Sequence record: SRR20825006_1572
Reading direction: 5' to 3' (one strand)
Length of the DNA stretch: 38,882 bases
Part shown: positions 1 through 38,882 of the stretch, piece by piece
How the letters are laid out: each line of letters opens with the position of its first letter
How positions within the stretch are numbered: the stretch's first letter is position 1
Position numbers and translations under genes: made by a program
The notes under the pieces: generated by a model
The model's input: the letters and a program-made list of their open reading frames with translations, nothing else
Database searches by the model: none
What the model was told of the DNA's origin: nothing

Positions 1-26
1 CGGCTCAATAAATCAACAGCCTGCTA
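1..26. repeat. Possible terminal end of a MITE/IS-like repeat at the window edge
   Basis: The minus strand reads TAG-CAGGCTGTTGATTTATTGAGCCG. This resembles the GGCTGTTGA-type terminal inverted repeats of IS5/IS1182-like elements next to a TAG target, and the TAG is the stop codon of the adjacent CDS. The partner end is not in the window. Confidence 0.35.
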
Positions 27-1529
27 AGCACAGGTGACTTTCGAGAACAGCAGCCGACAGGTGTCGATTGCTTCTCGAGAGATCTTCGTGGCAGTCGAAT
101 TGCCATCGACGTAATGTCCCAGTTCGGTCGGGCAAAGATCTTGGTTGGTCATCAGCTTGGACAACACGCGTGAACTGGCGCGGATGGTCAAAGTTTTGGG
201 GCAGGGCAGTCCGTGGGCAACTTCCAATCTGGTCGCGCCCTGACGACTGACCACTCGCCATTGTCCACCACCGGGGCCCAAAATGTTCAGCCCGAGCAAT
301 GTTTGAGGCTGCGTCTCCGCCTGCTCCTCTTCTTTGTATTGCATGGATGCGACGGTTGCATCCCGCAAGTAGTCAACCAAGTGATTGATGGGCTCCACTC
401 GAGGGTCGCGACGCTTGCCCCATCGATCTGCCAAACCAAATGCGAGGTAGCGATGGATCACCGTTTCATCGATTTCGGGACACGGAAGGTCCGAGGTGAA
501 CGCAAGCAGGTTCGAATTGTCGAAGGTTGGATCGGTTGAGTTGTAGGATTCGTAAAGCGAAACGCCAGAGAAATAGTTGCGTTCAAATCCGTTCAGCTCT
601 TCATGAGGAACGTCGATGTCACCGCAATATTGAACCCCGGTTGAGTTGAAGTACGAGCAACAGCAATCAATGATCTTTCGCGGCGTCAGGTGGACCCGAG
701 GAGTCAAATGATACGTTTGCCCGTGAGCGTCCGGCGTATCAAAAAGCCGCGATACCACGTCGGCAACCCAATCGATGGGAACGACATTGCGGCGTTCTTC
801 CCCGGTCATCGGGAGTCGAATGGGGGTGTGCCGGACGCCGTTTTGGTCCGGTTCCACCATTGGCACCAACAATGCCATCAGTCGCAGGTAAGTGTGCAGA
901 CCGTGGTAGCTGGTCGTGTGTCCGGTCTGAGAATCGCCTGAGATCACCGCCGGCCGGTAAACGGTCAGTTGATCCAAGAACGATGCTGCTCGAACGGCTT
1001 GTTCCGCTTCAAATTTGCTTTGTTCGTAGTCGTTCCGAAAGTTCTGTCCGACATCCAAGTCCGATTCACGAACCAAGTCGGTCCGATTGCCGCAAACATA
1101 GGCGGTGGAGAGATAATGGAAGTCTCGGATGTTGGTGTCGCGACAGAACGCCAAGACATTCTGGGTGCCACCCAGGTTGGTTTTCCAAGGGTCGCCGGTT
1201 CGGTCGGAGCCTTGGAATTTCAGCACCGCGGCTCCGTGAATCATTCGGTCGCAATTTTGCCGCACCCATTCGGTCGCACCAGCGCTCAGACCAAGATTTG
1301 GATGGACGATGTCGCCTTCCAAGCAAACTGGGCGAGGTAATTCACGGCCCAGTTCGGTTTCAAACCGTTGCAGAATCGCTTCCACTCGTTCGTGAGCGGT
1401 TTTCTTCTTTGTGCTTCTCGCAAGCACGGCAATGCGTTTGCCGCTCATCATCGCGTTGCGAAGCAGGTACTGTCCGACAAGACCAGTTGCGCTGGTCATC
1501 AAGGTGTATTGATGGTTGCCAATAACCAT
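24..1529 (-). CDS. Extended SDR / thioester-reductase-like (male-sterility NAD-binding) oxidoreductase with a possible C-terminal SCP2-like domain
   Basis: N-terminal TSATGLVG (degenerate TGxxGxxG), IHGAA, YLSTAYVCG, catalytic YEQSK (YxxxK), YRPAVISGDS, VVPIDWVA. The C-terminal LGLNILGPGGGQW resembles SCP2 sterol-binding domains. Confidence 0.8.
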   Translation of the reverse strand: MVIGNHQYTLMTSATGLVGQYLLRNAMMSGKRIAVLARSTKKKTAHERVEAILQRFETELGRELPRPVCLEGDIVHPNLGLSAGATEWVRQNCDRMIHGAAVLKFQGSDRTGDPWKTNLGGTQNVLAFCRDTNIRDFHYLSTAYVCGNRTDLVRESDLDVGQNFRNDYEQSKFEAEQAVRAASFLDQLTVYRPAVISGDSQTGHTTSYHGLHTYLRLMALLVPMVEPDQNGVRHTPIRLPMTGEERRNVVPIDWVADVVSRLFDTPDAHGQTYHLTPRVHLTPRKIIDCCCSYFNSTGVQYCGDIDVPHEELNGFERNYFSGVSLYESYNSTDPTFDNSNLLAFTSDLPCPEIDETVIHRYLAFGLADRWGKRRDPRVEPINHLVDYLRDATVASMQYKEEEQAETQPQTLLGLNILGPGGGQWRVVSRQGATRLEVAHGLPCPKTLTIRASSRVLSKLMTNQDLCPTELGHYVDGNSTATKISREAIDTCRLLFSKVTCA

Positions 1530-1634
1530 AGAGAACAGACGACACGAGGTGCCAAGAAGGCCACGGATGGGATGAGTGGGGGCGGGGATGGTCGTCGGTG
1601 ATTGTAGTGGTCGTCATCAACAAGCTGCAAGGCA

Positions 1635-1654
1635 CTGTCCGGTGAGTCGGACAG
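1635..1654 (-). terminator. Short hairpin downstream of the SHD1 gene (possible terminator or processing stem)
   Basis: CTGTCCG-GTGAGT-CGGACAG is a perfect 7-bp stem about 20 nt past the stop at 1676. It has no U-tract. Confidence 0.3.
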
Positions 1655-1675
1655 GCACTTCAGCGAACGTGTGAA

Positions 1676-3517
1676 TCACCGAATTTTGATCTCCATTGAA
1701 ATGCGCTGAAGTGGCATGGCACCGCGGCCTTGCGAATCGTGCAGTTCGATCGAGTCGTTGGATTTGATAACAAGTGTGTAGCAGATAGGGGGTGATTTCT
1801 CGGCAATCGCTGTTTCGAAGGTTTCTCGAGTGACGGTGGCGACCGCACTTTCGAATTTGACCAATTCGCTTTTGTCTTCTGTCATGCACAGCTGCTTCGC
1901 TTTGTGGGTCCAGGTTCCTTGTTCGAGACTGGTCACACTGTACAGTTGTTCGTTCGATTTTCCGGCCAACATCGTCAGCGTGGAATAGGTCTCGTACGTG
2001 CCGTCGGCGTCGAAGCGATAGGTGCTTCGATTGATTCCCGTGTTCCCGCTGGCGTAGGATTCCTTCACTTCAAAACGCCAGTTGCCGACGACCTGTGAAG
2101 CTGGCTTTTCGGGTTCGGCAGCTTGGGGTTGTTTCGCAGAATTGTTTGCCATCGTTGCCGGTGGATCGTCTTCTTTGGCAACCACTGGATTGAGCGGTAG
2201 ATCGAGGGCACGCAGTTCCGAATTCGAGACGACGCACGAGAAGTGACCCATTGGAATGGGAGCACCCAGTCCGCTGTAACGGTCAACCTTGGTTCCGGAC
2301 TTCCAATCGACCAGTGTGCTGCCATCGATCAGGACATAGTCGTCATCGCAAAAGATGGCACCCTTGCTTGTTCCAACGCCGCCGATCTCTGTGTCTTGAA
2401 TCCACTCGTTGCTGCGAAGATCCAGAATCAAAACGCGACCAATGGATGACAAATAAAGTTTGTCTTCGCTGGGATTGAAGGAGAGTTTGGGATAGTAGAT
2501 GCGTCCGAGATCGCTCAGCGGTTGCGACCCGGTGATCTTCCCTTCCAACAGATCGACCATCACCAGTTGCTTTGCCGAGGCGATCGCCAATTGGCTCAGA
2601 TCAGCATTGGTGTGCCAATAGGGTGGCGATCCCATTTCGATTTGCCAAAGTGCACGTCGTTGTGGCATTTGCCAAGCCACGATGTGCCCAGCTTTGCTGC
2701 AGGTGATCAAACGGTTGTCTGGGCCGGCGGTCGCGAATCGGATGCCGCGGTTGGATTGACCCGCGTAGGGTTTCCATGCGTCGTCGCGTTGTACCTTTCC
2801 ATCGCGAATGTCCCAAGATTGCAAGTCCTCGTTGGTGGTGGTTCCATCCTTGTCTGTCCCGATCATCACGATCGTGCCGCCATCGCCGAGGATGGCGATC
2901 GGGTGCATGGCGGTTCCGGAGACCGCAGGCAGCTCGGTCAATTGACCGGTGCGAAAGTTACCAATCATCAGATGCGTTTGGGCCGTAGGTCCGCTGCCGC
3001 TGATGTCGCTGACGGCCGCTTTCATCAGCAGGCTGTTCGCAGCATGAGGTTGCCGGCGGCCTTGCGGTTTCGGCAAAGCGACCGCACTGGGTTCAAACTC
3101 GGGCGGTTGCGGCTCGGAGACCTTCACGTTCCAAACGGTGTTCGAAAAATCCAAGCGTGGAGCGGCGCCGAGTTCCGCTTCAGGGTCGTTTGAAACCGCG
3201 ATTGGTTTTGGTCGGCCCGTATCAGATGAACGCGAAGATGGAGAACGCGGGGCCGGAGTTTGTGGAACGGATTCCAGACTCTTCAGATACGTTTGATCTG
3301 CCTCACTGAGTCGAACGCTTGCGATCTCAATCTTGCGTCCAGCGCTTGTTTGCAGAACGACCATCTCGCCAACCTTTTCGATCAATTTCGCGGAGACCTG
3401 AAAGCGACCGGTGGAATCCTTCCAAACTCGTTCAACGCTCGGGAGTTTATCCTGGGCGGTTGCAAAGACGAGGCAGAATAGCAATGACGGAATGAGTCCA
3501 ATTGCGATGCGAAACAT
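1676..3517 (-). CDS. Secreted SHD1-domain protein with a WD40-like beta-propeller and a C-terminal lipocalin-like domain
   Basis: Signal peptide (MFRIAIGLIPSLLFCLVFATAQ), SHD1 signature RVWKDSTGRFQVSAKL...LSEADQTYL, Pro/Ser linker, propeller-like repeats, second linker, then VVGNW...YRFDADGTY. Confidence 0.7.
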   Translation of the reverse strand: MFRIAIGLIPSLLFCLVFATAQDKLPSVERVWKDSTGRFQVSAKLIEKVGEMVVLQTSAGRKIEIASVRLSEADQTYLKSLESVPQTPAPRSPSSRSSDTGRPKPIAVSNDPEAELGAAPRLDFSNTVWNVKVSEPQPPEFEPSAVALPKPQGRRQPHAANSLLMKAAVSDISGSGPTAQTHLMIGNFRTGQLTELPAVSGTAMHPIAILGDGGTIVMIGTDKDGTTTNEDLQSWDIRDGKVQRDDAWKPYAGQSNRGIRFATAGPDNRLITCSKAGHIVAWQMPQRRALWQIEMGSPPYWHTNADLSQLAIASAKQLVMVDLLEGKITGSQPLSDLGRIYYPKLSFNPSEDKLYLSSIGRVLILDLRSNEWIQDTEIGGVGTSKGAIFCDDDYVLIDGSTLVDWKSGTKVDRYSGLGAPIPMGHFSCVVSNSELRALDLPLNPVVAKEDDPPATMANNSAKQPQAAEPEKPASQVVGNWRFEVKESYASGNTGINRSTYRFDADGTYETYSTLTMLAGKSNEQLYSVTSLEQGTWTHKAKQLCMTEDKSELVKFESAVATVTRETFETAIAEKSPPICYTLVIKSNDSIELHDSQGRGAMPLQRISMEIKIR

Positions 3518-3553
3518 ACCTTGCTCTCAACTGTTCGAACGCCGGATTGATTG

Positions 3554-3585
3554 GATGAATGCGGGAAGCGATGAACGCGGGAAGC
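3554..3585. repeat. 16-bp tandem direct repeat
   Basis: GATGAATGCGGGAAGC followed directly by GATGAACGCGGGAAGC (15/16 identical), intergenic and upstream of the SHD1 gene. Confidence 0.8.
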
Positions 3586-3638
3586 ATTGTACCGTTGCCA
3601 AGAGCGAGTGTTGTCGTCCGTAACGCGGTGACGCACGT

Positions 3639-6446
3639 TCATTCTTCGCCCAATGAATACTCCAAGCTTTGTTTGCCTGATTTGTCGATCAGTGTGGCCG
3701 TGCCGCTCGCACCACCCACGATGAACTGGCTGCCGTCGCGATTGGAATCCAATGCGTACAGGTAATCTCCGGCGACCTTAGCATTGGTTTCTCTCGCTCC
3801 GTTGTCGGTGCGATAGACCCGGAAAACACTGTCTCCGCTCGTCACTCCGAGTCGATTTTCGCGGCCGACAAAGACCAGTTTCGTCACTTCGGTTTTGAAT
3901 CCAGTGATCGTGCGTGTGGCTTGCCCGGTTTCAATGTTCCAAACTTTGACCGTCGCGTCGGCGGAACCCGTCGCGAGCTCACGAAGATTCGCGTTCCAGG
4001 CAATCGACGTGACATGGTGGGTGTGGCCTTCGAGTGTTTTAATCAGCTTGCCGGATTCGACGTCCCACAGTTTGATCATCTGGTCGGCACCTCCGGTGGC
4101 CAACGTTTGCCCATCCGGTGAAAATCGAACACAGAAAACGGTGTCGCCATGCGGGTTGGGGATCTTTCGAATCAAGGACCCGTCGGAGACTTTCCAAAGC
4201 ATCCATTCGCCCGTCCGAGAAGGCTCGCCGCCACCGGTGGCGAGCAATTTGCCCGAGGGATGAACGTCGATGCTCAACACGCGATCCGCGAAAGGGCTCG
4301 GCCCGGTCGTCGCACCGATGGTTTGGCGAAGACTCCACAAACGGGGCCGAGCGACGAACGCCTGCGTCTGGCCGTTGGTCCCTTGGGTCAGAACGCAACG
4401 ATCTCCGCTCGCGATCAGTCGTCCGTCGGTCGGCAGTTCGGGCAATTCTGCCAACCAGTCGCCGGATTCGGCCCACAGACTCCATGAGTTTTCCGATGCG
4501 TCGTCCGTGTTGGCGGCATGGGTGAGAATGCGAGAGCCTGAGAGCATGACCGCGAATGTGGCGTCGGTCGCACGAGATGAATCGTGACGTGATTGGGACG
4601 CGGTGGCCTTGGCCTTTTTTGATTCGTGATCTTGTTTGAGTTTCGCGAGAATTTGCTGATGACGCTCCCGCTCCGCCTCCAGTTCCTTCAGCCGCGTCTC
4701 TCCACGGACCTTGATTTTCTCGGCTTGACCGAGGGCTGTCACTGCAGCGGCGAGTTCGCCTTCTTGGGTCGCGAGGGCTTGTTCGGCTTCGGCAAGCTTC
4801 TTGGCTGCTGACTCGGCGGCTTGCTTGGCTTCCTCAACACGGGCCTGTTTCTCGTCACGCAGTTTGGTTTTGGTTTCGATGTCTTTGGCGATCGACTCCA
4901 AGCTTTTCTGTTCGGCCGTCACGTCGTCTTCGGCTTGTTTCGCGTCCTTCTCTTGAGCCGCGACCAGTGTCTCGGTGACCAACGTTTGCCAATTGTCGTT
5001 TGCTAATTGAGCTGCTGCGACGGGATCCTTCTTCGCGATTTCGAGATAGCTTTGATCGGCGATGTTGTATCGTCCCAAGGCTCCTGATTCGGTGCTGATC
5101 CACAGCGTGGCACCGTTGGACGAAAGCGATGCAGACACGGCGGGCGAGGGCAATTGGCCGGTTGCTTCGAATGATTGATCGGTTGGATTCCAGTTGGCAA
5201 GGTTGCCTGCTGCATCCATCGCGATCAACCGTCCCGGAGACTCGGACGCCGAGTGAATCGCAAGGACAGCTTGTTCAAAAACGTTGTGCTCTGTCTTGGT
5301 CCAAACCTCTTCGTCTCGCTTCCAAAACAAGACTTGTCCACTGTCGGTCGCGGTCGCTAAGTGATCCACTTCGATCCACTGCATCGAAGTGAACGTGTTG
5401 GCAGCATCGAGGGTTTCGACGTCTTTGCGATCGATTCGAACGATGCGAATCGTACTGTCCCACTGAATCGCGGCTTGTTGACCCGCGCTGTCCAAAGCGA
5501 TCCGAATCTTGGTCGGATTGTCGGTCTTCAGTTCCTCGGTTTTCAGATGATCGGGCAGGTCAAAGCTTTTCATCCACAGCCAGCGATCTTTGCCGACTTC
5601 CGCCACACTCAATTCTCCGCGGCGTGAAAGCACGGCGAAGTGACTGCCGCTGGCGTTCATTGCGATTGCCAGGGTGTCATCCTGGTTGATGGCGGGATTC
5701 GTGGCTGATTCGAATGGCGACATCTCCCAAAGTTTGACGTTGCGATAACCTGCCGAGATGATTTGACGACCGGTTGAATCGATGTGCAGGTCTTGGACGA
5801 AGTCATCATGAGCTGGTTTGGTGACTTCACCTTCGACGATTGCAAGCGTCTCGATGGGCTGAGCGGACTTGGCACCAAACAGACCAATCTCATTTCCAAA
5901 GCTGATCGCGGACAGTCTTCCATCGTCGGTCATGGATGATCCGTAGACGGTCTGCAGCGACGATGGAAGTGGTTGCCACTCTCGCTCGGTCGGTGCACTG
6001 GGGGCTTGGTCGACGACGGCACCGGACTGGATCCAACGTTTTAGCAGGGCCAGTTCCATCGGAGTCAAAATGGATGCCGAGACATCATTGTCCTCCGGCG
6101 GCATCACGGGATCGTCCGCATGAGAGGCGAGCAGAAACAGTCGGCTCGATTCGGGTTTGCCGGGAAGCACGAGATCATCCAATTCGGATGTTCGAATCTG
6201 TTCTCCCGACTCCAAGTTCACACCGCCTTCGTCGTCGCTGCTGTTGTGGCAGGCGACGCAGTTCTTTTTCAACACCGGTGCCACATCGCGGCTGAATAGA
6301 ACTTCGCGGTCGTCCGGCAATTCGCCGATTGGGAGCGTGTCTGCTATCGCTTGGATGGGCCTGCCGACGAGCGAATTAAGTCCGACGCTCCACTCAAAAC
6401 TCAAAGCCAGCACAACGAGCAGCGTCTTCGTGGCTGGACGGATCAT
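3639..6446 (-). CDS. Planctomycete cytochrome c domain + WD40 repeat + coiled-coil protein
   Basis: FSRDVAPVLKKNCVACH heme motif, PGKPESSRL and MPP...LLKRWIQSGA of the planctomycete cytochrome c domain, a central Ala/Glu/Lys coiled coil and C-terminal WD40 repeats (HGDTVFCVRFSPDG, LEGHTHHVTSIAW). ATGA overlap with the upstream gene. Confidence 0.85.
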   Translation of the reverse strand: MIRPATKTLLVVLALSFEWSVGLNSLVGRPIQAIADTLPIGELPDDREVLFSRDVAPVLKKNCVACHNSSDDEGGVNLESGEQIRTSELDDLVLPGKPESSRLFLLASHADDPVMPPEDNDVSASILTPMELALLKRWIQSGAVVDQAPSAPTEREWQPLPSSLQTVYGSSMTDDGRLSAISFGNEIGLFGAKSAQPIETLAIVEGEVTKPAHDDFVQDLHIDSTGRQIISAGYRNVKLWEMSPFESATNPAINQDDTLAIAMNASGSHFAVLSRRGELSVAEVGKDRWLWMKSFDLPDHLKTEELKTDNPTKIRIALDSAGQQAAIQWDSTIRIVRIDRKDVETLDAANTFTSMQWIEVDHLATATDSGQVLFWKRDEEVWTKTEHNVFEQAVLAIHSASESPGRLIAMDAAGNLANWNPTDQSFEATGQLPSPAVSASLSSNGATLWISTESGALGRYNIADQSYLEIAKKDPVAAAQLANDNWQTLVTETLVAAQEKDAKQAEDDVTAEQKSLESIAKDIETKTKLRDEKQARVEEAKQAAESAAKKLAEAEQALATQEGELAAAVTALGQAEKIKVRGETRLKELEAERERHQQILAKLKQDHESKKAKATASQSRHDSSRATDATFAVMLSGSRILTHAANTDDASENSWSLWAESGDWLAELPELPTDGRLIASGDRCVLTQGTNGQTQAFVARPRLWSLRQTIGATTGPSPFADRVLSIDVHPSGKLLATGGGEPSRTGEWMLWKVSDGSLIRKIPNPHGDTVFCVRFSPDGQTLATGGADQMIKLWDVESGKLIKTLEGHTHHVTSIAWNANLRELATGSADATVKVWNIETGQATRTITGFKTEVTKLVFVGRENRLGVTSGDSVFRVYRTDNGARETNAKVAGDYLYALDSNRDGSQFIVGGASGTATLIDKSGKQSLEYSLGEE

Positions 6447-8152
6447 GGCGATGCTTCTTTGGCTGGGACAGGTGGAACGGTGAGCCAGAACTCCGTCAGT
6501 GGAACGGACGGTCGCAGGTCGTAGGTGGCCTGGATGGTCTCTTTCGTTGGTTGATCATCCGCGTCCAGAATGGTCCCCACGATTCGAAAGCGACCATGAC
6601 CGATCGCATTGTCAGCCGCGGTGACTTTCAGTTTGATTGTTTTGGCGGTGTCGCCCTTGGGTTCTGAGACCACGGGTTCTGCCTGGATGCCTTCCGGCAA
6701 ATCGGTTGCGGCGATTCGGATTTTGGATTGGAAGCCAGCCTTGCGATTCACGGACACGCTGAGTTCGAGCGGTTTGGCCTGAGTGACCACGAAGTGATCT
6801 TCCGCAATCGAAAGCTGACATTCGGGTTTCGATTCGCGAATGGACAATTGATAGAAGTGTCGTGGTCCAAACTCACCCAGCATTTCGGAGATCGCGACGT
6901 CGATGGGACCGTCCTCGGCCGCGGTGAAGTCGACTCCCGCGTCATAGCCTCCGGAGGAAACATCGTCGTTGCTGGCGAGTGTTTTGCCTGACTTTGGATC
7001 TGTGATCGTGAGCTTGGAATCGAGCAAGAATCCATCGGCTTTGGACCGAACCTCGCCCCGGTACTTTTTGCCTTTGTTGGCATTGAACGAGTAGCGATGC
7101 GTTTCATCTGCCTTCGTGAAATGGCCGAACATCAGAGCGGGCAGTGTCCCCTCGAACTCGTCCCCAGGCAAAACTCGATGGACCGTTTCATCAACTGACG
7201 GGACCCAAGACCAACCCAAGGCACCAGGAATGGTCGCGATGGGAGGCGAGAGGTTTTCGGCGATGTCGGAAACAGTCGCGGTTTGATCTTCGAGGTTGTA
7301 GCCAAACGCGATGGCTCTCTTTTCGTTGGCCGCAACATGATCCACAAAGGGACCCGTGGTCACGTCCAACGTGTAAAGGAACGAGGCGGATCCCGCGTAG
7401 CCGATCGTGCTGTTGGGCGTTTCGGGAAATGCGAAAATTCGAATCAGCAGATCTTGATCCGAGTCGGCTGGGTAGACGATTTGTGGGTCCAGCCCACGGG
7501 CATCGTCGGAATGGTAGAGCACGTTCCCGCGGAGATCGGTCAATTGCAGCACCGCATCCATCGGCGACTTCAACACTTGGTTGGCGGTCGCGGACACGAC
7601 CAACGTCTGGCCCGATTTCAGTGACACGCGGTAAGCATCACTGTCTCCGCCCTTCGCCAAACGTCCCGCAACCAAAGTGGGAAGCTCGATGGGGTTGGCC
7701 TGCGAACGTTTGTCATTGGGCTCTGTTTCAGAGAACACGTCGGCGGTGGAGAGAACCAGAGGAACCAATCCGGTCATGGACTGGTCATCGTGGAATCGGA
7801 TCCACGCGACTCCCGACGAGGCATCGTCGGCAACTTTGATCGTTAGCTTTCCGGACTCTTCGCCAGCCGAGACGGAAACCTGGTCGACATCGCAATCGAT
7901 GTTGGGCGGCCAATTGGGAAAGGTGCCCTCTGCGGTGACCGCTGTCTCGGCACCAACGGCAACCGCCGGCGGAAACACGCGATCCAGCTTGATTTGTGCG
8001 TGAGCCCATTGCGGGGTGAAGCAGCACGAAACCAGCATCCAGGTCAGTCGATGACGGAGTGCGGCAAAGACCACGGAGCAACCCGCATCGCGTGAACGAA
8101 GAATGCTTTTGTCGCCGCACTTGCGGTTGATTGAATTCAAGGAGTGACGCAC
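6443..8152 (-). CDS. Pre-peptidase C-terminal (PPC) domain-containing secreted protein
   Basis: ETEPND motif, GRLAKGGDSDAY, DAVLQLTD...SDDARGLDP and a second PPC-like repeat (DSKLTITD...NDD). The GTG start overlaps the upstream TAG. An alternative ATG lies at 8038. Confidence 0.75.
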   Translation of the reverse strand: MRHSLNSINRKCGDKSILRSRDAGCSVVFAALRHRLTWMLVSCCFTPQWAHAQIKLDRVFPPAVAVGAETAVTAEGTFPNWPPNIDCDVDQVSVSAGEESGKLTIKVADDASSGVAWIRFHDDQSMTGLVPLVLSTADVFSETEPNDKRSQANPIELPTLVAGRLAKGGDSDAYRVSLKSGQTLVVSATANQVLKSPMDAVLQLTDLRGNVLYHSDDARGLDPQIVYPADSDQDLLIRIFAFPETPNSTIGYAGSASFLYTLDVTTGPFVDHVAANEKRAIAFGYNLEDQTATVSDIAENLSPPIATIPGALGWSWVPSVDETVHRVLPGDEFEGTLPALMFGHFTKADETHRYSFNANKGKKYRGEVRSKADGFLLDSKLTITDPKSGKTLASNDDVSSGGYDAGVDFTAAEDGPIDVAISEMLGEFGPRHFYQLSIRESKPECQLSIAEDHFVVTQAKPLELSVSVNRKAGFQSKIRIAATDLPEGIQAEPVVSEPKGDTAKTIKLKVTAADNAIGHGRFRIVGTILDADDQPTKETIQATYDLRPSVPLTEFWLTVPPVPAKEASP

Positions 8153-9492
8153 TAGCTCATCAACTCGGTGATTGGAGTTGCGTCGCTAACCAAGTGAGTG
8201 GGACGTCCCTCGCCGGTGTACATCATTTGGCCCGGATCGATGCCCAGTTTTTCATAGATCGTCGACACAAAGTTCTCTGGCGAGAGGACTCGTTCGACGG
8301 CCGCGTAACCCTGTCGGTCGGTCGCCCCGATGACTTGCCCGCCCGGCGTCTGGCCGCCGGCGAACACGACGCTCATGGCGTTGGACCAATGGTCGCGACC
8401 ACCGCGTTCGTTGATTTTGGGCGTCCGTCCGAACTCGCCCAAGACAACCACCAAGGTGCGTTCCAGCATGCCTTGTTCTTTGAGGTCGGAAATCAGCGCC
8501 GCGACGGTGGCTTCAAACGGCGGAAGTTTCTTATCCAGTGCATTGAAGATGTCGACGTGATGATCCCAGCCTCCGCTGTAAAGCGTCACGAAGGGAACGC
8601 CTGCACCGACCAGTCGCCTCGCCAACAGGGCTTGTTGACCAAACGGGTTCCGCCCGTAGGCATCGCGAACCGCGTCGGATTCTTGGTGAATGTCGAAAGC
8701 GGCCTGAGCTTCTTTGCTGCTGATGATTTGCAGGCTCTGTTGATAGAACTCATCGACCGCCAAGGTTGGGTCGGCGACGCTGGCATCATTGAAACGCATC
8801 ATCGTGTCGATGCGTTGACGGATTTGTTGTCGGGAACTGAAGCGGCCGTCGGTCAGTCCCGTGGGAATCGTGACATCACGCACGCGAAAGCTGGAACGGT
8901 TGGGATCGTCGGGAACCACAAACGGTGCGTACTTGCTGCCTAGGAAATTTGGCCCGCCCGATCGCGACATCCGGGGCAGTGAAAAGTAGGCGGGGATCCC
9001 ATGTGGTGCGCCGATCTCTTTGGAAACCACACTGCCCAGGCTGGGATGGAAACTGACAAACGCACCACAACCAACAGGGATGCGAGGCGGGGCCCCGGTC
9101 ATCATGTAGTGATTGCCGGCGCCGTGGTTGCCTTGGTCATGTCGAATCGATCGAACAATGGCCAGGTCATCGCTGATCGCCGCCATCTTTTGCATCGGTT
9201 GGGCGAACTGGATCCCAGGCGTCTGGGTCGCGATTGGCTGGTAAGAACCACGAATTTCGACGGGTGCATCCGGCTTCGGGTCAAACGTCTCGTAGTGACT
9301 GGGGCCACCATCCATCCAAACCAAGATGCATGCATCGGCCTGAGCGTTTTTGCGGCGCGAACCTGAACCCTCCGACGCGCGTGCTTGTGCACTCAGCGCT
9401 CCCGAGAGGCCTCCGCCGATCAGTCCGCCAAGACCCAATTTCAGACCGTCGCGGCGCGTCAGTCCTTCACAGTTTGTCCAAGTGTTCGACAT
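8152..9492 (-). CDS. DUF1501 domain protein (Tat-like signal)
   Basis: TRRDGLKLG twin-arginine-like motif, WMDGGPSHYETFDPKP, ARRLVGAGVPFV, GWDHH, GEFGRTPKIN...GRDHW. Confidence 0.92.
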   Translation of the reverse strand: MSNTWTNCEGLTRRDGLKLGLGGLIGGGLSGALSAQARASEGSGSRRKNAQADACILVWMDGGPSHYETFDPKPDAPVEIRGSYQPIATQTPGIQFAQPMQKMAAISDDLAIVRSIRHDQGNHGAGNHYMMTGAPPRIPVGCGAFVSFHPSLGSVVSKEIGAPHGIPAYFSLPRMSRSGGPNFLGSKYAPFVVPDDPNRSSFRVRDVTIPTGLTDGRFSSRQQIRQRIDTMMRFNDASVADPTLAVDEFYQQSLQIISSKEAQAAFDIHQESDAVRDAYGRNPFGQQALLARRLVGAGVPFVTLYSGGWDHHVDIFNALDKKLPPFEATVAALISDLKEQGMLERTLVVVLGEFGRTPKINERGGRDHWSNAMSVVFAGGQTPGGQVIGATDRQGYAAVERVLSPENFVSTIYEKLGIDPGQMMYTGEGRPTHLVSDATPITELMS

Positions 9493-9498
9493 GGTTCA

Positions 9499-11844
9499 TC
9501 AGTTTTGGATAATAAACTCAGGCGAATTCGTCATCGCCCAGATCAAATCTTCAGTGACGCGCCGCCGGTTCTCTTCGGTGGCGACGTCGTCCTTCGCATC
9601 GCTGCTTGGATTCGCTTCGTCGCTTTCGCTGGCTTCGCAAATCAGGGTTTCGGCAAAGCTTTGTTCGTCGGCGTTTGGTTTTCGCGAAAAGATGGCCAAG
9701 TACAAATCCGTGACGATGTCCGCGGGTGATGAGTCACTTTTGGCCAGTCTTGCGGCACGTCCCGAATCACTTCGGATGCGTGCGTCCAGTTCTCGTGCGT
9801 TCATCAAGTGCAGCGTCTGGGTGACCGATGAATCGGGGATGCGCTCGCAGGGTGGATCCTTGTTCTCGTCGGGTCTGCCAAACGTGTCCAAAAACGTTGA
9901 GTCGATTCGGTGCGTCCAAACTTGGTTGGCTCGCGATTCGGGGGCCAGCGCAGAAAACGATTCAGACGTTTCCGTCACATCCGCGACGGCTTGGGCCAGT
10001 ACCTCGGCTCGCAACCGATGCCGGTAGTGACGCGAGTAGTTCAACCGGTCGGCTGCGTTGGTTTCGTTGGGAACGGAACTGAGCGAGTAGACGTTGGAGA
10101 GCACGATGGTCTTGATCAAGTTCTTTTGATCGAAACCGGATTGTTGAAAGTGCTCGGCCAAGGCATCCAGCAGTGCCGGGTTGCTGGGCGGGTTGGTGCT
10201 GCGAAGATCGTCGACGGGATCGACGATGCCTCGGCCCATCAACTGTGCCCACACGCGATTGACGTGGACCTGGGCGAAGTAGTCGTTGTCCGGGGAGGTC
10301 ATCCATTCCGCGAGTGCGTCCCGTGGGTCCGAGCCCTCGGGCACGTCGGCCGTTCCGAACAGGGGCGATGGAGGCAGCACTTCGTCGGTCACCGGATGTT
10401 TGACGTCGCCCTTGGTTGAAGCGTAAACGATCTCTTCGCCGCCGGAGATTGGCGGGGACAAACCTTTGCCTTTGCGACCGACTTTGCCAAAGTAGGCGGC
10501 GAAGGAATAGAAGTCGTGCTGGCTCCACTTTTCAAACGGATGATGGTGACACTTGGCGCATTCCAATCGGACGCCGAGAAACAATTGGCTGACCAACGTG
10601 GCAACTTCATCGGGGCTGCGTCGATCACGGAACAGCGTCACCGCTCCGTTGTGCCAAGTGCTGCCTTTGGCTGTGATCAGACGTCGTGCAAATTCGTCGT
10701 AGGGAACGTTCTCTCGAAACTGCTGGCGAATCCAGTTGTCATAGTTCAGGACCGCCTTGATTCCGACGCGATAGGGATTGGGACGCAGCAGGTCAGCCCA
10801 TTGGTTGGCCCAGTGATCGATGAATTCGGGTTGATCGAGAAGACGATCGACCAACTGTTCACGCTTGTCGGAATCTTGCGAATCCAAAAATTCGCGAGCC
10901 TCCTCCATCGTCGGCGGCCGTCCGATCACATCGGTGTAAACGCGTCGTAAGAACGTTGACTCGCTGGCCGGATCCGAAACTTGGATCTGAAGTTGGTTCA
11001 GTTTTTCATAGACCAAGTCATCGATGAAATTCGCACGAGGTTGTTGCTCGTAGAATTTTTCGGTCAACGCCGTCGTTCGCGGGATGCTGACATTGGCCAC
11101 ACAAATGTGATTCACGTAGCGAGCCATCACCGCGGTCTCGCCTGGAATTGGTCCGGCAACGAGTTTTCCCGTGGCGTCGACCGATGTGATCGCGTCATCG
11201 TTGGACAGATACCCAGTCAAAGATGTGACATCTCTCTGGCTGCCATCGCTGTAGTGAGCCACCACCGCAAGCTGAGCCGTTTCGGATGGTTTGAGCAGGA
11301 ATTCGGTCTCGGCGATTTCAACGGATGTCACCGAGGGTTCGTCTGCCAGTCGACGCGGCGCACCTTGACGAATCCAGGCGGTCAGGGTGGCGTAGGCCTT
11401 CGATCCCACTTCGATTTTTCGACCACCGCCATGCGGCAATTCCGCGGTCGCTTTTTGAACCAACAGGCTGGACTCGGGAGACCGGATGGTGAGCCGTCGC
11501 CCGCGGGCCTGTCGAACAATCGCGTCGTAATCGAAGTTGGAATCAAATCCCAGCAACGAAAGTTGGAACCCGTTCTGGCCGCGTTGTTTGCCGTGGCAGG
11601 CACCTGCGTTGCAGCCATGAGCAGCCAGGATGGGTTGCACGTCCAGTTCGAAACTGACCGGCGTTTCTACGACGACAGGTGATTGCGAGCCGCTTGGCAA
11701 CGTCTGGTTGGACGCAGTCGCCGGCAATGTCGGATCCGCGAAAGCTCGGTCGAGACCGACAAAGCATTGGCAGATGACCCCCAACAACATCGCTGCTATG
11801 GCGACGTGAATGGGCGACAACCTTGGGGAAAGGCGATCAGACAT
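9499..11844 (-). CDS. DUF1549/DUF1553 domain protein with an Ig-like domain and heme-type motifs
   Basis: VSFELDVQPIL...GCNAGACHG, NFIDDLV, FLRRVYTDVIGRPPT, LECAKCHHHPFEKW, VNRVWAQLMGRGIVDPVDD. Start placed at ATG 11844 (MSDRLS) to avoid overlap with the upstream gene; the ORF extends to 11955. Confidence 0.9.
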   Translation of the reverse strand: MSDRLSPRLSPIHVAIAAMLLGVICQCFVGLDRAFADPTLPATASNQTLPSGSQSPVVVETPVSFELDVQPILAAHGCNAGACHGKQRGQNGFQLSLLGFDSNFDYDAIVRQARGRRLTIRSPESSLLVQKATAELPHGGGRKIEVGSKAYATLTAWIRQGAPRRLADEPSVTSVEIAETEFLLKPSETAQLAVVAHYSDGSQRDVTSLTGYLSNDDAITSVDATGKLVAGPIPGETAVMARYVNHICVANVSIPRTTALTEKFYEQQPRANFIDDLVYEKLNQLQIQVSDPASESTFLRRVYTDVIGRPPTMEEAREFLDSQDSDKREQLVDRLLDQPEFIDHWANQWADLLRPNPYRVGIKAVLNYDNWIRQQFRENVPYDEFARRLITAKGSTWHNGAVTLFRDRRSPDEVATLVSQLFLGVRLECAKCHHHPFEKWSQHDFYSFAAYFGKVGRKGKGLSPPISGGEEIVYASTKGDVKHPVTDEVLPPSPLFGTADVPEGSDPRDALAEWMTSPDNDYFAQVHVNRVWAQLMGRGIVDPVDDLRSTNPPSNPALLDALAEHFQQSGFDQKNLIKTIVLSNVYSLSSVPNETNAADRLNYSRHYRHRLRAEVLAQAVADVTETSESFSALAPESRANQVWTHRIDSTFLDTFGRPDENKDPPCERIPDSSVTQTLHLMNARELDARIRSDSGRAARLAKSDSSPADIVTDLYLAIFSRKPNADEQSFAETLICEASESDEANPSSDAKDDVATEENRRRVTEDLIWAMTNSPEFIIQN

Positions 11845-11914
11845 GGCGGGCGGGAGGTGGGTGGGGTCTGGGGAGGGACCCTCAGCATAGCCAATTGCGG
11901 AGCGCCGTTGGGAA

Positions 11915-12724
11915 CTAATTTTCGCGAGGCACAGGATCGACCGCGTTGGAAACATCGCAACCGTTCAACCGGAGTCGCACCAGCAGATCGTTGAGAGCCG
12001 GGCGAGCGGTTGGAACTTCGGGCAAATGGGACTGTTCGTGAGCCTCCTTCAATTGACGAACCAATCGCTCAAATTCGCTGGCATGAAAGTCAAGGTCGGC
12101 GGCATCGAGCGTTCCTTTCTCCGGGCCGGTTTGCTTGCGATCGATCAGTTCATCAATGTACGAGAGTCTCGCGGTTTGATTAAGTGTCACGAGGTTGGAC
12201 TCGACGACGCCCGCCCGCATCAAATGAATTCCAGTCAACAGCACGCGGTACACGTAGAGCAGCGGTTTGACCCGCGGCGGTGTTTCCTTGGAGAACAGTT
12301 TCCACTGAGTCGCTGCGAAACCGAGGTAGTGGTGAGCGTGATGCCGGGTGATGCAGTTCTCCGCGATCGATTTCAGTTCGTCGTGTTCCGGCGTGGTGCG
12401 AACGACCAGCGGTGAGAAGACTTGTTCGAGCACGTAACCGTTTCGTCGCAACATCAGCCCAAAGAACTTGCCAACGTCGTGTGTGACCAGGTCAATCTCA
12501 AGGCCGTCGTAAACCCCTTCTTTCTCGATGGTCAGTTCGCCATCCTCCAAACCGACAACCGTTTGCAGTGGCAGCAAGTGCACGCCGCGAAGATCAAAGT
12601 CGGAGTTGGCGGATGGGAAACCGTACAGGTGAGCTCCACTGATGGTGGCGAACAACAGCGGATGGGGTGCAGCACGGATGTGCGGCAGCATTTTGTCGTA
12701 GTCGATTGTTCGGGCGTCAGTCAT
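11915..12724 (-). CDS. RlaP/YcgL-type (PF10127-like) Pol-beta superfamily nucleotidyltransferase, copy 2
   Basis: TISGAHLYGFPSANSDFDLRGVH (G[AS]xxYG...SDxD), NGYVLEQVFSPL, HHYLGFA, KPLLYVYRVLLTG. ATG at 12724 overlaps the upstream TGA (ATGA). Confidence 0.88.
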   Translation of the reverse strand: MTDARTIDYDKMLPHIRAAPHPLLFATISGAHLYGFPSANSDFDLRGVHLLPLQTVVGLEDGELTIEKEGVYDGLEIDLVTHDVGKFFGLMLRRNGYVLEQVFSPLVVRTTPEHDELKSIAENCITRHHAHHYLGFAATQWKLFSKETPPRVKPLLYVYRVLLTGIHLMRAGVVESNLVTLNQTARLSYIDELIDRKQTGPEKGTLDAADLDFHASEFERLVRQLKEAHEQSHLPEVPTARPALNDLLVRLRLNGCDVSNAVDPVPREN

Positions 12725-13665
12725 GGAAGATTCTCTTGGATGGCTTCGCGGCGAGCATCGACCAAGAACGCGTTGATTCGTTCGTAGTCGGGACGATCGG
12801 GCAGTGGGGTGGTTTGGAAAGCGGATTCGAATTCTCGTTGCAGTTCTTTTCGCCATTCATCTGCCGCGTGGAATGGCATGTCGCCATGTTTGATCGTCAG
12901 CAAGCGGTCTCGGTGCTGTCCGACATCAACGATCATCTCGCCGTTTTGCAGAACGTGCGTTCCTGACAGCAGCAACCGAATCAGGTGCATGACGTGTTTC
13001 CACTTCACACGGCCTTGATTGCGGATGTCCGTTTGCATCTTTTTGAATTGAGAAGCGACGTAGCCTGAGAACGTTTGGAAAACGAGCTTGGATAAAAAGG
13101 ACTCACGCATCGCGAGCAAGTCTTTGCCGAGCGGTGTGACCTTTTCGACGATTGGCGAATAGAGACATTCGAGAACGTTCGGGTTCGCTTTCAAAGCCAG
13201 CACAATGAACTTCTGCAGTTCCCAGTAGACTTCCTGGGTTTGGTCGTTCTCAAGTTGTTCCGGGACACCGTAGAGCGACCAATGGAGCTCCGCCGGCGGA
13301 AGGTAGATGCCTCGTCGATCTGTGTCGGAATCTTCGTCGTCGAGCCCGTACGCTCGTGAACCGATCACGCAGCGGTAAATGACACGCTCATACAGTCCCG
13401 AGTCCATCAGCGGGGCGGTGGCATCTCGGATGGATAGATTTTTGAACTCGGACAATCGAACGAGCTGGTCGTGATGAATCGCGGCTTCGAACCCGTCGCT
13501 GAACTTGACGCGATACGCGTGGGTGCGATCGACCGGCGACCGCACGATCACGCCAACCGCACCGGCGGGATGAGCGATTCGATCATTCGTTGTCATCACA
13601 TCTTTTTGAGCGACAACCTGCGTGCCCGGTGAGTGGATCAGCGAAGGGTGCTTGGGGAGATTCAT
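12721..13665 (-). CDS. RlaP-type (PF10127-like) Pol-beta nucleotidyltransferase, copy 1, with an extra N-terminal beta-barrel-like domain
   Basis: VIGSRAYGLDDEDSDTDRRGIY, WELQKFIVLALKANPNVLECLYSP, TFSGYVASQF, KHVMHLIRLL, LPDRPDYERINAFL. Confidence 0.9.
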   Translation of the reverse strand: MNLPKHPSLIHSPGTQVVAQKDVMTTNDRIAHPAGAVGVIVRSPVDRTHAYRVKFSDGFEAAIHHDQLVRLSEFKNLSIRDATAPLMDSGLYERVIYRCVIGSRAYGLDDEDSDTDRRGIYLPPAELHWSLYGVPEQLENDQTQEVYWELQKFIVLALKANPNVLECLYSPIVEKVTPLGKDLLAMRESFLSKLVFQTFSGYVASQFKKMQTDIRNQGRVKWKHVMHLIRLLLSGTHVLQNGEMIVDVGQHRDRLLTIKHGDMPFHAADEWRKELQREFESAFQTTPLPDRPDYERINAFLVDARREAIQENLP

Positions 13666-13830
13666 CGAATTCGACTGGTGCGGTAAAAACTGGAGTGCTT
13701 GATTGTAGGTGGTGGAAAGAGTCGAGCGGTCGAAGGTTCGGTGAAGATTGGGAACGCCAACATGATGAACCTGTTCATGTCATGATGTGTCTCTTGATGT
13801 CGGAATATGACGCGTCGTTAGGAGAACAGC

Positions 13831-14637
13831 ATGACACTCAAACAGCTCGCGCAAGAAGTCCTCGACCTGATCGATGCTGGTGAGTATCGAGTCGACGAGA
13901 CGGTCGTGCGATTTGCCGAACAACAAAATCGAGCGGTGCAATCGACCCGGTTGTATCGACCGGATGAGCTCGAGTCTCTGCGAGCGGAACCCGCGAAGGT
14001 GAGCCAAGTTGTCCATGTAATTGATGGAACGACTCAGGTGGTTGCTCAGCAATTGTCAGGTGCAGGTGAACTAGCGTTGTTGAACTTCGCTTCCGCACGC
14101 AATCCGGGTGGCGGTTTTTTAAACGGTGCAAAAGCACAGGAAGAAGACCTGTGTCGATGCAGTGGTTTGTATCCCTGTTTGATCGAACACATGGAATACT
14201 ACGAAGCAAATCGAAATCAATCGTCGCTGTTGTACACCGATCATGCCATCTTCAGTCCCAAGGTTCCGTTCTTTCGAACCAGGGGCACCGGCGATCTGCT
14301 AGAGGTTCCTTTCTTCGCGTCCGTGATCACAGCACCGGCTCCGAATAGCAGACCTTTCCTGCGTGGCAATCCCAATGCGACCGAGGAGTTGGAGAGTACC
14401 TTCCTGCGGAGGTGGCGGAACGTTCTTCGAATTGCGAGGGATCAGAACGTGCGGTGTCTTCTTCTGGGGGCGTGGGGATGTGGAGCGTTCGGAGGTGACC
14501 CGTTGATGGCGTCACGCACCGCGAGGTCCGCAATTGCATCGGATGGTCGCGATATCAGCGAGATTGTTTTCGCCATTCCCGGTACCGGACGGCAGAGCAA
14601 AGCGAACTTGGACGCATTTCGCGAAATGTTCGGATGA
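13831..14637 (+). CDS. TIGR02452 / DUF2263 bacterial-type poly(ADP-ribose) glycohydrolase (macrodomain)
   Basis: PARG signature LNFASARNPGGGFLNGAKAQEEDLCR (GGG-x7-QEE), ITAPAPN, LLGAWGCGAFG. GGAG RBS upstream of the ATG. Confidence 0.92.
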   Translation: MTLKQLAQEVLDLIDAGEYRVDETVVRFAEQQNRAVQSTRLYRPDELESLRAEPAKVSQVVHVIDGTTQVVAQQLSGAGELALLNFASARNPGGGFLNGAKAQEEDLCRCSGLYPCLIEHMEYYEANRNQSSLLYTDHAIFSPKVPFFRTRGTGDLLEVPFFASVITAPAPNSRPFLRGNPNATEELESTFLRRWRNVLRIARDQNVRCLLLGAWGCGAFGGDPLMASRTARSAIASDGRDISEIVFAIPGTGRQSKANLDAFREMFG

Positions 14638-14676
14638 TGATTGGAAGATTGGCTGTGGATCGGGAGTGTGGCTTGC

Positions 14677-16659
14677 CTATCGTTTGCTCATGCTGCTTGC
14701 GATGCGGTCTCGGTCGATGCGATCAATGACTTCCATGAGTCGCGGTTTTCGGCCGTGTTTTGTTTTGAAGTCGGCCAAGATGTTTTCCCATTCCGCTTGC
14801 TGGTTGTTTTGAAACAAGAGCGTCTTGACCTTCTTGAGATGCTTTCCGACCAACGGATATGTTTTGGTGTTGGTCTGCGCAGCGACGGACAACGCTTCAC
14901 GCAGATAGATCTCGATCGCGCGTTCGGGATGAGATTTTTCAACCGACTTCGCCACCGACAAGCGATCAATGCGAGCGGAATGGAACCGCGAGTCCGATGA
15001 ATTTGCATTCGCGGTATCGTACAACCGCAACGTTTCATCTGGCGAACTGTTTTTGATCGAAAGACCGATCAGTACATCGTAGTGTGGGCCGCGGTCGTGC
15101 CTCGTTTCGCTGACAGGTTGGTCGGCGTCCTGTCCGAGTGGTGCTCGCGGCAAGGGCCAAGCCTTCGTCGCTTTTGTTCGTCGCATTTGGTTGCGGTCCA
15201 AGTCCGGTCGTTTGCCCGTTTCCAAGAACCGGCGAGCCGCGGTTTCAATGACTGCTTTGCATTTTGCTTTGTTGGATGCTTGGAGCAGCTTTTCAAACCC
15301 GTCGACCGATGGTGATTCGAAAAAGTCTTCGGCAGCGATCGCCGCGGGGATTTTCCATTCTTTCCGCTTCGATGCGAGTTCACCAATCAATTCTTGAAGG
15401 TGATGGATGATCCCACGGAATTGAAGGTCCGTTTCGCGAAGACCCCGATAGGCGAGTTCTTCTGCTTCGGCGTCGAAGCCATCGTCCATCAATTCTTTGA
15501 CCGCTCTCATGAAGCTTCCACATGTCAGCGCTTCAGCGACACTGATTTCACGAGCTTCTTCATCTCGACCACAGGCACGCAGGGCGTGAATCGCCATGCT
15601 TCCCGTTTGTTCGCGTTGGCGGTTTGGACTGACGAAACCATGCCGATCGGTCTTGGCGGGCAGAGAATGCAAGCGAACGATCAGTTCGTCGGCAACCGAT
15701 GACCAAGCCGACGTCGGCCATTTGCTTTGGAACAACTCTGCGACGGAGGCGGCCAGATCGTAGTCGTCATCGAGACTGAGATCGAACGCTACAAGCAATC
15801 TCTGCTCGTCGGAGAGTGAAGACTTTCGAATCGCTTTGGCGACCGTTTCCATACACTCGCACAGTTGACCGCAGACAGATCCATCGTCATGGCCTCTGTT
15901 GACTTGGTCCGTCCCGCGAGTCATCAGCTCCTTTCCAAGTTTGACCAGCTCGTCCGCATGCCCGGCAGCGAGCAATGTCGTCATTCGTTTTTGGAGTCCG
16001 CTGTAGTCAGGCAGTTCACCCTCACCATCCCAAGCGTCATACCACGCCTCTTCTGCGGTTAACTTTCGCATTTCTTTGTAGGCTTCCGCGAGCAATTTAT
16101 CGAAGTGGCCACTGGCGATGGTGACTTCATCTGCTAGCGTTCGTCGGATGGAGGGTTCGGCGGAACAGCATTTCATCAATCGGTCGATCAAGTTCTCTTT
16201 GGATTCATCGGCCAAATATTCGCGGATCTGTTTGTCGGTTGTGCGTTGTTTGTTGGACACCCCGGAGGATAATTTCGGAGCGGGCGTCGTGTTGTCGTCT
16301 TGCAAGTGTTCAAACCGAACGTCGGTGTCAGAGATGCTCGGTGGGCGTTTGCCTGCTTCACAATCGGCGATCATTTTCAACACCGTCGCAACGCCATGCT
16401 TGCAGTCGTACCCAACCGGGCAAGAGCAATAGGAACTCAGTTGCACACCAGAACGCTTTTTGGTGTTGAGCGAGACCCGAGTGATGTAGGACTCGGTTCC
16501 TTGTACGGTGGCGATGATCGACCCATCACCGCAGAGAACCAGTTTGCGAACTCGACCCTGTTTTTGATAATCTTCGCCGCGCTGAATCGTTCGGCTTCCG
16601 GTCCAGCTTTCGAGCGTGGACCAGGTCAAGGTTTGCCACGCTTTGACGCTCACCGCCAT
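14677..16659 (-). CDS. SWIM zinc-finger protein with a helical-repeat C-terminus
   Basis: RGEDYQKQGRV...ATVQGTESY...CSCPVGYDCKHGVA (CxC-xn-CxH), followed by a long alpha-helical region. AAGGA upstream of the ATG. Confidence 0.88.
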   Translation of the reverse strand: MAVSVKAWQTLTWSTLESWTGSRTIQRGEDYQKQGRVRKLVLCGDGSIIATVQGTESYITRVSLNTKKRSGVQLSSYCSCPVGYDCKHGVATVLKMIADCEAGKRPPSISDTDVRFEHLQDDNTTPAPKLSSGVSNKQRTTDKQIREYLADESKENLIDRLMKCCSAEPSIRRTLADEVTIASGHFDKLLAEAYKEMRKLTAEEAWYDAWDGEGELPDYSGLQKRMTTLLAAGHADELVKLGKELMTRGTDQVNRGHDDGSVCGQLCECMETVAKAIRKSSLSDEQRLLVAFDLSLDDDYDLAASVAELFQSKWPTSAWSSVADELIVRLHSLPAKTDRHGFVSPNRQREQTGSMAIHALRACGRDEEAREISVAEALTCGSFMRAVKELMDDGFDAEAEELAYRGLRETDLQFRGIIHHLQELIGELASKRKEWKIPAAIAAEDFFESPSVDGFEKLLQASNKAKCKAVIETAARRFLETGKRPDLDRNQMRRTKATKAWPLPRAPLGQDADQPVSETRHDRGPHYDVLIGLSIKNSSPDETLRLYDTANANSSDSRFHSARIDRLSVAKSVEKSHPERAIEIYLREALSVAAQTNTKTYPLVGKHLKKVKTLLFQNNQQAEWENILADFKTKHGRKPRLMEVIDRIDRDRIASSMSKR

Positions 16660-16722
16660 GTATCAATTCCTTTTGTGAGTTTCTGAACGGGAGACGCGGA
16701 AGCCATTTGGTGCGATGCGGAC

Positions 16723-17523
16723 TCAGACCGTCGCAAGTACCGATTCCAAATGATCGATGATCGCGGCATTTTTTTCTGCATCCAGTGCATCGGCGTGTGG
16801 CGTGCCGAATTCTCCGGCGTCGTTGTTGAAGTATTGGCCTGAGGCATCAGCGAACTCTTCGTCCAGAGCTGCACGGACAAGGATGTTGGCCCCGATCGTG
16901 ATGTCTTTTCCTGGAACGCCGAACGCCTGATGGACCATCTTGCTGGAAAGCAGAGAGCCCGGATTCACGGCAATGATCGCTGGGCCATCGCTGCCAAGCT
17001 TATCAGCTAACCCTCGGGACCACATGGTGAGTGCAAGCTTGCTTTGGGAGTAGGCCTCCAGGTCGTCCAATTGAAGTTCACCACGGAACGCAGCCATGTC
17101 GACAGGCTTTTGAGCGGCAGAGGAAACGTTGACGATCCGTCCGGATGAATCCATCCGCGATCGAAGTCGCTTTGCCAGCACGTAGGGTGCGATTGTGTTG
17201 ACGACGAATCGAACATCAAGTCCGTCCGGAGTCATCGGATCGGATGTGGACAGCACACCAGCGTTGTTGATCAGCGCGTCGAGGTGGTCATGTTTCGCGG
17301 CGACTGAAATGGCAAGCGACTCGACTTCATTGATGTCCGACAGATCCGCGAGGTACGATTCGATCGATTTCTCGCTCGACAGCGAGCTTAGAGATTGCTC
17401 GACTTGTTTGAGCTTGTCCGCATTGCGGCCGTGAATCAAGACATGGTGACCTCGTGAGACCAATGCCTTGGCGGTTTCTAGGCCAATGCCATCGGTGGCA
17501 CCAGTGATCAAAATGCGTTTCAT
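16723..17523 (-). CDS. SDR family NAD(P)-dependent oxidoreductase
   Basis: MKRILITGATDGIG, LINNAG, YSQSK. ATG at 17523 overlaps the LLM stop (TGATG), so the longer ORF start is unlikely. Confidence 0.9.
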   Translation of the reverse strand: MKRILITGATDGIGLETAKALVSRGHHVLIHGRNADKLKQVEQSLSSLSSEKSIESYLADLSDINEVESLAISVAAKHDHLDALINNAGVLSTSDPMTPDGLDVRFVVNTIAPYVLAKRLRSRMDSSGRIVNVSSAAQKPVDMAAFRGELQLDDLEAYSQSKLALTMWSRGLADKLGSDGPAIIAVNPGSLLSSKMVHQAFGVPGKDITIGANILVRAALDEEFADASGQYFNNDAGEFGTPHADALDAEKNAAIIDHLESVLATV

Positions 17524-18509
17524 CAGTTTCTCTCTTCGTGTTGGTATTCGGGGAGTAGTTCGTCGGCGATGCGTTTCAAGGTCGACTCGATGTCGGCTTG
17601 GTTGAATCGCAGGTTCAAGGCGATGTGATTGACACCCATTTCCTGCCGCGACCGCAGGTACTCGCGAAGCGGATTGATACCGATTCGCAATCCCAGATGA
17701 ATGGGTGTGGGCGGGGTGTCGGGGGACTCGGTGAGGTCGATGTAGAGCGGTTGCAAGACAGGTTGGTTGGGACGCCCGATGGTTCGCATTCGCTGGCGCC
17801 AATCCTGAATAACACGTGCTTGCGATTCGGCTGGTCGCGGGTAAGTCATCCAGCCATCACCGTGAGCCGCCAACCACTCAGGACTCTGTTGACTGCTGCC
17901 CGTGATCAGCAATGGAAGCCTGCCGGAGACCGGCTTGGGTAGCATGTCCATTTCGCCCATGACTCGGCCGCGTTGGTTGTCGAAGCGTGGCCATGGATCA
18001 CTCATCTTGCGGATGTATCGGTAGGACTCGCGAAAACTCGCACCCCGATCAACAAATGGGGCGTTGATTGCGGGGTACTCTTCTGGACGATCCCCGGAAG
18101 CCACGCCAAGGATCAGTCGCCCTCCAGACAACACATCCGCCGTGGCGGCGGCTTTGGCAACGTGAGCGGGATGTCGCAGAGGTAAAATGATGCTGGCAAC
18201 ACCCAACGCAATCCGTTCGGTCAATCCAGACAACAGTCCGAGATACACGAACGGGTCATAAGTCTGGCCGGCATCTCCAAAAGCCGGGACATTGAATGGG
18301 ACATCACGCAACCAGACCGCCGAGAAACCCAATGCTTCGGCAAGCTGCACACGTTCGATGTGTCGGTGCATTTCCGGGACAGGTCCATCACCGTAGTTTT
18401 CAATCGGAACCACCAACCCGAGGCTCAGTCGGTTCGCATGGAACACGCTGTTGTACCCACGGTTGATGGATTGGAATTTGGCGGTGTCGGGAGTGGTTGC
18501 GGAAGACAT
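17523..18509 (-). CDS. Luciferase-like (LLM class) flavin-dependent oxidoreductase, TIGR03571-like
   Basis: AEALGFSAVWLRDVPF, DPFVYLG, LPLRHPAHVAKAAAT.DVLSGGRLILGVASGDRPEEYP, DGWMTYPR. Confidence 0.9.
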   Translation of the reverse strand: MSSATTPDTAKFQSINRGYNSVFHANRLSLGLVVPIENYGDGPVPEMHRHIERVQLAEALGFSAVWLRDVPFNVPAFGDAGQTYDPFVYLGLLSGLTERIALGVASIILPLRHPAHVAKAAATADVLSGGRLILGVASGDRPEEYPAINAPFVDRGASFRESYRYIRKMSDPWPRFDNQRGRVMGEMDMLPKPVSGRLPLLITGSSQQSPEWLAAHGDGWMTYPRPAESQARVIQDWRQRMRTIGRPNQPVLQPLYIDLTESPDTPPTPIHLGLRIGINPLREYLRSRQEMGVNHIALNLRFNQADIESTLKRIADELLPEYQHEERN

Positions 18510-18590
18510 CTCACTTTCGATCGATCAAGAGGAGTGGAAAGCCGTCGGTTCGCGATGATCCATCCGGCTGACGTCAGTCAACATGACGCA

Positions 18591-19577
18591 TCAGTTCTCG
18601 ATGACGACTTTGCCCATGGCTTTGCCACTTTCGAGTCGTGCGTAGGCTTCGCCAGCTTCTTCCAAAGAGAAGTTGGTTTCATCAAGGATGGGCGTGAGGG
18701 CACCCGATTCAGCGATCTCGGTCAGCTTGCGAAGAATGTCGCCATGCTCGGATCTTTTGTGGTTGTGCAACATGGGAATCAGCATGAAGACGACATGCAG
18801 CGACAATCCCTTGAAGTGAGCCGGTGTGAGATCCAACTCGCACATCGAAACCGTGGTTGCGACTTGCCCGTTGAGTGCAGCGGCTTCGAATGAGTTGGTC
18901 AGGTTGGCTCCGCCGACGGAATCAAACACCACATCGAATCCCGCCCCATCGGTGTGCTTGGCAACGTATTGCTCGACCGATTCGGTTTTGTAGTTGATGC
19001 CTGTCGCACCCAACTTTTCGATCAGAGCAAGTTGTTTGTCACCGCCGCCAGTGGAATAGACGTCGGCTCCGAAGTGTTTTGCCAATTGCAACGCGACGTG
19101 TCCTACGCCGCCTGATCCACCATGCACGAGGACTTTCTGGCCGGCTTGGATGCCTGCGCGAACCAGACCTTCGTAGGCGGTGATTGCGACGAGTGGCAAG
19201 GCGGCGGCCTCCTTCATCGACAGGTTCTTTGCCTTGTGCGCGATCAAGTCGGCATCGGCAACGATGTACTCGGCCAACGTGCCCGGTAGATCCGCCAGCC
19301 CGCCAGCGCACCCATAGACTTCGTCGCCGACGGAGTAGTTCTGCACACCTTCGCCAACGGCTTCGACAGTGCCGGCAAAGTCCATTCCAAGGAGAGCGGG
19401 TGCATCAGGTGAGAGAGGCAGGTCCTTTCCCATCTTGCGAATCATCGTGTCGACCGTGTTGACGCTCGAGGCGGCAATCTTGACCAGGACGTGCCCCGGT
19501 TTGACTTCGGGTTGATCGACCTCGGAAGCCTCGAAGGGGGCGTTCTCACCGTAGTTCTTGATCAGCATGGCTTTCAT
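18591..19577 (-). CDS. MDR-family quinone oxidoreductase-like protein (zinc-independent ADH fold)
   Basis: MKAMLIK start with AAGGA RBS, ASSVNTVD, LGMDFAGTV, AAALPLVAITA, HGGSGGVG, GKAMGKVVI. No zinc-ligand Cys cluster. Confidence 0.9.
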   Translation of the reverse strand: MKAMLIKNYGENAPFEASEVDQPEVKPGHVLVKIAASSVNTVDTMIRKMGKDLPLSPDAPALLGMDFAGTVEAVGEGVQNYSVGDEVYGCAGGLADLPGTLAEYIVADADLIAHKAKNLSMKEAAALPLVAITAYEGLVRAGIQAGQKVLVHGGSGGVGHVALQLAKHFGADVYSTGGGDKQLALIEKLGATGINYKTESVEQYVAKHTDGAGFDVVFDSVGGANLTNSFEAAALNGQVATTVSMCELDLTPAHFKGLSLHVVFMLIPMLHNHKRSEHGDILRKLTEIAESGALTPILDETNFSLEEAGEAYARLESGKAMGKVVIEN

Positions 19578-19704
19578 GAGTGGTTTCCTTTGAATCGAGA
19601 TTGGATCAGACGCGAAAGAGATATTTCGTTGTTTTCGCGGTCGCCTGACTGTTTGTTTGTCAGTACGGTGTGATAATAGAGGTAGATGCCAACCCGGCAA
19701 GAAC

Positions 19705-19739
19705 GCACTTTTTAAGCCTATAGGCACAAAATGGATACT
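19705..19739. promoter_or_regulatory. Probable HxlR-family operator region between the divergent genes
   Basis: GCACTTTTTAAGCCTATAGGCACAAAATGGATACT is AT-rich, contains the palindrome GCCTATAGGC flanked by TTTT/AAAA, and overlaps the regulator start. Confidence 0.45.
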
Positions 19740-20117
19740 AATGGAAAATCCCGGCACACGAACTACGAACTGCCGGCTTGTCCCGTGGAAGCAACGCTGG
19801 AATTGATCGGCGGCAAGTGGAAAGGCATCGTGCTTTATTACTTGATGGTCGATGGACGCCTCCGATTCAGCGTTCTCAAACGCAAAGTCGGCTGTGTCAC
19901 GCAGAGAATGCTGACCAAGCAGCTTCGCGAATTGGAGGACAGCGGGTTGGTCAATCGGATCGTCTACGCCGAGGTGCCACCGCGGGTCGAATACGAATTG
20001 ACGGAAGAGGGCGAGTCGCTCACGCCCGTGCTGCTGACACTGAAGAAGTGGGGCGAAGCTCACGCATTGCAACTACTGCAGGAACGCGAAAATCGCAAAG
20101 CGGTGGAAGCGTCGTGA
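19731..20117 (+). CDS. HxlR/DUF24 family winged-helix regulator (HypR/YodB-like, N-terminal Cys)
   Basis: [41 protein letters not shown]. Confidence 0.93.
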
Positions 20118-20296
20118 CCGATGTTTTCTTGGAGTGCATCTCCATGAGTTTTGTCATCGCATGAATTTGGGTTGCATGTGGGCGATGTTCGTATCTCGGC
20201 GACGCTTTCAGTTGCAACCGTAGTGGATTATGTAACGAACCCTTCCGCTTTCCTAAACACCGCACTCTTCTACCGACCATTCCCAGGACCACAGAG

Positions 20297-21103
20297 ATGG
20301 ATTTGAAATTAGGCGGCAACGTGGCTTTGATCACGGGCGGTGCGAGTGGGATCGGATTGGCGACCGCGCGAATGTTTGCGGAAGAGGGTTGCTCGCTTCA
20401 GCTTTGGGATGTTTCGACCCAAGTCGAAGAAGTGGCGAACGAGTTACGAGAGCTGGGCGCGAAAGTCGGCACCCAGATCGTCGACATTGTCGATGAAGAA
20501 CAGGTCAAGCAAGCGGTCCGTTCCTGCATGGATGAACACGGACGTCTCGACCATGTGGTTCACTGCGCGGCGATTGGGTCGGGGAAGTTTGGGTTTCCGT
20601 TCACCCACGTTGCCCCAAGCGATTGGAAGCGAACTCTGGAGGTCAATGTCATCGGGATGGCGAACATCGCTGCAGCACTGGCTCCGCCGTTGGTTGAGCA
20701 GCGGTCGGGATCCTTTGTGTTCCTCGCATCCATCGCGGGACAGATGGGGTCGCAGACCGATCCGCCTTACAGTGCCAGCAAAGCAGCCAACATTAACTTT
20801 GCGCAGTGCATGGCAAAGGACTTGGCACCGCACAATGTACGGGTCAATACGGTTTGCCCGGGGATGGTGAAAACACCGCTGAACCGATCGGTGTGGCAGG
20901 CTTGGTACGAACGCACCGATCCTCGGGACCAACTTTCCTACGAAGATTGGACGGAGCAGAAGATCAAGAACGTGATCCCGCTCGGACGTTGGCAAACGAG
21001 CGAAGACGTCGCCGCAATGATTGTGTTTCTTTCGTCAGAACGAGCCAAAGAAGTGACCGGCCAAACCATCAACGTGGATGGTGGTTGCGTGATGCACTGC
21101 TAG
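20297..21103 (+). CDS. Classical SDR family oxidoreductase
   Basis: ALITGGASGIG, YSASK, VRVNTVCPG, VTGQTINVDGG. Confidence 0.92.
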   Translation: MDLKLGGNVALITGGASGIGLATARMFAEEGCSLQLWDVSTQVEEVANELRELGAKVGTQIVDIVDEEQVKQAVRSCMDEHGRLDHVVHCAAIGSGKFGFPFTHVAPSDWKRTLEVNVIGMANIAAALAPPLVEQRSGSFVFLASIAGQMGSQTDPPYSASKAANINFAQCMAKDLAPHNVRVNTVCPGMVKTPLNRSVWQAWYERTDPRDQLSYEDWTEQKIKNVIPLGRWQTSEDVAAMIVFLSSERAKEVTGQTINVDGGCVMHC

Positions 21104-21205
21104 CAAAATAGAGCGACAACGCGCAGGCGACCGGGCTTGAAATCGCTTGACGGATTGTTGATTGACTCGAGTTCACCATCCGACGCGTGAGGTCGTTCAT
21201 GCGTT

Positions 21206-22813
21206 TCAGGATGATGTGATGCCAAGTGATTTGATTCGTGATGCAAGGGTGGTCGGTTTCATTCCGAGAAGAGCGGCGGCACCCGTCTCGCCGTACACTT
21301 TGCCTCCACACGCTTGCAGTGCTTTGCGAATGTTGTTTGCCTCGAACAAGCGGAGTTCAGCGGCGGTCATGATCTCGTCGGGTTCGTGCGAGTGGACGGG
21401 GACGATGTTTTGCGAATCGATGTCGGGTTGTGACGCGAGATTCAGTTTCAGTTTACCGGGAGGAGATGTGATCAACGCTCGTTCGAGCACGTGTTGCAAT
21501 TCGCGAATGTTGCCGGGCCAGTCATACCGCTGAAGTTCGTTGGCGTTGGCTCGCGTGAGTCTTGGCGTCGGCTTGCCAAGCCGTCGGGAAAGGCTCGTGA
21601 GCAGGTGATCGGCTAGCAGCGGGAGATCGTCTTTTCGATTTCGAAGCGGTGGCAAATCGATTGGGAACACACTGAGTCGGTAGTAAAGATCGAGTCGGAA
21701 TTTGCCGGCTTCGGCTTCGGCCTTCAGATTACGGTTGGTGGCGGCGATGATTCGAACGTCCACCATGCGTGTCCGTTCTTCGCCGACGCGTTCCAGTTCG
21801 CCTTCCTGCAGAACCCGCAGCAGTTTGCTTTGCAGGTCCAAGGGAATTTCGCCAATCTCGTCAAGAAACAAAGTGCCACCATCGGCCAGTTCAAAGCGGC
21901 CAATGCGATCACGTAGAGCGCCGGTGAAGCTGCCCTTGGTGTGTCCAAAGAACTCGCTCTCGTAAAGCTCACGAGGAATCGCCGCGCAGTTGACTTTGAT
22001 CAACGGGTGTTCATGACGAGAGGAGCGAGCATGAATCTCGCGTGCGACCAGTTCCTTGCCAGTGCCGCTTTCGCCCATCACCAACACGGTCGAGTCGGTC
22101 GGTGCGACCAAGCGAATTTGCTGTGTGACGGTTTGCAACGCATCGCTTTGCCCGATCATCTCACCGAATGCTTCTCCGCGAAGCTCTTCTTGGAGATAAT
22201 CGTTTTCGAGTTCCAAGCGTCCTCGCAAGCTTTCGATTTCTTCCCAAGCCTGCGCGTTGGCGATGGCAGACGCCACGTGGTCGGCAATCATTCGCAACCA
22301 ATCGAAGCAAGCGTCACCGATCGTGGTGCGAGCGAAGACACTGAGTACCCCCAGCACCTTGCCGCGGTGAATCAGCGGTTGTCCTCCAAATCCAAGAATA
22401 CTTTCTTGCAGGGCCCAATCGCGATGCACCAACCAATCGGGATCGCCATCGATGTTGGGAACTTCCAAAGGAGTCCCGGTGGCAGCGATGCGTCCGACTT
22501 TCCGCACGCCAAGTGGGAACCGACGAAAAGAACCGTCAATGCGGCTCAGGTCCGTGTTGGGATTCACGACCGATGTTCCTGCACTGGCCACCAAGTGAAG
22601 GCATTCGGTTTGGTCGGGGCACTCCGATCGCATCGGGCACGTGGGACAACCTTCCCCCGGTTGGATCAGCCAGATGCGAGCCAAGGCTACCGCATGAGAG
22701 CTGGCCAAATGATCAACGACCAATCGCAAAACGTCGGCGACGCTCCGCTGTTGAGGCATCGCCAGCAACAGTTTCTTGTGGTCACGGATCAGGGGAATTC
22801 GGTGTTCGATCAT
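21206..22813 (-). CDS. Sigma54-dependent enhancer-binding protein (Cys-rich GAF - AAA+ - Fis-type HTH)
   Basis: GAF region, GESGTGKE Walker [16 protein letters not shown] loop, [38 protein letters not shown] 22813 chosen because the longer ORF start (22849) lies inside the UAS array. Confidence 0.92.
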
Positions 22814-22827
22814 GGGTGACAGGATGC

Positions 22828-22878
22828 ACGAGATGTCGTTGTGTTGCAACGAAAAATCGTTGGGTCACGAAATTCCGT
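22828..22878. promoter_or_regulatory. Three palindromic upstream activator sequences (ACGA-N4-TCGT)
   Basis: ACGAGATGTCGT 22828-22839, ACGAAAAATCGT 22849-22860 (extends to CAACGA-N4-TCGTTG) and ACGAAATTCCGT 22867-22878, all 70-125 bp upstream of a sigma54 promoter. Confidence 0.7.
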
Positions 22879-22948
22879 GTTCGTTGTTTGATTGCATATG
22901 TTTTTGTAAGTGTATGCGGGGGAAGGTCTTACGGATTTGGCGTAAGGG

Positions 22949-22965
22949 TTGGCACAGTTCGTGCC
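22949..22965 (+). promoter_or_regulatory. Sigma54 (-24/-12) promoter
   Basis: TTGGCACAGTTCGTGC has GG at 22951-52 and GC at 22963-64 with exact N10 spacing. It lies next to an enhancer-binding-protein gene. Confidence 0.85.
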
Positions 22966-23036
22966 TAAAGGACGCTCGACACCGATGATCGACGTCGGTG
23001 CGTTTCAACTCTCTCGGATCCCAATGGAGTCCAATC

Positions 23037-23630
23037 ATGTCCCGAATCGAAACCGTGAACCCAGCTCTCGCGACCGGTAAAGCCAAAGAGTTGCTCGACG
23101 CTGTGCAGGCCAAGCTTGGGATGACGCCCAACCTGATGCGTGTGATGGCCAATTCACCGGCTGTCTTGGATGCGTATTTGAAGTTCAGCGGCGCTCTCGC
23201 GGTCGGTGCACTGACTGCCAAGGAACGCGAACGCATTGCCTTGGCGGTGGGCCAAGCGAACTCGTGTGACTACTGCCTCAGTGCCCATACCGCACTTGGC
23301 AAAATGTCGGGCCTGACTGCGTCTGAAATTCTTGATGCTCGTCGTGGCAAAGCGGACGACGCCAAGGCCGGAGCCATCCTGGCGTTCGCAAATCAAGTTG
23401 TCGCGAAGCGTGGGTTGGTGTCAGACGCCGATGTTACAACCGCTCGCGAAGCAGGGGTGACGGATGCGGAGATCGCAGAAACGGTCGCCAACGTTTCTCT
23501 CAACATCTTGACCAACTACCTCAACCATGTCGCTCAAACCGAAGTGGATTTCCCGGTTGCCGAAAAGTTGTCGGACGATTCGGCAATGGAATCGTGCGGT
23601 TGCCACACGGAAGCGTGCAGCGTCGCTTGA
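23037..23630 (+). CDS. AhpD/carboxymuconolactone decarboxylase-family peroxidase-related protein
   Basis: [38 protein letters not shown] (CxxC...H), [15 protein letters not shown] before ATG 23037. Confidence 0.9.
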
Positions 23631-23679
23631 CGCGATGCGAAGTAACCAAACGTTGCGCTCGAAACATTGGAGAATCAAC

Positions 23680-24150
23680 ATGGCAAGCCCAACTGACATC
23701 CGGCCGCCTTTCACGCGTGAGTCCGCCATTCAAAAAGTGCGAGCGGCGGAAGACGCCTGGAACTCGCGGGATCCGCAGCGAGTCTCGCTGGCGTATTCCA
23801 TCGACAGCGAATGGCGCAACCGAGATGCGTTCCTGCGGGGACGCGATCAGATCGTCCACTTCTTGTCTGGTAAGTGGAAGTCGGAACAGGAGTATCGCCT
23901 CGCGAAACAATTGTGGGCGTTCTCTGAAAATCGAATCGCCGTTCGGTTCCAGTACGAGTACCAAACCGAGGCCGGAAGTTGGTTTCGTGCCTATGGCAAT
24001 GAAAACTGGGAGTTTGATCCCGATGGTTTGATGCGGCGACGTGAGGCCAGCATCAATGACCATGCGATCGATGTCTCGGAGCGAAAGTTTCATTGGCCGT
24101 TGGGTGCCCGACCATTGGACGACCCTGGCTTGCAAGAGCTCGTGAAATGA
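23680..24150 (+). CDS. DUF1348 (NTF2/SnoaL-like) protein
   Basis: [70 protein letters not shown] before ATG 23680. Confidence 0.92.
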
Positions 24151-24164
24151 AGCGGCCGATCACT

Positions 24165-24197
24165 TGCCCTCGCGTGAACTCCGTTTCCGCGAGGGCA
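24165..24197 (+). terminator. Intergenic GC-rich hairpin
   Basis: TGCCCTCGCG-N13-CGCGAGGGCA is a perfect 10-bp stem followed by TTTG, 15 nt after the DUF1348 stop. Confidence 0.55.
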
Positions 24198-24265
24198 TTT
24201 GGTGAACGAACAGACGATTGAACATCCATCCGATCACCCATCCAATCAACTCAAAATTTCGAATC

Positions 24266-25249
24266 ATGAAATTACTATCACTCACCCACGGGGTCATCGG
24301 AACGGCCCTCGCCGTGGCTCTTTCCGGTCCCATCGCTACAACCACATCCGCAGAAGACCACCCGCACGTCGCGGCTGATTCACAGGTCATGCATCGCACG
24401 ATCCAGATCGATGACCTGGAGATCTTTTACCGGGAAGCGGGGCCGAAAGATGCACCGACATTGTTGCTGTTGCACGGGTTTCCGACTTCTTCCCACATGT
24501 TTCGAAATTTGATTCCCGCTTTGGCGGATCGCTATCACGTGGTCGCGCCGGACTATCCCGGGTTCGGATTCAGTTCGGCTCCGTCGGTCGACGAGTTTGA
24601 GTACTCGTTTGATAACCTGGCTCGTGTGATTCAGGTTTTCACCGAAAGACTGAAGCTGGACCAATACTCGCTGTACGTGATGGACTACGGCGCCCCGGTC
24701 GGATTCCGCTTGGCGACGGCACATCCTGAACGCGTTCAAACGCTGATCATTCAGAACGGAAACGCCTACGAAGAAGGCATCGACAACCAGTTTTGGGTGC
24801 CCGTGAAAGCGTTTTGGAATGAACGGTCATCTGAGAACCGGGACGCGCTTCGTTCGATGTTGACGCTGGATGCGACCAAGTGGCAATTCACCAACGGCGT
24901 TCGCAACGCCGCGACGATCAGTCCGGACAACTGGGGACATGTTCAGCCACTGCTCGATCGTCCTGGGAACGATAAGATTCAACTCGAGTTGTTCCACAGC
25001 TATGGCAGCAATCCAGCGTTGTATCCCCAGTGGCAAGCTTACCTTCGCAAGCATCAACCGCCGGCATTGATCGTGTGGGGAAAGAACGATGCGATCTTTC
25101 CTGCTGAAGGTGCATACCCCTATCAACGCGATTTGAAGAACGCGGAGTTGCACTTGCTCGACACCGGACACTTCGCATTGGAAGAAGATGGTGAGGTGAT
25201 CGCGAATCACATGCGACGGTTCCTTGGCCAGCACGTGCATTCTCGCTGA
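24266..25249 (+). CDS. Alpha/beta hydrolase, epoxide hydrolase/haloalkane dehalogenase-like, probably exported
   Basis: [21 protein letters not shown], Asp nucleophile elbow [24 protein letters not shown]. Hydrophobic N-terminus from ATG 24266. Confidence 0.9.
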
Positions 25250-25261
25250 ACGACGCGGCCT

Positions 25262-26635
25262 TCACTGCCAAACACGCAGGGTGGGACCAGGGATGGATTC
25301 ATGTCGCGAACTGGCAAACGCATGGACCAAACCGCCGCCCATGGTTTCAGGTGTGTCCCGTATGATCACCAACTCGATGACACCATCGCGGTGTTGGTTC
25401 AAAAGCTGATCGAGTCGAGTGGACTCGATGTTATGGGCCCCCGATTGAATCCCCTTGGGGATCACAAATCGATCCAGCAACGACCAATCGGCCGTTTCGG
25501 TTTGCAGATCCAGCCACTGGGTTGTTTCGAGTGAGAGTCGAAGTGTTCCAGTTGGAATGGGGCGTCCGTAAATCGAGAAGGTGGCGTCCGGGGTTCTGGA
25601 AGCGAACCCGATCCCGGACGGGACGGCGGTCAGTTGCAAGGAGGTTCGCTGGATCGGTTGCTCGGAGAGGTTTCGCAGGTCAAAACGCAAGCGGATTTGG
25701 CGATCGAATCCGATTTGTTCGCTGGATTTCTTGACCAGCAGCAGGTCCTCGGGCCCCTTGCGGATGTTGGGATTCCTTTGGACCCAGATGTCTCCACCGT
25801 TCCCTTGTGCCGCGATGATTTGGGTGAGGTGTCCGGAGTTCTGTTCAAGCGGCACTCGGTATTCGCTAGCGGGCACAATTTGCTGAGGCAGCAACCAAGC
25901 GGATGTTTGTTCGGTCATGCTGCGGGTTTCTCCCGTTGCGGCCACTTCGATGTCGACTTGTCCATCGAACACCTCGACCACCGACGCTCCACCGGATTTT
26001 ACGGACACACCAAAGCTGGTCCCTTGATCAATCAGGCGGCCGTTGGGGGTGTCGACGACAAAGCCTCGCAAGCCATCGCGAACGGTGATCACAGCGGTCC
26101 CGCTGACAAGGCGGCAGTGCATTGGATCCAAAATCTGCAGCTCCGCAGGACCTTCCAAGTTCAACTGCGTTTGATTGTCAAAACGCAAGGAGGCGAATCC
26201 GCTGGCCAACCGCAAGCGTCCGGTGCCCAGTCGTTGTCCTTCGGCGAGCGGCATGGTCGAGGTCTGCCACAAACACTCGACAGTTTGTTCGAGCACCGCG
26301 AACGTTTCGGTGGATGGTGACTCGCTTGGATTGCGATTCCAAAACGTCACGATCAAAAGAATGGATGCGGCCAATCCGATGGCCCACGGAATGAGTTGCC
26401 ACGGTCCAAGCTTCGATTTTTCGCGAGTCTCCAACTTCTCGGCTGGCCGTTGTTCATGAGCTTCGATGCCGAGCAGGCATAGATCGCCATGCAAACCCGC
26501 GGCTTCGGCGAAGTCTCGGATTCTTTCGGGAGAAGCCATCGCGATGGATTCGAGTTCTTGAATTTCTGCTTGGGTTGCGCGGCCATCCAAAGCAGCGTCT
26601 CGTAACTCGAGGTAGCGTTTTTCGACGTTGGTCAT
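25262..26635 (-). CDS. FecR-domain anti-sigma factor (single TM)
   Basis: N-terminal cytoplasmic helix region, TM (WAIGLAASILLIVTFW), FecR motifs LEGPAEL, GFVVDTPNGRLIDQGTSFGVSV, VEVFDGQV. ATGA-coupled to the sigma gene. Confidence 0.88.
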   Translation of the reverse strand: MTNVEKRYLELRDAALDGRATQAEIQELESIAMASPERIRDFAEAAGLHGDLCLLGIEAHEQRPAEKLETREKSKLGPWQLIPWAIGLAASILLIVTFWNRNPSESPSTETFAVLEQTVECLWQTSTMPLAEGQRLGTGRLRLASGFASLRFDNQTQLNLEGPAELQILDPMHCRLVSGTAVITVRDGLRGFVVDTPNGRLIDQGTSFGVSVKSGGASVVEVFDGQVDIEVAATGETRSMTEQTSAWLLPQQIVPASEYRVPLEQNSGHLTQIIAAQGNGGDIWVQRNPNIRKGPEDLLLVKKSSEQIGFDRQIRLRFDLRNLSEQPIQRTSLQLTAVPSGIGFASRTPDATFSIYGRPIPTGTLRLSLETTQWLDLQTETADWSLLDRFVIPKGIQSGAHNIESTRLDQLLNQHRDGVIELVIIRDTPETMGGGLVHAFASSRHESIPGPTLRVWQ

Positions 26636-27183
26636 GACGTCACTCCTGCGTTCATTTTTCGAGTCACACAGTCTCGCAACGAATCCCGAATACGACTGAG
26701 CATGCGATAAACGGCATCGAGGGATCGGCCGGTGCGAGTGGCGATGGATTCGATCTTTTCACCATCGGTGTACCGCTGGTCGATCAGTTGTCGGTGTCGC
26801 TCGGGCAACGATCTGACACAGGCACGAAGATTTTCGAGGCGTTGATCGTAACGGTCCGTTTGCGTGTCCAGTTGGGTTGCCACCGCGGTCAAAAACTCAT
26901 CTGAAAATTGCAGACGGCTGCGTTGTTGCTTTTGCCGCCACGCTCTCATTTGATTGAATGCGACGCGACAGGACCACGCGGTGAAATTGGTGCCCCATTC
27001 GAAGTCATCGAATTTTCGCCACAGAACCAAATCGGTCTCTTGCAAGACCTCTTCCACATCGTTGCGGTCATTCATCAGGCTCATCAGGTAGGCAAACCGA
27101 TGACGACGGGTTTGACCGAGCAACCGCACAAACTCTTCGGTGTGATCGATGGGACCGGTGATCGATGCATCGGAGTCGGTCAT
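26632..27183 (-). CDS. ECF sigma-70 factor (Rhodopirellula/Verrucomicrobium TIGR02989-like)
   Basis: DVEEVLQETDLVLWRKFDDFEWGTNFTAW (region 2), LPERHRQLIDQRY...IA...AVYRMLSRIR..LRDCV (region 4). Confidence 0.92.
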   Translation of the reverse strand: MTDSDASITGPIDHTEEFVRLLGQTRRHRFAYLMSLMNDRNDVEEVLQETDLVLWRKFDDFEWGTNFTAWSCRVAFNQMRAWRQKQQRSRLQFSDEFLTAVATQLDTQTDRYDQRLENLRACVRSLPERHRQLIDQRYTDGEKIESIATRTGRSLDAVYRMLSRIRDSLRDCVTRKMNAGVTS

Positions 27184-27240
27184 GCGTCGGGATCCATGAA
27201 TTCGACGTGTTGGTGGGTTGCGGGGTGCGGCGTCGCTGGA

Positions 27241-27269
27241 AAATAGCCTTCCGTCCCGATCTTGGACAT
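27241..27269 (-). promoter_or_regulatory. Putative ECF-sigma promoter for the sigma/anti-sigma operon
   Basis: The minus strand reads ATGTCCAA-N13-GGCTATTT, matching the plus-strand motif at 27304-27332. Confidence 0.7.
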
Positions 27270-27303
27270 CAAAGCGTTCTTTTTTGCGTTTTTCGGTGAG
27301 GAT

Positions 27304-27332
27304 ATGTCCAATCGGAACTTTTCTGGTTATTT
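27304..27332 (+). promoter_or_regulatory. Putative ECF-sigma promoter for the sulfatase fusion gene
   Basis: ATGTCCAA-N13-GGTTATTT has the same boxes and spacing as the divergent copy. Confidence 0.7.
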
Positions 27333-27372
27333 GATGGTAGTCCTTCCAGTTTGCTCAATGATCCCCGGCACA

Positions 27373-30300
27373 ATGATGAACTCTCGTTCGCATCTGATTT
27401 TTGGCTGCCTCTTTCTGCTGTTCGTTTGGTCTGTTCCGAAAACGGGCTGGGCTGACGGCGAATCCGATCTGAAAGAGCAGGTGGCTCGTCCAAACATCCT
27501 GTTCGTGTTGACGGATGATCATCGGGTGGACTGTTTGTCGAGCACGAGCGACGGTTTGATCAGCACGCCCAACTTGCAGCGAATTTGCGAGCAGGGCACG
27601 CGATTCGAAAACGCATTTGCTGTTCTGGCGATTTGTTCCCCCAGTCGTGCCGCTTGCTTGACAGGGCAATATGGGAGTGTCAATGGAGTCACTTCTATCG
27701 GCAACGTGAGTCTTCGATCCCCAGCGTCAACGTTTGCAACGAAGTTGCGTGATTCAGGATATTTGACGGCTGTCACCGGGAAGTGGCATCTCAAGACAAC
27801 TCCCGAAGAAGCTGGTTTTCAGTTCGCGTCGGTATGCTATTCCAATGGGCCATGGTACGACCGTCAGTTCAACGTCGAAGGCGTGTCCCAGAAAATGCCT
27901 GGGTTTGTTGATGACGTGACAGCAGATGAGTCCATCCGATTCATGCGTCAAGCGAAGCAGCAGCAGAAGCCGTTTGTGATGTTGATGAACACTCAGGTCC
28001 CACACATGGATCATCGACACACTTGGCCGGTCGAAGAATCGTTTCTGGCGAAGTATGAACCTGGGAAGATGCCTTTGCCTACCACCTGGAACGATGACCT
28101 GAAGGGCAAGCCGGAGTACTTGAAGAGCTCACGCAATCGAATCCAAGCAGAGAAGTATGGATACCAAAACCCAAACAAAATTCGCGAACACACTCGTGAT
28201 TACTACGCCAGTGTCGAGCAGATGGACCAAGCCGTTGGCCGAGTGATCGACGAACTGAAACAACTCGGAATTCGCGAAAACACCTGGATTGTTTTGATGG
28301 GTGACAACGGTTGGTTCCTCGGCGAACACGGCATGACGAGCAAGGTCTTGGCATACGAGGAGTCGATGCGAATTCCGATGGCAATTTCTGGTCCGGGAGT
28401 CAAACAGCAGGTCGCTCACGAGATGGTGCTGAACGTTGACGTGGCAGCCACCATTCTTGATATCGCAGGTGTGGAATCTCGTGATGAGCAGCAAGGACGC
28501 AGCCTGTTGCCGATCGCTCATGGAAAGACGCCCACCGATTGGCGGACCAGCTTTTTGTACGAAGCACCCACGCCTCAATTGGGGAGCCAACCTCTTTGGG
28601 CGATTCGCGATCACACACAGAAATTGATTCGCACAGAGGCCAAGGAGGGAAAGATTTGGGAGGAGCTTTACGACCTGGAAAAGGACCCTGTCGAACAGTT
28701 CAATCTGGTTTCGGACCCAGCGTACCGTGACACTCTCGAGGACTTGCGATCTCAGTTGAAGCGGCAGCGGTCGAGCATGGAAGCATCCGCAAATCGATGG
28801 GAGGAAACACTTGTTTCCAAGCCGGCGACTCCGCAGAGTGATGAGTCCGTTGTCAGCGATGCCTCGAAATCCATTCGGACGGATCTGTTCATCAGTGGCG
28901 TTCGCCCGCACCTGACGACGTATGGCATCTACAGCCAAAACGGGGCGCATCTGAAGTCGGGACACAATGAGTGTGGGATCGGAGCGATTGTGCCGTGGGC
29001 CGGGAAGCTTTGGATGGTCAATTATGCACCGCACATGCCGCGCGGCAGCGAACACAAATTGTTCTCCGTCGAATCTGATCTGACCAAGCCCCTGAATGTG
29101 CATCCCGAAAGCGTCGGTGGAACACCGGCGGGGCGAATGATTCACGAAGAGTCGCAGCAGTTGCTGATCGGGCATCACTTGATCGATGCCAAAGGCAAGG
29201 TGCGAACGATTTCTCCCAGCGACATGCCGATGCGAGTGACGGCGATCACGCGGCATCTGAAAGATCCCGAGAACATGGTGTACTACATCGACATGGAGGG
29301 ATCCATTTGGGAAGCCAACGTGCATTCGTTGGAGGTCAAGCGGTTGTTCAAAAAGCCCGTTCCGGGATGGCATGGAAAGGGCGGCTACACCTCGCAAGGA
29401 CGTTTGGTGATTTCCAACAACGGGGAATTGCACGTTGGTGATTACAAAGATGTTTTGGTTGGTGGCGAAGCCAAGGACGAAGAAGAGCGTGGGGTGTTGG
29501 CGGAGTGGGATGGCGAGACATGGCGGATCGTTGAGCGTCGGCAATACACCGAAGTCACTGGACCCAAGGGCGTCACGGGCGGCAGTGATGGAAATGAGCC
29601 GATTTGGTCGATGGGCTGGGATCGACGAAGCGTTCGTTTGAAGTTGTTGGAGAACGGAACATGGCACACTTATCTGCTGCCCAAGGCTGCCTATTGCAAT
29701 GATGCCAGTCATGGTTGGTACACCGAATGGCCGCGGATCCGCGAGATCACAGACGGACGTTGGATGATGGACATGCACGGCATGTTCTTTGATTTTCCGA
29801 AGGGGTTTTCGGCGACCAATTCCAAAGGCTTGCGCCCCATCGGAAGCCATCTCCGCTACGTTCCTGATTTTTGTGCTTGGAACGATCAGTTGGTGCTGGC
29901 AACGGATGAAACCAGTGTTCAAGGCAATCCTTTGGCGGGCCAACCACAGAGCAATTTGTGGTTCGGTGACTACCAGGATCTGAAGACTTGGGGGCCCGCG
30001 TCAGCTTACGGTGGCCCATGGATTGATGATGAAGTGAACGCGGATCAGTGGTCGGATCCATTCCTCGTCGACGGTTTCCAAACAAGAACGTTGTATCTGG
30101 CGGTTGGCCAGTTGAAATCGAAGCCGGTGGTCGCCTTGCGAGCGACGGATCAGCAAGCGATCACATCGATGCCCGAGAAGCTGAGCGTACTTCCGACCGT
30201 GACGGTGCGACGTGGCAATTGGACTCGGCCGGCAAACGGATATGCCTTTGAAGTCGATCAGCCCGTTACGGTTTACTTGGCCGTGGATCATCGAGGTGAC

Positions 30301-31665
30301 CCGCCCATGTCATCGGAATGGCAGTTGACGCAGATGGAAGTCCGGTGGGGCAATGGGCACCGTGATCGCGTTTACAAACGTTCGTTCCCAGCAGGGAAAA
30401 TCTCCATTCCTGCGAATGAAACCGAGCACACACCCGGATCGTTTGGGATGCCGCACACCGCGTTCGTCGAAGGCAACGCAGCGGTGAAAATGATTCGAGG
30501 TGAAGGAGCGACGTTGAACAAACCGCAAGCTTCGCAGCAATCCAAGAAATTCGCGGTGCCTGCAGATTCGTCGGTTCAGTTCACCATGCAAATCGATCCC
30601 AATGGAACGAACGAGTGGGTTGATTTTCGCGAATTTTCGGTGGCTGGTGGAGACAGCATGGTGGAGATACTTCCCGAAGAGTTGGAGGCTGTTTGGGTAC
30701 GGTTCAAAACGGATCGTGATTGCATCGCGACGGTGTTCTTGCATCAAACATCCGCCTATCCAAATCAGCAGCGTCACGAGGAACTGTTTGCTGGATTGGC
30801 CGACGTGGATGATTCGCAAGCCGTTGAAGCACTGGTCTATCCCGCTCAACGCAGTCGTGATTTGCGGTTGCTGACGGCTGATGGAAAGGCATTTGAATTC
30901 ACAAAGGACGGCTTCCAATTTGAGTCGGATGAATTTGATTCGAAGTTGTCCGAGAAGTTGGAAGTGGAACCGGAGTTCACGGTGGATGAAGCTTCCGTCA
31001 TCCTTCGATATCAGGGAAGAAATTATCGACTGCCCAAGGGCGACGAGATCTATGACAAGCCCTTTGAATCGGGGTGGCCTCGCGCGCTGCGAGAAGTGGA
31101 GTCAGAACGCACGATCGCGAATATTCATGGGACGTTTTATGAAGTGCCATTGGTGATCAATGGTGCTCCGCCGGCTTGGAATTTGATTCGCCCGGTGTCG
31201 AGTCATGGAAAGCGGATCTCGGACTATTGTTCCTGGAACGGATTGTTGGTGCTGAGTGGTATCAAGCAAGACGCAGCGGCGAGCGAGCATGTGTTTCGTG
31301 ATTCGGCATCAGGCATGGGACTGTGGTTTGGTGGAGTGGACGACCTTTGGAAGTTTGGCAAACCGGTCGGACACGGGGGCCCCTGGAAAAACACCGACGT
31401 CCGGGCGGGGAAACCGTCGGATGCCTATCTGATGCGGGACTACGACAAGAAAGTGCTGACACTGTCGCACACCGACACGACTCCGGTAACGATGACCGTG
31501 GAAGTGGACTTGGACGGCGAAGGTCGGTGGATCCCGGTGAGGGAATTGGTTGTGCCCGCCGGAAGCACGGTCCGGCACGAGTTTCCGGTTGGTTTCTCTG
31601 CCTGCTGGGCACGTGTCGTCAGCGATTCCGACACGACTGCGACGGCGATGTTCGACTATCGGTGA
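27373..31665 (+). CDS. Secreted formylglycine-type sulfatase fused to a ~950-aa domain of unknown function
   Basis: Signal peptide, RPNILFVLTDD, CSPSRAACLTG (CxPxR), GKWH, GDNG, YEESMRIPM, ELYDLEKDP, then a large internally duplicated region. Start placed downstream of the promoter motif; the ORF extends to 27262. Confidence 0.85.
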   Translation: MMNSRSHLIFGCLFLLFVWSVPKTGWADGESDLKEQVARPNILFVLTDDHRVDCLSSTSDGLISTPNLQRICEQGTRFENAFAVLAICSPSRAACLTGQYGSVNGVTSIGNVSLRSPASTFATKLRDSGYLTAVTGKWHLKTTPEEAGFQFASVCYSNGPWYDRQFNVEGVSQKMPGFVDDVTADESIRFMRQAKQQQKPFVMLMNTQVPHMDHRHTWPVEESFLAKYEPGKMPLPTTWNDDLKGKPEYLKSSRNRIQAEKYGYQNPNKIREHTRDYYASVEQMDQAVGRVIDELKQLGIRENTWIVLMGDNGWFLGEHGMTSKVLAYEESMRIPMAISGPGVKQQVAHEMVLNVDVAATILDIAGVESRDEQQGRSLLPIAHGKTPTDWRTSFLYEAPTPQLGSQPLWAIRDHTQKLIRTEAKEGKIWEELYDLEKDPVEQFNLVSDPAYRDTLEDLRSQLKRQRSSMEASANRWEETLVSKPATPQSDESVVSDASKSIRTDLFISGVRPHLTTYGIYSQNGAHLKSGHNECGIGAIVPWAGKLWMVNYAPHMPRGSEHKLFSVESDLTKPLNVHPESVGGTPAGRMIHEESQQLLIGHHLIDAKGKVRTISPSDMPMRVTAITRHLKDPENMVYYIDMEGSIWEANVHSLEVKRLFKKPVPGWHGKGGYTSQGRLVISNNGELHVGDYKDVLVGGEAKDEEERGVLAEWDGETWRIVERRQYTEVTGPKGVTGGSDGNEPIWSMGWDRRSVRLKLLENGTWHTYLLPKAAYCNDASHGWYTEWPRIREITDGRWMMDMHGMFFDFPKGFSATNSKGLRPIGSHLRYVPDFCAWNDQLVLATDETSVQGNPLAGQPQSNLWFGDYQDLKTWGPASAYGGPWIDDEVNADQWSDPFLVDGFQTRTLYLAVGQLKSKPVVALRATDQQAITSMPEKLSVLPTVTVRRGNWTRPANGYAFEVDQPVTVYLAVDHRGDPPMSSEWQLTQMEVRWGNGHRDRVYKRSFPAGKISIPANETEHTPGSFGMPHTAFVEGNAAVKMIRGEGATLNKPQASQQSKKFAVPADSSVQFTMQIDPNGTNEWVDFREFSVAGGDSMVEILPEELEAVWVRFKTDRDCIATVFLHQTSAYPNQQRHEELFAGLADVDDSQAVEALVYPAQRSRDLRLLTADGKAFEFTKDGFQFESDEFDSKLSEKLEVEPEFTVDEASVILRYQGRNYRLPKGDEIYDKPFESGWPRALREVESERTIANIHGTFYEVPLVINGAPPAWNLIRPVSSHGKRISDYCSWNGLLVLSGIKQDAAASEHVFRDSASGMGLWFGGVDDLWKFGKPVGHGGPWKNTDVRAGKPSDAYLMRDYDKKVLTLSHTDTTPVTMTVEVDLDGEGRWIPVRELVVPAGSTVRHEFPVGFSACWARVVSDSDTTATAMFDYR

Positions 31666-31732
31666 GCGGCAAATCGTGTCGGTGGAAATGCCGGTGAAGG
31701 CGTTCACGCGAGAAGTTGCGGCACTTTTTGTG

Positions 31733-31761
31733 TTGACGACCATGGGAATGACCGATATCGT
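31733..31761 (+). promoter_or_regulatory. Sigma70-type promoter of the ars genes
   Basis: TTGACG (31733-38) - 17 nt - TATCGT (31756-61). Confidence 0.6.
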
Positions 31762-31763
31762 TA

Positions 31764-31853
31764 ATCGTAGATCGGCGATATGGAAGGGCGAGTTAACTGA
31801 TTCGCCCGTTCCTTCGTCCTTCTATTTACCTATCTATATCGTCTAGCGGCGAT
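31764..31853. promoter_or_regulatory. Two imperfect palindromes ATCGT-N6-GCGAT, candidate ArsR-family operators
   Basis: ATCGTAGATCGGCGAT 31764-31779, just after the -10 box, and ATCGTCTAGCGGCGAT 31838-31853. Confidence 0.6.
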
Positions 31854-31877
31854 TGGCGATCTGCAGAGGAAGAAACA

Positions 31878-32246
31878 ATGAGTCACGTTCAAATTTATGA
31901 CCGAGCCATGTGTTGCAGCACCGGCGTTTGCGGGCCTCAGGTGGATGAAACGTTGCCAAGGTTCGCAGCCGATTTGGATTGGCTGAAACAACAAGGTCAC
32001 CGTGTTGATCGATTCAATTTAGCGCAGGAACCAGCCGAGTTTGCTGGCAACGCGACCGTGCAGCAGATGTTGAGCGAAGAAGGTGTCGAGTGTTTGCCTT
32101 TGGTTCTAGTTGATGGCCGAATCGTTAGTCGCAGTGGCTATCCTTCGCGAGAGAATCTGGCGTTGTGGACGGCAACGAAGACGCAAATGAAGCCCATGCT
32201 GCCAACGGCGGATGGTGGATGCTGCGGCGGTTCGAGTTGCTGCTGA
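31878..32246 (+). CDS. arsD: Arsenite metallochaperone ArsD
   Basis: YDRAMCCSTGVCGPQVD, FAADLDWL, RFNLAQEP, LPLVLVDG, YPSRENLA, C-terminal CCGGSSCC. GAGG RBS. Confidence 0.96.
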   Translation: MSHVQIYDRAMCCSTGVCGPQVDETLPRFAADLDWLKQQGHRVDRFNLAQEPAEFAGNATVQQMLSEEGVECLPLVLVDGRIVSRSGYPSRENLALWTATKTQMKPMLPTADGGCCGGSSCC

Positions 32247-32308
32247 TCTTGTCTGACGATCCATCGAACCGATGGCCAATCAATTCCTTCTTTTAGCGGT
32301 CCACAGTC

Positions 32309-34090
32309 ATGCACTATCTCGAATCACCGACTCGCAATTTGTTCTTCACGGGCAAAGGAGGCGTTGGCAAAACGTCCATGGCTTGTGCCACCGCGGTTCG
32401 TTTGGCGGATCGAGGCCGGCGCGTTTTGCTCGTGTCGACCGACCCTGCGTCAAACTTGGACGAAGTCCTCGGCGTGACGCTGAGTAACAAGCCGACATCC
32501 GTTCCGGCGGTGGACAACCTTTCGGCGATGAACATTGATCCGGAGCAGGCGGCGGCGGAGTATCGCGAGCGAATGGTGGGGCCGTATCGAGGTGTTTTGC
32601 CGGAGGCTGCTGTTCAGAGCATGGAAGAACAGTTCTCGGGATCGTGCACGGTGGAGATCGCTGCTTTCGACGAATTCGCCAGACTGTTGGGCGACGAAAA
32701 CGCGACGAAAGACTTTGATCACATCGTTTTTGACACCGCGCCGACCGGACACACGTTGCGGTTGTTGACGTTGCCATCAGCTTGGTCGGGATTCATGGAT
32801 GACAACACGTCCGGAACGTCGTGTCTGGGACCGCTGGCAGGTTTGCAAAAGCAGCAAGCGATCTACCATTCGACGGTGGAGTCCCTTGGCGATTCATCTC
32901 GCACAACGTTGGTGTTGGTGACGCGACCGGAAGCGTCCACGCTTCGGGAGGCTGATCGAACCAGCGGCGAACTGAGGGAGCTCGGCGTCGAAAACCAAGC
33001 CTTGGTGATCAACGGAACCTTCGAGGCACAAGACAAATCAGATCCGATTGCCAACGCGATGGAACAACGGTGCAAAGAAGCGTTGATGGCGATGCCCAAC
33101 GGGCTCGCTCAACTGCAACGCACGGTTGTGCCTTTGGCACCTCATGGATTGGTTGGTATTGACGCTCTACGTCTGCTCGGGAGAACTGAACCGAACGGGG
33201 AGATGGCCAGGAACGAGATTGCCGGTGAAGAGCGAGTTTCGATCTTGGAGGCATTGCCGGCATCCGCTTTGATTGATCAGTTGGCGACTCAGCAACACGG
33301 CGTGATCATGACGATGGGCAAAGGTGGCGTCGGTAAAACAACCATCGCTGCTGCGGTTGCCGTGGCACTTGCCGAACGCGGCTTGAAGGTTCATTTGTCG
33401 ACCACCGATCCGGCCGCACACGTGAGCGCGACCTTGGCCGCTGAAGAGTTGAGCGGTTTGACAATCAGTCGGATTGATCCCGCCGAAGTGACCGAGGCTT
33501 ATCGACAAGAAGTCTTGCGGACCGCGGGAGATGGTTTGGATGAACAAGGGCGAGCGTTGTTGGAAGAGGATCTTCGTTCTCCTTGCACGGAAGAGATCGC
33601 CGTGTTTCGAGCGTTCGCCGATGCCGTGGCGGAAGGCGAGGATGGCTTTGTCGTTCTCGACACCGCGCCTACCGGTCACACGATTCTTCTGTTGGATTCG
33701 GCACTTGCATATCATCGCGAAGTTTCGCGGCAGACCAACGAGGTGCCTGAAAGCGTTCGGGAATTATTGCCACGCTTGCGAGATTCAGATTTCACGCGGG
33801 TGTTGGTGGTGACTTTGCCCGAGTCGACCCCGGTGCATGAAGCTCAGCGGTTGCAACAGGATTTGCGGCGAGCAGAGATCGAGCCGTTTGCTTGGGTGGT
33901 CAATCAATCGCTTAGTCCGTTGGTTGTCAAGGATCCGATTCTGGTTGGGCGTCAACAAAACGAGGAGCCTTACCTGCGTGAGGTATTCACTCAGCACGCG
34001 AAGCAAGCGGTGATCATTCCCTGGCAACTTGACCCGCCAATCGGAATCGAAGGTTTGCGGGAGTTGACCGCAGACAAGGCTTCTTGCTAA
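32309..34090 (+). CDS. arsA: Arsenite-stimulated ATPase ArsA
   Basis: Two GKGGVGKT P-loops, two DTAPTGHT motifs, metalloid-binding Cys in SGSCT, TSCLGP and SPCTEE. Confidence 0.97.
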   Translation: MHYLESPTRNLFFTGKGGVGKTSMACATAVRLADRGRRVLLVSTDPASNLDEVLGVTLSNKPTSVPAVDNLSAMNIDPEQAAAEYRERMVGPYRGVLPEAAVQSMEEQFSGSCTVEIAAFDEFARLLGDENATKDFDHIVFDTAPTGHTLRLLTLPSAWSGFMDDNTSGTSCLGPLAGLQKQQAIYHSTVESLGDSSRTTLVLVTRPEASTLREADRTSGELRELGVENQALVINGTFEAQDKSDPIANAMEQRCKEALMAMPNGLAQLQRTVVPLAPHGLVGIDALRLLGRTEPNGEMARNEIAGEERVSILEALPASALIDQLATQQHGVIMTMGKGGVGKTTIAAAVAVALAERGLKVHLSTTDPAAHVSATLAAEELSGLTISRIDPAEVTEAYRQEVLRTAGDGLDEQGRALLEEDLRSPCTEEIAVFRAFADAVAEGEDGFVVLDTAPTGHTILLLDSALAYHREVSRQTNEVPESVRELLPRLRDSDFTRVLVVTLPESTPVHEAQRLQQDLRRAEIEPFAWVVNQSLSPLVVKDPILVGRQQNEEPYLREVFTQHAKQAVIIPWQLDPPIGIEGLRELTADKASC

Positions 34091-34149
34091 GACAGAATCT
34101 TGTTTGACGATTCGATTCAGGCAAGGCATACCGACAGGCGACCAATTCA

Positions 34150-34884
34150 ATGAGCAGCGACGAGCTGGATCGAGATGGATTCCAGATTCTTCGCGGCGCG
34201 GTGCCGAGGTCGATGGTTGAGCATCTGCTGGATGTTTGCACTCAGACTTTGATTCAGGAGTCAGAGTCTGTTCGGGCTCGGTCCAGTCGCGGTCATGTGT
34301 ACGCGGCTCGCAATTTGATCGGCAGCATTCCCGAGGTGACGACGGTTTGGCAATGCGAACCGTTGATTGACTTTTTGAAGAAGCAACTCGGTGATGAGTT
34401 GGGATTGGTACGGGCTTTGTTTTTTGACAAGCCGCCCGATCGGACTTGGGCGTTGCCATGGCACAAAGACACATCCGTTGCGGTTGAAGACAACGCAGTG
34501 GATTCCAATTGTTTCTCTCGTCCGACCGTCAAGGCAGGAGTCCCTCACTTCATCGCAGCGGACGACGTGTTGCGACAGATGCTGACACTTCGGATTCATC
34601 TGGACGAAGTGACGAATGAGAATGGTCCACTGCGAGTGATTCCCGGTTCGCACCATTCAAGCGACAGCGATGGGGAAGATGTCAGTGCCGCCATGTCAAT
34701 TCTCGCGAAGGCGGGCGACGTGTTGGCAATGAGACCCTTGCTCAGTCATTGCAGTGGCTCATCCCAGCCGGGCACGCGGCGGCACCGGCGAATTCTGCAT
34801 TTGGAATTTGCCGAATCGAGGGGTCTACCAGACGGCGTGAAGTGGCATGACTTCGTCGCACCAACGTCTGCGAGTGGCTGTTAG
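34150..34884 (+). CDS. Phytanoyl-CoA dioxygenase (PhyH) family Fe(II)/2-oxoglutarate dioxygenase
   Basis: LDRDGF, FFDKPP, WHKD (HxD), RIHLD...NGPLRVIPGSH, GDVLAMRPLLSH, RRILH. Confidence 0.88.
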   Translation: MSSDELDRDGFQILRGAVPRSMVEHLLDVCTQTLIQESESVRARSSRGHVYAARNLIGSIPEVTTVWQCEPLIDFLKKQLGDELGLVRALFFDKPPDRTWALPWHKDTSVAVEDNAVDSNCFSRPTVKAGVPHFIAADDVLRQMLTLRIHLDEVTNENGPLRVIPGSHHSSDSDGEDVSAAMSILAKAGDVLAMRPLLSHCSGSSQPGTRRHRRILHLEFAESRGLPDGVKWHDFVAPTSASGC

Positions 34885-35003
34885 CTGGATAAGGTCACCC
34901 CAGCAGCTGACGTGCAGGAGAGATCCTGCTTGGTCGTTTCGACGCGGATCGGCAATGAGTTGGTTGCCCGGACTTCTGCACCGAGTGGACGCGTCTCGCT
35001 TGG

Positions 35004-38000
35004 TCAGTTCGAGGATTCTAGTGTTGGATCAACCTCTTCAAAGTAGAAGTCGTACCACGCGCGTTCTCGCATCTTCTTTCCGATTGGCATGCCTTTGGGC
35101 GATAATTCGGATGTCCAGGATGCCAAGCTAGCGTGAAGCTTGTTAGCGAGTTCTGGATATTCTTCCGCGAGATTGCGATGTTCGTGTTGATCGCTTTCCA
35201 GATCGAAAAGGAAGCGACGACCATTGCCAACGAAGATGTATTTCCACTTGCCACGGCGAATCGCAGCTTGATCCCAGAACCGGAAATACAACGTTCGGGT
35301 GGGTGGATTTTGGATGTCGTTCAATCGAGGTATCAGATCGATGCCGTCGAAGACTGCGTCACCGGACGGGAGTTCTCCGCCGGCGAGTTTCAAAACACTC
35401 GGTGCGATGTCCAATGCACTGACCGGCCAGTCGTAGGTGATTCCGCTGGGCAATTGAGTGGGCAGGCTCCAAATCATTGGCACGCGGATGCCGCCTTCGG
35501 AAAGCATTCCTTTTTCGCCGACCCAAGGATCGTTGAGTGATCCGTCCCAACCACCTGCGTCGCCGTTGATGGGTGAGTCGGTCTTTGTCATTTTCAGCGG
35601 TGCACCGTTGTCGCTGGTCATGACGATCAATGTGTTGTCGAGCACTCCTTCTGCTTTCAACTGGTCGACGATTTGACCCACGCCGTCGTCAATCGCTGAG
35701 ATCATCGCCAACGCGTAGCGACGTCGCTCCGGCATCGGTCCGGGAAAACGATCGAGATATTTCTGAGTTGCTTCTAATGGCGTGTGCGGACCGTAGTAAT
35801 TCAGCTGCAAGTAGAACGGCTGATCATGATTGCGTTGAATGAACTTGACCGCCGCATTGGTTTGGACATCAATGCGAAAACGCTCGTCATGAATCGGTTT
35901 CATTTCTGCGAGCAACTCACCCGAGGTGAGGTCAAAGTTGGTGCGATAATTTGTTCGCTCGCCCCAATAATATTCGTCAAAACCTTGTTGCGACGGTGAA
36001 TAGGGTTCGATTTTGTTCCATGGAATCCGGACCTTGCGTCTGGGTTTATCAGCCATCGCCGGCAATTCGCGACGTATCCAATCGATACAGGTGACATTGG
36101 GTTCCAAGTGCCATTTGCCGACGAAGCCGGTTTTGTAGCCTTTGGGTTGCAAGTGTTCGGCGATGGTCACCGCATTGGTCGGCAGCGGCATGTCCGGGAT
36201 GGTGTCAATGCCGAGACGTTGTTGGTACCGACCAGTGATCAATCCGGCACGCGATGGGCTGCACTGGGGGGCGGTCACATAGGCGTTGGTGCAGCGAACT
36301 CCGCGTGCGGCCAAGCCATCAATGTGTGGTGTCTGAATATCGTCGACCTCGTTCTGACAACTCAGATCGGCCCAGCCTTGATCGTCGGTGAGGATGATGA
36401 CCACATTGGGTTTGCTGGCGGGAATGACCGCTTGAGCCGTCCGGTCGCCAATTTGGAAGTAACCAAGTTGTTTGTCTCCATCGGATTCTTTTACCATCCA
36501 AATGGCGCCCGGTCGGGTCGATTGGGTTTTCGTTTGCCCTGGCTGAATCAGACCATAAGACTTTGGCTTTGATTTGGCATCGATCCAGCACAATTCGACT
36601 GGACCACGCTGTTGGTTGATGAAGTGCACCGGAAACGGGTTTCCGTCGGGCTTGGACGCGGGGATGCCTCCCTCGGGGATCGTGCGGAAGGTTAGTTTCG
36701 CGAGTGACTTCACCGACGGTTCGATACGTTTCGCGAATTTTGTCGGTGATGTTGAATGGAACTGGGCGAGTTGTTCAGACGACTCTGGTTTCGTTGCCAA
36801 ATTGTTCCATTCGTAGGGATCGGCTTCGATGTTGTAGAGCTCTTCGCTTCCGTCTTGATAGTGAATGTATCGATGAGTCCGACCGCTCACGGCGTAGGCG
36901 CCGGGTTGAGACAGGTAGGTGATCGAGTTGTGTTTCCAAGTGTCGGTCTTTGGTTCCTTCAGCAAAGGCAGAAGACTTGGCCCATCATTGACAGGATTGG
37001 AGGGCAATTGACAAAGGTCGAGCACAGTCGGAAAGAGGCTGAGTAGATTCACCGGAGCATCACAACGGGCTCCAATCGGCGTGCCGTTCGGGAGCGACGG
37101 ACTGGATGTTTTTGGAACTCGAATCATCAATGGGACACGAGTAACACCTCGCCACGGCGTGTACTTTTGCCAATGCTCTTTTTCACCCAGTTGCCAACCG
37201 TGATCCGACCAAAGCACGACGATGGTGTTGTCGGCATTCGGTCCAGACTCCAATGCATCTAACACGCGACCGAGCATCGCATCGGCAAAGTGGATGGAAG
37301 CGAGATAGCCTTGGATGCCCTGTTTCCATTGGTCCTGTTTTTGGATGTGGGCAAAGTAGCGATTGCGTGCAGCACGCTGTCCAATCGGAGGGACGTCATC
37401 CAAGTCATTCTCGAGGTATCCCGGTGGGAGCTGGATCGAGTCGAGAGGAAAAGGTTCGAAGTATTTCTTCGGTACGAACCAAGGTTCATGTGGCCGATAG
37501 ATTCCGCAACCGAGGAAGAACGGTTGATCATGCTTTTGTTGTAGTTGTTCGCCGATCCATTGGCTGACCGCCCAGTCGCCACCGAACTCTTCATCTGTCA
37601 CGTCGAGTGCCGCCCAGTCCGTTTCGACGTATTGCCATGGTCCGCCGCGTTTCAGATTGACGGGGCGTTGTGAAGGATAGAAAGTTTGTGGGAAAGGATT
37701 CTCGGATTCCGCTTTGGGGAAATATTCATCCCAGGATGCGGCGTCAATGAAGTAATGCAGCAGTTTGCCCGATCCCGAAGCGTGATAACCATGGTTCCTC
37801 ATGTATTGAGGCAAGATGACATCGTCCGGCATGACCTCACGCATTTGTTGGCGATTGTCATACAGGCCCGATTGGTTGGGAGCTCTTCCGGTGAAGACAG
37901 CCGAGCGGCAAGGGTTGCAAGCGGGGGCGGGGCAATGAGCGTTGGTGAAGAGAATGCCGCTGGCCGCCAATCGGTCCAAATTGGGTGTGATGGTTTGCGG

Positions 38001-38153
38001 ATGGCCCCCCAAGCAACCGATCCAATCATTCAAGTCGTCCATTGCGATGAACAGGACGTTCGGACCCGATGGTGTCGGCGGTGAGTCCGCGAAAGTTGAC
38101 GACGCGGCCAACAAAATCCAAATCATCGAAGCGAGCAAAAGGCGATGCATCAT
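35004..38153 (-). CDS. Secreted tandem sulfatase with a central VHL-beta-like domain
   Basis: Signal peptide; sulfatase 1 (PNVLFIAMDDLN, CNPCR, WSDHG, EELYN..ADP); VHL-like VHFINQQRGPVELCWID...YGLIQPGQ...QSTRPGAIWMV; sulfatase 2 (KPNVVIILTDD, CSPSR, GKWH, SDNG, EGGIRVP). Confidence 0.9.
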   Translation of the reverse strand: MMHRLLLASMIWILLAASSTFADSPPTPSGPNVLFIAMDDLNDWIGCLGGHPQTITPNLDRLAASGILFTNAHCPAPACNPCRSAVFTGRAPNQSGLYDNRQQMREVMPDDVILPQYMRNHGYHASGSGKLLHYFIDAASWDEYFPKAESENPFPQTFYPSQRPVNLKRGGPWQYVETDWAALDVTDEEFGGDWAVSQWIGEQLQQKHDQPFFLGCGIYRPHEPWFVPKKYFEPFPLDSIQLPPGYLENDLDDVPPIGQRAARNRYFAHIQKQDQWKQGIQGYLASIHFADAMLGRVLDALESGPNADNTIVVLWSDHGWQLGEKEHWQKYTPWRGVTRVPLMIRVPKTSSPSLPNGTPIGARCDAPVNLLSLFPTVLDLCQLPSNPVNDGPSLLPLLKEPKTDTWKHNSITYLSQPGAYAVSGRTHRYIHYQDGSEELYNIEADPYEWNNLATKPESSEQLAQFHSTSPTKFAKRIEPSVKSLAKLTFRTIPEGGIPASKPDGNPFPVHFINQQRGPVELCWIDAKSKPKSYGLIQPGQTKTQSTRPGAIWMVKESDGDKQLGYFQIGDRTAQAVIPASKPNVVIILTDDQGWADLSCQNEVDDIQTPHIDGLAARGVRCTNAYVTAPQCSPSRAGLITGRYQQRLGIDTIPDMPLPTNAVTIAEHLQPKGYKTGFVGKWHLEPNVTCIDWIRRELPAMADKPRRKVRIPWNKIEPYSPSQQGFDEYYWGERTNYRTNFDLTSGELLAEMKPIHDERFRIDVQTNAAVKFIQRNHDQPFYLQLNYYGPHTPLEATQKYLDRFPGPMPERRRYALAMISAIDDGVGQIVDQLKAEGVLDNTLIVMTSDNGAPLKMTKTDSPINGDAGGWDGSLNDPWVGEKGMLSEGGIRVPMIWSLPTQLPSGITYDWPVSALDIAPSVLKLAGGELPSGDAVFDGIDLIPRLNDIQNPPTRTLYFRFWDQAAIRRGKWKYIFVGNGRRFLFDLESDQHEHRNLAEEYPELANKLHASLASWTSELSPKGMPIGKKMRERAWYDFYFEEVDPTLESSN

Positions 38154-38456
38154 CGCGAATCTTTCGGGGCGCGAGAAAACGGGCGTGGGTGTTGAGAACC
38201 GATCGTAACTGGTTCATCGAGACAGAATGAACGTTGCAATCGATCATTGGTCTCCGGGAAAGTCCGGGTGCAGGTGTCGATGATACAATGCGGCCGTCAT
38301 CGCTGTTTTGTTTCGATTCGTGACAGCGGACAAACTGCCGCTATCCAGGGATTATGCTGCAATGCGATGACGTTCCATCGCAGGACGCGAAGGCGGATTG
38401 CTATGCGTCGCCTGTGACTATTCCCATCTGCATCATTTACTTTTGATAGGCAAACC

Positions 38457-38873
38457 ATGAAACGCAGTCCCCACGCTTCCTTTGTCCTGATCTTTGCTGC
38501 GACGATCGTTGCCATGAATTGTCCCTTCAGCAACGACTTGTCGGCACAGGATTCTGCGTCATCGGACGTTGAATCTGCGTCGCAGATTCAGGTGGAGCCG
38601 GGCCAGCAGTCTGAGAATTTCTTTGTCATTCCTGAACCCACTGAAGGTCGGCCGGATAAGCTTCCGTTCTTGCTTTACACACCTAGTAACTACCAAGCCG
38701 GGCAGAAGGTTCCGATGCTGTTGTTTTTGCATGGGTTGGGCGAAAGCGGTGATGGGAATTTCAAGCAACTGGCCGTTCACGGGCCACCCAAACGAGTCGC
38801 GAAGGAAGGAAAGGAGTTTCCGTTCGTGATCGTGTCACCTCAAAGTCCCAAGCGGGTGCAGTCGGTCTGGTAG
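38457..38873 (+). pseudogene. Truncated secreted alpha/beta-fold esterase/peptidase (N-terminal half only)
   Basis: Signal peptide, FLLYTPSNY...PMLLFLHGLGE...FPFVIVSPQSP, then TAG at 38871 before any GxSxG nucleophile motif. The stop is 9 nt from the window end. Confidence 0.6.
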
Positions 38874-38882
38874 CAAGCGATT

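Follow-up and report, generated by a model that had tools for sequence, protein, structure and literature searches.

The locus lies within a window of 38,882 nucleotides (the whole stretch of DNA that was analysed) and consists of two tandem genes encoding RlaP-family nucleotidyltransferases and a divergent gene encoding a PARG. The first gene of the pair, RlaP-B (12721..13665, minus strand), encodes a protein of 314 aa and the second, RlaP-A (11915..12724, minus strand), a protein of 269 aa. Both proteins matched PF10127 (191.3 bits, E 3e-56 for RlaP-B and 197.8 bits, E 3.3e-58 for RlaP-A; cut-off 23) and shared 26% identity. The RlaP-A ATG, at position 12724, overlaps the RlaP-B TGA stop as ATGA; the initial annotation, which had described two dissimilar nucleotidyltransferase genes joined in this manner, was accurate on this point. 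The longest RlaP-A ORF begins further up, at 12856; the 269-aa reading gives a clean translation, and relatives align from residue 1.

The PARG gene (13831..14637, plus strand; 268 aa) is separated from RlaP-B by a divergent intergenic region whose coordinates (13666..13830) confirmed the 165 bp originally given. The protein was characterised by matches to PF10021 (159 bits, cut-off 23.5; E 1.4e-46) and TIGR02452 (369 bits, cut-off 50; E 1.4e-110), as well as to the solved PARG of Thermomonospora curvata (3sig, E 2.1e-47) and to PARG structures of D. radiodurans (5zda and others, E ~1e-46). Its segment GGGFLNGAKAQEE aligned to GGGFLSGAHAQEE of 3sig, in agreement with the earlier description of a bacterial-type PARG with an intact GGG-x7-QEE motif; this alignment matches the catalytic signature of PARG, GGG-X6-8-QEE.

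A Pfam scan of the 24 window ORFs detected no RNA ligase, Tpt1/KptA, NUDIX, or ADP-ribosyltransferase family, as the initial annotation had stated, and neither Pnkp nor Hen1. When RlaP-A, RlaP-B, and PARG were compared with the 5027 models of PADLOC-DB 2.0, no family was matched at E values up to 0.01. A neighbouring SWIM protein matched PDC-S62 and the DpdE N-terminus in the same database. A promoter and terminator scan of positions 11600-14900 gave nothing beyond shuffled expectation.

The RlaP-A and RlaP-B proteins

The G[SA]xxYG...SDxD motifs, previously described as intact in both transferases, correspond to G30-A-H-L-Y-G35 and S41-D42-F-D44 in RlaP-A, and to G102-S-R-A-Y-G107 and S113-D114-T-D116 in RlaP-B. 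The G, S-D, and D positions were invariant in 55 out of 55 orthologues of each protein; in RlaP-A, G-A (G30-A31) replaces the canonical G-S ahead of the DxD. Downstream of the DxD, acidic residues were also invariant (E76, D78, and D83 in RlaP-A; E145 and E149 in RlaP-B), including in the natural fusions described below. From their sequences, both proteins look catalytically intact and translationally coupled.

The AlphaFold model of RlaP-B (mean pLDDT 84.8) was characterised, from the N- to the C-terminus, by a small beta-barrel (residues ~10-70), a low-confidence linker (residues 78-88), and an RlaP nucleotidyltransferase followed by a helical domain (residues ~90-310), which carries G102-S103 and D114/D116. 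The solved folds nearest to this model were kanamycin nucleotidyltransferase (6un8, E 3.8e-5) and Hailong HalB (9dbh, E 1.8e-4), and a phmmer search of RlaP-A and RlaP-B against PDB sequences found no nucleotidyltransferase relative.

The N-terminal domain of RlaP-B (13441..13665, minus strand; approximately residues 1-75, with strands at 16-70 in the model) had no Pfam match. Its fold weakly resembled SH3, Tudor, and PWWP domains (e.g., 8h43, target-normalised TM 0.68, E 0.015), and a protein Atlas search using the N-terminal 90 residues retrieved RlaP clusters only, with scores of 0.79 or less. Orthologues with as little as 61% identity retained the domain, as did those of Deinococcus. It was absent from RlaP-A and from phage RlaPs, the phage homologues matching only residues ~87-310. 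We regard this beta-barrel as a candidate docking or RNA-binding part. Co-folding of RlaP-B and RlaP-A from 55-row alignments gave a score of 0.13 (mark 0.32), which speaks neither for nor against binding.

Conservation and gene context of the RlaP pair

RlaP-A followed RlaP-B on the same strand in 93 of the 96 unique loci, so the tandem arrangement is not due to chance, and the start and stop codons overlapped by 4 nt in 51 of these 93 pairs. Among 61 related genomes, RlaP was present in 23 and PARG in 8; 25 tandem pairs were found across 21 genomes, in the order B then A every time. Other neighbour clusters reached at most 5 of 27 sources (26 loci and the window) or at most 14 of 80 loci, with crude gene calls (a greedy choice of the longest ORFs); the 80 loci are those most similar to the window among at least 569 relatives and do not sample these evenly.

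The two genes were also found fused. Twelve long proteins were present among the best 150 representatives, 10 of which carried two RlaP domains, and several of these B-A fusions occurred on 3-7 contigs each, from independent sources. In one fusion (P0007), the N-terminal half was 50% identical to RlaP-B, N-terminal domain included (E 3e-96), and the C-terminal half was 49% identical to RlaP-A (E 1e-71); its model had a mean pLDDT of 84.1 and a pTM of 0.70. The motif residues of both RlaP-A and RlaP-B were invariant over 13 fusion sequences. Such sequences favour a joint action of the two paralogues, for which the initial annotation had suggested a heterodimer. In addition, one genome (G002) contained three copies, and the pair was also found on an element that encodes a serine recombinase, ParB/RepB, and an SF1 helicase. 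Overall, the analysis points to a two-paralogue RlaP form that is distinct from the characterised single-gene RlaPs and widespread, as an orphan pair, in Pirellulaceae.

Among the neighbours of the pair, Hen1, Pnkp, and Thg1-like genes recur. In 15 of the 96 loci, the pair was flanked by at least one of Hen1, Pnkp, and an HD-Pnk-like kinase. Hen1 was present on the same strand in 14 loci; for Pnkp, the count was 10, with one more at the end of a contig. All 15 were among the 49 loci with an RlaP-B of at most 71% identity. In the clade of the window, none of the 47 loci above 71% had a ligase or Hen1 nearby; a repair role there is extrapolated from more distant orthologues. In one Pfam-verified operon (L011), the order was Hen1-B-A-AAA_33 kinase-Thg1-Pnkp. 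Comparable arrangements were found in RefSeq annotations of Deinococcus, namely Hen1-NTase-NTase-polynucleotide kinase-phosphatase on the P2 plasmid of D. gobiensis and AAA ATPase-Thg1...Hen1-NTase-NTase in D. taeanensis; the Deinococcus RlaP-B proteins were 54-56% identical, from residue 4 or 14 to residue 310.

Hen1 was present in 41 of 401 Planctomycetota genomes. From 38 Hen1 loci sampled evenly across this phylum, 7 contained both B and A, 1 contained A only, 1 contained a B fragment, and 29 had neither. PNKP_ligase and Hen1_L had no match in G001, the nearest relative genome examined. RtcB was found in 53 of the 61 relatives, including two copies in G001, so that a ligase is available in trans; at this frequency, its phyletic distribution is uninformative.

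Relationship between PARG and the pair

PARG adjoins the pair in one lineage but is no constant part of the module. A divergent PARG was located within 400 bp of RlaP-B in 7 of the 96 loci, all inside one 15-row subclade in which the other 8 rows had none, and any PARG occurred within 9 kb of the pair in only 9 loci. Two loci without PARG shared their downstream flank with a PARG-linked sister: L003 with the window and L028 with L029. PARG was thus not the usual partner of the pair, so that the interpretation in the initial annotation is not supported as stated, and the neighbourhood analysis showed that the adjacency is not kept beyond close relatives. PARG was present in 22 of the 401 genomes of the phylum, and 20 PARG loci sampled across it contained no RlaP match in six frames, with KptA found in 5 of the 20.

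The seven divergent PARGs were monophyletic and tracked the RlaP-B tree (a quick tree that was midpoint-rooted and for which SH-aLRT values were the only support). The downstream flanks of these seven loci differed (PSCyt/DUF1501, EF-Tu, and others). In L029 and L030, an RNase_T-family exonuclease followed PARG. The alignment of the seven PARG-RlaP-B spacers revealed two sequence groups having little in common besides a short word near the PARG start, and no clear shared operator or control element.

In two other loci of the 96 (L079 and L081), the pair abutted a Tpt1/KptA-Macro-NUDIX-ARH-PARG-isochorismatase cluster, with NADAR also present in L079. The PARG of this cluster falls in a different PARG clade, which indicates a second, independent juxtaposition. 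KptA and the pair are about 0.9 Mb apart in G001; within the genus, a phyletic linkage between PARG and KptA is uninformative, as KptA was present in 22 of 23 genomes.

Possible roles of the locus

The RlaP family was reportedly named by Burroughs and Aravind in 2016. In the literature that we searched, we found no description of the two-paralogue pair. The claim that the pair is biochemically uncharacterised held for the two-paralogue form but not for single RlaPs of RtcB/RtcA operons: PfRlaP and PaRlaP from Pseudomonas were the subject of a 2025 preprint by Carruthers, Fatma, and Huang (10.64898/2025.12.29.696909). According to this preprint, these enzymes extend RNA 3'-OH ends by 1-2 NMP, with a preference for damaged RNAs. 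Its Supplementary Fig. S2 reportedly shows RlaP with 5'-phosphate ligases, which may bear on the two-paralogue form. Their products end in a 3'-OH, whereas RtcB needs a 3'-phosphate, a mismatch raised by the authors themselves. As the PfRlaP structure is described there as a single chain with its own cleft, a heteromer would not be required.

The proposed RNA-repair role of the PF10127 pair fits both this published activity and the Hen1, Pnkp, and Thg1 contexts of distant relatives. Since the pair occurs in RNA-repair operons of related bacteria and PARG accompanies it in one small lineage only, the most likely explanation, which we consider probable, is an orphaned two-paralogue RlaP module of RNA 3'-end repair rather than a three-gene system dedicated to ADP-ribose. 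Judging from their characterised single-gene homologues, the subunits would each extend the 3'-OH end of an RNA by one or a few NMPs, and this addition would restore nucleotides lost to ribotoxin cleavage and trimming, ahead of resealing by a ligase. RlaP-B and RlaP-A would be expressed as a unit and would probably form one complex or act on one substrate. In more distant relatives and in Deinococcus, Hen1 and Pnkp lie on either side of the pair, which is often accompanied by a small kinase and a Thg1-like 5'-end repair polymerase. In the genome of the window, it would be orphaned, as neither PNKP_ligase nor Hen1 was found in G001, and would need a ligase encoded elsewhere; G001 has two RtcB genes. 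PARG, for its part, would be a separate damage-reversal enzyme that was captured beside the pair once in one Pirellulaceae subclade and patchily co-inherited. The two may be allies against RNA-targeting toxins without forming an obligate system, and their cooperation is possible as a lineage-restricted one. The analysis shows the family membership of the two proteins, the integrity of their motifs, and the conservation, fusions, and gene contexts of the pair; its enzymatic activity, complex formation, and substrate are inferred, as is any link to PARG. Two observations count against this explanation: the G-A for G-S in RlaP-A, and the 3'-OH product set against the 3'-phosphate needed by RtcB in a genome such as G001 without PNKP_ligase. 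The patchy distribution, the multiple copies, and the mobile-element carriage of the pair would equally suit a conflict system.

An alternative, which develops the proposal of the initial annotation, is a dedicated three-gene module of PARG and the RlaP pair that counters ADP-ribosylating toxins or phage enzymes. In this module, PARG would take ADP-ribose off RNA or DNA ends, or off the 2'-OH, after which the pair would rebuild or re-tailor the end. The first step is in line with published work: bacterial PARGs are described as reversing RNA ADP-ribosylation at the 2'-OH and at phosphate ends and as conferring immunity against the RNA ADP-ribosyltransferase RhsP2 (Lu et al. 2025, PMC11833690). 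The same source places the PARG of D. radiodurans in an operon with end-repair genes (DRB0100 ligase, DRB0099 PARG, and DRB0098 HD-Pnk), which is consistent with such a module, as are the seven divergent PARGs that remain beside RlaP-B despite differing flanks and track its tree, and the exonuclease that follows PARG in L029 and L030. Moreover, the juxtaposition in L079 and L081 involves a PARG of another clade and, PARG being rare (22 of 401 genomes), we roughly estimate that two independent adjacencies are unlikely to have arisen by chance. However, a three-gene module is difficult to reconcile with a PARG lying within 9 kb in so few loci, with its absence from eight rows of its own subclade and from the sister loci L003 and L028, with the excess of RlaP over PARG among the 61 relatives, with phylum-wide PARG loci that contain KptA in some cases and RlaP in none, or with a spacer lacking a clearly conserved shared control element. 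The proposal is thus weakened by the lineage-restricted adjacency, though not abolished, as the second juxtaposition with a Tpt1/KptA-PARG cluster keeps it alive; overall, we regard it as unlikely. A narrower version, confined to the Rhodopirellula/Stieleria-type subclade, seems doubtful to us: there, the three genes would act as one counter-toxin RNA-restoration module, with ADP-ribose on RNA 2'-OH or terminal phosphates (originating from an RNA-targeting ADP-ribosyltransferase or a Tpt1/KptA-type enzyme) removed by PARG, the trimmed 3' end rebuilt by a two-subunit RlaP, and the RNA resealed by a ligase from elsewhere. If true, this would be the first case of coupled RNA de-ADP-ribosylation and nucleotide restoration.

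Nucleotidyltransferase toxins of the AbiEii/MenT type block tRNA 3' ends, and the pair could itself be a conflict system, either a toxin-antitoxin or abortive-infection blocker of this kind or a HalB-like signal maker. Its patchy distribution (23 of 61 relatives), its copy number of up to three per genome, its presence on the recombinase-bearing element noted above, and the very short RlaP-B branches between genera, which suggest transfer, all agree with this reading, as does the similarity to HalB (9dbh, E 1.8e-4, query-normalised TM 0.34); the addition of NMP to RNA 3' ends could also be toxic as well as restorative. We nevertheless judge it very unlikely, since the 5027 PADLOC models gave no match to either RlaP protein, the neighbour clusters of the 27 sources and 80 loci revealed no conserved partner of the effector or channel type, both paralogues keep their catalytic motifs, unlike an enzyme-plus-inhibitor pattern, and in two phyla Hen1 and Pnkp enclose the pair, together with Thg1-like genes. 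That RlaP-A and RlaP-B are small-molecule nucleotidyltransferases, such as ANT(4')-like aminoglycoside modifiers, which would make the RNA-repair label wrong, appears extremely improbable. The best solved match of the RlaP-B model was indeed the ANT(4') kanamycin nucleotidyltransferase 6un8, but with a sequence identity to ANT of ~10% and a TM-score of ~0.32-0.38; in addition, phmmer found no nucleotidyltransferase relative in the PDB, Pfam places both proteins in RlaP with E values of 1e-56 or better, and the gene context in L011 and on Deinococcus plasmids is that of RNA repair.

Returning to the orphaned RNA 3'-end repair module, RlaP activity has so far been assigned only to single-gene forms in RtcB operons, and the locus points to a two-paralogue form, found in Hen1-Pnkp-Thg1 operons in two phyla and as orphan pairs in Pirellulaceae, where mobile elements sometimes carry it. 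Should its subunits differ in nucleotide or RNA specificity, this form would reveal how the loss of more than one nucleotide to a ribotoxin is made good in the cell. Moreover, the pairing with PARG or ADP-ribose genes, which is lineage-restricted yet arose twice independently, offers a testable place for a coupling between RNA de-ADP-ribosylation and end repair.

Compared with known systems, the pair abuts Tpt1/KptA-Macro-NUDIX-ARH-PARG clusters (NAD/ADP-ribose processing) in L079 and L081, whereas the window contains no such cluster. With the ligase-PARG-HD-Pnk operon of D. radiodurans, the locus shares a bacterial-type PARG beside nucleic-acid end-repair enzymes; here, however, PARG is divergent, has no adjoining ligase or kinase, and is linked to the pair in one subclade only. 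With the single RlaPs of RtcB/RtcA operons, it shares PF10127, a nucleotidyltransferase followed by a C-terminal helical domain, the G[SA] and DxD motifs, and, among relatives of the pair, linkage to an RNA ligase. It differs from them by the presence of two paralogues, 26% identical, in a fixed order, often with a 4-nt overlap and sometimes fused, by the extra N-terminal beta-barrel of RlaP-B, and by the lack of a ligase near the pair in the window; in its relatives, the partner ligase is Pnkp (with Hen1), not RtcB. Finally, bacterial Pnkp-Hen1 is described as an RNA repair system (PMC3675462, PMC4411300). Although 29 of the 38 sampled Hen1 loci had no RlaP, and both Hen1 and Pnkp are missing from the window and from G001, the pair is part of Hen1-Pnkp loci or adjacent to them in 14 of the 96 loci and on Deinococcus plasmids, sometimes together with a Thg1-like gene and a small kinase.

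Gene organization around the RlaP pair

The window carries two adjacent genes for PF10127 nucleotidyltransferases (NTases) on the minus strand, RlaP-B (12721-13665; 314 aa; PF10127 E 3e-56) followed by RlaP-A (11915-12724; 269 aa; E 3.3e-58), whose products share only 26% identity. The start ATG of RlaP-A at 12724 overlaps the TGA stop of RlaP-B, forming an ATGA; the longest RlaP-A ORF begins at 12856, yet orthologue alignments begin at the 12724 start. The motif residues of RlaP-B (G102-S103 and D114/D116) and of RlaP-A (G30-A31 and D42/D44) were invariant in alignments of the respective orthologues (55 out of 55 in each case). A divergent spacer of 165 bp separates RlaP-B from a PARG gene on the plus strand (13831-14637; 268 aa; PF10021 E 1.4e-46; TIGR02452 E 1.4e-110). 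Its product matched the solved PARGs of T. curvata and D. radiodurans (E about 1e-47), with the GGG-x7-QEE motif aligned to theirs. A Pfam scan of the 24 window ORFs detected no ligase, Tpt1/KptA, NUDIX or ADP-ribosyltransferase; the surroundings consisted of ordinary planctomycete genes (PSCyt/PSD1, DUF1501, sulfatases, dehydrogenases). The initial annotation had described the same arrangement of coupled, motif-intact genes, divergent PARG and missing partner enzymes, and was borne out on each of these points.

Downstream of RlaP-A, the longest ORF of a PSCyt2/PSD1 gene (9499-11955, minus strand) shares 41 bases with the end of RlaP-A (within 11844-11955). The true start of this gene is probably further downstream, so that it would lie close to RlaP-A on the same strand and the two might be co-transcribed. 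Three genes downstream of the pair are common to the window and the comparison loci L001, L002, and L003. Directly after PARG, and convergent with it, lies a gene for a 660-aa SWIM zinc-finger protein (14677-16659, minus strand), of which the N-terminal 180 residues or so match the PADLOC candidate defence family PDC-S62 (E 8.8e-22), and also the DpdE N-terminus. This gene adjoins PARG in the window and L001 only.

Conservation and natural fusion of the pair

PF10127 was present in 23 of the 61 related genomes, 21 of which contained tandem pairs (25 pairs in total, with three copies in genome G002 and two each in G014 and G015), and the profile-truncated copy (B) always preceded the full-profile copy (A). 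A scan of species-representative genomes with the B alignment then gave at least 569 relatives, of which the top 80 by similarity were retained, a set biased towards window-like sequences (B identity 61-86%) and belonging to Planctomycetota wherever record titles name a phylum. Removal of 10 duplicates and of one locus that lacked B left 96 unique loci, including the window. In 93 of these, B was followed by A in the same orientation; the other three were a short contig, a contig end, and L104. The start of A and the stop of B overlapped by 4 nt in 51 of the 93 pairs (43 ATGA, 8 GTGA). Neighbouring genes, called crudely as the longest ORFs in a greedy selection, were clustered by BLAST; apart from the pair itself, none was common to more than 5 of 27 sources (26 loci and the window) or more than 14 of the 80 loci. 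The conserved unit is the B-A pair.

RlaP-B had about 75 extra N-terminal residues in every case, for which the structure model shows a small beta barrel that weakly matches Tudor, SH3 and PWWP folds; this domain is missing from RlaP-A and from phage RlaPs. Several Hen1-Pnkp-linked loci had a conserved ORF of about 125 aa without Pfam match between B and A (L100:9921-10292; also L087, L095, L105, L129, and L153), which may be a third component. A glyoxalase-fold gene took this place in L079 and L092, and an R2K ATP-grasp gene in L088. Just upstream of B, in the position occupied by PARG in the window, a divergent gene for a PEMT-like membrane methyltransferase (about 310-340 aa, weak PF04191 match) was observed in L040, L043, L044/L025, L055, and L067. 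Moreover, in G014 and G002 the pair was found on a repeated element with up to three copies per genome (L008, L017, L018, L019), which carries genes for a serine recombinase, two ParB/RepB proteins, and an SF1 helicase containing an RNase H-like domain, as well as an AlkZ-related gene in convergent orientation to A. Horizontal transfer is also suggested by the B tree, in which some branches between different genera are very short.

When B was searched against 1.84 billion representative proteins, 7643 relatives were returned at E <= 0.001 (312 at E <= 1e-30), and 10 of the 12 long proteins taken from the best 150 matches contained two RlaP domains according to Pfam. The N-terminal half of one of them (P0007), N-terminal domain included, shared 50% identity with B (E 3e-96), and its C-terminal half 49% with A (E 1e-71); the C-terminal half of another (P0074) shared 36% identity with A (E 8e-41). 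Several fusions were found repeatedly, on 3-7 contigs each from different sources, and the motif residues of both halves were invariant in 13 fusion sequences. These Rosetta-stone fusions, in B-to-A order, are the best evidence that A and B are likely to act together.

RNA-repair genes near the pair

Local profile searches detected Hen1 on the strand of the pair in 14 of the 96 loci, Pnkp in 10 (and in one more at a contig end), and an HD+kinase protein in 3, with at least one of the three in 15 loci. All 15 were among the 49 loci whose B is at most 71% identical to that of the window (0 of the 47 closer loci). One Pfam-verified example was an operon in G048 (L011) with the order Hen1, B, A, small AAA_33 kinase, Thg1-like, Pnkp. 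Hen1_L was present in 41 of 401 Planctomycetota genomes and was not found in G001, the closest genome used for comparison (67% of sampled words common with the window). An even Hen1-side sample of 38 loci, leaving out three genomes with partial matches only, agreed with the B-side counts: B and A in 7, A only in 1, a B fragment in 1, and neither in 29.

B was also found, with its N-terminal domain, on three Deinococcus plasmids (54-56% identity). In RefSeq annotation, D. gobiensis plasmid P2 encodes, in this order, Hen1, two nucleotidyltransferases and a polynucleotide kinase-phosphatase, with 4-nt overlaps, and D. taeanensis has AAA ATPase and Thg1, then Hen1 and two NTases. Directly after the D. 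gobiensis operon, an AbiEi antitoxin/AbiEii nucleotidyltransferase toxin pair and IS3 transposase genes are annotated (L165:13786-15160). Since the RNA-repair loci occupied the deeper branches of a quick, midpoint-rooted B tree, a Hen1-Pnkp context ancestral for the pair would fit, although this is not proof.

PARG adjacency and interpretation

PARG occurred anywhere in 8 of the 61 related genomes, and adjoined only two of the 25 pairs of the first set (G001 and G012). Among the 96 loci, seven had a divergent PARG within 400 bp of B (the window, L001, L002, L029, L030, L032, and L045). Because these seven fall within one supported 15-row clade of the B tree, with eight rows lacking PARG, and their PARGs are themselves monophyletic, a single capture followed by losses would fit. 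PARG was missing from sister loci with matching downstream flanks, namely L003 (PSCyt/DUF1501 genes, as in the window) and L028 (EF-Tu flank, as in L029). From the PARG side, PF10021 was detected in 22 of the 401 Planctomycetota genomes; 20 loci were sampled, leaving out G001 (the window's near twin) and G240 (weak partial match), and a six-frame search of about 9 kb on each side gave no RlaP-A or RlaP-B match in any of them. Tpt1/KptA was present in 5 of the 20. An RNase_T-family 3'-5' exonuclease gene (187 aa) followed PARG on the same strand in L029:7424-7984 and L030:7205-7768, and was also near pairs without PARG in L021/L037 and L047 (the latter with an ARH gene nearby).

A second juxtaposition was observed in Adhaeretor mobilis (L081:12416-18651) and a Bythopirellula genome (L079:12044-18637), where a conserved cluster in convergent orientation comes after the pair and encodes Tpt1/KptA, Macro, NUDIX, a 499-aa protein, an ADP-ribosylglycohydrolase, PARG, an isochorismatase, and a nucleoside deoxyribosyltransferase-like protein, with NADAR and a second ARH in L079. 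This PARG belongs to a different clade, alongside KptA-linked PARGs, and the juxtaposition is independent of the window-type one. The 499-aa protein and a 292-308-aa protein encoded just after RlaP-A matched no Pfam family. Parts of this cluster recurred around PARG at other places in the phylum, in L108, L112, L118, L121, and L125; in L118 the PARG match (G410:C79:314538-314981, same-family genome), adjoined by KptA and isochorismatase, is split into two ORFs by an in-frame TGA and may be a pseudogene.

Bacterial PARGs, according to passages of Lu et al. 2025 (PMC11833690), reverse 2'-OH RNA ADP-ribosylation by RhsP2 and protect cells from this toxin; the same source points out a ligase-PARG-HD-Pnk operon in D. 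radiodurans. Because PARG is rare, its two independent adjacencies to the pair would, on a rough estimate, exceed chance expectation, which speaks for a dedicated system of PARG and both RlaPs; we nevertheless consider this rather unlikely, as adjacency of either kind concerns only 9 of the 96 loci and the PARG-side sample contained no RlaP. The initial proposal of such an ADP-ribose repair or conflict system is partly supported, with an RNA-repair context that fits (15/96 loci and the Deinococcus plasmids) and a dedicated PARG partnership that is weakened (7/96 loci, one clade; 0/20 from the PARG side). A stand-alone conflict or toxin-antitoxin-like NTase system, for which the patchy, multi-copy and element-borne distribution speaks, is improbable given the absence of PADLOC matches for either RlaP, and a small-molecule transferase, suggested solely by an ANT(4') fold match, is very improbable.

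Judging from sequence and gene context, the pair is probably an RNA-repair module made up of two RlaPs, as separate or fused proteins. What was observed is the family, the intact motifs in both paralogues, the fixed order, the frequent translational coupling, the fusions, and Hen1-Pnkp(-Thg1) operons in two phyla. The pair would form a two-subunit enzyme restoring nucleotides at RNA 3' ends, with two active sites that may differ in specificity or act sequentially, and the barrel domain of B could dock RNA or a partner. The pair would here be orphaned from its ligase and depend on enzymes from other loci of the genome; in G001, two RtcB genes, one full-length KptA gene and a second, partial KptA match are all far from the pair. 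We regard the window PARG as most likely a distinct enzyme for damage reversal that was captured once, with a functional alliance plausible but optional.

A preprint (Carruthers, Fatma and Huang, 10.64898/2025.12.29.696909) reports the addition of one or two NMPs to RNA 3'-OH ends by two RlaPs of Pseudomonas, both encoded in RtcB operons and both preferring damaged RNAs, and proposes that RlaPs put back nucleotides taken by 'smart' ribotoxins. It also mentions RlaP occurrence with 5'-phosphate ligases, and points out that the 3'-OH product is mismatched with RtcB. The prediction on RlaP by Burroughs and Aravind (2016) is restated in passages of PMC7824862 and PMC6514570. Our literature search, whose scope did not include that founding paper, found no description of a two-paralogue RlaP or an RlaP-PARG link. 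The locus is well suited to experiments on the need for two RlaPs, and on a possible coupling of RNA de-ADP-ribosylation with end repair. The paired RlaP module is not categorically new; here, it is orphaned beside a lineage-specific PARG.
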